Part shown: positions 1 to 64,000 of the stretch, piece by piece
Numbering within the stretch: the stretch's first letter is position 1
Layout of the letters: each line of letters starts with the position of its first letter
Source: Lama guanicoe
Lineage: Eukaryota
NCBI GenBank assembly: GCA_013239625.1
Contig: MU053758.1
Span: 372,001 to 436,000, forward strand
Direction of reading: 5' to 3'
Length of the DNA stretch: 64,000 bases
The notes under the pieces: generated by a model
The model's input: only the letters and a program-made list of their open reading frames with translations
Told to the model about the DNA's origin: nothing
The model's database searches: none
Translations under genes and position numbers: made by a program

Positions 1-720
1 AAAAAGTATATATGTGTAACTGAATCAATTTGCTGTACAGAAGAAACCAATGCAACATTGTAAATCAGCTATACTTTGAATAAATAAATTTAAAGTGTAT
101 GTCCATAGAAAAACTTGTGCACAAATGTTTATGGCAGCTTATTCATCCTAGCCCCAAAGTGGAAACACCCCAAATTTCCATCAACTGATGAATGGTTAAA
201 TAAAGCATAGCGTACCCATACAGTGGAATATTAGTTGGTTATAAAAAGGAATGAAGTACTGATAAATTTTACAACATTGAATTAACTTGAAAACATTATG
301 CTTAGTGACAGAAGCCAGGCACAAAAGTCATATATTATGTGATTCTATTTATATAGAATGTGTCTAGAATAGGCAAATATATAGACAGAAAGTAGATTAG
401 TGGTTGCCAGGGGCTGGGCTGAAGGAGGAGTGATTGCTAACAGGGTATGGGGTTTCTTCTAAAAGTGATGAAAATGTTCCAAACTTGATTGTGGTGCTGA
501 TTGCCCAACTCTGTGAATAAACTAAAAACCGTTGAATTGCATGCTTTGAATGGGTAAATTGTATCGTTACATGAATTATGAAAAAATTTACAGAGATTTA
601 AAACTACATATTTTAGGTTGCACAACTATGTGAATGTACTTAATGCCACTGGTTTGTACGTCTAAAAATCGTTAAAATTGTAAACTTTGTTATGTACATT
701 TTACCACAATTTTAATACTG
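1..720 (+). mobile_element. LINE-1 fragments (young L1 3' end at 1-95, older L1MB-like 3' region after)
   Basis: aactgaatcaatttgctgtac...ttgtaaatcagctatact; ccatcaactgatgaatgg...agattagtggttgccagggg motifs. Confidence 0.8.
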
Positions 721-2231
721 TATGTGTATCACAGAACACACACAGATACACAAACTACAGTAGGAGAAAATATATCCAAGTGATATGTAAGTACTTTTTA
801 ATGGCGTATCACAACTTCTAGCCAGAGAGAGAGGAACTGAATGATCTGAAAAATGTATCTTTGAACAATGGTTTCCTCTGGGTTTTTAGGTTACAAGGTA
901 ACAGATGCCTTAATTAATCTATTTTTTACTTTTTTGCATTTTCTAAATTGTATATAATGAACATACATTACATTTACTTTGACAAATCAATTATATAAAT
1001 TAACAATAAAAAGATACCTTTTGGTTCAAGGTTATAAAAAGAATGAGTGTAGAGAGAGAAGTCTAAGGAGGGAGGTTTAGGCACCCCAATATGAAGAGAT
1101 CAGGGAAATGAGAGGAGCAAGCAAAGGAGTCTTAGAAGGAATGGCTAGTGAAATAGGGGGATAGTTAAGGCAAAGTGGGGTCTTGAATGTAAAACGAAGA
1201 AAGTGTTTCAAGGAAGGAGTGACCAACTGTCTCTACTGCTGCTGAGAGATCAATCAGATGAGAACTAGACTTGACTTCTGAATTTAGCCATCTGGAGGTC
1301 ATTGGTGAACTTAACAAGAGTCATTTTGTGGATTGGTAGGAGTGAAAGATGAATAGAGTGTATTTAAGAACATAGTTACTTGCCACCATTTTAAGTGGCT
1401 GTTTAATGAAAACTTACTTTGGAAATTGGTAATTAAAATAAATAAGCATTTGTCTTGCCTTTCGAGTGGGAACTGCAGTTTAGAATAATCAAGTAGATTG
1501 AGTTGATAATGAAAAACCTTCTGGAGTAATCTAGAATTTCAACATCATCATTCTGCAAACCCTATGAGATTATTCAGTCAAAGATTATGAATTGGTTTAG
1601 AACCATCAGGAGGAGCAGATAGGGAACTGGACATCATGTAGTGCCAGAGTAACAGCACGCAGGTTACTTTCTAGTTACAATTTATAATAAAGAGATTAGG
1701 CTGTCCCTACCCTGAACCAGTGTCCAATAGTGCTGTCACATCAGTATCACCAGATATTGTGTTTTATGATGAGATGCAATATGAAATATACATCATTTAT
1801 CATAAATTTACTCAAAGTCATTTACCTGGAAACCATTAAGCCTTTAGATCTAACTTTCAGTTTATAAGAAATTCAAAAGATAGAGGAACAAATAAAACAA
1901 TACCACGAGGGAGCAACCAGACAAACACAGAACGTAGGACATCTGGATTAATGCCTTTCATAAGTTAGTGTCATGAAAAAGGCGATTGTGACCAGATGCA
2001 ATGTATGGCCATAGGTTGAATATGATATGAACAAATCAGTTATAAAGGACATCCTGGGGATAATTGGGAAAATTTGATTATGGTTTAGGTATTATTGAGA
2101 TGAAAAATTTCCAATTTGGAAAGACAGAGATGATTAATTGATAAAATGAGATTATAAAATGGTATGTACAGTGTGACCTCATGTTGCCTAAAACAAACAA
2201 ACAAACAAAAACCCCGGTACATTGAACCCAT

Positions 2232-2885
2232 ATACTGTTGGTAGAAATGTAAATTGGTGTAGCCACTGTGGAAAACAGTATGGAGATTCCTCAAAAAATG
2301 AAGGCTAGAGCTACCATATGATCCAGCTATCCCATTTTTGGGTATGAATCCAGAGACTATGAAAGCACTAATTTGAAAGGATAGATGCACCCCTATGTTT
2401 ATTGCAGCATTATTTACAATAGCCAAGATGTGGAAGCAACCTAGGTGCTCATCAATAGATGAATGAATAAAGAAGATGTGTTACATATATATAATGGAAT
2501 ACTACCAGGCACAAAAAAAGATGAAATCTTGCCATTTGTGACAACACAGATAGACCTTGAGGGTATTATGCTAAGTGAAATAAGTCAGATGGAGAAAGAC
2601 AGATACTGCATAATTGCACTCATATGTGGAATATAAAAAACAAACAAGCAAAATAAACGAACAAATCAAACCAAACAGAGAACAAAGTAGTGGTTACCAG
2701 AGGGGATGGGTGGGGGGAGGGAGGGTGAAATGGGTAAAGGGAGTTAACTGTATGGTGATGGATGGAAACTAAATTTTTGGTGGTGAGCATGCTGTAGTAT
2801 AAACAGAAGTAGAAATACAATGTTGTACACATGAAACTTATGTAATGTTATAAACCAATGTTATCTCAATAAAAATAAATTTAAA
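2232..2885 (+). mobile_element. LINE-1 ORF2 end and 3' UTR
   Basis: gccactgtggaaaacagtatggag...ctaccatatgatccagc...tgctaagtgaaataagtcag; A-rich end. Confidence 0.88.
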
Positions 2886-3379
2886 TAAACCCCATACATT
2901 AAAAAAATGCTTCTAAAAGATCCAGTTGTTATTTGAAGTACTAAGTTATGAACATTAGTGCTCTCAACGTGGTGAGAACACGATGTTTTCATTTTATTAT
3001 TTTTGCTTACTTACATTTAAAAATTTTCTAGCTCCTGTTATTTCTTCTAAAATAATAGCAGGTTATTTAAAAAGATAATACAAAATACTGAAAATGAGAA
3101 AAATAAGAGAATGGGAGGAGAGGACTAAATATCATCCTTTGGAGAACTTTTGCTGTAAAGGAAAACACAGAAATGAGGCTGTAGCTAGAGGAGAAAGTGG
3201 GGTCAAGTGAATTTGTTTTTAAAATAGAAAAAATAGCAACATGAATTTATGCTAATTGGAATAAACCAACAAAGATGGAAAAAATGACGATAAAGGAAAG
3301 AAAAGGGAGGACCTCTGAAGCAATGCTCTTAAGTAGCCAAGAGGAGCTGGCTTTAGATAACCAAATATTAATATTAGGC

Positions 3380-3870
3380 ACAATTTCCTTCAAAGCAAAA
3401 GCACTACTGCAGAAAAGAGGATCATATACACATTAATAAAGGGTTCAATTCATGAAGAGAATGTAATAATTCTAAAATGTATGCATCTAGAAACTGCATA
3501 AAAAGTGAGCACTGACAGAATTACAAGGAGAAATCCAGAAATTCACCATCATAGTGGGAGATTTAATACATCTCTGTCAGTAACTGACAGATCTACAGAC
3601 CAATAATGAACTAGGATATAGAAGATTTGAATGACACGATTAGCTCCTTTCATTTAGTGAATGTATACAGAACTCTGTACTCAGCATTAGACAGTACACT
3701 TTCTTTCCAAGCACACACGGAACACTTATTGACCACTTACTAAGTAACAAAACAAGCTTCAATAAATAAATATCAAAGAATCAATATCACACAGACCACA
3801 TTCTCTGACCACAATGTAATTAAATAAGATACTTTAAAAATCATGTATTTAGACATTAAAAAAAACCCTT
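3380..3870 (+). mobile_element. Old L1 ORF2 endonuclease-region fragment
   Basis: atagtgggagatttaatac...cagaccacattctctgaccacaatg (VGDFN and SDH motifs), degenerate. Confidence 0.7.
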
Positions 3871-3879
3871 TCAAATGTG

Positions 3880-5240
3880 ACTGTTGGAGTCCATACCAAG
3901 AATTGCGGGGCAGCATCTAGAGAAGGGATGTGAAGACTCATCTGCCTGGTAGCCAGGTGGATACCTCAAAAGGTCTCCTCTGCATTCTAGTCCCTCCTCC
4001 TCAATACTTTTCTCCCAATATAGCCTAAGATGAGCCCTCTAAGCATGATCCAACCACTTCAAGGACAACCACTACTTACCTTCTTTCCAAAGTTAAAATC
4101 ATCCATGTTCAGCTTGTAGCCAGAGGCAGCATCATGAGACAGCTATTCCCCAATAATATAATCTCCCAGTGATGGCTGTCTAATTTGATCTTACCTTCGT
4201 ATGGCTCTACATCATCTTGTTATTTATGGATTAAACAATAGATAGAGCTCGACTTTGCACTCTCTTGGGCTTCCTTCCTTGCAGCAAAGGTCTCAGATGG
4301 TGCAAGGATCAAGACAGGAAACATGGGCACTTGGTTCATCTGTGCAGGTGCAGCGCCCAGATCTTTTGGAGCACTAGGTTGATTGCATTCCATTCTGTCC
4401 ACAACTTAGACCTGCAGTCCAAGGATCTCAGTCATTATCTTTGCACAAAGTTCTTCCAAATTCCAGCCCATTTCCTCTCTTTCTTTTAAGATTAAAAATA
4501 TATATATCTATATATATATATCTCAAATGGTGCAATCTGTTTTAAAAATCAGTTTGCATCTCCCAGCATCTTGCTGACCAAGACATGTTCATCTAATTTT
4601 ATTGAATTTTTCCTCATACAAAATATTCCTAAACATCCATGCTCACATTATCATCAATTATAAGGTATCTTTCTCTATGTATTACTGATCACACAAAAAA
4701 TCGCAATTTTAGTCTGATTAGTAGTGCCCACCAGTAGTCATTATTCATATACAATACGGGGGCAGGAGGAGGAAACCACATTAGCTACTCTTAAGGAAAA
4801 GGTTTAGTGGGAAGCTTCTATGAAAGCACCACACTTGGCCACTGGTCCAGGAGCTGGGCTGTATCTTGCTGGACAAGTCTATATAGGTAAATGATGGAAC
4901 CAGCAAATCTCATGGGCATCATTTTATTAACTCACTTTCTGAGCAGTGGCGTGAGTTCCTTGGTTCCTATGATCTACCTGCTTGAAGGACTTCCCTTACA
5001 TAACCAATATCCTTCAGGACTGCTTCAAAGAAGACCAGTGGGTAGGGTCTCCTATATGGATGGTGAATAATGGGGGTGGAGGTGCCTGATGGAAACCTTT
5101 CTTCTCTTATCTGCCTTGGAAGGTGAACCCTGCAACCTTGCATTCCATATCCATCAGGGAGGTCTTTTAAAATGGGAGGCAATTTCACATTTGTCCAGCA
5201 GAGGGGGCTCAATGGAAGATGGTTTGGAGAGATCTGAGGT
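3880..5240 (-). mobile_element. Probable ancient ERVL-class internal remnant
   Basis: ggtaaatgatggaaccagcaaatctcatgggcat and flanks resemble ERVL pol-derived repeats; recognised from memory only. Confidence 0.4.
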
Positions 5241-5319
5241 TTGGCTGTTTTTTCCAACCAAGCTGTTTTCTCTTAGAAAACCCTACATTCTATCCCAGGA
5301 AACCATGCTGGTTCTGCTT

Positions 5320-6025
5320 TCAGAATCCATCCAGAATCTGACGACTTCACATCACCAGTGCTACCGCTCCACCTGAGGCTCCCTTCATTCTCTCATCCGG
5401 GTTACTGCAGAGACTTGCCCTGCTTTTACTTGCTATCCTATCATCTATCCTCATCTAACGCTGCCAGAGAGATCCTTTTAAGATATAACTACACTATGTC
5501 ACTCCTCTGCTCAAAATCCTGCAACGATGTCCCATTTCTCTCAGAGTAAAAGCCAAAGTCCTCCACCGCACTGCCTGTCTGACCTGTCCTACAACTCCCC
5601 CCATCCACCCCGCCCCGTTCCCTGCTCCAGCCCCATGAGCCTTTTGGCTGTTGCTTGAACACTCAGGCATGTTCTTGCTTCTCCCATTTCTTTCATATCT
5701 TTGCTCAAATCTTGCCTTTTCAATGAGGGCTGCCCTGACTTCTCTAATTAAAATTGCAACCACCACTTCCCTACTCTCTCCAAATTTCTTACCGTGCTCT
5801 ATTATTTCCTCCACAGGACTCAGCACCTTCTAACATACTGTTCTGTACTGACTATTACAAACAAATTCAATTGTTTATAGTAGTAAATACTAGTAGTTAT
5901 CATCTTTCTCTCTCCTACATGAGCTCCTTGAGGGCAGGGATCTTGGCCTGTTCTGTTCACTGTGCTTAGAACAGTACCTGGCCCAGACTAGGTGCTCAAT
6001 AATGATCTGTTGAATGAATGAATCA
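5320..6025 (+). mobile_element. LINE-2 3' region
   Basis: gagctccttgagggcaggga...acctggcccagactaggtgctcaataatgatctgttgaatgaatgaat L2 terminus. Confidence 0.85.
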
Positions 6026-6919
6026 ATACCTTCATTCCAACAGCTAAAATCTTACAGTTTTCTAATCAGTCATCTAACTTCATTCTTGGGTGTGGGGGAG
6101 CTATAGAGAATCAGAGAATCTGACACAGCAAATCAGCAGGATTCAAGGTTAATACTTGATCTTGACTGCAACAGCCTCAGGTCGCCCTGGGTTTTACCAT
6201 CTTTTGTCAACAGGGCCACAGCTAGATAACAGCTTGTCTCTGGCTGCACCTGACCAAAGTCCACAAGCAATGGCCAACACCCTCTGTTTTGCTTATAAGG
6301 TCATCAGAAGCCTTGGTCTCAGTGGACACACAGGCTGAGCACCAAAAGATACCAGGGAAGAGTTTAACCAACTACTTCACCACCACATAGCAAGGACCAT
6401 CAGCTTCCCTTTCTTGGGCCACATTTTCCTCCTCCCATCCCTCTGCTCTACTCAGCCAAGTCCACACTGTCTTTCAAGGGTTGCTATGTGAATCCTACTC
6501 TGAATGCTCCTTTCTACATCACCTAGGACTCTTGGGTTTTAAGTAACAGAATCCAAATCAAGTTAGTTTATTTTTAAAAATGAGAGGATTTATTATAAAG
6601 ATACAGGGATACTTCACAGGGAGCAAAAGCTGGGGCTTAACTTTCATAAAACCCCAAACCTTGCTCTTTATACAATATGTAGACCGGATGTAATGGGATT
6701 ACTTCTTTTCTGCCCTTAAGGGTGTTACTTGCTAAAGCACCTCTGTTTGATTGCCTTACCAATAACCATACCTTCCTCTCCCTTCTTAATTGTCCACTGG
6801 TTTGGGCTGGTGTTACATGTCAGCAGAAAGGGACTCCACCCCAACTCCAGTGGCAGAACCTGAAGTGAGTCATGGCAACTCCACTTCCCTTGTCGTTGAC
6901 TGGCTTAGCCATGGTCAAG

Positions 6920-7350
6920 TGTCTTAGGTTGGGTTCACTAGAGCACAGCCTAAGACAGGGATGCTTGTGCAAGTGACTGATGGATGGACTGACTTCAAGA
7001 GAAGGGAACTGAAGGAAGCAGGGAAAGGGGAAGCAGGATGTGGTCTCATTTGGAGATCAGCTTTGATCTGAGCCCATGAGGAGTTCTGGAGCATGAATTG
7101 CACCACACAGTTGCTCCTATCTTGGAACAAGAGGCTAACTTTTTGTACCCCCACTGTCCCTGGCTGCTAGCTCCCCTAAGGAGGAACTGTGGTGGGGATG
7201 GGGGAACCTCCATAGCAAGGTGGCTCTGGTTCAGCTGAAGGCAATTTTTTGGATCTGGGGACAAGTTGTGGGTCATTAGCAGTCAACCCTCAGAGAAATC
7301 CCCAGCCCAGCAGAGGGGATTTGAGCAGGGCACCAGAGGCATGTATTATA
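6920..7350. mobile_element. MaLR (MLT1-type) LTR
   Basis: tgtcttaggttgggttc...gcctaagacagggatgcttgtgcaagtga opening typical of MLT1 family. Confidence 0.6.
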
Positions 7351-7404
7351 GCATGAGACCAGGGTGACCAACTGTTCCAGTTTGCATGAGACCGTCTTGA
7401 TTTT

Positions 7405-8370
7405 ATTTATTTATTTTTCCTTTCCTTCTTTTTTTGGAATATAGTTTCTGATGTACAACATAGTAATTTGCATACATTATGAAATTATTGCTATAAGTCT
7501 AGTACCCATCTGTTGCCATACAAAGTTACTACAATATTATTGACTATATTCCTCATGCTGCTTATTACATCCCTGTGGCTTATTTATTTTATAACTGGGG
7601 GTTTGTATTTCTTAATCCCTTCACCTATTTCACTTCAACCTCCCACCCTCTCCCCTCTGGCAAATTTGTTCTTTGTATCTATGAGTCTGTTTCCTTTTGC
7701 TTTGTTTGTTTTCTTTTGTTTTTTAGATTCCACATATAAGTGAGATCATACATTATTTATCTTTGATTTCACTTAGCATAATACCCTCTAGATCCATTCA
7801 TGTTGTCACTAGCGGCAAGATTTCTTTTTTTTTTTAATGTCTGAGTAATAGTCGATTGTATATATATATATACACACCACACCTTCTTTATTCATTCATT
7901 TTATCAATGGACACTTGGGTTGCCTTCGTATCTTGACTACTGTACATAATGCTGCAAGGAACATAGGGGTGCATATATCTTTTCAAATTAGAGTTTTTGT
8001 TTTCTTTGGGTAAATATCCAGAAGTGAAATTGCTAGATCATGTGGCAGTTCTAGTTTTAATTTTTTGAGGAACCACCATTTTGTTTTCCATAGTAGTTGT
8101 ACCAACTTACAATCCCACTAACAGTACACGAGGGTTTCCTTTTCCCCACATCCTCGCCAGCATTTGTTATTTGGTATATTTTGATAACAGCCATTCAGAC
8201 AGCTATGAGATGGTATCTCATTATGGTTTTGATTTACATTTCCCTGATGATTAATGATGCTGAACAGCTTTCCATGTGTCTGTTGGCTATCTGTATGTCT
8301 TCTTTGGAAAAATGTCTATTCAGGTTTTCCGCCCATTTTTCAATCAGATTTTTTTTTTTTGATGTTGAGG
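7405..8370 (-). mobile_element. LINE-1 3' portion inserted in a MER94-like DNA element
   Basis: tagattccacatataagtgagatcat...gatggtatctcattatggttttgattt; flanks 7360-7404 and 8371-8452 join into a cagggtgaccaac...ggatggttgg element. Confidence 0.85.
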
Positions 8371-10961
8371 TGACTGTTTTGGTTTTAACATGAAAGTCCC
8401 ACATCCCAGAAAACCCTCAGTCCCAGGCAAGGCAGGATGGTTGGGTCCTCTACACTGAACTTGGCCAGGCTTGGCCAACAATATATGAGGGGAAGTCAGC
8501 CAGGGGATTTCTAAGAAACATACAAGAAAGATAAAAGATCCTTTTTCTCACTCTGGACATTGTTGTCTGAATTTATGCCTGAAACTGCTGTACTTGCCTG
8601 GTGGCTGTGACAGAACAGAGTCTTCAGGCAAAACTGACACCATAAGGGGGTGACAAACAGTTCCTCCACCTAGAAATCCGGAGTGGAGGGTGGACTGATG
8701 CCTTCCTGGCTATCTCAGCAGAGACGCCCTTCACAAAACACACAGGCAACAGTGACTAGTACAAAAGAGCAGTAGAGTATAGAAAGGCAGGCAACAGTCT
8801 TATCTTATGGGTTTCTATGTACCGGACAAGGGAAAGGTCTTCCCCTCCCAGGTTGTAGAAAGGAAGGTGTTTAATGTGGATGTTAAACACTCAGCTTTCT
8901 CTGTCCACTCAATTCTCTCCCCCTTTTCCTCTTATAGGACACTCAATATGGTGTGTCCCAGCCCCTGGAGAAACTTCACCCCTCGCCAAAAGAAAAACAG
9001 ATTCCATTGCTTTCAGTCTCGTGGCAGTGCCCCTCCCGTATTTCCAGGCAGCTCAGGATTAGGTCAGATTAATTACCAGTACTATTCCTCTCTGTGCAGT
9101 CTCTGCTGAAATCAGAGGGCTAGAATGTGGTTTGGCAAAGCAAGTGAGAACAGAAGTGGGTTCCCCAATTCCCCTCACACTCCAGCAGCCTTGACTGCTA
9201 GTATGGAGTCTCCTCTTTTTAATTTGTCATTTATCTTTTTTAAAGTGAAAAACGTATTTTCTCAAGTCAAAGTAATATGTGTACATAATTTAAAATCAAA
9301 TATTACTAAAAACTGATAATAGAAAATATCAATTCTCTACCTGACCCCTCCCTACTTCCCAGTCCCACCCCTCAGTGGCAAATACTTCCATCGAACATTT
9401 CTAGCTCTTTCCTCTGATATTCCCACCATACTTCAAAGCAATATGCTTATATTGCTAGCTTCTAATTTTTCAGCATGAGACATTAGGCATGGCCCCTGGT
9501 GTGGGTAGGATCTGCAGAATTGTCAGTGAGTTGGGTGGTGAGGTTGATCTCTGCCTGATAGAAGAGGCTCCCCACCTGCACCTTCCTGGAGCAACCTCTA
9601 GAGGGCAGTCTCACACCACACGCGGCTGCTCTAGCTTCTGCCCAGTTGCTTGTATTCTACTTTAGGCAGCTTAGATAGATGGTAGATGGATGATGACCGG
9701 TAGGTATAGACAGATGATAGGTAGATAGGTGGGTGGACAGATAGGGTGGGCGTGGTCCAGATGGCTCTGGAGTTGACAAGCACTGGGACCTGGGATTCTA
9801 ACCAGGCAGATTTAGGTACCTGGGGCACTGCCGGCCCATCCTTTAGGCATAGAATTAGGGCCTAGGGACTATGGTTGTAAAATGGAAAAAAAGGTATTGG
9901 TTTCAGAATGAACAAAGGAAATTGCAAAATGGAAATTCATAAATATTTAAACAAATGGCTATAAGACAAAACGTTAACCAGTTACTGCAACTCCACTTGC
10001 ACATAAATTATATTTCATGTGGGCTGTGAATGCATCTTACTATTTTTGTCATGATGTGGGCACTCGACACTATAGTGTGAAGGACCCTTGGCATCCTTGA
10101 AAAGGCCCTGGGAAGGAATAAGCTGGATGGAGTCTTAAAGTGGAAGCCCAGACTCCCCATCAGAGGGCTCAGGGTGCTGCTCATGGTTCAGCTGCCACGG
10201 AGTCTGAGGCTGCAGGTCAGCACCGCCTACCCCCCAGGCCCCCTTTCTTCCTGCCAGGGGCCCTGCAGGCACGCCCACCACAGTATGGCAGTAACAAAGG
10301 CTGACCTCAAGCATCATCTTTCTTGACTTAAAGTCAGGTGGGAGAGGGGTGGTCTTGCATTTACTTACATTCCTCCACTGGGAAGATACTGACTAGGAAG
10401 ACGCTCTGTCCCCTTGCACTTCTGACTCAGGGGGTACAATAGACCGGAGACACGATTGGGACCAAATGCCTCTGAATCCAAGTCAGAACCTGTCAGGGGC
10501 TCTAAAGTACTGAATGGAGACCCAGGAAGGCTTCTGGGAAGAGGCAGCATTTTGGGTGGGCTTTGACAGGTGAGTCAGCATCACACAGGCAGTAGGTGGG
10601 ACATCCTAAAAGATCAGGAAAGAGGGAAGGGGAAACTAGATGGCACGTCCTTCAGGCTTTACAGAATTCCTGGGGGAGGCGGGTGGTGGGTGTCTCCAGT
10701 TTACATACGAAGGGACTTAAGTTCAAGGAGTTAATTGTAACAGTAACCAGGGCCAATTACTGAGTGCTTACTTTCAGCCAGACATTGTGCTAAGCCCCTT
10801 ACATATACTGTCTAACTTCATCCTGTCAACAATCCTAATGAGAGGTAGATGTTATAAGGTTCATTTTATGGATTGGGAAACTGAGATTCAGAGAAGTTAA
10901 GTAAGTTGTTGGAAATCAGAATTCAAGGGCAAGTCTATCAGACTTTAAACCTAGTGCTTTT

Positions 10962-11101
10962 ATTATTGTATTATTTAATTATTTTGTTTTGATGTGGGGG
11001 TAATTAGATTTGTTTATTTTTAGAGGAGGTACTGGGGATTGAACCCAGGACCTCGTGCATACTAAGCATGCACTCTACCACTTGAGCTATACCCTCCCTC
11101 C
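10962..11101 (-). mobile_element. Vic-1-type tRNA-Ala-derived camelid SINE (in a MIR)
   Basis: Head gggagggtatagctcaagtggtagag...gggttcaatccccagtacctcc; TSD aaacctagtgctttt. Confidence 0.9.
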
Positions 11102-12131
11102 AAACCTAGTGCTTTTAATCACTACATCAGACCCTCTTTACCAGTGGCCCAATTTCACAGGGCTATGCATTAAGTGGAACATTTATTGAGTGCTTACAAT
11201 CAATGTGTCAGACCCTGTTCTGAATGCTTTGCACATTTTAACTCATTTAGCTGAAGCAGAGGATATCATTATCATTGTCATTTATAAGTGGGGAAACCAA
11301 GGCCAAGAGAAGCGAAGTAACTAGCCTAAGGTTGCTGCCAGGCTATCTGATTCCAGAGTCTGGGCTCTTTACCACAAGCCTACCTACTCTATTCTGGCAC
11401 AAGGTTTGGGGCTGGGCACTGACTGGCCAGCGGGGTAGGGAACGGGAGGGAGGGAGGTTGTGGTCTGTGAGGAATGTGCAGGAGGTGGGGTGGGAAGGAG
11501 AACCCACCCGCAGGAGATGTTCACAGTGTTTCTTTCTCTCTGCTGTTTCTGCAGCAGGAATTCAACGGTGAGTGCCTATCAAAACTGCTGAGAGCACAAC
11601 GCCTCCCCAAATACCTTTTCCTTCAAAGGCATTTTATTGAAGTGGTTTTTAATTAACAAATACAACTGCTTTGCAAATAGGGGTTCCTTTTCTCCTTGTG
11701 ACCAGGGCCACTGGTCTGCTGGTGCTTTCCTGAATGGCTCACATGGTCCTCCAGTTAGGGTTAGAAGGATGTTAGCAAGATGGGGCTGTACGGGGGGAAC
11801 AGCTGGTGTAGACGTGGTCAGAGATTGAACTAGGTGATGGAAAGGAAAACTCCCATGGCTCTGGTCCCTAATATGAATCTATTCAGGGTCTTTGGGACCA
11901 GTTCTAGGTTTTTTGGCTCGAAGGGAAAGAATAAGGGCAGGTTTATGGAGGTGGAATGGTCCCATTTGAAGAAAGGAAAACTGTAGGGGGATACAGAGCA
12001 TTAATAATTAATTAAGCACATGGGCCCTGAAGTTGGACTGTCTGAATTCAAATCCCTCCTCTGTTGCTGTATGATGTTGGGTAATTTACTCAGCCTAGGT
12101 CTTTGTGTCCCATCTGTAAAATAGGTATATT

Positions 12132-12233
12132 TAAAATAAATTTTTTGTTATTATTTTTGTAATGCAAGAACTGGGGATTGAACCCAGGACCACATGCATG
12201 CTAAGCATGTTCTCTACCACTGAGCCTTCCCCC
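12132..12233 (-). mobile_element. Vic-1-type SINE (in a MIR)
   Basis: tRNA-like A/B boxes; TSD aaaat(a/t)ggtatatt. Confidence 0.85.
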
Positions 12234-15049
12234 AAAATTGGTATATTAGTGATACCTTTAATCATTAATTGCTCATACAGTTTGTTGTGGGGATTTAAAT
12301 GACCAAATACAAAGTTCTTAACACAATGCTTACTGTACAAATATTCAATGCCTATAATTTCATTCAAATTAAAAAGAGATATTATGTAGCTGATGGGGGA
12401 CAACAACGAGAACAATTCTGTTGTTCAGGTTGTATTAACGGGAAGTGAAGTTGGCTACAGAAAGAACTGCCTAACAACAAAGGATGTGAAGCCTGAGCAA
12501 ATTGTAAAAGCTCCTCCTCAGCTTCTTTGCAAGACTAGAGCTCATCTCAGGGGTAGTCGTTTCTGGGGGGGCAGGGCCTGGAGCTGCCCTGGTGATGGGC
12601 AGATTTGTGTGACTTCCTGAATCCATGACAGTTGACAGACTCTCCGTGTGGCAGTGCCTGGAGTTTACAACCAGGAGCTGGGTGGCCTGCATGGCCAAGA
12701 TTCCCATTTATAGCTGTTTCCTGGACCTGAGTAAATTTCTGTTTTAAAAGTACCTCTTGGGCCCCTACCTTAATCTCCCTACTGCTTAACATTGACAGTT
12801 GACTTCTCTTTGGCTGAGTGGGAGCTGGGCTGCAAACACTCCCGAAAGGAAGAAAGGAAGGAAGGGAAATGTGGGTGGGGTGGGGTGGGGTGGGGTGGCA
12901 GGGATGGGTCCCCCATAATGGGGGATGGGCTTGGATCTGGTCCTGGATGTCACTAGGGCCTCTTTAGGAGGATTTGGTCTGACTCAGGTAGCCAGAAAGC
13001 CTGGCTGCTGGCAAAGAAAAGGTTACTGGGAGTTAGCTGAAGGGATGGCACGTGGTGAGGGAGGCCCCCCGCCAAGCAGTTCTTATCTTGGGGAAAATTT
13101 GAGAGTCATTGTCACTTGCAGGGAATTTCCTGGACTATGAACTTTATTGAAGAGAGGACAGTATGGCTGGGTGAGAGGAGGTTGGCCTCAGGCTCCACAC
13201 CCAGCCCTTCCCCTCCCCCACAGCACGATTCACTGTTACTAACCTAAACCCTGGTTCAGCTTGGCCTCCTTGGTTGTGCCACCTTCATCAAGTCCTTGAC
13301 CTCACTAAACCTTGGCTCCTTCCTGTATAAAAAGGGGTGGCAATAGCAGCAGTTTACTGACAATAAGCACTCAGTGTATGTTGGATTTAAATAATAAAAT
13401 AAATGATGGCTCCTGAGATCAGAGATTTGCATTGAGGGGAGGAACAAAGAACAGAGTTGCTCTCTGTTCTTGAGAGCTGATTAGAGGAACAAGCCAGGCA
13501 TAAATCAAAAGAAATGCAATTGGAAAACACCTTTGCCAGGCAACGGTGGGAGCAAAACACAAATATTAGAAGCAATTTTTAGTTGCCTTTTAAAGTGCAT
13601 TTGTCACACTTTTGTGTTGGTTTTCTCTTCCCAATTTGGAAATGTTATTCCAATAAAGGTGTGTCCCCAGGGCTCCCACAGGCTGACAACAGGAAGCAGC
13701 AGTCAGGAAGCCCAGGGTGGCAAGCCGGACATTTGGTGAGAACATGTTCTGGGCCCACTGGCATACTGGGGAATTGACTCAGGGAATTGACCATTTCATT
13801 ACAAAAGCACAGAAGGGACTGGCAGGGACTAGACTGTGCTGGCTGAAGACTAGGCAGGGATCACTGAATTCAACACAAAGCAAGAAGTGTCTACCAGGCA
13901 CCTGGGTGTTCAGCAATCAGGGAAGGCTTCCAGATGGAGGGGGCTTTTCCTTGTAATTTGCAGGAGATTATTGGCTCAGGCAAAAGCTAGAGGATTTAAA
14001 AAGGCGAAGAGGATAAAAGTCAAGAAGCCCAGAGGTGGAGAAAGTACCTCCGCCCTGGGGTCTTGTAGAGAGCCTTTTTTCAGGGCAGAGACCTGGAGGT
14101 GTCAGAGGTGGTGGGGTAGAGAACAACATCGCAGGGAGCAGATGCTGAGGACGGATTAGCCTCTGACAACAGATGTGGAATATTGACCTAGGGAAAAGTG
14201 CCTGGTGTTTGTCCAGGCCAAACTGGTGCAGCAGCTTCCGTGGGAGGAGGTACAGGAAGGTGCCCCAGGCCCACCCTCCCGCAGACTCGTCCTGGGGGAG
14301 CCTTGCTGAGGTCCAGAACTCAGTCTGCCTAAATGGGGACAGATCATTTGGGAGGATTTGGAAGAGGATGCTTGTGTTCAAAATCAAGGCAGGCGCCTAT
14401 GCACACACATAATTAAATGATCTTTTTTTTTTTTCAAGCTCACCCATGCATAGGAAAACCTGGATGGAAATGTTCATTGTAATTGTTAGCTTGATGGAAC
14501 TATAATTTTCTTTCTATTTCGTGCATTTCAAATGTTCTTTAGTGAGCATATATTGGTTTCTAAAAAGAGAGAAAGCAAACATATTTGCATGTCAACATTA
14601 AATTCCTGAAATCAAAGGTTTCTTTCCAGCCCTACCTTGCTTTTATTTGACACTATTGAAACTCATTTTCTGAAGCTGTTTTCCCGCTTGGCTTTCAGGC
14701 GGCAACTTTCCTTCCCTTCTTGGATGGCGGCCTAACCCCTAAAATTGATGTTTTTCAGGGTCTGTCCTCAACCGACCCTCCAGGTTAGCACACTCATGCC
14801 CATGGCTTCAGCTACACCATCCTATGTCAATAACAACTTGCAGCGCCAAACCATCTTCTTGCTGAAACATTTCTCCAATCACCTACTGACTATTCCTACA
14901 AGTCCCTCAGATTCAACATGCTTAAAACTTAAATCCCATCCCTGAGAGCAACTCTTCCTTCTGTATCATCTGTTTTGGTGGCCTGGGTCAGAATCTTAGT
15001 AATCACCTGTTCTTCCTACCTACTTAGTAAGTCTGTTCGTCCCTACCCC

Positions 15050-15440
15050 TGGGTTGTGGGTTCGAAAGAGATGTCCATGTCTATTATCTTATATGGCTGA
15101 AGAGTATTGCCTTATAAGATGGAAGATGTGTTTAAGGATCTTGGATTATCTAGATGGGTCCTAATTCCAATGATGAATGTCCTTATGAGACACAGGGAGG
15201 AGAAGACACTGAAAAGGGGAGGCATTGTGACCATGGAGGAAGAGGTGGGAGTGGTGGCGCAAGTCAAGGGACACCAACGGCCACTGAAAGAACAGACTGT
15301 CCCCTACAGCCTCGGGAGGGAATGCAGCCCCGCCAACACCTTGGTTTTGAACTTCTAAGGGCCTCCAGAATCGGCCACTGTGAAAGAATAACTTTCTGTT
15401 GCTTTACGGCACCCAGTTGGTGTTAACTTGTGAAAACTCA
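15050..15440 (+). mobile_element. MaLR (MLT1-type) LTR within L2 sequence
   Basis: ggattatctagatgggtcctaat...gagggaatgcagccccgccaacaccttggttttg...agaataactttctgttgcttta. Confidence 0.75.
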
Positions 15441-15856
15441 TAAAGCCTCATTCTTTGGCATTTAATTGATCACAAAAATCCTGTTGATTTCAGCTCGAAA
15501 TTAGCTCTGATTTCCTCCCTTGTGCATCTCCACTGTCTGATCCAGGCCCTCGCTGCGTTCTCCTGAAGCACCGCAGTGGTCTCCTCCTTCCACGCTTCCT
15601 TCCTCCACGCTTCGCCCGATTATTATCCCTAAATCCAGTTCATCCTCCATGGTGCTTTTTACAAACTAGAACCACAGAGATCACTCTAAAACATAAATTT
15701 GACTACATCACTCTCCATTAAAAGATTATAAAAGCTCTCTATTGCCTAAAATAGGACCAAATCCAGATTGTTCCTCAGAATGGTATTCAGAATGGTGTAC
15801 AAGTCCCTTCTCAGTCTGCCTTCAACCTTCTTTGCAGTCTTCTATGCCCCACTAGG

Positions 15857-15994
15857 TTTGTTGTTTTGTTTTTGTTTTTTGGGGGAAGGGAATTAAGTGT
15901 ATTTATTTTCTTATTTAATGGAAGTACTGGGGATTGAACCCAGGACCTCATGCATCCTAAGCACGTGCTCTACCACTGAGCTATACCCTCCCCC
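15857..15994 (-). mobile_element. Vic-1-type SINE
   Basis: Same consensus head and A-rich tail. Confidence 0.88.
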
Positions 15995-15999
15995 TTTTC

Positions 16000-17420
16000 A
16001 TATTGTTTTTTATTGTAGGCTATTGAATATAGTTCTCTGTGCTATATAGTAGGTCCTCGTTGTTTATCTAGTTTTTAACTGAATTTTTAAAATTGAAGTG
16101 TAGTTGATTTACAATGTTAGTTTCAGGTGTACAGCAGAGCAATTCAGTTATACATATACATATTTATACATATATTTTCAGATTCCATGATAGCTTATTA
16201 CAAGAAATTGAATATAGTTCCCTGTGCTGTACTGTAGGTCCTTGTTATTTATCTGTTTTATATATAATAGTTTGTATCTGCTAATCCCAAGCTCCCAATT
16301 TATCCCCTCTCCTTCCCCCCCAGCTTGGTAACCATAAATTTATTTTCTATGTCTGTGAGTCTTTTTCTGTTTTGTAAATAAGTTCACTTGTGCCATTTTT
16401 TTTTAGATTCCACATATAAGTGATATATGATATTTCTCTTTCTCTGACTTGCTTCACTTAATATGATAATCTCCAGGTCCACCCATGTTGCTACAAATGG
16501 CATTATTTCATTCTTTTTTATGACTGAGTAGTATTCCACTGAATATACCACAAATTCTTTATCTAATCATTTGTCGATGGACATTTAGTTTGCTTCCGTG
16601 TCTTGGCTATTTTGTAAATAGTGCTGCTATCAATGCTGGGGTGCATGTATCATTTTGAATTAGTGTTTTCTCCAGATATATGCCTAGGAGTGATAGTAAC
16701 TCTATTTTTAGTTTTTTTAAGGAACCCCATACTTTTTTCCATAGTGGCTGCAACAATCCTGCTTTGTTTTTAAATCAATTTTTAATTTTGAGGTAATTGT
16801 AGATAAATGTGCAGTTGTAAAAAATAATAGAGATCCTATGCACCTTTAATGCAGCTTCCTCCAATGGTAACATCTTAGAAAACTTTGGTACACTAATATG
16901 ACCAGGATATCAACATGGATACAATTCACCAATCTTACTCAGAGTTCTAATTTTTCTGGTTCTCATTATGTGTTTGGCTTAATGCATTTTTATCACTTGT
17001 AGTTTGTGGATCCACCACCATAGTCAAGATAGAGCACAAGGACCCCTTCCTGGCATAGCCTTCATACCGCACCCCCTCTCTTCTCCCTCCCCTTGCCTCT
17101 ACCTAACCCTTAGCATCACTAATCTCTTCTCCCTATTTCTAATTAATCTTTTTTTTTTGTGCGGGGGGAGGTAATTAGGTTTATTTATCTATTTATTTAA
17201 TGGAGGTACTGGGGCTTGAACCCAGGACCTCATGCATGCTAGGCATGTGCTCTACCACTGAGCTGTACCCTCCCCCGTCCCTATTTCTATAATTTTGAAA
17301 TTTCAAGAGTGTTAACTAAATAGAATATGTAGTATAATTTAAGATGCTTTCAAATTTAGCATAATTCCCTGGAGATTTCAGTCAAGTTATTGCATGTACC
17401 AGATTTGTTCCCTTTTGTTG
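16000..17420 (-). mobile_element. LINE-1 fragments (younger 16000-16760, older 16775-17420)
   Basis: ttgaagtgtagttgatttacaatgttag...tttttagattccacatataagtga; ttttgaggtaattgtaga...ccaatggtaacatctt. Confidence 0.82.
17149..17276 (-). mobile_element. Vic-1-type SINE (in old L1)
   Basis: Consensus match; TSD tccctatttcta. Confidence 0.9.
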
Positions 17421-19029
17421 CTGGGTAGTATTCCGTCCTGTGCCTTTTTATGGCATCCTCCTCAATTTTCTTCACCTAAGGGCCACTCATCTTTTAATAT
17501 CAGATTCAAATCCTACTCCCCTATCCCGAGCATTTTTTGTTTTATTGCAATTATCTGTTGTACACTCAGTTCACACTGTCTTCCGTGGTAATTTCCTCTC
17601 TCCACACCCACCCTCCCCAGTCTCACTGTGGCTTAGAGCAGCCACGTTACTGCAGGGTGACCATATCCTCTGGCCATAGTTGATTGAACAAGATGTGGGC
17701 ACTTGTCTACCCTAGCAGGGCCAAGGAGTCCCTTCCTCAGGGAATCTAGAGTTGGACTGAGATTCCCATCCTGTCCTTTCACAACTGTTTTGTTTTTTGT
17801 TTTTTGGTTTGTTTTTGTTTTTAGCAGAGTAGCTTAAAAATTCAGAGCTACAGGCAGCAACCATTTAACTTCCTGTGGTCTGGGAGGTAGAGCCAGCCTA
17901 GAGTGAAAGAGAAGTTTTGACTCCGAGGCAGAGCAGCAGGATGAGAGATGGTAAGGGATGCGTCTCTGTGTGACACGGTGTTCTAGCCCCGGGACTGGAA
18001 GCCCTGAAGCCTGGGGCCTCTGAGACACTCCTATATCCTTGTGACCACCGCCCTTCAGCCACCCGTGTTCCTGTCCCTTCTGAGCTCAAATCAGATCGCT
18101 GGTGTGATTCAACTAGATTGTAGTGTCTTTCAGGACAGAAACTGGTTTCTTTTTATATGCCAGTGCTTTTGCTTTAAAGTCCTTGGCATTTGGACCCACT
18201 TCTCTTCCCTGGTTTGTAGAGACCCTCAGGATGCGTTCCCCATTTTTATCTGCCATTTCTGTCCCTTGGCCTCTTCCAAAGCACTCTCTTCTAAGACGAT
18301 GCTAACTTGGGCTTTGACCGCACCTCAGTTGACACCCAGGTCTCATAGCCCTTATGTCTTCAGTTTGCAAGATGACTTATCTGTATATCCTTAAATTGCT
18401 CTTGTGGGTGCTTGTCTTTGTTCCCCAGTGGTGTAGGAGACCCCTGAAACCTGAGACTCTCCCCCAGCAGTTTGAGGGCTCACTGAGGGCAGAGAGAATG
18501 TCTTCATTAACCTTGTAGATCCCTCGAGGGAAGAACATGTCTTCTATTTTTTTAAATGCTGGCCTGATACTAGCTCTGCACCTGGTGGGTGCTGGGTAAA
18601 TGTTGACTGACTGGGTAAACAATAGACTTGGTCCTCTGGAGTGTCATAATCTTTCTTTCCACAGGGAGAAAGTAATAATATTAGGCAGAGCAGGCTGGAT
18701 CCCTTAATATGATTACCTGGGATTTGTGGGCTGGTGACTATTTCCCCCGACTTTATTGGGTACATTCATCTCCACAGAATAGATATTCCCAGAGGCCACT
18801 AATGCTGCCGGCCAAATGGTGGGCTCCCATTAATTGGCCCGACCCTGATAATTACAATGGAAGCGCTGCCTCCAACCCAAGATACTGTGGAGGCAGGGGT
18901 TGTACTAAGTGTGTTCTAACCAAGGTCAACAGTGTTAACTTGCTCTGTAGCTGTATTTAAGACACCTTATCAAAAAAAAAAAAAAGACATCTTATCATGA
19001 GCCAATGTATATATGACCTTAGCAAGTTA

Positions 19030-19530
19030 TTTTTAAAAATGTTTTGAAAACATGACAACTTGAGCTGTAATTCACATAGCATAAAATCCATTCATTTTGA
19101 GTGTATAATTCAGTGGTTTTTAGTATATTCACAGAGCTGTGCAATCATCTCCACAATAAATTTTAGAACTTTTTTTAGCCCCAAAAAGAAACTCCATACC
19201 CATTAATAGTCACCTTCTGTTTCCCTCAACACCCAGCCCTAGGAAAACACTTATCTATTTTATTTTAACAAAATATTTGCCTATTCTGGACATTTCATAC
19301 AAATGGAATCATACAATATGCAGTCTTTTGTGACTGGCTTTTTTCACTTAGCATATTTTCAAGGTTCATCCATGCTGTAACATATATATCAGTACTTCAT
19401 TTCTTTTGCCAAATAATATCGCATAGTGTATACATATATACATGTACCCCACTGTGTGTGTATATATATATATACTGCATTTTATTTACCCATTCATCAA
19501 TTGATGACCATTTGGGTTGTTTCAACTTTT
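19030..19530 (-). mobile_element. L1MB-like 3' fragment
   Basis: gtgtataattcagtggtttttagtatattcacagagctgtgcaatcatc...tggaatcatacaatatgcagtcttttgtgactggc. Confidence 0.85.
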
Positions 19531-21449
19531 AGCAAGTTATTTCTCCATGTTTCAACTTACTTATCTATAAAAATGGGAGTTAATAACTGTCTATTTCAAA
19601 GGATTACTGAAAGTACACACGGAGCATATGAAATAATATGAAATGGTAAAGCGGCGCTTTACCACATGCATGTAGACATTATTTTAATATTTATATGAGA
19701 TCAATTAAGGAGAACACTGGAGCCAGTGTAAGGTGTTATCAGTTAACTCAGGGGACTTAGGTGAGTACCTCTTCGGGTTTGATCCCTACGTTGAGTCCAT
19801 TTGCCTTTTTTTCCTAGGTAATGGACTGCATCTTTTAGCCCGGCCTATCATCTCATTAACAGTTGTTGCTAGGAGACCAGGTTAGAGTATGCTTAGCTCA
19901 GTGCCATCCACTGTAGAAAAATCACTCGAATCATAGGAGAATGATTAAACATCAAGGCAGTTTCATTTCATCCCATTTTTTAACAAGATGAGGGAAAAGG
20001 GCTGAAGCTACAGGTGTTCTTAGGGGCCTAGGTTTACTATCCTGCCAGCTCTCCCTTCTCTGATTTTAGGTTAGTGTTCAGCTTCACCACTCATTCACAC
20101 TCACGTGTGCCAGGGTGACTGTTTTCCTACTGCTTAGCAAATAAGTGTGCAAAGGTAATGCAAAGACACTTTAATATTAGGAAAGAGAAAATGAATCAGG
20201 AAGGAAAAGTTGCCATAGCAAGTACAAAGATTCTCAAATTCAATTTAGATATAAATACCATTTTGCTCCCACAACCTATTTTTTTGCAGGTGTTTTACAG
20301 CTGTAAAATCTGTGGGTACAAGGGATATAGAAGCAAAAGACTAGGCTGAGGACTGGATTATTTAAGAAGGATTATTTTCTTTACCACTGGAAGCTGCCTG
20401 GTGCATAATGTCCCCTTCAAAGCCTTGGTAAGAGCAGCTGGGAATAATGAACAATGGTTAAAGATGCTTTGCTTTACATCCAGCAAAAAGGCTCATTAAC
20501 ACCTCGACTGTTTTCTTACCAAGTCTGTGGAAGTGCTCCTGCTGCTGCTGATAATCACGGTAACCCTCGGGGTAGCAGGGGCAAAGGGGTGTGGGTAATT
20601 CACTAGAAAATGGTATTCACCGATTTGGATTATGCGCACCACTGCTCCTCTCCATTCATGTGCTTAATTAAGAGCTGACTAGTACAAAATAAATGAAACT
20701 GCAATTCTTCACTGGAATTATCTGGGGAGCAACAGAAAAATTGCAGGGAGGAAGGTATCTGCCAGAGAAACTGCATTACTGTCTTCCCATTATATTTCTA
20801 TTCTAGAATTTGTCTTAATGTCACATTTGATTCTAAAGGGACAGAGGCTTATGAGTCCAAGAGACATCTCATTGGAATGGAGATACAGGAGGAGAAGGAG
20901 TATAGCTTTATCTTCAGTTTATTAAAGGAGAAATAAAGGCGAGGAGCTGTGACTAGAACAATATAGTCCATCTAAGGTATAATGCCAGTCACATCAGGGA
21001 AAACCCCAGAAGGAATATAGAGCTATAGTTGGCTCCACCTGATTCACAACATCATGTTTCAAATCATTCAAAAGTTTTTGTAAAAGTCTCTATAGTGACT
21101 GGTTGATTGCCTGGGAGTCAATTCCATTTGTTCAGTCCCTGGGGTATAGAAAATGGAACTGCTTTCTTATAGTTCGGTTAGGCAAAGCTGGATGGAGGGA
21201 ATCGAACTTAGTTCACAAAAGATGCCAAAATCCACTCCCTTTCAAAAATGCACAGGAAGTTAGACCAAGAAGTCAGGGCTCCAGATTTCTCAGACTCCCT
21301 CTCCACCTCAAAATAACAGCCAGGACACACTTTCACTGACTGGTTAAGACAGGTGGATAGAAATCACTGGCGGGGTCTGTAATTCCCACATTCCTTTTGA
21401 TTACACTTTCCCCATAAGCTTAAAAATGAAAAAAACCATAAAGTCAAGG

Positions 21450-21495
21450 TTTATTTTAAATTATCAAAGTCCCTGAAGTAGAGGACTAGTTTATT
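21450..21495 (-). terminator. Candidate CALCOCO2 polyadenylation signals (two AATAAA)
   Basis: tttatt at 21490-21495 and 21450-21455, ~0.8 kb after the stop; T-rich tract follows the second on the minus strand. Confidence 0.5.
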
Positions 21496-22307
21496 TTTTA
21501 GTATTAAAGTGGTTAACAATAGTTCTCATTATTCTGACTTACTCATATTTAAACTCACCTGCTCAGAAAGTTGCAAACCCATACAGTTTCTAACAAAGTC
21601 CTACTAACCATTAAGAAAGGACTTATAACAATAAAAGTTATGTGCACAAGGAAAATCAGGGTAGAAAATGCCAATCAGAGGTATCCAGAGAGAAAGAAGA
21701 CTTTCTGGGACTGAAATAATTTTTCATGCCCATGGTTCAGGGATACGATGCTTCTGTTGGGAGCTAAGAAATCAAGATGAGAAACCTCTGGTATCCAAAC
21801 TAGATAACTGAGTTCTCTGGCATACCATTTTTGGCTACTCTAACACTATCAGTTAGAAAAAGAGGCTGGAGGAGGAGGAGGAAGAAATTCTTAACCTCTG
21901 ATCAATCGCCAATCCCAGAGTGAGAACTGACGACTGAGTACAAGGCCTGACCTTGAATGGAGTGGGACAACTTGGAAAACTAATCACGTAGTACTGGAGT
22001 GAATAGCCAGGTCAGTTCCATCCCAGGGCCCTTATACTGGAGATGCTCAGAAGAATGGGCACTTTAGGTGACAGGCTGACACAGCCAGAGTTAAGCGATT
22101 TAAAAGGTAGTTACCCACAGGATGGAAGTAACAGCCCTCAACACTATGCTTCAGGTAATCGACATGGCTCCACCTATAGGGCAGCAGGACTAAATAAATC
22201 CCTAATAATTCAGGTTAGGCAGGATCTTGGGCATAACTCATAGCAGAAGCTATAGGTTCTACTCTATAAAAATCCATGTACAGTGTAGATCCAAGAGGCT
22301 GGGACAC

Positions 22308-22481
22308 TTATAGAGCATGGCAGAACACGTGGTCTTCAAAGATCTGCTTCTCTTTTGCTGGGAAGGTCTTGCCACAAATTGGACAATTCAAATAAACAGC
22401 TGGCTTGTGCTGCTCCAAGGTGTGATCAAAAATGTCATCAGCAAAGTCTGCTGTGCAGGTGGGGCATGGCTCGATGGAGAG
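22308..22481 (-). CDS. CALCOCO2: CALCOCO2 exon 13, last coding exon (ZF1 and ubiquitin-binding ZF2)
   Basis: tcccag|; LSIEPCPTCTADFADDIFDHTLEQHKPAVYLNCPICGKTFPAKEKQIFEDHVFCHAL-TAA; total CDS 1347 nt = 448 aa. Confidence 0.96.
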   Translation of the reverse strand, partial: LSIEPCPTCTADFADDIFDHTLEQHKPAVYLNCPICGKTFPAKEKQIFEDHVFCHAL

Positions 22482-23021
22482 CTGGGAGGAAGAGCAAAGA
22501 GGTCAGTCTGAATGTAAGCTATACTCAGCAGAGACCGTGTCTGATTTTCTACTATGTCCTCAGCACCTATCGTAATGCTTGCAGATGGTGGGTGATCAAG
22601 AATTAGAGGATGAATCAACAAAGTCACATCTGGAGACATTCACTGGGGCTTTCTCTAACTCAAAGACTCAAAGGACTTAATATTGCTGAAGTAGCCAGAT
22701 AACTTGCAGCCTGAATGGGTCATGGGCTATACCTTGTTTGGCTACCTGCCCGGTTCACATGGCCTCCCGAGGCCTGCTACTCAACTCAACTCACAGGTGC
22801 AGGTCGTGAGCAGAATGCTGATGGATGATGAATTGTGCATCCCCCACCTCAACAGGCTCTCTCCGATTTAGGCACTGATCAAACTGATCCAGCTGACTCA
22901 GTCTGGAGTTATCAAAATGAACCAGTCTCCCCATGCATGGTTCTCCCATGAACTGGATGGAGCAGGAAGGGAAATTTTCTCAAAGATTTGATGTGGGCAG
23001 TCTTACGAATCAAATACTTAC

Positions 23022-23050
23022 CAGGTTAGGGGCAGAGCTTTCTTGGATAC
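23022..23050 (-). CDS. CALCOCO2: CALCOCO2 exon 12 (29-nt mini-exon)
   Basis: cctcag|; (G)IQESSAPNL; donor CTG|GTAAGT; restores phase between exons 11 and 13. Confidence 0.92.
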
Positions 23051-24105
23051 CTGAGGGTAATAAAGAAGATTTCATTCAATGAAAAAATATCATCCCCAGA
23101 ACACGTTCTCCAACTGTGTGCTAGCAGCTGTTTTCTGTAACCCTCACTGTTCCCCTCCCAGTTCTTTATCCCTCTCTGATACTGCCATATTCTCTCTCTC
23201 TCATAAACACCACTGACTTCGGTGGAGGGGATCTAGGTCAACGATGGAGGGAAAAAATAATGAAGTGGCATTTTCAATAGCCATTATATAATCAGCAAGA
23301 ACAATAAACCTATATGCAGTGTAGAGAAAATGAGATTTTAGTGAAAACAGTAACAATTTAACAAGGAAGTAGACTGGGAATAGATTTTAAGACCGAATCC
23401 AGGCAAACAGTTATGTTTCAAATGAAAAGCTTAAAAATATTTTTAAGGAAAAAAAATAAACTTGTACCCCCGCCTGTTGCAAAGACCTGATTGTGACTGT
23501 TAAGAGAACACGCCTGCTTTAAACTGTCCAAAAAAAGCAAATGAGGTCTCAGATCACTTCTGGAGACAAAAAAAGAGGAAAGTTCCCTGTTTGGCAGGGA
23601 CATCTGACCCCCAGTTCCTTGAATGACAAGACTGGGTGTCACCCCCATTTCCTGTCCTCCAAGCCCCCCAGGGGTCTCCGGGGGGCACACGCCTGCTACC
23701 CTTGGTCAGGCCATCGGGGCGGCTGCCTGTAACAGCCCATTCCTGGGCAGCATATCCCGCCGCTCGCGCTTCCATTTCCAAATCTTAATTAGCTTCCTCA
23801 GCTTTGTATGTGTATATCTTCTACACAGAGACATTTCTCTGATTTATATATTTGGAATATAGCCACGGGACTCAATTTGTGTCTGCTGCCTCTAGGCCAA
23901 TGATCTGATTTGCGTCTCCTAGATTCAGATTTATTTCTCAATTAACACTACTTGCCCAGCAATTTTTCTATTGGGTACTCAGCTTCTGCCCAGCAAGTAT
24001 TAACAATGAGACTGGTCTTAATTAGCATCTCAGACAAAAACAAAATTTAGTAGGGGAAAGGGATACAAGCAGGGGCCTTTCAGCTCGATGGTAAAGTTGT
24101 CTTAC

Positions 24106-24241
24106 CAGAATACGGGTTTCCATAGACAAGTCCTGGGTTTTGTCTTGCACCTCCTTGACTTGAAGTAGGCGCTTGATACGGTAAAGGGTCATAATTCAGA
24201 CCCATGTAACTCAGCAATCTGTTGTTCTCGCTCTTCAAAAG
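24106..24241 (-). CDS. CALCOCO2: CALCOCO2 exon 11 (galectin-8-binding region)
   Basis: tcctag|; LLKSENNRLLSYMGLNYDPLPYQAPTSSQGGARQNPGLVYGNPYS; donor G|GTAAGA; 136 nt. Confidence 0.95.
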
Positions 24242-24611
24242 CTAGGATAGAGAGGATAGAGTATTTACAGACACGCTGAAAGACAACAGCAAAGAATGGC
24301 CACACGGACTGGCCAGGGACGGCCCTTCTAGGTAGTGTTTAATTAACCACATGGCACTGGAGAGCCCAGCAAATGATAAATCACAATTCTTAAAAAGCGG
24401 AAGCAGCAGCCTCAATATTCAAAGATCTGAGTTCTTAATATCTAAATTTAAAAGTATATTGAATTTCTTTAGAATTAATGCAAAAAAGAAACTAAAATCT
24501 TTAAATATAAACCAACTGAAGGGGGGTACAAAAGTTGTGTGGGTATGTGAGGGTGGCAGGGGCTATATTAAGATGGAAACTGTTGTACAGTATGGAGAGC
24601 AGAATGCTGCT

Positions 24612-24727
24612 TTAAAAAATTTTTTTTAATTATTCATTTTTTAATTTTTATGTGGAGGTCTGGGGATTGAACCCAGGACCTTATGCATGCTAAGCATGTG
24701 CTCCACCACTGAGCTATACCCTCCCTC
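24612..24727 (-). mobile_element. Vic-1-type SINE (CALCOCO2 intron 10)
   Basis: Consensus match; TSD cagaatgct. Confidence 0.88.
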
Positions 24728-25921
24728 CTCAGAATGCTTTTAGTCTCTTTCCAAGAACAATTTTCTTACACAATGTGAATATTCACCTGATATAATTTTC
24801 CCTTCTTCATGTTTTATCCCATCAAATGGATATGCTGAGAGTGAAAGGGAAGAAGAAAGAGACGGAGGGAAGGTGAGAGAGAAAGAGTGAAAGAGGACAA
24901 GCTACAAGGGGGGTAGACCATGTTTAAAGATCTTAGAAGAAAGAAAATTAGTAAACTTCCCCTTAACATCTTAAGAGGGCTTTACTATAGTTCTCAACAA
25001 AGCTTCCAAATATCGGATCTTTTTCTTCTTGTTGCAAATTGTGTGCATTCTTCCTTCTCCCTCTTCTGCCCCGCCTCCCAGCCCCCTGGCACCATCAGAC
25101 GATTTCAAAGTCAAGGTCACTTAACTAAATAAAAAGGATGACAATGACAGGACCAGAAATAGACCCCAAAGGCCTTCTACAAAACTGAAACACACTGGCG
25201 TAAATGATATTATCAAAAATAGAAATGATCACTTGAGGGCTTAGCCCAGAAGGGTGACGGAGAGGGTGGAGATGGAGAATGGCTGGAGGTGTAGATCAAA
25301 GGAACAGTCAGAATGCACGGGCACCTACTGTTGGATGCTAACAAGAGTGTGAGAGTGACTTCAAGTTCAACCTGTTTATTTGCTGCTGCGATCCTCAATT
25401 AATCAGTAACTTGTGTTGAGCACACAGCAGGAAAATACGCTGGTTGGATGAATGAATGAACTGATGAGTGAATGAATGCATAGTATTTATCTGGGGCCTA
25501 CCATGGGTCCAGCTCTTGTACAGACCACCACTTCTGCTTCTGGTTTGGCAGCAGGGAAAAAGAAAATAAGTTGTGCTGAAGGAAACAGGTCCCTCAGTTA
25601 GCATAAAAGTGGTGTAGGATGTTACTCCCCAAAGACAGTACTTACAAGAGCTGTCAAGTTAAAAGCAAAAATAATAAGTTAGGTCTTCATCAAGGCTGTT
25701 CCTTTCAAGTTGACTACTGCCATGCCAAACAAGTTTTAGTTATAGAACAAAGAGTGGGTTTTGCGGCAGATTAGGAAACCAGATTCAGTTTGCTCTTTGT
25801 TTAGGAGCTGTAGCAGAAAGGGCTCTTTTATTTAACTTTTTATTTTATCATCACGTCTCTGGGTCACCCGGCTCCTTCCCGTTAAAACCTTGGGATTTTC
25901 TACCGTCTTTTACACGCTTAC

Positions 25922-26017
25922 TTCATTTTTTTTTTCTATTGTCTCTTTCTCTCTCTGCAGACCATCGTATAGAATCTTGTTCTCACTCAGTCTCTTTGAC
26001 AGGTCCAAGTTCTGGTC
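25922..26017 (-). CDS. CALCOCO2: CALCOCO2 exon 10
   Basis: tggcag|; DQNLDLSKRLSENKILYDGLQREKETIEKKNE; donor GAA|GTAAGC; 96 nt. Confidence 0.95.
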
Positions 26018-26703
26018 CTGCCAATAAAAAAAATCATTAGGATTAAGATCACATATTGTAGTCTGGATCAAGGTGGGGTAAGACAAGGAGTTTGTAGAGG
26101 ATCTGGCTTTCCAAAGTGGCGGGACTGAGGCGGGGGAGACGCGAACTCGGGTAGGGAGGAGCTGCACCATGAGGAGATGCTGACTTACAGAAAAGTGATT
26201 TAATGAAATGCCTGAAGGCTTGGGCTGGCATCGAGATGCCAGTTTCTTTTGGTTTAGCTGGGAGTTAAGCGACCAGAGAGAAAAAATTAGCTTGGGGAAC
26301 ACCTCAAGGCTGACTTATCATAATTAGGGATAAATGGAGCTTTGTTTAACCCCACCCAACCATGGAAACAATCAGCTTTGTCTTGAATAAACATTTCACT
26401 CAGTGCAGCATGAAGCAGTGAGTCAAGCTGGTGTGACTCCCTTCCGGTGTGAGGATACGCAGCTGGATTCAAGTGACACGGAGGAAGAAGGAATTCTGGG
26501 AGGCGTTTATCCAAGGCCACAAGGAACCCAGACTAGGGTCCTGGGCTCCCCAGTATGATGGGTTCACTGACTAGTTTCACGGACCCAAAACTCACAGGCA
26601 TGCTTCAGCGCTTCCCGTCTCCTGCCTACATACGGACACATGCGCATACCTCACAAAAACACTTAAGCTAATCCTACTGGTTGTGGTGTTTTTTTCCAAG
26701 ATT

Positions 26704-26709
26704 TTTATT
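26704..26709 (-). terminator. Candidate intronic polyadenylation signal (AATAAA) for exon 9b
   Basis: tttatt on + strand; downstream GT/T-rich element gtgtttttgtg on the minus strand near 26651-26661. Confidence 0.4.
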
Positions 26710-26773
26710 TGAATGCTGGTGCCCAAACTGCTGTGCGCTTCTAGCCTCCCCTGAGGTAGCAATGCCAGAGGGG

Positions 26774-26857
26774 CTACCCGATGACAGTGCTGACTGCAGG
26801 CTCCTGGCTCCCCATCCCCATTGGCTCCTGCTGGCTCTTCTGGTCCTGCTTCACTTC
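26774..26857 (-). CDS. CALCOCO2: Putative alternative terminal exon (9b) of CALCOCO2
   Basis: Polypyrimidine tract ctttcttatttctgccttttgag|, phase-0 frame EVKQDQKSQQEPMGMGSQEPAVSTVIG-TAG, AATAAA 65 nt after the stop. Confidence 0.45.
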   Translation of the reverse strand, partial: EVKQDQKSQQEPMGMGSQEPAVSTVIG

Positions 26858-27123
26858 CTCAAAAGGCAGAAATAAGAAAGGACTATCTGAGTCTGCACAG
26901 AAACCTGCAGTTACAAAAACCTTCCCTGAGACCCATGGCTGAGCTGGGGGTCTCTATTTCTGGGTATCCCCAGGCTGGTTTTTGGCCGCACACTCCATCC
27001 CTCCTCTTTTTGGCAGAAAGATAAATTCCTCTCCTTAACAGGGGTGTGCAATCCTCCGGGCTTGGTCCAGGAACCACACACCTTCACACCCCTTGCTTCC
27101 TGGGCCCCTCATCTGTCACCTAC

Positions 27124-27282
27124 CCGTGCGGCAGCCCTGAGCTGCCTGATCTGTCTGTGGAGCCGTTGACACTCTTTGTACTTCTCTAAGAAACAGGCTT
27201 TCCCGGCCTCTACCTTTGCCTTAAGGCGTTCCACCTCTTGTACTAACTGTTCCTCCGCTGCTGCTTTCTTGCTCCTAGGCTC
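27124..27282 (-). CDS. CALCOCO2: Putative extra CALCOCO2 exon (9a), 53-aa coiled coil resembling TAX1BP1
   Basis: Acceptor tgcttcag|, donor CGG|GTAGGT, 159 nt, phase 0-0 like flanking exons 9 and 10, no stop; EPRSKKAAAEEQLVQEVERLKAKVEAGKACFLEKYKECQRLHRQIRQLRAAAR. Confidence 0.75.
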
Positions 27283-27454
27283 CTGAAGCATAAGATACAC
27301 AGTCCTCAGAGTTAAGGGCCTTTTGGATGCATGAAGAATAAAGAATGGCTATGAGACAACTGGGGAGCTCCCAAAAATCAAGGAAACCCATATCTGCCAC
27401 AAGGAGTTTCAACCCTTTGAATGGCTACAGATGATTTATTTAGTTATAATTTAA

Positions 27455-27850
27455 AAAATTTTTTTCTCTAACTTTATTGAGATATAAATGGTATAAAGAA
27501 AACTGCATATAATTAATATATGCAATTTGGTGAGTTTGGACATATGTATTACACTCCTATTACTATTACCAGAACCCACGTAATAAATATATCCCTCATC
27601 TCTGAAAGTTTCCTTGTGTCCCTTTGTGTGTATGTGTGTGATAAGAATACTTACCATGAGATCTGCCTTGTTTTATTTTTTTATTTAAAAAAAATTATTT
27701 TTAAACTGAAGTATAGTCAATTTACAATGTTGTATTAGTCTCTAGTGTACAGTATGGTGATTCAGTTATGTGCATATATATATATATACACTTTTTCATA
27801 TGCTTTTTCATTATAGGTTACTATAAGATATTGAATATAGTTCCCTTGAT
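27455..27850 (-). mobile_element. Two L1 3'-end fragments in intron 9
   Basis: ctttattgagatataaatgg... and ctgaagtatagtcaatttacaatgttgt...attgaatatagttccc. Confidence 0.75.
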
Positions 27851-27878
27851 TATTTAAAACAGTAATTTCTTTGCTACA

Positions 27879-28383
27879 TCAGAAGCCACAAACTCAGGAG
27901 GAAGGGTAGAGCTCAGTGGTAGAGTACATGCTTAGCATGCACGAGGTCCTGGGTTCGAGCCTCAGTATCTCTGTTAAAAAAATAAAAACCTAATTGCCTC
28001 CCTTCCTCTGCCAAAAAAAGAAAAAAAAAAAGAAAAAAGAGATCACAAACTCAAAAGTGCCAATAGGGGCCTAGCAAGTAATGTAACTGAACGAAGGAAC
28101 TGAATGCAATGAAACAGTGAGGACTGTAGCCCGATGGAGAACCAAGACCCATCTAAAGGGGCAGCAGTTACTCAGCTCCGGGTACTACTGCTCTGTGAGA
28201 ATGTGGGATCAAATGTTGCCAAAGCCTCTAATTTTTCAAGAAGCTGGAAATACAAAATTTTTTGTGGGAAATATTCCCATTTTTAAGTGTTGGTAACTAA
28301 TTCAATTTTTAAGAAAGCACTGACAAAGCCAAACATTTCTGTGGGCTATACTTAACCTGTGAGTTGCTGGTTTTCATACTCTG
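27879..28383 (-). mobile_element. MER102-like hAT DNA transposon relic (interrupted by SINE)
   Basis: Minus strand cagagtatgaaaaccagc...cccacagaaatgtttgg...aattgaattagttaccaaca resembles MER102; from memory. Confidence 0.55.
27897..28043 (+). mobile_element. Vic-1-type SINE (intron 9, inside a MER102-like element)
   Basis: Consensus match; TSD cacaaactca. Confidence 0.88.
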
Positions 28384-29060
28384 CTGGACCCACTCTTTAT
28401 TGTATCATGCTAAAATACACAATATCTTAGATATTATAGGTACTCAATAACTGACTGAATATTAAGAGTGAATAAATGATGCATGTATTGGTTACATTCC
28501 CAGTACACATCAGGATTTCTCACGCCCTTACATCAGTGCAGAAAACTGGGCTTCTAGGCACCTGTCATCACTATGAGGCCTCTTTTCTAACAATATATTA
28601 TAGGAAATTATTAGTCAGTTAGGCTTTCATTACTATATTATACAGCTCAGAATAATTTATAATGATGATAATTGCTAACATTATATTAATTATACCAAAA
28701 TTTGTTTTGATCACTGTAATATTTTCTAATTATAGAGCTCAATTAATAATCATTAATCAGTAACTCCTTAAGGAGGGGGCAGGGGTTATTCTGTGTGATT
28801 TCTAGCCCAGGGCTCTATTTAGTACACCCTGTCATGAAGTTTAACTTCCAGTATTTCTCTATCACTCATCACGCATTAGAAATGCCCATCTTTCCTAAAC
28901 AGCGTGTAAATGGCAGATTCTCTGTCCTTTTGGGGAGAAAGAGTCTGGAGGTAAATGCTATTCTAATCTGTCATACCTATGCTTTCCACCACGTGAAAAT
29001 AGACCCTACCCCTTCCTTTCTTTAGCTCCCTCCCACATAGCCATGCAAAGACAGACATGC

Positions 29061-29147
29061 CGTTAATTCCTGTTGTTTCTTCACTGCGGCAGTTTCTTTC
29101 TGCTTCATCTCCTCCACTGTCTGCTCAAGCTTCTTCTGGTGCTCCTT
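29061..29147 (-). CDS. CALCOCO2: CALCOCO2 exon 9 (coiled coil; ends at GC donor)
   Basis: atgcag|; KEHQKKLEQTVEEMKQKETAAVKKQQELT; 87 nt; the boundary that keeps protein homology and phase is ACG|GCATGT. Confidence 0.9.
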
Positions 29148-29442
29148 CTGCATAAAAACAGATTTCAGTACCACTGCTGGGAAAACACACACACACGCAC
29201 AGGCACATGCATGCACGCACTGGGGAAGGGCCTGCTGAGCTAAAGAGCAAGCAGGAGGCAGAGAAGCAAGTCTTCTCATATTAGCTCCCAAGAAAAGCCA
29301 GGAGATTCTTCACTTCAGATGGCTTCCTCTGAGACCTTTCCTAGAGCCACTGATATCCAGGTACATGATACAATAAAGAAAGAGCAATGTACATATTTTT
29401 TCACAAATGCCTAAAAAGTATGATTGTCTTCCATGACTCTAC

Positions 29443-29565
29443 CTGTTCAGTCAAACTGAGAAAGAGCTGGCCATTTTCCTTTTTCAGGTGCTCCAGCTGC
29501 TCTGTCTTATCTTGAACTTCCTGAACAAGCTTCTCTATTTTTTTCTCTTGTGTTGACAGTTGGGC
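29443..29565 (-). CDS. CALCOCO2: CALCOCO2 exon 8 (coiled coil)
   Basis: ctttag|; AQLSTQEKKIEKLVQEVQDKTEQLEHLKKENGQLFLSLTEQ; donor CAG|GTAGAG; 123 nt. Confidence 0.95.
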
Positions 29566-30166
29566 CTAAAGCAGAAACAGTGAATATAACCAAGATATAA
29601 AAGAATAAAAACTAAACAGGAATGCTTTACAATGTAGAGTAACATGAAGAGATGTGTGTTCCCCCAGCAATTCCCAAATGCCAAATACTCCTTAGAACTT
29701 CTGCACTTTTCAGCTCTACCTTACACTCTAAGAATCTAAGATTCAAGTGGGAAAAATTCAGCAACTATCCTTTACAGCCCCTCTTTAAGGCCCAGCTTCC
29801 TAAAAATGAGAACAGTTCTGCTGCTACCTGCTTTACATTCCAGGCTTCTGAGTGAGATTTTGCTTGAAAAGATTTTGTAGTTAAAAGAAAAAAGTTAGTA
29901 TTGGTATAGAGGCCGGTCATCATCTTAAGAGCTCACGATAAATATAAACTGAGCAAATGATTCGGTTCTCTGGGGACTGTGACTATCAAAACAAGGGTGA
30001 GGGGGGCTAAGACTGGCAAACACACACTCTGAAAGTGTAGTCTGCTGCTCTGAAAGGTCCACCCTCAGGCACTAGCTACAGTGATCTGCATCTTCCTGGG
30101 CCACCGGAGTTGGAGTGGTGGCAAGGCTAAGAAAATATACTTTGGCAAAGGCTTGGCGTTTCCTAC

Positions 30167-30236
30167 CTGAAGCTGATCCACTCTGACTCCCATCTTCTCA
30201 TTTTCTGAGGACATCTTCTGGTTTTGTTCTTTTAGT
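30167..30236 (-). CDS. CALCOCO2: CALCOCO2 exon 7 (coiled coil)
   Basis: ccacag|; LKEQNQKMSSENEKMGVRVDQLQ; donor CAG|GTAGGA; 70 nt. Confidence 0.95.
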
Positions 30237-30615
30237 CTGTGGAGGTGGAGATGACTATGTGAAAAATATGCTAATTCCAGGTCAGCTCCTCCAGACCTTA
30301 AATGATTTAAGGCTGCCTTGGCCCTAAGCCTGCATTTAAAATCCACCAGTCTCTTCTTCAGTCCTGTTTTGGCTTCCTGACCTCAAACTGCAAGAATTCA
30401 ATATTTAACAGTAACACTTGAATTCAGGTAATTTGTCCTTATCCATTCTAATTCTCTAACCTAGAGTCAAAGAGTTCATGAGTCAAAGAGGGAGAACCAT
30501 ACTTATCATTGTCACGATAGGAAGACTGTTTTCTAACAAATTCTAGAAATCTAATCTGACCCAACTAAAGGTATCTGTAACACAAAACCTCCTCCCATCC
30601 AAGGACCACACTCAC

Positions 30616-30704
30616 TGAAGCAGCTCTGTCTCCCAGCAGTCCTTCTGCTCTTTCATTTTCTGTTCCAACTTCTTATTGACGCTCTTCAGGGTTTCTAGCT
30701 CCTC
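30616..30704 (-). CDS. CALCOCO2: CALCOCO2 exon 6 (coiled coil)
   Basis: ctgcag|; EELETLKSVNKKLEQKMKEQKDCWETELL(Q); donor CA|GTGAGT; 89 nt. Confidence 0.95.
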
Positions 30705-31385
30705 CTGCAGTTGGAAACGTCAAAGAGACTGACCATTTCTAAGACAGTGTTTAGTATCTCAGGCAGTCAACAAATACTTAAGCACTTACTATCTGTCAGG
30801 CATAGCAGTGAATGAAATATCCAAGTAAAGAGATTTCCATATTAAAATATTCAAGTTTGTTCTTCCTATATTAAAAACGCATCTACCTTAATTTCTCTTC
30901 TACTGGAGCTTCTATCTGTCCATTAATTCACTAGGCAAATGTTTAATGAGCGCCTATTATGTACCAAACACCGTTCTGGTACTGCAAACACAACACTGGA
31001 TGAAATAAAGTTGCTTTTTCTCTTAAAAGAGTGCTGTCCAATAAATTCATGAAAACCACCCATGTAATTAAAGCATTTTAATAACCACATTAAAACAAGT
31101 AAAAAGAAATAGATGAAATTAATTTTACTAATAGCCTATGTATTTAATCCAAAATATCTATATCATTTCAATATGTAAACATAATCTATGTATTTAATCC
31201 CAAATATCTATAATATCATTTCAATAAGTAAACAATGAAAAGGAAATATCTAACATACTAAAATCGGTGCCAGATATTATTATAAGGGAATAAGATCACA
31301 AGCAAAACAGAAAATGGTGCTGGATAAGAGGCAGCATCCAATTCCAACCTCCATACGCCAAGTTCACCTCTAAGCAGCTTCTTAC

Positions 31386-31511
31386 CTGCTTCTTTTGGAG
31401 CTCAGCCTGCATTTCTGAGTTCTGCTTCTGGAGGCTGACGCAGCTGTCCTTCAGCTCCTGGTTTTCTTTGCAAAGTTCCTTGTTGTGCTCCTCAATCTCT
31501 TCCACTTCACC
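31386..31511 (-). CDS. CALCOCO2: CALCOCO2 exon 5 (coiled coil)
   Basis: tcgtag|; GEVEEIEEHNKELCKENQELKDSCVSLQKQNSEMQAELQKKQ; donor CAG|GTAAGA; 126 nt. Confidence 0.96.
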
Positions 31512-31791
31512 CTACGAAAAAGCATTCTATAAACTCGTATTTGGCCCTTTATAGCTCAGTGGATATTCATGTCCCTCCAGCAGAAAATTCCCAGAGGCTG
31601 GGACGGCTAGGGTCTGGGGGATTCTCTATCACTGTCAGCACAGTACCCCAAACGGAATCAGCTCCTTGGTGTGTAGGGAAGGGGTTAAGAGAGGTATGTC
31701 TATAAAACTGCAGCACTAAGCCTGCCGTTACCAAGAAAGAAAGATTTTTTTTAAAAATGAGACCACAAAAACTTAAAAGAGGGAATGATAA

Positions 31792-31925
31792 GGGGGGAGG
31801 GTATAGCTCAAGTGGTAGAGCATATGCTTAGCATGCAGAAGTTCCTGGGTTCAATCCCTAGCATCTCCTCTAAAAGTAAATACATAAATCAACCTAATTA
31901 TCTCTCCCCACTCCAAAAAAAAAAA
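31792..31925 (+). mobile_element. Vic-1-type SINE (intron 4)
   Basis: Consensus match; TSD aaaagagggaa(t/a)gata. Confidence 0.9.
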
Positions 31926-32498
31926 AAAAGAGGGAAAGATAGAAGAATGTTTTTTCTTGCAAACAGTTAACACTGTTTGTTTCTCCTACTGGACTTAGCT
32001 CCTTGAGATCAGGACACAGTTTTAATTGACTCTTCACTGCATCCCTAGTGCCTACCATAGTGCTGGATGGAAGCAGGTGTCCTGTAAATAACTGAGTAAG
32101 TAAATGAATCTAATGTTCATATATGACAAGCTCGGGGCCAGAACTAAAAGATACAAAGAAGAACATTTGGTACCTTTCTCCTTGAAGGAGCTTATAAAAT
32201 TGACTGCGGTGATAAGATGTGCAGATGACAAAACTTAAGTAACTGGAAAAGTGAAGGAGACAAATGAATGCCAACTGAGTTACAGAAGTTTTAGATAAAG
32301 GAAAAATCTGTTATGATTCTTGTTAACATTCCGAAGTCATTCCCTTAGGAATGCTGGGTTTGAGTGGGTACTGTATATGTTTTTCCCAATAGTATCTGTG
32401 TTAAATATCCAATAAAGGCTTACTGACTAGAATTTCACCCTACCCTGGAACTGCTGCTCTTAATGGCAGAAGGAGACTGAGATGAGATGTTTACAGAC

Positions 32499-32632
32499 CT
32501 GAGTGGTAACAACCAGGATGTCCTCCTCATTTTCTGGACGGAACTGGAAAGGGATACTTGCTCCCCGGACCACACCATCCTGATCCACATAGCAGAACTG
32601 GTAATACTCATCATCCTTGGGCAGGTAGTAAG
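32499..32632 (-). CDS. CALCOCO2: CALCOCO2 exon 4 (end of SKICH and LC3C-binding cLIR ILVV)
   Basis: tttcag|; (A)YYLPKDDEYYQFCYVDQDGVVRGASIPFQFRPENEEDILVVTTQ; donor CAG|GTCTGT; 134 nt; phase matches exon 3. Confidence 0.96.
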
Positions 32633-32763
32633 CTGAAAACAGAACATGATTTTTAATCTAAAATAAGGTCTATTCAGAAAACTAAAAACCTGAAAGTCTT
32701 TCATCTGCTCCAGAAAGCTCAAGCTCAAGGGAATTAATTAGTCTTGGCCACTGTTTCAGTACC

Positions 32764-32852
32764 TTTTTTCTTTAATGGAGGCGTGGGGGATTGAACCCAG
32801 GATCTCCTGCATGCTAAGCCCGTGCTGTATACCACTGAGCTATATCCACCCC
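32764..32852 (-). mobile_element. Short Vic-1-like / tRNA-derived SINE (intron 3)
   Basis: tRNA-Ala-like head, short A tail, TSD ttca(g/a)taccttt. Confidence 0.8.
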
Positions 32853-32887
32853 GGTCTTCAATACCTTTGATCCAGTATTTTTCTCAC

Positions 32888-32990
32888 CTTTGAACTGGAC
32901 TTCCTCCTGTTTGGCTGATTCGCTGTTTAGGTCAACGGGCAAAGTAACCCACATGAAGGTGTAATACTCACGGGTTGTCTTCCATCCCAC
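32888..32990 (-). CDS. CALCOCO2: CALCOCO2 exon 3 (SKICH)
   Basis: ttgcag|GTG GGA TGG; VGWKTTREYYTFMWVTLPVDLNSESAKQEEVQFK; donor G|GTGAGA; 103 nt. Confidence 0.96.
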
Positions 32991-33462
32991 CTGCAATGAA
33001 AAGGGGCTCTTGTTCAGTGTCTGAAAGTGCTCAGTGGATTCTTCTTATTTTGACTATGTCTTCTTAATATTTGTTTACACTGAAATTACAATCAAATGAG
33101 TTCATTATGACAAGATCTACCCACCATTGATCAAATCTTGTTTTTTGATGTAACTGATGATTAACGATGTTGAGAATCTCTCCATGTGCCTGTTGTCCAT
33201 CTACATTTCCTCTTTGGAAAAATGTCTGTTTAGTTCTTATGATAACTATGTATATGATTAAAAATTGGTATGCACACACACAGTCCATATTACTTGTCTG
33301 AGAAGGAAACAAAAACTGGCCATTCAACACCCAGGACAAGAATTCCAAAAATTCCATCTCCAATTCAGATACTAAAGTGAGAGTGGTTGGAAAGAATTTG
33401 TGGGAATGTGAACTTTGACCCCACTATCTTCTTATAACAGTGTTCTTAGAACATCTTAATCA

Positions 33463-33597
33463 AGGGGAAGGCTATAGTTCAAGTGATAGAGTGCATGCTC
33501 CACATGCAAGAGGTCCCGGGTTTAATCCCCAGTAACTCCTCCAAGCAGAAATCAATGAAGAAACCTAATTACACCCCCTCAGAAAACAAACAATATA
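33463..33597 (+). mobile_element. Vic-1-type SINE (intron 2)
   Basis: Diverged consensus; TSD agaacatc(t/a)taatca. Confidence 0.85.
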
Positions 33598-33837
33598 AGA
33601 ACATCATAATCAGAAAGCACTTCTGATCTTGGTTTCCATTGGTTTGTCCTCTCCCTTATCCAATTCAGTCTTGTCACCTATATCAACCTGATTATATTAT
33701 TGCATTTAAAAAAGCATTTTAAATAATAATTTTAAATAATGTGTGTTGGGGTTGGACGGCAAGAGAGTTCTTAGATTATAAGGTAACCAGATATCTGAGT
33801 CCAGCCTATATAGTTTTCTTTCTTCAGTGTTTTTCTT

Positions 33838-35065
33838 TTTTAATGTTTATTTTTAAAAATTGAATGATTCTTTAAATTCTACGGTGCTTTACAATTTTCA
33901 AGTTTCACAAACATGATTTCATGTAATCCCATAACCCTTTTTTTCCCCTACCTCTACATTACCCTTCCTTTTTTCCCTCTCCCCACCAGTTTGTTCTCTG
34001 TGTCTGTGAGTCTGCCTCCATTTTGTTTTACTCACTAGTTTGTTGTATTTTTTAGATTCCACATATAAGAGATATCATACTGTATTTGTCTTCCTCTCTC
34101 TGACTTATTTCACTTAGCATAATGCCCTACAAGTCCAACCACGATGCTACAAATGGCAAAATTTCATTCTTTTTAAAAGCTGAATAGTATTCCACTGTGT
34201 GTGTGTGTGTGTGTGTGTATACACACACACACATATATATACATTACATGTTCTTTAGCCATTCCTCTGTTGATGGACACTTAGGTTGCTTGCATATCTT
34301 GGCAACTGTAAATAATAACAAACGCTGGGGTGCATGTACCTTTTCAAATCAGTGTTTTTGTCTTTTTTTGGATATGTACCCAGGAATGGAATTGCTGGGT
34401 CATACGGCAGTTCTGTTTTTAGTTTTTTGAGAAACCTCCATACTGCTTTCCACAGTGGCTGCAGTAATTTACATTGCCACCCACAGCATACGAGGGCTCC
34501 CTTTTCTCCACATCCTCGCCAATGTTTTGTCATTTGTATTCTTTTTGATGACAGTCATTGTGACAGGTATGAGGTGATAACTCATTGTGGTTTTGGTTTG
34601 CGTTTCCCTCATTAGCGATGTTGAGCATTTTTCCATGTGCCTGTTGTCCATCTACATTTCCTCTTTGGAAAACTGTCTGTTTAGTTCTGCCCATTTTTAA
34701 AATTGGGTTATTTGTTTTTTTGATGTTGAGTTGTGTAGAGCTGTTTATATATGTTGGATATTAACCCTTTATTAGTCCATCATTTGTAAATATCTTTGTG
34801 TTTGTTGATGGTTTCCTTTGCAGTGCAAAAGCTTGTAAGTTTAATTATGTCCCATTTGTCTATATTTGCTTTTGTTTCCTTTGCTTTAAGAGATGGATCC
34901 AAAAAAATATTGCTGCAGTTTATGTCACAGAGTGTTCTGCCTGTTTTCCTTTAGGAGTTTTATAGTAGTCGGCCTTACATTTAGGTCTTTAATTCATTTT
35001 GAGTTTATTTTAGTATATGGTGTTAGACCATGTTCTCATTTCATTCTTTTACATGTAGCTGTCCA
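33838..35065 (-). mobile_element. 5'-truncated LINE-1 in intron 2
   Basis: ORF2 C-terminal remnants ([18 protein letters not shown]); 15-bp TSD ttcagtgtttttctt at 33823-33837 and 35066-35080. Confidence 0.9.
34196..34240. repeat. (TG)n-(CA)n-(TA)n microsatellite in L1
   Basis: Seen directly. Confidence 0.9.
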
Positions 35066-35698
35066 TTCAGTGTTTTTCTTAATGCCTGCTTAGTGAAAGC
35101 GTTTTGGTGGTAAAGATAACAACAATCTGGTAGTCATAAAGGCCTCTTCTAGGTACAAAATACAGTAAGTCATAAAACATAAGGATACTGTAAAATATGC
35201 CCCAGAGCAGAAAGCTGGCTAAGTGGAAAATATTCTCATTAAATACGAAGAGAGGTAAAAGATGGCTCAAATCATTTCTGGAAGATAAGAGCCCACCAGA
35301 GAATAAAAAGGGAGATGTTGTGTCTTCAAGGGGAGAACACTCACCAAGTGAGAAGCAAAATTACATTCACTGCCATGTTCTGACCCTGCCTGAACCCAGT
35401 GGGAAGAGAAAAGAACTAAAAATAAATTCTATGCTTATATATTGAGGAATCAGAGCAGGGTTGAAAAGGCGACACTGAAAGCTGAACATACCAGGGCATG
35501 TTTTAGTGTCTCATTAATATACACCCCATTGCTGTAAGCATCTCAGAGCCAAGGCAGCCTGTGGTGGAACAGGAAGCAGAAATTTTATAGAGTCTTCATT
35601 CACATCCTGGAGTTTCTTAATGTACTGTGACCAAAATATCATCTGGGAAGGCCTGAGAATTACTGCTGCCTTGGAATAAGGAAACAACTTCTAGCCAC

Positions 35699-35796
35699 CT
35701 GCAATTTCTGTCCTTGGCTCCTCCATCGGGGTTGTCCCAGTCTGCCTCTTGCAGTCTGCTGTCTCCCCTCCCTGAAATCTTGGAACACGTAAATGC
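35699..35796 (-). pseudogene. Non-functional orthologue of a human CALCOCO2 alternative cassette exon in intron 2
   Basis: Starts GCA TTT ACG TGT (AFTC), ends RWRSQGQKLQ, resembling the recalled human isoform insert AFKCFQD...KWRSQGQKLQ; acceptor is GG not AG; 98 nt, out of frame. Confidence 0.55.
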
Positions 35797-36538
35797 CCAG
35801 GTGACGGACCACGGGGCTACACACTGAAGGAAGCAAAGCTGACTCCTACCAGGCTTTGTCACTGGTGGTGGCTTTCGCTGTATGGAGAAGATGTAGTGCT
35901 GCACATTCAGAAACACCTCAGGAGCGCCTACCTGGAGGCAGGAATTACTGGCAGCGTTAGGGGAGATAAGGATTTGAGGACTGTGATGAAGACAACACTG
36001 AAGGAACCCTGGGAGCACTTTAGATAGGAAGGCCAGAACTCCACATTCAACCCTTAATTGTCTAATTCACCATCTGTTGTTCAAAGGAATTCAGCAGAAA
36101 AGGGGAAGAAAAACAGAGGTCTGGGAGTCAAACCAACTTGCTTAACCACTGGGAGATCTTGGGGAAGTCCCCATCTTGAGTATACTCATTGTATTCATCT
36201 GTGCACAAGCGGTAATACTGCTTACCCCAGGGCGCTGCTGTGCTGTCAGGATGAAATTAGGAAACACGGTCAGAGACACAGACACACAGGCACACATACA
36301 CAGACACACACACAAACTCATCAAAGACCTAGCACACTGTATATTCTCTAAAAGGTTGTGTTCTTTCCTTATCAGTCTTAAAATTTTCTTTCAGGCTTTG
36401 GGTGGTGTTCAAATCAATAGCTTTATGGATAAAGAATATCAGAGGGCATTCTCTGGACTAACCACGACAGTGGCATGGCAATACCGTTGAAATGCATGAA
36501 GTATTTCAAATATTTTTTAAAATGCTTTTAAACATTTT

Positions 36539-36670
36539 TAATTTTAATTTTGGGGGGGGGGTAATTAGGTTTTTATGTATGTATTTATTTTAATGGAGGT
36601 GCTGGGGATTGAACCCAGGACCTCACACATGCTAGGCGTGCACTCTACCACTGACCTATACCCTGCCTCC
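36539..36670 (-). mobile_element. Vic-1-type SINE (intron 2)
   Basis: Consensus match; TSD taaacattt. Confidence 0.88.
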
Positions 36671-36864
36671 TAAACATTTGTTTTTAAAGAGCGAAAGATT
36701 TTCATTTGGTTTAAAGTGAAGTCCTCACTGCAAGTTGCTAAGGGCTTGGAGATTTACAAACAATTAGTCTGAGCAAAATGGAAATATGATTGCATTGCAA
36801 AAAAAGTTAGATTACATTTCAAAACATACGTAATTTTGAATCATTCTTTTAAAATTATCTATAC

Positions 36865-37100
36865 CTGCATTGTCCAATATGCTAGCCATGAGCCACATGA
36901 GGCTACTTAAATTAAAATGAATTAAAATTAAGTAAAATTTAAAAATCAGTTACTTAGTCACACTAGCCACATTTTAAGTGCTATTAGCCACATGTGCCTA
37001 GAGGCTACTGTACTGGACAGCAAAGATGTAACTTGATCATTGAAAGTTCTACTGGCTAGTGTTGGTCATAGATAGTTCTATTGGACAGCTTTGCTATATA
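36865..37100. mobile_element. MER3/MER33-like hAT relic
   Basis: tgtccaatatgctagccatgagccacatg...ctagccacattttaagtgc...ctgtactggacagc. Confidence 0.7.
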
Positions 37101-38217
37101 CAGGGAAGAGAAAAACAACTATCATCTTTCCAAAACAGAAAACATTCTGGTATGTCAGTTTTCTGTGTTAGAACAGCTTTAGTCTAATGACTCAATCGCC
37201 TGCAGTGTCAGGAGCTGTCATGACACCTGCCAGTGTCCCTCCAGTTGTCTACTAGCCCCGCCTCTAAACACCAGCCCCGTTCCCTCCAGCTTCCATCGCT
37301 CTGCCACTTAGCTTGGAATTCCAAACAATCAAAGAAAAGGAATTCAGTGAGGGATGTGAATGTGCACCAGCTCCTTCACAGTACAGTCAAGAATGATGTC
37401 TAATTTCAGGATGAACAGCGTAGGCCAACAAGCACATGACATACTGAGGTGTCGAAACAAAGGTCACTGATGTTGGGACTCAGCATTGTAAATTACTTAA
37501 TTTGACCTTTATCTTGTCTCTGGAAATAGGGAGATTTGTCATTAGGGTGTGTGAAAGTATAAGTGTGTGAGTGTGTGTGTGTGTGATGTCAGAGACAGAG
37601 ACACAGATGCAGGGACGTGGGGAGGTAGAGAGTAAGTTGGCTATAATAAAAAAGTACCATTTCTGTACTTGAACTGACAGAGTGAGCAGACACTGGAAGA
37701 GGTCGCCAAGGGAGCCTGTAAACTTTCTGTTCTCGGAAACCTTCACAAAGAAGCAAGACACGCTTATTCAGGAACAAACTTCTTGGATGTTGAACAAGGT
37801 AGTTTTTCAACATCTTTCCAGATTTGTAATACTCATATTAAAATAAATTAAACACTGTATTAAGTAAGAAAGTGATGTTTAAATTCACAGAAATTATGTA
37901 AGGGGCCACCTATACCAGTCAAGTAAGTATTTCAAAATTGGATAATTAAAAAAAATTATATTTGGTCTATGAAAGTATAAAGCAACTTGGGGATTTTATG
38001 ATTTGCTATCTTATTTTAGCTTAAGAATGAGATTAAACTTTGAGTGCCACAGCACATGTTGGTGTGTAAAGGGGGAAATGCTAAGGAGGTTAGTTTAGGA
38101 TTTTCACATTGGCCAGATATACATGCAAAATGCTTATAATACAAGGATAGTCACACACTCAGGTAACTACGATTCACCTCTAGTTCTGAGTCACTTGGTA
38201 CTAAATTAACCACTTAC

Positions 38218-38397
38218 TCTAAAGATGCCAATCCAATCCTTTCGACGGGGAATGAAATGCTGGGTGAGGGTGTAACGACACGTGATGTCCCCTCCAGGGA
38301 CATAGAACTTCTCCACACTGTTAAAGATGACCTGAGAGAAATGACAATGGTCCAGCAAGACAGCTGATGTGGGGGGATCTTCTATTGTCTCTTCCAT
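38218..38397 (-). CDS. CALCOCO2: CALCOCO2/NDP52 exon 2, first coding exon (aa 1-60, start of SKICH domain)
   Basis: Acceptor CAG at 38410-38408, Kozak ccaccATGG; MEETIEDPPTSAVLLDHCHFSQVIFNSVEKFYVPGGDITCRYTLTQHFIPRRKDWIGIFR matches the NDP52 N-terminus; donor AGA|GTAAGT; 180 nt. Confidence 0.97.
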
Positions 38398-39133
38398 GGT
38401 GGGGGTCCTGTTATGAGACATGGGATACAGTAAGGCTCAAGGATTGTCCGAAATACTGGACATTTCTGGGCTCTCACCCAGAGAACATTCCATTCAGGGT
38501 AAGTCAGGAAAAGCCAAAGCCTGGTAAGTACTGAGATCACACAACTTGCTTTCTGTTTCACTATGAGCCATTTTGCATTCATAGCTTCCTATTCTATAAG
38601 CATCTTCTGAGACGATCTCTGACATATTCACCACAGGCACCACCACCACCCTCACATACCCTGATCCTCTGCTCATAGCTAGTTTGCCTCCCTTTTTCTA
38701 GTGCCTTAAATAAGTAAGGCAGCCCAGAGGTAAATGGCCTGAGCTGGGAACTGTAAGACCTAGATTCTAGATTTTTCATCCCAACAAGCCTTGTGACTTT
38801 TGGAATGTCAAGTTCTCTATAGAGTTCAGCCTCTCCGTTCAATTCCATCTATCCTATAATTATCTGGTCCTTCCATATATTACGGCACTCTGCTAGGAGG
38901 TGGGGATGGGTGCAGAAAGGGAGATCAAGATGTGAGGAGATTCTTGACTTGCAGGGGTGACAAGCACAGGTTCTGAAATCAAAATGCTGGAGTTCAAATT
39001 CTAGCTTCAACACCTGTTAAATGCACGACCTTGGGTAATTTACTTAACTGGGCTCTGTGCATGTTTCCTCATCTGTAAAATGTGACTAATAACATCTACC
39101 TCATTTGTTTTTTTGTGAGCATTAACTGAAATC

Positions 39134-39617
39134 TAGCATAACTCAGAGATATGTAGGTTCAGTTACAGACCACCTCAGTAAAACAAATATCTCAATAAAG
39201 CAAATTACATAAGTTTTTTGGTTTCCTAGTGCACATAAAAATTACGTTCACACTATACTATAGTCTACTAAGTGTGCAATAGCGTTATGTCTAAAAAAAG
39301 TACATACCTTAATTAAAAACACTTTATTGCTAACAAATGCTAAAACAATGACAATAGTAAAACATCAAAGATCACTGATCACAGATCACCATAACAAATA
39401 TAATAATAATGAAAAAGTGTGAAATACTGTGAGAATTACCATGAATTCTTCATTATTATTCGCATTATTATGTGAGAATTATTCATGAGTGACATGAAGT
39501 GAGCAAATGCTATGAGAAAAATGGCACCAACAGACTTGCTCAATGTAGGGTTGCCACAAACTTTCAATTTATAAAAAATACAGTACCTATGAAGTGCAAT
39601 AAAATGAGGCATGCCTG
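39134..39617 (-). mobile_element. Internally deleted Tigger1-like DNA transposon
   Basis: Ends ...gcataactcagagatatg and gcaataaaatgaggcatgcctg form Tigger-type terminal inverted repeats; inserted in a MIR. Confidence 0.75.
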
Positions 39618-42600
39618 CAATGTACAGTGTCCAGTCCTTAAATCAGTACTTGCCATAGAGTAGGCAATTCACACAAAGTCAAGTCATGCTGATGACAGAA
39701 TAAAGTACTTGCACAAAGTCTGCATAAAGAAAGGGTTTAACAGATGTTAGTGATTATTACTTATTGTTTTTTTTTTTTCTTTTCTGGCACTGTCTTTGCC
39801 TTCAAAAGGGTCCCAGTCCAACATGGAGGTTAGATGAGAATTTTAGTGACTGCCAAATGTTTGGAATAAGTGTAAACTGCTATTGGGTTCAAAAGAGGGA
39901 GAGATGCATGCATCTGGTTAGAGGAATGAAGAAAAGCTATGAGGAGTGAGTAGAATCCAAGATAAACCCTTGAGGAAGATTAGGATTTTGATAGTGGGTT
40001 TGGGGGTGAGGAAATTCCAGATGAATGAAACAACATGCATAAAAGCAAAGAAACAGAAAAATGCAGCCCATGTTCGGAGGACTGCAAGCAAGTTTGGATC
40101 CCTATCTGTAAAATCTGTATTTCACCTTTCTAGGTCATAGTTCAGACAAAATGTGACCAAAGGTAGGGGAACTATTTGGGAGGTAAAAACAATACATAAA
40201 AGAAACAAAGTCTTTCAAACTGTTGGGACCTGACACTTCCTGCCCCTCAAAAGTAACATGCCTTGTCTTGGAAATGCCTCCCTCGTCTAACATTGAGTGA
40301 ATCTGTTTCTCAATCCAGTTTTACCAGGAAATGAAAACAATATTGCAACTCTATACCAGATGAAGGAAGAGCTGTACATATGCAAACACTACACGGTACC
40401 TTACAAATTCAGCTGCTGGAAATGCTGGAAGACTGCACACACACACACAAACACACACAATTAAAAATACAGTCAGTGCAATAACCCCAAAACACAGTAG
40501 CTCTTCTAGCTCTGCCCCAACCCCCTTATTTCCTGGTTTTATTTTGAACTCTAAGCAACCGTTCCTCTTCTTCCAACTTGCACAGAAGACAAATTTTTCA
40601 CAGAGAAGGCAAGGGGACTTTGAGGCACTGAACTCTCTGTTCTTGGGCTTGAGCTAAGGAACTGAGAAATGTATTGGCTTTCTGGTCTGTGACACAGTTT
40701 AGCCACATCCTCAACCTCAAACCTCAGATCCGTGTTTCTGAGGAAGGGAGAGGTCACATTCCACTCTAGGCCAGGACTTGTTCCTCATGATAAGCTGTTG
40801 CCTGCTGATCTGTGGGATGCTGTGGGAGCGTGGGCAGGGACGTTTCTCAGCTTGCAGACGCCTGTCTTTCCTAGCGGTCTTCAGTCACACTGAGGCCGGC
40901 ACAGCTTCTCTGTCCTACGCCTCAAGCACCATTAATCTGGGTGTGTAAACTGACTTAATCTGTCCTTTGACTATGGATCATGAGAACACTAGTAAGAGTG
41001 ACTTCAGGGCCTGTTTCTTAATTAACCTAAGTACCATACTCCCTGTTCTTTTCCTTCAGAACACGACCACCACTATATATACCACATAATGCCTGGCCCA
41101 TAGTAGTGGCTGGTTAAGTATTCACTGAATAAATGAGTTAATAAGATATGCATGCAATTCATCAAAAAGTGAAAGGAAAGGGCCTTATAGGTAAACAATG
41201 GTGTGAATGATGCTGGGGCTAATATTTTTAGCCCTGCTCTTAATTTGTTGGATAAATCAGGAGAAGCTGCTGTTTCTTGGCTTTCTCTTTTCTAAAGCAG
41301 GGTGAGGCGATGATAATCTCCAAGTGCTATGTCAGTTCTTGGTACGGCTAGTTCAGCTGGCAGAGCTGGTTCATGTAGCATGGTGCTAAACAAAAGGCAT
41401 AGATTTGATCTCCTCAAGGACCCATAAAATTCACACTCCATTGCCCATATTTCACACACTCAAACTCTGGCAAGCTGTTTTGCAAACTGTATGCTACGCT
41501 GAAAGGCAAGACCAGCTAAGGGTAGGGGAGCTTGGTCCAGCCTCTCTTTATTTTCTAGAAAAACAATCTATAAGTTGGCTCCTGAACAGAACACTGAAGA
41601 AAGGACAGCATATATACACAAAATGACAAGAAAGAGCTCATGTTCTGAGCCTTGAGTGTATAGTCCATGGAAATTTGATCTTCATTTATCTGAAAACTTA
41701 ATTATCTACCTGGGAAAGTTAGATGCTTATCAAAAATTTAAGAGACTCCATGAAGTTTCCCATTTCAGAGATCTCATCACTTCCCAGAAGGATTCAGAGG
41801 GCACCTGGTGGCACTCTGGGTATTCAGAACTCAATCATTTTTGAAATTAAAAAAACTCTCCTCTGCCAAGACCAGGGAAGGGTTTGAGGAGGGAGGCTGA
41901 GGAGAACAGCAGTGGCTTCTCTTCTCTGCTTCTTACCAAAACTCAGGACAGAAAAGGTCATGGGGAAACCTCCAACATAACTATAGCAATCTGAACTGGG
42001 TCAGTGAGGAGGTACTTCCTTCAGCTTTTCCTAGAAGGAAGGTATCTACTGATTTTTAAGGTCAGTGATCCTTAAAGCTTGTCCTCCCTCCCAGTGATAA
42101 AATTCCCTGGGAGAAGGAGGCTCCAACAATGGCTTGGGAAATTGCCTTTCTGACAAAGCAGTTTATAAATGTCTGTTGTGGGGGGGAAGGGGGGCAGGAC
42201 GGATGTGGAAGGAAAATTAGAATGATTTAAGCATCAACTTCCCTTTCCTTGAACCACTCTTCCCATTACAGAACCTGTCCATCATCCACTTCTAATTCTG
42301 GCAACATCCATAGAGGCAAGGAAGAGAGAAGAAATATAAGAAGAGCAAAAGTTAAATTTAGAAGCTGAGAGAGTTACTGAGTCATGAAAAAGCAGTGGGA
42401 TGAATTGGCTCCCTAGAAATCACAGAATAGTATTCCACCTAATTCCTTACTCCTATCCTCAGGTCAAAGACTGGCCACAGAAGGAGTGGCCAGAGAAAAC
42501 AAACACAGATTTTTAAAAACAAACCATCAAGCATGGGAAAGGAATGCAGAGATTCCACAGACTGTCAAAGGCCATTTACTCCTCTTCCAAAATTATTAGG

Positions 42601-44669
42601 GTCCTCAGAGGAGGCAGGCGATAATAGGCAACGTATTTTAAAATGAGTTCCCTGAACTGGCTCCTGGCTTCTAAGAAAACATGACATATTTTCATCTAAT
42701 GAGCTTTTCAAGTCTAATATACTACTCCCAGGACTGTTCCATGGGAGCGTAGATTCTCTTAGAAGAAAAGGAACAAACAGCCAGTTCTAATTCTGCTCTT
42801 TGTTGAATGAATCTGCAAACTACACTGATACACTTTTTAGCAGAAAAACTGAAAAATGTTCTTAAGCTTCCTGGTTCAGATCCTAACAATGCAAATATTC
42901 AACCAAAGTGACTCACCAATTTTCCTAAAGATTTTCCCTCATGTATGCTGAACCACGAGGAAGGAATAACCTTATAAAAAATAAAATTCTACCATAAAGA
43001 ATGTCCAATAGTTTTACATTAGCCTTTTATACCAGTGGGCATATGTTTCAAGAGAAATGAAGACTATAGACAGTTGGTATCAGTTCACAGAAGGAAACCA
43101 AATGCTCAGCCAAGAGAGAGAAGCAAATCAGTTCTTCATTTGGGAACGGTGAAAAAGATAAGTAAAAACTAAACCCACATTCAATCTAATTCCTTCATCC
43201 TTCTGCTTACTTAACTTTCTAAACTATTAGCAGTTAGCAAAATGGATGAACTGATTTGAATCCCACTCCTCCCTGGCCCTGGAAGAGATGCTCCCCCAGA
43301 ACTACCCTTCAGAGAACACTGACAATCAATACTATGGATATGTAGATGGTCCTGAGATGGGAAGCAAAAGCAATGACACAATGTCACTCGTCCTCAAATT
43401 ATCAGAGCCACTCAATCTAATCCAAATTTTTCAAATTCATTCTAGTTCGTAAAATCTTTCAGAGTGCCTTAGATAAATTTTATACCCCCAGGAGACCTTC
43501 CATACCACTCGTTAGCAACTGTTTGGATTAGCTGCCCAGCTTGTTCCAAGCAGCCTTCATCCCACCACATCCCACACCACCACAGGGCCAACAGTACTAA
43601 GGAAGGGCAGAAAAATAGTTCTGGGACATGAGATGCAGCAACCAGCAGGAGCTGTGTGAAAAGCTCAAAACTGTGTACTCAATCTTCATTTTATTCCATT
43701 TTGCTCTACTGAGATTTTATACTTTTTCCATGAGAGAGTTAACTCTTGAAGCGACATGGATAGTGACAGTGTTCGAAGCACAGTGGAAAGGGGACTAGGC
43801 TTGGAGCCAAGGGACCTGGGTACCTGTCTTAGTTCTGTTGCTAACTAGCTCTGAGGTCTCTGCCAAGTCACACTGCCTCCGTTTAGATCTGTTTCCTCAT
43901 CAGTAAAATGCATGGATCAGGCTTGAAAATCTCTAAGAAACTTTCCAGCTATAAGATCCCAAGTGAAGGAAAAAGGAAGTGAAAGCATTTCTTTTCATCT
44001 AAGAAAATGAGAAACCATGGTATTATATTAATAAGCACAGCCAAAAATTTTAAAGAGCCCTGTTTTGTACTGACTCCAAAGACAACATGACTTGTTAGTG
44101 CTACATAACTCTTACTGACTACCTTTCTCAGGGTTCTTTCCACTCCACAGCTGTCATGTCTGCAAAAGTGTAGAGTTTCAGGTAGTAGCTCTCTCAAAAT
44201 ACCTGAAAGCGAGTCACCTGGATATTCCTTAAACATCTGCTCTACATAATCTACAAAGACCTACTACATTTAAAGCCCTTCACTTTAAACGGTTTTTGCA
44301 ATAGTGAGTATGTTATAATATATAGCATCCGTATTATTCTACTCAGCACCAATCATGGCCACCTGTTGGCTGCTGACATCAGGAGCAAAGAATCCAAGTG
44401 GCAGAAAAAAGTTAACATGCTCAGGAGGAGTTGAAATCATGAGAGTAGGGACATTAGCCCCCTCCTCCCAAACATTGTGCTGATGGTGGCGGTGGGGAGG
44501 GGCTAAGGGAGACCAACGGTAAAGAAGCAGGTCACTACATTCAGCAGCTTTCTTTGTCTAGAACATCTCCCCCAATTAGAGACGGCCTCTACTCAAGGAA
44601 AGGGGCTTCAGGGATCATCAAGACAGGGAAACTGAGGTCCAAAGAGAAAGTAACTTGCCTAGGGTGACT

Positions 44670-45260
44670 GGGCGCTCTGCTTCCCGCCTCGGCCTGGAAG
44701 CAGACAGCGATGACGTCAAGCACAGGGATTAAGGAAGCAGCACGACCTCGGACCGCGAGAGGGGGCATGAGGCGTGACGTCAAGACACTCATCGCCCCAG
44801 GAGCCTTCCACCCGAGCCCTGGCACTGAAGCCTTGCCCTCCTCGAGAGAAAACTGCCCTCAGTCCTCCGCGGCCGGGGAGGGGGCTCCCGGGGCTCCATG
44901 ACGCCACTCCCACTTACTGTCACCCTAGAAAGATGGAAGGGGATGAAAACCGAAACCGGCCGCACCTCCAACCGTCCATGGTCCTTTCTCAGGACGTGAA
45001 ATGTGAAGTCGGAGAACCCGACGGCCCAACTGTCCCTAACTGCCCGCCTTCACTCCAGGACTCACCGGGGGACTGCAGCCGGCGGCGGCGCAACGGCAAC
45101 AGGGCGGAGAAGGGGACAGGGGCGGGGCGAAAAACCCAACGGGGAAGCTGTACCGTTTGGCCCCGCCCACCAGGTCATAACGGCCAGCAAGCCCCGCCCT
45201 CACCGCGGTGCTTGTAGGGACACGTAGTGCACAGCTGACTGGGACCCGGCGTTGTTACGC
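44670..45260. promoter_or_regulatory. CALCOCO2 CpG-island promoter with GC boxes and two full CRE sites
   Basis: High GC/CpG; GGGGCGGGGC at ~45119-45128, CCCCGCCC at ~45161 and ~45192; TGACGTCA at 44711-44718 and 44775-44782. Confidence 0.85.
45066..45130 (-). other. CALCOCO2: CALCOCO2 exon 1 (non-coding 5' UTR; 5' end approximate)
   Basis: In CpG island; strong minus-strand donor CCG|GTGAGT (GT at 45065-45064); exon 2 has only 10 nt of UTR before ATG, so an upstream non-coding exon is needed. TSS not determinable from sequence. Confidence 0.7.
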
Positions 45261-45621
45261 TGCTCTTTAGGGTTTCCCCCAGTCTGGAGCAGCGGTCACA
45301 TCCAAAGGAGCCTATTTCTTACCTTTGAACGAGCCGTTTATTTACGTTTTGGTTTTCTAAAAAAATCCTGTATTTTTTTCAGTCCTGAAGGAGAAAGCTC
45401 CATACTTTTGAAGGGCCGTTGAGAGGTCATCTTTATTTTTCTCCTGCCTCCACGTAACACTTCACTAAGTATCATAAATGAGAATCCCTTTTGCATTTAA
45501 TCATGCCTCCCACTTGCGCTCTCCAGCAATCTCCCTGGATGCCCCAGTTTTTGTGTTTTATCATTCCCCTTCTAAAAAGAAATTATTCTTTAGTCTTAAT
45601 TCTGTCTAAGTAGTGCTCTTT

Positions 45622-45756
45622 CTGTTTTGTTTTATTTTTTCGGGAGGGTAATTAGGTCTTTTAATTTACTTATCTCTTGGTGGAGGTACTGGGATTTGAA
45701 CCCACGACCTTGTGCATGCTAGGTAAGCACTCTACCACTGAGCTATACCCTCCCCC
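45622..45756 (-). mobile_element. Vic-1-type SINE upstream of the CALCOCO2 promoter
   Basis: Consensus match; TSD agtagtg. Confidence 0.88.
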
Positions 45757-45759
45757 AGT

Positions 45760-46065
45760 AGTGGGCTTCCTAATGGAGTAAGAATAAACTCAGCAAGAAT
45801 TCTGCTGAGTTAGTTTAGAGAAAATTCCCCATCCTTGATATCTGATCAAACACTGACCTGCCTTCAGCAAGAATCCTGTGTTGCTTTAGCAACAATCCCC
45901 CAACCTGTGATATCTCCTCTCAGTGATTTTTCCAGCCACTTGTCCTCATTGTATTTGAAGTTGAGTGCAGTCTCTCTCCCCTGTTGTAACGTCCCTACTG
46001 CAATAATCCTGGATCAAGTCTGTCATACTGTTTTAACAAGTGTCAGAATAATTATTTCTTAATAT
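45760..46065 (+). mobile_element. ERV1-type solo LTR (MER31/MER67-like)
   Basis: gccttcagcaagaatcctg...tctctctcccctgttg...ttttaacaagtgtcagaataattatttc. Confidence 0.55.
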
Positions 46066-47455
46066 TGCATGTGCTATCTATGGACGATTAAATTCAGAAG
46101 TGTCCCTTCTCCAAGAGGTAGCATCTGTCTCAATCTGGAAAGAAAATTTTCCATGCCATCTAACCAGGGAATTTTTGCCCCCAAGGCCACTTGAGGTTTC
46201 AGGCAGGAGAATGAACATTCTTAATTCTGCCTTCTCACAAGACTGGTTGCACTCTGCTGAGATAAAGGTTAGTGGGAAAAAATGAGTAAACTTAGGAGTG
46301 GGGCTTCTGTTGAAAGTTCATCTCACTTTCTGAGTTAATAAAATAATATGCTTCCATTTTAAACTCAGTCTACAGGGATAAGTGACTTCAAAATCCTGGA
46401 AATATTTCCATTAATTTTACTTTTTAGCTTTTTAAAAAGCACGAGAACTGACACCTCCTACACACACACAGTTTACTGTCTACACAAACATGACAACTAT
46501 TAACACTCTTGCCTGGAAGTTAAAAATGCAAATAAACCCATTACTCATTTTAGGAACTTCCTGAAAGAACCATCAACTCTTCAATAGAAAGCATTGCTGA
46601 CAGTTCTGTACACTCCAAGACTCTTAGAACCCTTGGCCTCAAAATCCTTGCTTTGCTGTGTCCTCCAATCCTAAACTTTATATCATGACCCTTGCCCAAT
46701 TCTAACCAACTCCTGCTTCCACATTGAAAGACACCCCTGCACCCAACCATTCGTTCTTCGGATTGTCAGTTGTCCTACCACCTCTGGGCTAGTACTACAG
46801 CTCTGCCAAGGTGGTATTCTTCCTCACTGCAATAAGAATAAACTCAGTTATGTCTTATCAACAGGGTGTTTTGTTGATGTGTTGGGGAGCTTAATTTGAC
46901 TACATAGAATGAAATAAAAAAGATTAATCAGTGTGACTTCTTTCCAATAGAAGTGTCAAGGGAAGGCTGCAAGTACAACTTTTTATAACTGGATATTGAA
47001 GAAATAGGAATTGATATTTAGACCTACAGAGAAAATCTTCTACTTCTGTCTTTAACTGGTAGGTATGGAGGCAAACAGAGACTGGGGCTTGAGGTAGTTA
47101 CCCTCTGTCTGATATAGTGGGTTATCTCATTTAATCGTTATAAAAGGAGCACCTTTATTATCCCCATTTTACAGATGAGAAAATGGAGGCTTAGAGACAA
47201 AGTTACCTGCCAACCTCACACAGCTACTAAGTGCCATTAGAAGGCTTTGAGCCCAGCATATTGACTCAGGTGCACTGTTAATCATTGTACTCAACTACAC
47301 TTTTCATGAGAGTTCAGTAATCTAAAAGGGAAGACAGATACATGAATGAGTATAATACCACATGATATTGGCTTTAGAAGAGGAATTGAGATGTTGCTAA
47401 GATAGGACAGAATTAATTTCTCCTTGGGGCAAGAAGGAAGGTTTCATAGAAGAGG

Positions 47456-47872
47456 TGTTAAAGAAAAAATTATTTTGAAGCCTGTTAAAATGGTAAGGAA
47501 GACTTTATTTGGGACTAATGCTATAGGAACATTACACCAGGGGAGAGAGATATGTGCTCAACTCCAAATATAATAAGCAACTGGGAATTTACAGCCATCA
47601 AGCAAAGTGAGGGGGTTAGTGGATGGAAAGTTACTAAGAGAAGAAATCAAGGGTAAGGGGAGATTCTTACCAAATGGACTTAATAGGATTCTTGTTGAGA
47701 TCAGGCTAGGGACTGATCAAATACCAAGGGTGCAAAATCCTCTCTAAACTGATTTAGGATTTTTGCTAAAACTGGACTTAGCAAGGACAGATACAGAAAC
47801 CCAAGTTTGAGGCTTAATAGAGAATAGGGCTCAGAGGAGCCTAACTAGAGTTTGATCAAAGAGTCTTTGTCA
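47456..47872 (-). mobile_element. ERV1-type solo LTR (MER67-like)
   Basis: Minus strand ends aataaagtcttccttaccattttaacaggcttcaaaataattttttctttaaCA. Confidence 0.6.
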
Positions 47873-48267
47873 GACACTTGACTTTTTTTTTTTTTGGAAT
47901 AAGCATGGCAAGCAGAAAAAGGAATGGGAGAGAAATCTGAGATGGAGGGAGGGAGTGGTCATCTACAGCAGTGCTGTTTCAGAGAATTCTCTGCGGTGAT
48001 GGAAATGTTTGGTATCTGTACTATCTGACCCAGTAGCCACTAACCACATGTGGGTATTGAGCATCTGCAATGTGGGTACTACAACTAGGAACTGGATTTC
48101 TATTTAGTGTAAATTTAACTAGGTCTATGTGATCACTGTCCTGGCCAGTGCAGAGCTGCAGCATCAGGTGACAGGGGTGTGGACTATGGGAAGGAGATGT
48201 AGGAGGCAGCCCCAGAGAAGGTGCCCAAGTGGCTGTTGTTACCTTCACCTGTGCCGTCAGCTCCAGC

Positions 48268-48306
48268 CCTGCCCAGTCCTGCCCAGTCCTGCCCAGTCCT
48301 GCCCAG
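48268..48306 (+). repeat. 10-bp tandem repeat (cctgcccagt) x ~4
   Basis: Seen directly. Confidence 0.9.
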
Positions 48307-49258
48307 CAGCAATGACTCTGGCCTCAATGGCTCTCAACTCCATGGAAACAGAAGGTGAGAAGAAATTTATCCCTGAAGCTTGCTATCTCAGTAACCACCT
48401 AGAGACTCTGCAGTTTGATGGCTGTTAAAGTACAGGTAGCTTCTGTGCCTAGGTTTGAAAAAGAGGATTGATTAAACAATGGGAAGAAGGACAGTATTAA
48501 TTAGGTCAAATATGGTGGAGAAACAGGAGCCAGGTATGCCTCACATTAACCACGTGTTTCTAAAATGTGCTGGCAAACCAAATCACCTACCAAGCACTTC
48601 AGGGGATGTTAATATTTCAAAGTGCTTTGCAATGGTCCTTTTAAAAATTTGGGAGGGATATCTTTCTTTTAAAAAAATTACATTAAATAAACTAAAAAAA
48701 TTCCATAAGCCCACCCATGTTTTCAAGACTGCTATGTGTAGAGAAAAACGTGCCTGTGGCACACTCTTCCTTTAATTAGCCGATTCAAATTGAAATGGGA
48801 ACTATTTCACAATTCTGTAAGCTGTAAGTAATTGATGGGCAAGCAATTTCTGATTGGTCTGATAGACGTTTGATTGTTTTCCCTCCTTTCCTTGTGGAAA
48901 AAAATCAGTTTTGCCCCCACTGGCAATTTCTTTCAACATTCTAATGGAAGTTTTCACATATTGAGGTGTGGGGAAGTCATCCTGGCTTATAGATGATTTA
49001 TTTAACTTGAATTTTATGCTAACTAAAACAGCTTGGATTCTACTTTATACTGGCACTTGGTACCAAGCCCTCTGAGGACTCCCCTTTCTGCCGCCCCACC
49101 ATCCCTCCTGGGCTTCACAGCACTCTTCAGGGGCTTCGGTGACTTTTTCCTGCTATCTAGATATCCTTTTATTAAGTGATGGTCCATGACTTTTATTTGA
49201 GCTGTTATCTTAAGATTTGGAGTTTTAAATGGGTAACAGTTCATCACCCAGGAGAAAA

Positions 49259-49361
49259 GGACCTAGGGAGAATTCCTTGGCAGAAGACCTGGGGGAAATT
49301 CCTAGGCAGGGACCTAGGTGGAATTTTTAGGCAAAGGACCTAGAAGAAATTTCTAGGCAGG
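49259..49361 (+). repeat. Four diverged ~26-bp tandem units in the ERV leader
   Basis: ggacctagggagaattccttggcaga / agacctgggggaaattcctaggcag / ggacctaggtggaatttttaggcaaa / ggacctagaagaaatttctaggcagg. Confidence 0.85.
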
Positions 49362-49707
49362 AAAGGGCTAGAAGGAACTCTGGAGTGAACTAGGTTGACT
49401 GACTTTTTTTTTTTTAATGTGGCTTAAAATTGGAAAGGTTTATACTTTATCATAAAATGAAACTGTAAAAAAAAAACAAAACCAAAACCAAAAAACGTGG
49501 GAAATGATGCTTCTAAAGCCTACCAGCTCCCAGATAGTTACCTACTGGAACTGCCCACCCACTGGAACTCCTGCTGGCCTCATGGATAATTGTTACCAAG
49601 CCAATACTTGCAAGTAGTTATCTAACCCTAAAATGGCCAGAATGGAGTTCTTTTGACATTCCAAAACTGGTTTTAGCATGTGCAGTTAAAGAAGGCTGGC
49701 TTGAGGT

Positions 49708-49825
49708 GGGGAGGGTATAGCTCAGTGGTAGTGTGTGCTTGGCATGCACGAAGTCCTGGGTTCAATCCCCAGTACTTCCATTAAAACAAACAAAAAAACC
49801 TAATTCCACTCCCAATCCCTCAAAA
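49708..49825 (+). mobile_element. Vic-1-type SINE in the ERV
   Basis: Consensus match; TSD aaaga(ag/ca)gctggctt. Confidence 0.88.
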
Positions 49826-51025
49826 AAGACAGCTGGCTTAATAAAACATCTTTTCAAAATTCTGACCCAGAGAGAACAAAACTACACCTGGGAGAAAACT
49901 TGAAGTTATAACTCTTACTAAGTCCTTGAAATGCAAACACAGGCCATGTTGCCTTGACTGCTGATGTTATCAAAATTAATTTGTAAAAGAGCTCTATTTG
50001 ACTTAAAAGTAAACACTTACAAATAAATATTTCTAAATGTAGCAAAAAACCAACCCCAATGTTTTAAAGGATTATGTGATCTAGGATTAATCTTTCATGA
50101 ACGAAAATAACTTTTAAGTTGTTGGTTTTATTAATACAGGCATGTCTTTAGAGTCATCAATTAAGTATAATACTTTTAATGTACCTAGGTTTACTGAAAG
50201 CCGATAAACTTATGGTTATCTCTGTTATAAAATTTGTCAACAAGAAAATTAACTTGATATGATGATATTGTCATAAGTAATAAAATAGAGACAAACAGGA
50301 TAAGAGTTCTCAAGTGAACTCTTTAAGAATAATTATGTTTTATGGTATGTCTACTTAAAAATAGGTTCTCCAGATTTTTGGTAACTCAAAACTTTAGAGT
50401 TTTTCTAAATTAATTTAAATAATGGAACTCATTGAATATCCAGATCATTTTCAATTAAGATAAAATACTAAAACACTAGTTGCTAAGCAAGTCTAAGTTT
50501 ACCTACTTTGTCTTCTTACTAGAGAAAAACTAAAGATGGTTGGGTTTATTGGAAGAGAAAATGTATGTTTCTACAGGTTATGAGATGTATTCATGAGTTT
50601 GCCAATCAGGAAATGCTGGTATGACAAACAGTTCACAAATTGCTTGTTTCTTGGCTTTCACTAGAGATTAAGGTTTTTTTAGGGCTAAAAACTATAATAT
50701 ATATGTAATTAAAGCCACTAGAAATAATAAGGGAAACATTTCAGTATACAAGGAAAATTAACACGTGTGTTTTTAGTAGAAGACGGTATGAGGAAAGGAA
50801 ATAAATCTTGTTAAGGGAAAAGAAGATGATTTTGTCCTAAAGTGCCTCAAAGAGAGATATTAAGCTAGTTAGGCTTATTCGGTATGTTAAATTACATGGG
50901 AAGCATTGTCAGGTAAGAAGTAACATTAAGCCTTCTTTATGTTATGTCTTTATAAATATATATTGTAAACATTCCAGAAATTATGTGAAATTCCTGAAAG
51001 TCTTTTACGTCCTCACAGAAAAATG

Positions 51026-51580
51026 TTAACTGTCATGAAAATTGAGGCTCACTCAAAAGGGACTAAACCTGAGTATTAGGGAAATGCCTTAGCTTACTTT
51101 CATGCCAAGGCAACAACAAGGGAATACGTAAAGATTATGGCACGTGTAGATAAAGTCCATTCTGCTTTTGCAAAAATAAGCCCCTCATTGTCAGACTTTT
51201 GCCATCCTATGCCTTGTAACATGACAGCAATCTGCTCCTAAGTCAGAGGAATTAAGATGGGTAAACAATAGCTGTAAATGAAACAGTGGAAGCTGAGAAA
51301 CCCAATACGGCTGCTTGGCTCTTCCTGGCTCCCTGGCGAACCGTATTTTTGTTTGATGGGGTTAAGCCTTCTCTTGCTGCAAGGCTGATGTCCTCACATG
51401 ACAGAGAAACTGTTAGAAAATGTATTTTCCACTTAAGATATGCTTTCCACAATCTCCAGTAATCAAGGCACCCCCTTCACGGGGCAAATCATAGGAACCT
51501 TAACAAAAACCTTTCAAACATTGAAATTATCACTGTCCCTATCATCCTCAATAATTGGGCAAGGTCAATAAAACTAATGG
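51026..51580 (+). pseudogene. ERV pol remnant (RNase H C-terminus and integrase core)
   Basis: LTVMKIEAHSKGTKPEY*GNALAYFHAKA; TISSNQGTPFTGQII; HCPYHPQ*LGKVNKTNG; stops and deletions. Confidence 0.8.
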
Positions 51581-51685
51581 AAAAACTAGACTCAAGCAGA
51601 ACAAAAATCAATTACATGGGATTGGATTAATTAGTAAATATGAGTATGATTTTTGTGACATTTTGTCTGAAATACTCTGGCTTTT

Positions 51686-51813
51686 TTATTAACCTTTTTT
51701 GGTGGGGGTAATTAGGCTTATTCATCTATTTATTTAATGGAGGTACTGGGACTTGAACTCAGGACCTTGTGCATACAAGGCACATACTCTACTACTGAGC
51801 TATACCCTCCCCC
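51686..51813 (-). mobile_element. Vic-1-type SINE in the ERV
   Basis: Consensus match; long TSD tgtc(t/a)gaaatactctggctttt. Confidence 0.88.
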
Positions 51814-52112
51814 TGTCAGAAATACTCTGGCTTTTAATCTTTGTTTCCCTGATAAAAGGAAAGCTATGGCTTAGAGCAATTTGTTAAATTATACCTTTGG
51901 AAGTAGAATTGAAGCATTTTGGTTTTTTTTTCTACCTGATCCCTCCAGAATTTGGAAACTCTTAGGTTCCCAGCAGCCTTTCCAAGTGAATAATGAAAAG
52001 GACTTCAAGATATTTTGGAACTTGAGAAGAGAGGAAGCCATCTAAATGTGTAGGTATTGCAGGCAGAATCTGATGGCAAGTCTTTGCCATAGCTTTGGCA
52101 AAGTTCCAGCAA

Positions 52113-52186
52113 CCAGAAACTAACACAACATTGTAAATTGACTATACTTCAGTTTAAATAAATAAATAAACAAATACAATTAAATA
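52113..52186 (+). mobile_element. Very short L1 3'-terminal insertion
   Basis: cagaaactaacacaacattgtaaattgactatacttca plus A-rich tail; TSD aaagtt(c/g)cagcaa. Confidence 0.7.
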
Positions 52187-52479
52187 AAAGTTGCAGCAAA
52201 GCCAAATTTAAAAGAGCCTATATGATCAATTACACTTATGTAAATAAGCAGGCCAAGTTTATTGAAACCAGACTTATTCTGCAAACAAATTAGTCTTAAT
52301 TTGACTATATTCGATAAAAATGAGGGTAAATTTAGAAAGAAAAACTATATTTCAATAATATAACTTTGTGGATACTGAGGTTTTGTATATACTTTGTACG
52401 TCCAAGATGCCTCTTTGTTGTTGTTACATTATTGTAAAGTTTAATTAAATTTTTAAAAGGATATTCTAAGCTTGTTTCT

Positions 52480-52708
52480 TTTCTTTTTTTTCAAAATAGA
52501 CTTTATTTTTTAGAGCAGTTTCAGGTTCACAGCAGAATTGAGCAGAAAATACAGAGAGTTTGCACATAAACCTCCCCACCCACACATATATACTCCCCTA
52601 CCCTCAACATCCAGTGTGGCACATTTGGTACAATTGATGAACCAACATGGACACATTATTATCAACCAAAGTCCATAGTTTACATTAGGGTTCACTCTTG
52701 ATGTTGTA
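52480..52708 (-). mobile_element. L1MC-like 3' end inserted in the ERV
   Basis: gtgaaccctaatgtaaactatggactttgg... on the minus strand with poly-A; 15-bp TSD tctaagcttgtttct at 52465-52479 and 52709-52723. Confidence 0.8.
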
Positions 52709-52767
52709 TCTAAGCTTGTTTCTGAAGCTGATTATAGTAATCTTTCTTTCAGTGAAGATCAGATGCT

Positions 52768-52930
52768 CCATGACCTGCAACCAGGGGATTACACATACTG
52801 GAAAAGCCATCATTTAAAGGTCTCTCTCCAACCTAGATGGAAGAAGTCTTATCAGGTATTCTTAAGTAGCTCATGCACAGTGAAACAAAACAGAAATGAC
52901 TCTTAAAATTCATATTTCCCACTTAAGAAG
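52768..52930 (+). pseudogene. ERV integrase C-terminal remnant
   Basis: HDLQPGDYTYWKSHHLKVSLQPRWKKSYQVFL resembles the LQPRWKGPYQVLL (GPY) region; followed by IHISHLRR. Confidence 0.75.
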
Positions 52931-53089
52931 GGCCTCTGCACTGGACTGGTCTATAGAAAGGTGACCTCAATCGACACCCACGTGAGGATGAGAAGACAAC
53001 ATCAGTGGTAGACAGCTGACCCAAGAATCCGGACCAGGCCTGTAAGACCCATTGTACTAACTGAATTAGTCTCCCTATCAAAACTGAAA

Positions 53090-54350
53090 GTTATCGGTTT
53101 ACTTCTAGCCATTCTTTTGCCCCAAAATTCAGGATGGAAAGAAAATTCTTTAGTAAAATTGTCACAAAGTGTAGCTACTGGGGCAATCTAACTGATTGTT
53201 GGACCTGTCATCAAATTTCCCAGTCAGTACAAGATCTATATAGGCCCTCATAATCCTGTCACCAACTTTTCAGATGTTCCTAACATTACCACTTACCTAG
53301 ACCTACCTCCTTCTGGCCTAACCATGCAGGTTCAAATTCTTCAACATATTAATATGTCCATCCCTTTTCTGATAGTATCATTGATTCTTAGAGACCGGAC
53401 ACAACTTATCCTAGGACTCCCTCAGTCCATCCATTACTTAGTAAACAAACGTCTCAAAGAGAAAAAACAAGGTAATTATGCTTGCAACTCCCTTATGCCA
53501 AATACCGTATTGATGGCTTTTGGAAAGCCTGCAAGAGAAATGCAGGTTTAATACCATGTTAGCAAAACTTCCAATTAATGAGGCTATCAATGAGAGCACT
53601 CTGGGAGGGATCAGTTGTGCCCCTCCAGGTTTTATCTCATATGTGGTGTTGGAATTAACCCACCTTCCCAAGGATAGGCACACAAATGTTTTAATAGCTG
53701 TCAGACAGAAGGTTTATGCTTATGGGGACATTATGTTACTCCCTGGTCTAAACACAAGGAAACAGATGAACTTCCTTTCTGTCCCTGTTACAGAGTCAAG
53801 AGATCCATGTTAACTGGATACCAAGATACTTGGTGGCCAAGTCTTTCGGAATCTTAATTCCTAGTGAAGGACTATATGTAAACAGAGAGATAATCAGAAA
53901 TCTATCAGCCACCATTGGTCAAAAAGCCAAAGAAACTGCAAAAAACATTGCAGCACAACAAACATCCCTAAACTCCTAGCCGAAGTAGTATTAGGTAACA
54001 GGATTGCCTTAGATTTTCTGCTGGCTAAACAAGGAGGTATTTGTGTTATTTCTCATGTTACTTGTTGCACTTATACCAATACCTCTGGAGAAGCTGAGAC
54101 ATACCTAGAAAAAATTTCCCAAAAGGCAAAATGATTACAAGACATAAAACAAACAAACAAACAAAACAACAACAAAAACCCTTGACCTTATAAGTGATCT
54201 ATTTAGTTGGCTCCCCTCAGGAATAGACAATTTGTCCACTTTAATTTATAGATGATTGTCTGTATCATTGTCATAGTATGTATTATTATTCTTTTCCTAG
54301 CTATCAAGCTACTCATGACGTGTATCACTGCTTTCTTTAAGCCTACTGCT
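53090..54350 (+). pseudogene. ERV env remnant (gamma-type SU-TM)
   Basis: SU motif DCWTCHQ (~53195); TM LAEVVLGNRIALDFLLAKQGGICVISHVTCCTYTNTSG with immunosuppressive domain and CX6CC; frameshift near 53975, stop near 54131. Confidence 0.88.
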
Positions 54351-55331
54351 AAAGGCAATGTTTATGTAACATTTTGATATAATTGATAAAATGTATAGCC
54401 TATAAAATGCTTCCCCAGCAGCATTTACTGGTATGCTGTTCACTATGTCTGATTAGTTTCTCCCCAGTGTGGATAACTAGGGACATCTCTATACATACAG
54501 AAACAAACAAAAAAGGAGGCCTAGCTCCAAGGGACACAATGGTCCCAGTGCAGGCAGTAACCACCCTGGAATCAAGGGACAAATATTTTGACCATCAATG
54601 CTTTCTATCAAAAGACTTATGATCAAAAAAAAAAAAGATTTATGATCAACCTATCAAATTACCAATGGCATTTTTCACAGAATTGGAACAAAAAATTTTT
54701 TAATTTGTATGGAAACGCAAAAGACCCTGAATAGCCAAAACAATCTTGAGACAGAAGAACGGAGCAGCAGGAGGAATCATGTGCCCTGACTTCAGACTAT
54801 ACTACAAAGCTACAGTAATCAAAATAGTATGGCACTGGCACAAAAAACAGACAAATAAATCAACATAACAGGGTAGAAAGCCCAGAAATAAACCCATGCA
54901 CTTATGATCAATTAATCTACAACAAAGGAGGTAAGAATATACAATGAAGAAAATACAGTCTCTTCAATAAGTGGTTCTGGGAAAACTGGACAGCCACCTG
55001 TGAAAGAATGAAATAGAACACTCTCTAATAGCATATATAAAAGTAAACCCAAAATGGATTAAAGACCTACATGTAATACCAGATACTCTAAAACTCCTAG
55101 AGGAAAACATAGGCAGGACACTCTTTGGCATAAATCACAGCAATTTTTTTTTTAAATCTGTTTCCTACAGTAATGGAAATAGTTGCAAAAATATGGGACC
55201 TAATTAAGCATACAAGCTTTTGCACAGCAAAGGAATCCATAAACAAAATTAAAAGACAACCTATGGAGTGGAAGAAAATATTTGCAAATGATGAGGCCCA
55301 CAAGAGACTCATTTCCAAAATATACAAACAA

Positions 55332-55497
55332 GGGGGAGAGGGTATAGCTCAGTGGTTAGAATACACACTCAGCATGCAAGAGGTCCTGGGTTCAACCCCC
55401 AGTACCCCCATTAAAATAACTAAATAAATAAATCTAATTACCTCTATACAAAAATTAAAAAACAAAAATAACAAAAATTAAAAACAAACAAAAAAAC
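55332..55497 (+). mobile_element. Vic-1-type SINE in L1 in the ERV
   Basis: Consensus match; TSD aaaatatacaaaca at 55317-55330 and 55498-55511. Confidence 0.9.
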
Positions 55498-55761
55498 AAA
55501 ATATACAAACAGCTCATACAACTTAATATTAAAAAAACTCAAAAAGCCCAATCAAAAAATGGACAGAAATAGATATTTCTCCAAAAACGGATGGCTAACA
55601 GACATGCGAAAAGATGCTCAATATTAATGTAACAATATTAACTAACTAATATAACTAATTATTAGAGAAATGCAAATCAAAACTACTACTATTTACAATA
55701 GCCAAGATATTGGAAGTAACCTAAATATCCATAGACAGATGAATGGATAAAGATGTGGTAC

Positions 55762-55770
55762 ATATATATA

Positions 55771-55829
<59 letters not shown>

Positions 55830-55831
55830 AT
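55762..55831. repeat. Compound (TA)n(TG)n(TA)n microsatellite in L1
   Basis: Seen directly. Confidence 0.95.
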
Positions 55832-56327
55832 GAATAATGGAATATTACTCAGCCATAGAAAAGAATGAAATAATGCAATTTGCAACCATTTGCAACAACA
55901 TGGATGGACCTAGAGACTAACACATTTAGTGAACTAAGACAAAGACAAATATCACTTATATGTGGAATCTTAAAAAAATTATACAAATGAACTTATTCAC
56001 TAACCATAAATAGACTTACAGACATAGAAAACAAACTATGGGTACCAAAGGGGAAAAGGTGGAGGAAGGGATAAATTAGGAATTTGGGATTAATAGATAC
56101 ACAGTACTATATATAAAATAGATAAACAACAATGACTTATTGTATAGCACAGGGAACTATATTCAATATCTTGTAATAACCTATTCAATATCTTAAAATA
56201 ACTTTCAGAAAATAATCTGAAAAAGTATAACTGTTTCACTTTGCTGTATACCTAAAACTAACACATCATTGTAAATCAACTATATTTCAGTAAAAACAAA
56301 CAAAGATTTATGATCAAAAATGGGAAA

Positions 56328-56844
56328 TAATGGAAGAAATTTTCACATCTAGAGGTGGGGGGAAGTCATTCTGGCTTGTAGATGATTTAACTTGAATTTT
56401 ATGCTAACTAAAACAGCCTGTTTGTGGCCTATCAGACATACATTATATATCTGCTTTACTCATCAAAGGAAAGGATACATTGACCTGAAGTAAAGAATGT
56501 CCATGTTAAAAATAAAGATTAAAGATTGGCCTTTCTTCCTGGGACATCAATGCTGGTCCTCCTTCGATGATAAGACTCCCTTCCCAGGTGTGAAGGCCAC
56601 CCTGACTTGCTGGGTACATGCTGATCTGTGTTTTTGAAACCTTGAAGGAATGTATCTCTGACTTTTTTTTTTTTAATCCCTGACTTATTTGATGCTCTTT
56701 GTTCTGACAAGATAAAAAACTGTGCTAAAAACCATACTTCTCCAGAGCAGTTCCTCAGAGTTATCTGAGGGGCTGTCTCCCAGGTTATAGTCCCTGGTTT
56801 GGCTCAAATACAATTTTTTTCTATTCCTATTATTTGCGTCAGCA
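56328..56844 (+). mobile_element. 3' LTR of the provirus
   Basis: First ~90 bp repeat 48942-49032; ends ...gcgtcagCA followed by TSD ATTC. Confidence 0.8.
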
Positions 56845-57360
56845 ATTCCTTTTCTCAGACAAATTGTGCTGCCTTTTTTGAATCAGCTGAACCATTTGAC
56901 TATCATCATTAAATGAATTAAATAAAATCTTTAACATGTGTTCATTTTTATACCCGTGAGTCATGACTTAACTATTTTGGTGAAAATAATCTTAATATTT
57001 CAGTTTTTCATGCATACAAGTATATGTTTGACATAGTTATAGTCATAGCCCTTACAAAAATTTTTTTTTCACTTTCATACTTACCATGAGGTAAAAAAAA
57101 CTTTTTTATATTGCTGGAAAACTTCATAATTACTGGGATTTTTGGGGTGGTGGTTGTTCCATAAGTGACTCTACCATAATTGACTTCCCCGTTCTCTAAC
57201 CATTGATATTTAAGTTATTCATTAAACAACCTTTAAAAAGGAAAGATTCTGCATCTATTTAACCGCCTTGTAAGTCTTGGAATTGGACTATCCCTACTAT
57301 CTTTACCATGTAAAATGATACCAATGTCTAAGTGAGAGGACTCCATATAACACACTTATA

Positions 57361-57361
<1 letters not shown>

Positions 57362-57393
<32 letters not shown>
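57362..57393. repeat. (CA)n microsatellite
   Basis: Seen directly, ~16 units. Confidence 0.95.
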
Positions 57394-57395
<2 letters not shown>

Positions 57396-60300
57396 GTTTG
57401 ACCCGCCAAAAATATGTTCGTGGGAAGTGGGTGTTCCAAGCACTTTGAAGAAAAAGCAAAGAGACCATTTTGACTGCAGAGGATCCTTCTGCTACATGTA
57501 GAAAGCTGATTAGTGTACATGTCTAGGTGTCTCTCCTGATGCCCAGCCAACTGCTTTGTACATAGAAGGTGTTCAAGTAATGTGCCTGTGACTTCACCCG
57601 CAGTCAGGGCACTTTCTAAGGAACTTGTTTCTAAGAGCCGTCTACACCAAGAAAAGGGTGCCCTAAAAACAACCATGAATAGCTCCTTTCAGGGAAAGTT
57701 ATTTTCCCCATAAGGTGGGAGGAAGATGAACAAGAAGGAAAAGAGAAAAACAAGCCTGGAAGCTCCATGGCCCCCAGCCAAGCAGCCCCATCGGACACAT
57801 ATCAAAATGCGAGTACTCACAAGAGGCACTGGGCAACAATTGCTGTTCCCATTTTGCCAGTAAGAGTAGTAAGAGTGAAGGAAGGAGTAGGAACCCCTTG
57901 CAAGGCCTTGGCCAAGCCACCGTATTTTTCTGGGCCTCCCTTTTCTCATCTGAAAACAAGAGAAATACCAGGGGGGTCTTAAAAGCTCTCTTCTGATTTA
58001 ACAAGAATCCTGATTCTGTGTTTGTACACACTGTACACACGCCTACAACATTCCCTCATACACTGCAGCATGTCCACTCCCTACTTCATCCCTGGTACAT
58101 ATACCAAGGCTTTCTTTTGGTAGGACCTCAGTTCAGAGGAGCAAAAGCAGGACTCTCTTTTTTCATTGACTACTTAAAGGAAGGGTCTCAAACTGAGAAA
58201 CAGAGTGTGTCAACTGTAGCACAAACAGCCTTCTGGGGGTTTTGTTATTAGCCTACTATTTATTTGCTTTGTCCCGTGGGTGACTTAGGAACAAAAAGAC
58301 AATGAAAACAACATTTTCAGATCTGTATTTTTCCCACACACTCTGAGTTGGAGCTTAGAGGAGGGGACATAGTCCAATTTTTTTTGACAACTGGAAAGAC
58401 CCGCCAACGTACTGCCTCAGTCTTCACACTCAGGCTCAGAAAACCCCTCAGGGTTCGTCATGTGGATTTTTCTGTTTCTGGTTTGTCTGGTGCAAATTAT
58501 GGATGCTCTCTGATTTCCTGGTTGTCACTCTCTGGCCCTGGAGGGGGTGGCTGATAGGGCTGAGGCCTGCTTTGCTCTACAGTGGGGGCAACTGTACTGT
58601 TCACCCTGTGTTTGTTCTATCATCACCCCTGAAAAGACAGCAATGCCAGCCTCTGGCCTGTGAGCTCCCCCTGCAGCCAGCCCTCTCATAAATAACCCGT
58701 TGTCAGGGATTTTAATGGAAACCCTCTGGAAGCTGTAAATCTTTGCCGCTCCCTCCTGCATCCTCTCCCTCATTTCCATCACAATATCACTCCAGAGGGA
58801 CCTGAGACCAAAGCGTGAGCTTGGCAGAGCAGATTGGTAGGACACTGGGGAAAGAAAGAGGCAGGATGGGGGAGGGGAATAAAGCTGGGACAGTTGGTCT
58901 TGGGGAAGCATCTGCTGCGTGGCCAGTTGACGATGGTCACCTGGGTCCCCAAGGCCCTGGAAGGGGGAGGGGCAAGATGGCCCTGGGCCACCTGGAGGGA
59001 AGAGGGAAGAGGACAGGATGGCAGAGAGGTTTCTGGAAAAGCAGCAGATGCGCCTCGGGTTCCACCTCAGTCCTCTCCAGTGTGAATTTAAGCACCACAT
59101 AGCAGGCTTTCAGTGTCTGCTTGGGGTTAAGCCATACTTTTGCCTCTACCCTCCTGCCTGGGCAGATCAGCTGTTAAAGGGGCAGTGTCCTGTGTTGGGA
59201 GGAAAACTTTTCCTCTTCTTAGTTCCAAAAGGTAACAAAGTTTATACGCATATGAGCACTCAGTAGTGAGTAATCCCCCAAATAGCTAGGGATTAAGGTT
59301 TATACATCAGCTTAGTAAGGGTGGCGGGTTCAGGGCTTCAAAGAATGTAAGGCTCTGATGAGACTTGTTTACACAATTTTTTTTGGAATGTCCATGTATC
59401 CAAGGATGGTGCCTCCCTGACTGGAGATCTCCCTGGAGGGTTGGTGTGTGTGTGGTGGGGTGGGGGGTTGTGGGGGTTGTGACTGCTGATTCTTGTAAAC
59501 TTCTGCTTTATTCACCTAAGGGAAGTTCAGATAAGATTTCTTTCTGTATCTGCTGTAGCTCAAATGTTTTCACTTTAAAGTAAAAACCACCCTCAAGGGT
59601 TTTTTTTAGTTCCTTCACCAGCAATTTCTGCCATTTCTCCAACATCCTATCTGAAGTCCTGGGTACTGTCACTGGACACAATGTTCCCCATGAATCTGCT
59701 AGAAGGACATGCTCTAAGAAACTTTCCTGGACTAAAGTTTTCTGAGAAGGCCCTGTTTCTCCTCCTTGTCTCCCCTCACCTGCTGGAAAAGAACTCTACC
59801 TTCAATAGAGAGTAATGATCCTTAGTTTTACATAAATCTTCCTCCGTAGGACTAAACAATCTTTTTTTTCACAGGAGCAGCTACATTTCAGTGGCGCCAA
59901 GTCAAGCATTTGGAAAATTTTCAAGAATGGAGGGGGATGGACATGGGCAACAAGAATCTTTGGCTCCAGCCGTTAGGGAGTTTCTCAAAATTACTACGTT
60001 TCAGGACCTTAAAATCGATCCTTTGTTTCATCTTTCCTCAATCCTGAATTTGGGACCCGGGCAGAAACAGCTCTACTTGCTGCCAATCCTTTGTAGGCAG
60101 GAGTCTGGGCTTAGACAGGTGGAAATAAAAGGAAACACAATTGTCTGAATCCAGTCACTACTCCGATTTCCCACCTGTCTGAGGGTAGTCAAGATGTTGC
60201 TGTGAAAACCCAAGACTCCTGAACCCTAAGCGGCCCTCTTTATTAACCAGTTCAGTGGAGGGGCCAGGATCCCCGACACTCTGAGGAGGTGTCATGATTC

Positions 60301-60439
60301 AATAAGCCTGAGTGGTTCATCATACGTTTGTGATACCCACTCTACTGTTAAAGAAGCTCGGCCTCAGAGGTAACGCCAGCTGCCCGAGGTTACACAGGCA
60401 ATAACATATGCCTGAGATCTTGACTGGGGTCTCAATCCA

Positions 60440-61130
60440 GTGCTCTCCGCACGGCGCCTCCAGCCCCGGGTTTCAGACGTTTTCCTTCCTCCCAGGGCCG
60501 AAGGCCAATGCGCCCCCCCCACCCCCCCGCTCCACCCGCACAACTGTAGCTCCGGAGCCAGAGGGTCGGACCCACTGCGGCCCCGACGTTCCGGCCGCGC
60601 CTGCGCACGACGCCCCGACGGCGCAGGCCTAGCCGGACGCCAACCCGGGGCGGGGCGGGCGGGGATCCGCCGAGGGCGAGCGGTAGTCGGGGCCCGCGCG
60701 CGCCCGCAGCGCGGCCCGGCGGCCTCGCGTCCTCGGCGTCTCCCGGGACGACCTCGGGCGCTTCCCTCTCCGAGCGGAGGGGCGGTTAATTGGATTCGGC
60801 GGGGGGGGTGGTGCCTGTCAGCCTACCACAGGGACCAATCGAAGGCCTAGAAAGCCCGATATGCAAATAGCAGGGCCGGGCGGACCCCAAGTTAGGAGGG
60901 GCGCGGGTTGGGGTTAGGGGTTGTCTGGCAGCCAAGGGGAGCGTGTCTCCTTAATCCTTCGAGGAGGGGACCCGCAAGTGTGGTTGCGAGAGATACGGGA
61001 AGCAGAGCAGGGGAGAAACAGGGGAGTAGGAATCACGGGTAAGAGCGCCCCAAAGCCCGCAGCTGGCCCCAGATCGCGGCTCCTAGGGCCTCCCCACTGA
61101 AAACCAGGTTCTACGTGCCCCGCTTGTCCC
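60440..61130. promoter_or_regulatory. TTLL6 CpG-island promoter
   Basis: Very CpG-dense; ATTGG 60789-60793, CCAAT ~60835, octamer ATGCAAAT 60861-60868, X-box-like GTTGTCTGGCAGC 60920-60932; fits known head-to-head TTLL6/CALCOCO2 synteny. Confidence 0.8.
60935..61038 (+). other. TTLL6: TTLL6 exon 1 orthologue (probably non-coding here; true 5' end further upstream)
   Basis: Reads (R)GACLLNPSRRGPASVVARDTGSRAG/RNRGVGIT versus recalled human TTLL6 MGALLLHPSRRGPAGVVASWTSSPAGRDGGVGIA; donor CGG|GTAAGA; the rest of the gene is not seen in the window. Confidence 0.75.
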
Positions 61131-61777
61131 CCAGGGCTACCCCCTCTGCCCTCCCTGGTGGCATTCTACGGCAAAAGCCACTCACCCGCATAGCCCCTGC
61201 TCCCCCTCAGCTCCATAGCACATCTCTTCTCAGCAGGTAACGCTCCCTCCTCTTCCTCGCGCAAACTCGAGTTCACCGCTAAAATACCCTCATTCCCTTT
61301 TCTCATCCTTAAGACCCCGATGCCAGGGCCTTGCTCACACAGCTACCCTTCTTTTCCCGGCTCCTTACTCCCTTCTGTCCTCGCTTCTTTCCCGAACCCA
61401 GGTCACCCTCTGGGTGCACCCTCACTTCTGCCCTCCCTCGATTTCCCAAACCCCGGTCCCCAGAGTGCTGTCCCTTAGATACCAGAGATCCCTGGGAATC
61501 GCACAACTCTGTCTGCCTCCTCCTTCCCCATCTTTGGATCTTTCTCTTTTATCACCTTTCTTCCTTTGTCTGGAGAATCCTTACAGAAAGACTCTTCTGT
61601 TTTTCATAGCAGCACAGCCCTCTGCAAGTAACCTACCCCCTTTCCAGCCTCTTTTTCTTTCACTTCCATGTGTTAGTTCTCACCCTCCTGAAGGAAAACT
61701 CTTCTAGGCTTGAGGAAAGTTCTTTGGGATTTGAACCCTAGGAAAAATGCAACTCTGGGGGATGACGTGGGAAGGGA

Positions 61778-62090
61778 GCTAACATTTACCAAGCACTGGT
61801 GTGTGCCAGGCACTTCAATAAGTTATTTACTATGTACACCAACCCCACCATTATATTTTCATTTTATAATATAGCCCTTACTTTGAACCAAACACTGCTT
61901 TAAGAGCATTAGAAATATTCACTCATTTAATCTTCAAAGCATCCCCACGAGATGAATATTATTATCTTCATTTTACTATGAGGAAACCAAAGTCCAAAGA
62001 GGCTCAGTTAACTCACCCAGTCACCCTTCCAGTAAGTGGTAGAGGTGGAATTTGGATCCAGAACCATCTGTCTTTGCTAGTTATGCACTG
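61778..62090 (-). mobile_element. MIR fragments in TTLL6 intron 1
   Basis: gctaacatttaccaagcac...gtgccaggcac; ctcatttaatcttc...cattttactatgaggaaaccaaag. Confidence 0.7.
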
Positions 62091-64000
62091 ACTATCGTGG
62101 AGAAAATGACTAGGCATGAGCCTGCTCTGAAAACTGCACCTTCCGGTCTTGCAGAATTCCTCAATTTCTAGCAGAACAAAGGATGGCATATGAGTTGGCA
62201 AGGTTCTTATTGTTCCCAGTGAATGTGGCCAGTCATTGTCAGCACTTATTGGCAAAGCCCTGAGCAGTTGAGTGTCCCCCATCCCTCCCTTGTTTGTTCA
62301 CATTTTGCTAAGGATCCTTTCAGGCCCTGTGCTCAAATTCAAAAAGTGGCTAGAATGAAAAGCCAAAAGCCATAGAAGGCATCTTCTTTTATCTTGCCTG
62401 CTTCAAAGCTCAAAGCAGTCTTCTGGATATGAAGTTTTTACCTTCCTGGTGATCCTGTAATGACAGAGAAGATAGGAAATGAGGGAAGAAATCATTACTT
62501 GACTTCTTATGACATACTGTGTCAAAGAGGCAAAGCTGAAAGCAAGGCTGTACAAGTCAGGGTGAAAAAACTTGGCTTTAGTTTTTTCAAGTTTTGTTTT
62601 TAAAACTTGAAACATTTAACCAAATGATTCTTTCATCCCATTTACAGGACACTTGTATTAAATCAGCCTTGCGAAGGAAAGCACTAAACATTTCCCACCC
62701 TTCTGCAACACCTCCAGGGCCGAGAAGAGTAGTGAACATGCCTAGTCCTTCAGAAGTGGGAATGAGTCCTTCCAAATAGCCTGCCTTGTGTTTGTTTGCA
62801 TGGAGCCATCCCAGTGCTCACTCACTCCCCCTTGTGGCCAAGGAAGGTCATTTTCATGCTGTCTAACCAGGGTTTGGTTGGCAGCCCCTGACTTGGAAGA
62901 TCTCAGGATCAAATCCTATACCAGAATGGAAGGAAACACCAGGGTTTTTTTCCCCCTGTCTTAACTATCCTACTTGGGAAAGTGAAATGAATGTGTCTTG
63001 TGTCATTAAGAAAAACTGAAGATGGTAGTTGCAGTGTTTACTACATGTTTACACCACAGTGTTCTTTTTTTTAAATCCCCCAAATCCCTGGTCCACATTG
63101 CCTGCCCACTAACCTGGCATAATGGGAAGATATGGACAAGGATGGGAAGCTGGGGTTTTGATTCTGGCTCCACTGACTTGTTCTCTGGCTTTGTGCAAGT
63201 CCCCTCCGCTAGCTGGGAGGGGGGATTTCAAAACCTCTAAAAACCAAACAGGTTGAACTAGACACTCTCCAAGGTCCCTCCCAGTTGTAATATTCAGGAA
63301 TTTCATTAGAAAAATGTTTGAATTACATTCCAAATAAGAGCCCTGGTACAGTGTGGACACCACTGGTGGAAAGACAGGGAAAAAACAGAGTGAAAATACA
63401 TACAAAATAGAAACAATAGAGCTGGTCCCAGGTTATGGCAAATCTGGGGAGATCCAGGCCCCTTGTTGGGGGCAGGAATTTAAAAGCACTTGGCTTTAAG
63501 CAAAATGATGTAGGACCAGCTGATTCTTAAGGGACTAAAATCACCAAGACTGCTTCTGGGAGTGAGGAAATCAGTTGCTTCACTTTATGGTCGTGATCAT
63601 TTATGGGTGATCAACACAGAGGAAAAGGCTGGAGTCTGGAGGGGAGACAGGCTGAGGGGTCAGACAGGCATGGCTTCTAATCCCAGCTCTGCCTCTTACC
63701 TTAACCCTTCCGTGTTTGTCTTCTCATCTGTAATAGAGGAAAGATAATCTCTATGATATGATATTATGAAGATGAGACAGAATGTATATAAAGTACTTTA
63801 GTATAATTAATACTGTTACTTGGTAAGTAGGTTGTACGTCATAGCTACTGTTACAAGCAAATGAAACTACGTATTTTAAGTGCTTGCTATACGAAAGAAT
63901 GCAAGGTCGACTCTTTAAAAATGTTACTTTTTTTAATGCTCAAAGCAACACTTACAGAGATGAGGAAAATGAACCTCAAAAGGCAAAATTAGTTTATGCA

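Follow-up and report, generated by a model that had tools for sequence, protein, structure and literature searches.

Exon 9b of CALCOCO2, the gene for the autophagy receptor NDP52, may be a conserved splice-and-polyadenylation cassette whose short protein product serves as a ubiquitin-independent, partner-recruited FIP200/TBK1 adaptor resembling TAX1BP1(1-506), a reading that we put forward tentatively and consider nearly as likely to be right as wrong. The window, a stretch of 64,000 nucleotides of guanaco DNA, holds the CALCOCO2/NDP52 gene on its minus strand, and exon 9a there is 100% identical to an alpaca RefSeq protein. The parts of the gene on which the argument turns are these:

29443 to 38397, minus strand: upstream coding exons, with SKICH, the cLIR region and the coiled coil (residues 1-275)
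29061 to 29147, minus strand: exon 9, ending in a non-canonical GC donor
27124 to 27282, minus strand: exon 9a, 53 codons, phase 0-0, a putative helix homologous to TAX1BP1 421-466 (N domain)
25922 to 26017, minus strand: exon 10, first exon of the competing C-terminus (P0171)
22306 to 24241, minus strand: exons 11-13, with the galectin-8 region and zinc fingers, not in the short isoform

The GC donor of exon 9 is overrun in several models (camel P0172, bat P0018, and rabbit Logan P0194 and P0195; 29061-29053, minus strand), which again points to weak and variable splicing in this part of the gene. A 158-nt open-frame segment bounded by AG and GT separates exons 12 and 13 (22952-22795, minus strand) and is possibly a frameshifting cassette, and short tRNA-like SINE copies can be made out by eye in the introns (about 27990-27900, 31900-31795, 32840-32775, 33545-33465 and 24725-24655).

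The initial annotation had proposed that a pyrimidine tract ending in GAG, 266 nt past exon 9a, opens a 27-codon purine-rich phase-0 frame that runs to TAG and is followed by AATAAA and a GT/T-rich element. Each of these elements is present on the minus strand:

26858 to 26883, minus strand: polypyrimidine tract (20 of 23 positions pyrimidine) and GAG acceptor of exon 9b, a Glu codon in the read-through ORFs of other mammals
26774 to 26857, minus strand: coding part of exon 9b, last coding exon of the 384-aa isoform, 27 codons plus TAG
26704 to 26773, minus strand: 3' UTR of 64 nt and AATAAA (26709-26704), from the sequence and an off-frame comparison with the dunnart
26630 to 26703, minus strand: predicted zone of cleavage, containing an A7 run and followed by a GT/T-rich downstream element, from sequence only
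26772 to 26779, minus strand: 5' splice site overlapping the stop, GG/GTAG, from translation of the window and models in Bos, Bubalus bubalis, Macaca fascicularis and mouse lemur
26789 to 26800, minus strand: second internal donor, in frame after 63 nt, used in two cat models (P0021, P0022)

The intron between the exon 9a donor and the exon 9b acceptor spans 27123-26858 (266 nt), and the tract at its end is the best among the 16 nearby AGs listed. The open frame (26857-26777) is 68% purine and closes with TAG at 26776-26774, 64 nt before the hexamer, and the GT/T-rich stretch lies about 35-55 nt beyond that hexamer. A run of seven A residues 9-15 nt downstream of the hexamer makes internal priming a hazard for oligo-dT mapping. 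When both strands of the 64 kb window were scanned for an AG preceded by 19 or more pyrimidines in 23 bases, an open frame of 20 codons or more and AATAAA within 120 nt, the one match was exon 9b, a uniqueness that is weak evidence because the thresholds were chosen post hoc with exon 9b already known. AATAAA by itself is frequent, occurring 14 times in the 15.7 kb of the CALCOCO2 gene. A 5' splice site coincides in part with the exon 9b stop, and some species' models accordingly use the exon internally; in the translated window, splicing from that donor would leave an exon of 80 nt, shift the frame and reach a stop 10 codons into exon 10.

The 384-aa protein that the initial annotation expected from 9-9a-9b splicing coincides exactly with a predicted RefSeq model, alpaca CALCOCO2 X4 (XP_072794983.1, P0197, 384 aa), which has both the 27124>26857 junction and the exon 9b stop. 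Every exon of this model can be located in the window, and 383 of its 384 residues agree, residues 305-357 coming from 27282-27124 and 358-384 from 26857-26777. The isoform was thus already a predicted catalogue entry in RefSeq, which also has short isoforms for rabbit (XP_008269561.1), armadillo (XP_058140015.1), macaque (XP_011723773.2) and dunnart (XP_074117352.1). Exon 9b occurs in 26 of the 76 collected proteins having both SKICH and exon 9a, and each of those 26 carries 9a, in a collection that was seeded with exon 9a and could miss forms joining exon 9 directly to 9b. A further search, using the region around the 9a/9b junction, brought up 12 proteins, of which 11 had already been collected. 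The same stop ends 17 of the 26 models, in 14 species from primates to marsupials (alpaca, swamp buffalo, a deer, pangolin, armadillo, rabbit, capuchin, three macaques, snub-nosed monkey, baboon, dunnart and antechinus). Among the other nine, five use the stop-overlapping donor and enter exon 10 out of frame, two are the cat models with the 63-nt in-frame donor, one tree-shrew model extends as far as the zinc fingers and one from a kangaroo rat ends four residues beyond the common stop. Outside annotated proteins, an unannotated Logan contig of 1,503 nt has an ORF of 73 aa (P0216) that reads across the 9a-9b junction, implying a spliced template in at least one other mammal. The armadillo models show a two-way switch, with an X1 that lacks 9a and has zinc fingers and an X2 with 9a-9b; alpaca, cattle and others additionally join 9a to exon 10. 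Other routes also end soon after 9a, namely reading on past the 9a donor, a form from an upstream acceptor at 26904 that meets a stop just inside exon 9b, and an early stop in gibbons.

Conservation of the acceptor and stop, which the initial annotation would have looked for among artiodactyls, reaches far beyond them to marsupials. The GAG acceptor had been counted as a weakness, an objection that loses its force: the codon before exon 9b is Glu in all 10 of the 10 genomic read-through ORFs listed, from 4 independent clusters, and with a Glu codon there and an obligatory AG, the acceptor is conserved as GAG. Identity of exon 9b to alpaca is 63-96% in 15 species, similar to that of constitutive coiled-coil exons. 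We derived the dunnart sequence from two models that read the exon in different frames (P0028, P0034) and together fix nearly all of its bases; in a scan of metagenome contigs for host DNA, none of the 592 pattern matches was a relative. Over the last 24 codons of 9b, a comparison confined to this one species pair, dunnart and alpaca have 14 identical codons, 3 silent changes, 6 replacements and 1 ambiguous replacement, and 60 of 69 bases match, as do 20 of 23 third positions, with no excess of silent change. The off-frame translation of the UTR and hexamer matches dunnart at 14 of 25 residues without an indel (shuffle maximum 9 of 25, mean 1.9), and the dunnart peptide fits the hexamer without proving AATAAA conserved. 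The intron just 5' of the acceptor is also similar in the two species. The sole indel seen in 9b, four additional residues in marsupials, keeps the frame.

Because there is no silent excess and the 3' UTR is conserved without indels, we infer constraint at the RNA level: selection on exon 9b looks as if it acts on splicing and 3'-end signals, so that what is conserved would be an RNA element and a termination point. The 27-residue tail, which has no Pfam match above cut-off and is predicted by AlphaFold to be disordered with low pLDDT, is probably largely a passenger. RNA structure or a known RNA family as the cause was rejected, as a search of the region found no Rfam family and folding gave nothing unusual (z = +1.55). 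Nor is there a long overlapping ORF, among the 14 listed from either strand, to account for the conservation. These null results weigh against the idea that exon 9b is low-level splicing noise caught by annotation pipelines, its conservation being due to something else at the locus, and so do the one acceptor and stop common to the 14 species, placentals and marsupials alike, and the conserved UTR around the signal. Donor and acceptor use does differ between species' models, and the A7 run could prime oligo-dT, as noise would have it; we find this explanation highly improbable.

A constraint of this kind is also what one might expect if exon 9b were an attenuator that draws 9a transcripts away from full-length NDP52, by polyadenylating them early or by acting as a frameshifting poison exon, with the protein incidental. 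Besides the substitution pattern and the conserved UTR and upstream intron, this explanation can draw on the GG/GTAG donor, whose use leads to a stop 10 codons into exon 10 with three more junctions downstream and which five models elsewhere employ, and on the featureless 9b tail. Conservation at the RNA level would fit pure down-tuning equally well as it fits the adaptor reading. However, a transcript that ends at 9b carries its stop in the final exon and would be spared decay, the single indel preserves the frame, and the codon comparison covers only one species pair and 24 codons. Exon 9a is moreover strongly conserved as protein (72-92% identity in 25 comparisons), so that the short product carries an intact conserved module. 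We consider attenuation to be unlikely, though it is the likeliest of the rivals to the adaptor reading.

The adaptor reading, by contrast, takes its content from exon 9a. Against human TAX1BP1 421-466 this exon gives an ungapped alignment with a score of 92, whereas shuffles reached at most 58 (1,500 plain) and 65 (1,500 heptad-preserving), and the five other NDP52 coiled-coil exons tested and exon 10 scored 28-48 against TAX1BP1. Run on 119 longer family members, an exon 9a profile found a single site of 19-31 bits in proteins named TAX1BP1, the next-best sites reaching at most 7.5; it gave 50-53 bits in three shark and ray proteins and 18 bits in one unnamed Logan protein. An HMM search of 1.84 billion representatives returned 14 hits, including two TAX1BP1-exon ORFs (E 1.4e-5 and 6.1e-5); judging by their flanks, the TAX1BP1 exon may be about 50 codons long with borders like those of 9a. 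Judged by these alignments, exon 9a is homologous to TAX1BP1 421-466, within the NBR1-binding N domain. It had no Pfam match above cut-off, and a PDB search with it found nothing under E 0.9; the AlphaFold model places a separate helix at residues 315-357, after a break at 301-314.

The relationship has its limits. Exon 9a covers only 421-466 of an N domain that spans 420-506, and its mid-helix is strongly unlike TAX1BP1. TAX1BP1 R441 aligns to K327, and among 95 redundant proteins the facing position is K in 88, Q in 7 and R in none, the Q occurring in porcupine, mole-rat, chinchilla and guinea pig (P0037, P0040, P0045, P0050). We also asked whether exon 9b continues the match and rejected its homology to TAX1BP1: against the downstream human residues (467-506) p = 0.64, and 2 of 24 comparisons fell below 0.01, both with one fish protein.

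The segment also appears outside mammals. In proteins of sharks and rays that bear the label 'tax1-binding protein 1 homolog B-like' (P0054, P0055, P0060, P0220) it is much closer to 9a than to TAX1BP1, and a jawed-vertebrate age is suggested for NDP52 exon 9a. In a SKICH tree of 14 of 15 chosen rows, the gar having been left out because it lacks the anchor motif, the shark and ray proteins fell with neither CALCOCO2 nor TAX1BP1. The profile scored at most 1.2 bits in the retrieved bird, gar and salmonid/pike CALCOCO2-type proteins, some of them labelled TAX1BP1-like, and the segment is thus dispensable in the bird and salmonid/pike lineages or isoforms, which counts against the adaptor reading. 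The CALCOCO2 model of one bird, the kagu (P0052), has a coiled-coil block of about 115 aa three times and no exon 9a match. Four unnamed ORFs (P0219, P0051, P0225, P0226) have a frameshifted or degenerate exon 9a and could represent exon-loss lineages, pseudogenes or assembly errors.

The consequences of ending at 9b follow from the anatomy of the protein. As the initial annotation held, the short form keeps SKICH, the cLIR region and the coiled coil, while exons 10-13, with the galectin-8 region and zinc fingers, are excluded; in alpaca X1, exon 10 starts at residue 358, the galectin-8 region at 426 and the zinc fingers at 477. Zinc-finger profiles give a weak match to the form of 509 aa (PF18112, E 0.021) and none to those of 384 and 408 aa. 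ILVV at residues 133-136 is conserved in alignment A2, and we take LVV 134-136 to be the cLIR of NDP52. AlphaFold predicts a long helix at 140-300 in the short isoform; confidence in SKICH was low in the monomer, and only the pattern of helix and disorder is taken from the model. A homodimer prediction for residues 276-384 scored 0.13, under the mark of 0.32, and is evidence neither way. Human NDP52(1-316) is reported to be a dimer and to bind FIP200 (PMC8363153). Sequestosome-1-like receptors have been defined by a LIR, an oligomerisation domain and a domain at the C-terminus that binds ubiquitin (PMC9582228); by that definition the short isoform has the LIR and lacks the ubiquitin-binding part.

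How might such a protein reach cargo? The N domain of TAX1BP1 (420-506) is reported as needed for NBR1 binding, and TAX1BP1(1-506), which has neither the third coiled coil nor the two zinc fingers, brought NBR1 flux back to 182% of the wild-type level, such truncations being poor as canonical substrates (PMC7737610). We propose that weak intron sites, the GC donor of exon 9 and the GAG acceptor of 9b, are used in some transcripts, which would then end at the 9b signal. The product would combine SKICH, cLIR and coiled coil with an N-domain-like helix, and would be without the galectin-8 region, the zinc fingers and the myosin VI site. Its exon 9a helix is predicted to dock on a partner such as NBR1, and its SKICH could recruit FIP200 and TBK1 adaptors with no need of ubiquitin or galectin-8, the protein being placed on cargo by the partner motif, not by ubiquitin. 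Because exon 9a is homologous to the NBR1-binding N domain, the product would resemble TAX1BP1(1-506), and because termination falls just after the TAX1BP1-like segment, it is likely to reach cargo via a partner and not to be cargo-blind. On this reading the transcript is cleaved at the 9b signal, the weak sites come into use under regulation, the protein is stable and its binding is of the NBR1 type, all of which are inferred steps. R441E is reported to abolish TAX1BP1-NBR1 binding (bioRxiv 2024.05.09.593318). Counting against the adaptor reading are the K at the R441 position, with Q in rodents related to the guinea pig, the partial coverage of the N domain and the disputed NBR1 side, where the contact has been assigned both to the FW domain (PMC8410870) and to residues 725-749 (bioRxiv 2024.05.09.593318).

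The initial annotation had instead led with a cargo-blind or dominant-negative protein, a priority that we would reverse, given that 9a is the apparent homologue of a ubiquitin-independent NBR1-binding segment and that the matching TAX1BP1 truncation was described as functional, not inhibitory (PMC7737610). In its dominant-negative form the proposal is that the short protein dimerises with full-length NDP52, or titrates NAP1/SINTBAD/FIP200, and so damps ubiquitin- and galectin-8-dependent autophagy or lifts NF-kB suppression. The domain anatomy of the short protein and the FIP200-binding dimer of NDP52(1-316) (PMC8363153) are consistent with it, as is the report that human NDP52 with the UBZ deleted or with D439R, when over-expressed, increased basal NF-kB activity in a dose-dependent way (PMC8017197), though that result comes from an over-expressed construct without 9a. 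It leaves unexplained the presence of 9a in every 9b-bearing model from our 9a-based searches, and the TAX1BP1 counterpart supported NBR1 flux despite being deficient as a canonical substrate (PMC7737610). We hold dominant-negative action to be unlikely, though a real rival, while noting that the adaptor, attenuator and dominant-negative readings are compatible and not mutually exclusive.

Apes may be the exception to the adaptor reading. Siamang and Hylobates models stop after five residues of 9b; exon 9a has changes at G331, C334 and R350 in chimpanzee, bonobo and gorilla, and at E320, C342 and R350 in gibbons, with C334 also changed in siamang. All of these positions are invariant in the 20 non-simian sequences of alignment A2. 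The ape CALCOCO2 models with an early 9b stop (gibbons) or changed 9a residues are P0173, P0186, P0184, P0174 and P0048, a pattern suggesting relaxed selection on 9a and 9b in apes. The human NDP52 that has been studied has 446 residues (PMC12049512), which equals the 501 of ape X1 minus a 55-aa simian 9a, and the human canonical form would accordingly lack 9a; no human protein appears among the 15 of 33 ape-cluster members listed. NDP52 has been reported absent from the NBR1-TAX1BP1-p62 complex in human cells. It is tempting to imagine that most mammals have an ancient switch from a ubiquitin/galectin-8 receptor to an NBR1-docked FIP200/TBK1 recruiter, that apes have been losing it, and that the position of NDP52 outside the NBR1 pathway is an ape peculiarity, a scenario that is unlikely to hold in full but not far-fetched.

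Nearly all that is known of NDP52 biology comes from the human protein of 446 aa. Should the short isoform be made and bind NBR1-type motifs, then livestock, monkeys, rabbits, rodents and marsupials would possess a second NDP52 whose cargo logic differs, and the way in which NDP52 and TAX1BP1 share their work would vary by species. The short isoform would also be a natural test of the TAX1BP1 N-domain model, for which assays exist. Even if exon 9b proves to be an attenuator, it is a conserved and apparently undescribed control point on an innate-immune autophagy receptor. In the full text of open-licence PubMed Central papers and bioRxiv we found no description of the isoform; one cattle exon-usage paper lists a CALCOCO2 exon 8, which could not be matched to exon 9b (PMC13704069). 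Alternative last exons are a known kind of switch, and the 9b isoform is in RefSeq yet apparently undescribed.

Among known systems, the RefSeq short CALCOCO2 isoforms are alike in exon chain, junction and stop, and are predicted entries without functional description. Human canonical NDP52 (446 aa; PMC12049512, PMC8017197) shares SKICH, cLIR and coiled coil and has the galectin-8 region and zinc fingers in addition. The truncated NDP52 of mouse (PMC4599966) similarly lacks the parts that bind galectin-8, ubiquitin and myosin VI and is said to keep a SKICH-dependent cargo, phospho-tau, but as described there it is a species-wide truncation with no switchable last exon. TAX1BP1(1-506) (Ohnstad et al. 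2020, PMC7737610) is like short NDP52 in having SKICH, a coiled coil, an N-domain helix and a basic residue at the R441 position and in lacking zinc fingers; it differs in being an engineered truncation of a paralogue, whereas short NDP52 is a predicted natural isoform in which 9a matches only 421-466 and K stands for R441.

Follow-up and report, generated by a model that had tools for sequence, protein, structure and literature searches.

The 64,000-nucleotide stretch of the Lama guanicoe genome analyzed here (hereafter, the window; contig MU053758.1, positions 372,001 to 436,000) contains CALCOCO2, which encodes NDP52. When the 509-aa alpaca (Vicugna pacos) protein P0002 is aligned to the window by tblastn, all of its exons fall on the minus strand, from 38409 to 22311. 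Seven of the alignments are 100% identical throughout, and the rest, including that of the exon considered below, are identical within their coding part; the shortfalls outside it are intronic overhang or residues ahead of the first mapped exon.

Three exons, all phase 0-0 and all on the minus strand, are central to this analysis. Exon 9 (29061..29147, 87 nt) encodes KEHQKK...KKQQELT, the final ...ELT being shared at this point by the alpaca protein and the dromedary model P0394; exon 10 (25922..26017, 96 nt) encodes DQNLDLSKRL...KKNE. Between them lies a 159-nt cassette exon, hereafter exon 9a (27124..27282), which has no stop from 27282 to 27124 and is translated as the 53-aa peptide EPRSKK...LRAAAR (P0001), residues 313-365 of the alpaca protein. 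A first-pass annotation of the window had described such a stop-free, phase 0-0 segment with an acceptor and a donor between exons 9 and 10, and the letters of the window bear it out. With a slash marking each splice junction, the minus strand reads ...tgtgtatcttatgcttcag/GAGCCTAGG...GCCGCACGG/gtaggtgac (the same boundaries are given again as ...gtgtatcttatgcttcag/GAGCCTAGGAGC...GCTGCCGCACGG/gtaggtgac). The acceptor region (27283..27302) is a pyrimidine-rich tract ending in tgcttcag, and the donor (27118..27123) is CGG/gtaggt, both sites being read directly off the letters. The surrounding stop-to-stop frame spans 79 codons (27109..27348).

Anatomy alone does not place this exon beyond chance: by our own arithmetic, which assumes uniform codons, (61/64)^53 or roughly 8% of random 53-codon stretches would be open, and AG...GT pairs are common. 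It is the homology results described below that do so. The sequence around the exon has further features. The exon 9 donor (29059-29061, minus strand) is a non-canonical GC site, ACG/gcatgt, at which both camelid models splice; GC donors are weak and are over-represented beside alternative splicing. The in-frame translation of about 60 nt upstream of the exon 9a acceptor (…RPLTLRT.YLMLQ, within 27109-27348) resembles that of unnamed genomic ORFs from other sources (P0003, P0004, P0008), as do the first codons past the donor (VGDR). Regulated cassette exons typically have conserved intron flanks.

A search of P0001 against proteins of 94-2000 residues returned 177 candidates, of which 50 matched at a cut-off of E ≤ 0.01: 39 entries named CALCOCO2, one fusion labeled 'hypothetical protein', and 10 unnamed Logan/ENA ORFs. 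No TAX1BP1-named entry is among these 50 matches. The best match is RefSeq CALCOCO2 isoform X2 of the alpaca (P0002), identical over the whole peptide. The 39 named models range from marsupials to apes and include cattle X1 (503 aa), pig (501 aa), X1 of bonobo, chimpanzee and gorilla (501 aa), and bilby X1 (521 aa), together with bats, carnivores, rodents, and monkeys. The exon had been proposed as hidden and overlooked, with comparison against vertebrate CALCOCO2 isoforms suggested as a check; that comparison finds it in all 39 named entries, the RefSeq/UniProt alpaca model (100%) and 38 others. Since it is already annotated, exon 9a is, in the first-pass annotation's own terms, real but not new as a sequence feature. 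The length of 501 aa expected for the long isoform does not apply to alpaca either: the alpaca model, with a 53-aa exon, has 509 residues, and 501 is the length of the ape form, whose exon 9a encodes 55 aa (501 − 55 = 446).

A further search, with residues 284-397 of the alpaca protein, gave 45 matches, among them isoform X1 of Camelus dromedarius (496 aa). The dromedary model lacks exactly residues 313-365, with ...ELT joined straight to DQNLDL, and elsewhere matches the alpaca sequence at 441 of 452 aligned ungapped positions (97-98%). Because alpaca X2 includes the exon and dromedary X1 skips precisely that exon, 9a is a cassette exon at the level of gene models, and its inclusion in alpaca transcripts is a prediction of such models only. 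The spliced 9-9a-10 form is found in none of the 45 matches as a transcript-assembly (Logan) protein. We rejected the 10 unnamed short Logan/ENA proteins as transcripts; they read through both splice sites and are thus unspliced genomic ORFs. No human entry is among the 15 members listed of the 33-member ape CALCOCO2 cluster. Full-text literature searches found no paper describing the exon, although bioRxiv supplements might hold more. One other CALCOCO2 alternative exon, a 39-nt human element unlike 9a in length, appears in a splicing-design preprint (10.1101/2025.11.05.686847).

Comparison of CALCOCO2 proteins indicates that exon 9a is under protein-level constraint. We compared 22 full-length models (at least 440 aa), drawn from the 50 matches after the fusion P0049 was dropped, with the alpaca protein. 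Mean identity is 89.1% for SKICH, 75.8% for the constitutive coiled coil, 83.6% for exon 9a, 65.2% for exons 10-11, and 63.0% for the C-terminus, figures that carry an ascertainment bias, as the models were fetched via exon 9a itself and lineages without it cannot appear. The exon exceeds its neighboring constitutive coiled coil in 20 of the 22 models, the exceptions being baboon and bonobo. We took an ungapped 37-residue core from 66 of 67 entries, one of the 66 (P0240) being a false extraction from a protein without the exon; the core equals the consensus in 13, from pig, rabbit, marmot, armadillo, capuchins, macaques, and baboon. The marsupial core differs from the consensus at four positions, mostly conservatively, and differences in exon length are whole codons: two more in primates, one more in a fur seal, and one fewer in guinea pig. 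The coding constraint first supposed is thus upheld at the protein level, by the invariant core and by the exon's margin over the neighboring coiled coil.

The hominoids (ape models P0048, P0235-P0247) depart from this pattern. Old- and New-World monkeys keep the core unchanged; chimpanzee, bonobo, and gorilla carry four non-conservative changes, G>R, C>Y, R>S, and R>G, and gibbons have four to five, including C>Y and Q>E within KECQRL. On sequence grounds, these changes may mark a relaxation of constraint in the lineage whose short form is taken as canonical. We found no match to the module in representative CALCOCO2 models of gecko, snakes, birds, a toad, a caecilian, sturgeons, and bichir, where it has either been lost or been omitted from the models. 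The peptide has no Pfam family and gives sub-threshold coiled-coil noise only; on the 509-aa alpaca protein, SKICH (1.7e-33) is the one family at cut-off.

To find relatives of the exon outside CALCOCO2, we searched P0001 in six frames against the 2.05-Gb genome from which the window comes. Exon 9a itself is recovered at E 2.5e-25. The best non-self match, L002 (E 0.0039; 42% identical across residues 5-49), falls in a phase 0-0 exon of 147 nt, ...ctcttag/GAAAAG...AATCA/gtaagt. TAX1BP1 of alpaca (P0340), dromedary, and many further mammals contains the 49 residues encoded there at 100% identity. The third match (L003, E 7.9) was judged to be chance, its frame not being coiled-coil-like. At this sensitivity, the genome search revealed no equivalent of the module in CALCOCO1. 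The 33-residue TAX1BP1 string that the first-pass annotation had given is exactly what this genome's TAX1BP1 exon encodes, and our recount agrees with its 16 identities over those 33 core residues, including EK(Y/F)KECQRL. The local alignment scores 91, which none of 20,000 shuffles reaches (mean 26.8, maximum 61), and the best-scoring site for exon 9a along the TAX1BP1 coiled coil is this same 147-nt exon.

The two full-length alpaca proteins corroborate the match. BLASTP of P0002 against P0340 gives collinear blocks at 21-270/7-256 (E 1e-43), 287-384/402-490 (E 2e-10, 35%), and, for the zinc fingers, 458-507/735-785, so that the block holding exon 9a lies between the SKICH/CC1 block and the zinc-finger block. 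The proposed homology to TAX1BP1 thus stands on a same-phase exon, a genome-wide E of 0.0039, and a BLASTP block at 2e-10. Between the first two blocks the alignment jumps from 270/256 to 287/402: CALCOCO2 has no equivalent of TAX1BP1 residues ~257-401, a stretch that includes the beginning of the second TAX1BP1 coiled coil (the published 'O domain', 320-420).

The motif extends well beyond mammals. It is present in TAX1BP1 of Xenopus and lamprey, in newt CALCOCO2 (domain E 2.5e-11), and in a skate paralogue whose version is 9a-like, and outside the vertebrates in amphioxus, two hemichordates, and the annelid Owenia. Because lamprey, amphioxus, hemichordate, and annelid homologues also carry it, the module predates the paralogue split, as the first-pass annotation had held; comparison of these sequences supports a pre-vertebrate origin, older than had been proposed.

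A further alternative exon, 9b, lies downstream of 9a on the same strand (26778..26857, 80 nt, ttttgag/GAAGTG...ATCGG/gtagcc; P0006 is among the models compared). When 9b is joined to exon 10, the frame changes and translation stops after TRTWTCQRD; when its donor is left unspliced, the reading runs to ...VSTVIG and then a TAG that overlaps the donor. About 65 nt past this in-frame stop is an AATAAA (26704..26709, minus strand), a motif match and a candidate intronic poly(A) signal for isoforms ending at 9b. Models ending in ...STVIG or ...STVTG exist. Proteins that end there would be without the galectin-8 and zinc-finger regions.

We examined the predicted structure of the long isoform with an AF2 monomer model of P0002, built from a 14-sequence alignment (mean pLDDT 65.6). 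The model has a helix at 147-298, a low-confidence break at 299-320, and a second helix at 321-409 with block-mean pLDDT of 72-91. The break takes in the last part of exon 9 together with the eight residues that open 9a, among them the near-invariant P314, and the second helix runs through the 9a core into exons 10-11. In a crude heptad scan, which is indicative only, exon 9 and 9a share one register and exon 10 has another, and deleting the 53 residues restores a common register; inclusion of 9a would therefore alter the continuity of the coiled coil.

The TAX1BP1 counterpart of the exon falls in a region of known function. It encodes residues 422-470 of both the 789-aa rat and the 794-aa alpaca TAX1BP1. 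Residues 420-506 of TAX1BP1 have been defined as an 'N domain' required for binding NBR1, and in human K562 cells canonical NDP52 is absent from the NBR1/TAX1BP1/SQSTM1 complex (Ohnstad et al., PMC7737610). A 2024 study in EMBO J found the N-domain sufficient for NBR1 binding and L442 and Y449 of TAX1BP1 essential, with the LIR1 region of NBR1, including F740, as the site for TAX1BP1 (PMC11611905). The mutagenesis primers of that study fix the residues as the L of KLR-L-QMAADHY and the Y of DH-Y-KEK, and in P0327 and P0340 both are inside the 422-470 exon. By residue numbering and sequence, then, the exon is the core of the published N-domain. Because this TAX1BP1 exon spans residues 422-470 and holds both L442 and Y449, the one exon that canonical NDP52 skips is the paralogue of the NBR1-binding segment of TAX1BP1. 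The alpaca NDP52 residues aligned with L442 and Y449 are V336 and F343, conservative and not identical; the F343 position is Y in several rodents and L in guinea pig. Our full-text literature searches found no paper linking CALCOCO2 exon 9a to the TAX1BP1 N-domain.

With the sum of this evidence, we consider it likely that exon 9a is a genuine, old, and optionally included coding exon of CALCOCO2/NDP52, one that would give the long isoform an N-domain-like docking surface. Inclusion of 9a would insert a 53-residue helical module into NDP52, and skipping it would yield canonical NDP52. A near-invariant proline, placed at a predicted hinge, would start the module, whose core would run on as a single helix into exons 10-11. 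The long isoform would thereby gain a docking surface with V336 and F343 at the L442 and Y449 positions, which the canonical short form would be without.

Two readings of the exon would deprive it of this role. The first holds that it is a relic or an annotation artefact, an ancestral exon no longer spliced in and spread among gene models by protein-homology prediction. Consistent with it are the lack of a spliced Logan transcript-derived protein among the 45 matches (the 10 unnamed ORFs being unspliced) and a canonical human protein without the exon, as stated in the first-pass annotation and in agreement with 501 − 55 = 446. Disuse, however, would not leave the frame open, the splice sites intact, and the 37-aa core invariant in placental orders and marsupials alike, and the exon is likewise free of stops in the unspliced genomic ORFs of 10 further unnamed sources; we regard this reading as very improbable. 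A better, but still unlikely, case can be made that 9a serves mainly as an entry to 9b, giving a truncated NDP52 or a target of NMD in place of a full-length long isoform. The peptide of 9a is followed by that of 9b in 15 of the 60 gene models examined, and another two, from gibbons (P0234, P0247), break off within its first few residues. The 9b tail, conserved from marsupial to placental, occurs in models of cattle, buffalo, macaques, capuchin, snub-nosed monkey, kangaroo rat, pangolin, rabbit, armadillo, mouse lemur, and a marsupial, and the window has the TAG overlapping the 9b donor and the AATAAA ~65 nt on. Against it, 20 of the 22 full-length models have 9a without 9b, including those of alpaca, cattle, pig, bat, fur seal, baboon, and apes, and two cat models carry a shorter, in-frame 9b; gene models do not tell which form is abundant.

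The exon could also be real and in use, and yet do nothing more than lengthen or re-phase the coiled-coil stalk, with no dedicated partner; this would alter how far apart the SKICH/LIR end and the galectin-8/zinc-finger end lie, or how they are oriented to each other. The predicted core, a plain helix continuous with exons 10-11, is what such a spacer would look like, and the heptad registers (exon 9 and 9a against exon 10, with removal of the 53 residues returning exon 10 to the upstream register) point the same way. A pure spacer should tolerate substitutions, yet the 37-aa core is invariant in 13 entries, and in 20 of 22 models the exon is better conserved than the coiled coil beside it. 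Moreover, the motif has persisted from annelid to mammal, and its TAX1BP1 version serves as a defined binding site (PMC7737610; PMC11611905). We take a pure spacer to be rather unlikely. Some specific coiled-coil partner, or an altered receptor geometry, seems on the whole probable for 9a.

If exon 9a does provide an N-domain-like docking surface, its most likely partner, by analogy with TAX1BP1, may be the LIR1 region of NBR1, an assignment that we make tentatively. The NBR1 gene of the same genome was located via PF16158 (G000 contig C5890, L009 5157-5708, minus strand); its long open frame there encodes an acidic stretch, the LIR1 core, and then ...LPECFDTS..., the docking region for TAX1BP1 mapped in the literature. 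A complex model of two copies of alpaca NDP52 313-400 with a 70-residue piece around LIR1 of this genome's NBR1 gave a median score of 0.27 against a mark of 0.34, in a run made without controls, and weighs on neither side of the question of binding. A more speculative proposal, drawn from the same analogy and doubtful as it stands, is that splicing of 9a acts as a switch: long NDP52 would dock on NBR1 LIR1 and be drawn into p62/NBR1 condensates (aggrephagy), which the short form could not do, and the accelerated, non-conservative changes in apes would represent a partial loss of this mode in the human lineage. Such a loss, were the switch real, would help to explain why NDP52 lies outside the NBR1 complex in human-cell studies.

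The sequence feature itself adds nothing to existing catalogues. Its interest is in the putative equivalence to the N-domain, which suggests an extra function for NDP52. A possible use of the result is that it joins the binding of NBR1 by TAX1BP1 420-506, the position of canonical NDP52 outside the NBR1 complex, and the skipped exon as a paralogue of that very segment. If the long isoform binds NBR1, work restricted to the 446-aa NDP52 will have missed a mode of cargo recruitment, and species and tissue differences in 9a inclusion would matter for studies of xenophagy, mitophagy, and aggrephagy.

Set beside known systems, exon 9a is closest to the long-isoform models of RefSeq/UniProt (alpaca, cattle, pig, apes, bilby), which have the same exon at the same position and are all computed models. 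Canonical, exon-skipped NDP52 (496 aa in dromedary X1; 446 aa in human, according to the first-pass annotation) has the same other exons and differs in being without the 53 residues. In the paralogous gene, the TAX1BP1 exon is like 9a in phase (0-0), in its place after an exon ending ...AVKK(Q/D)Q..., and in its predicted helical structure, and unlike it in length (147 nt versus 159 nt). NBR1 binding has been shown for TAX1BP1 only. The two genes also differ in how the exon is used: in TAX1BP1 it is present in all 110 exact matches among the 120 TAX1BP1 matches listed, whereas in CALCOCO2 exon 9a is optional.
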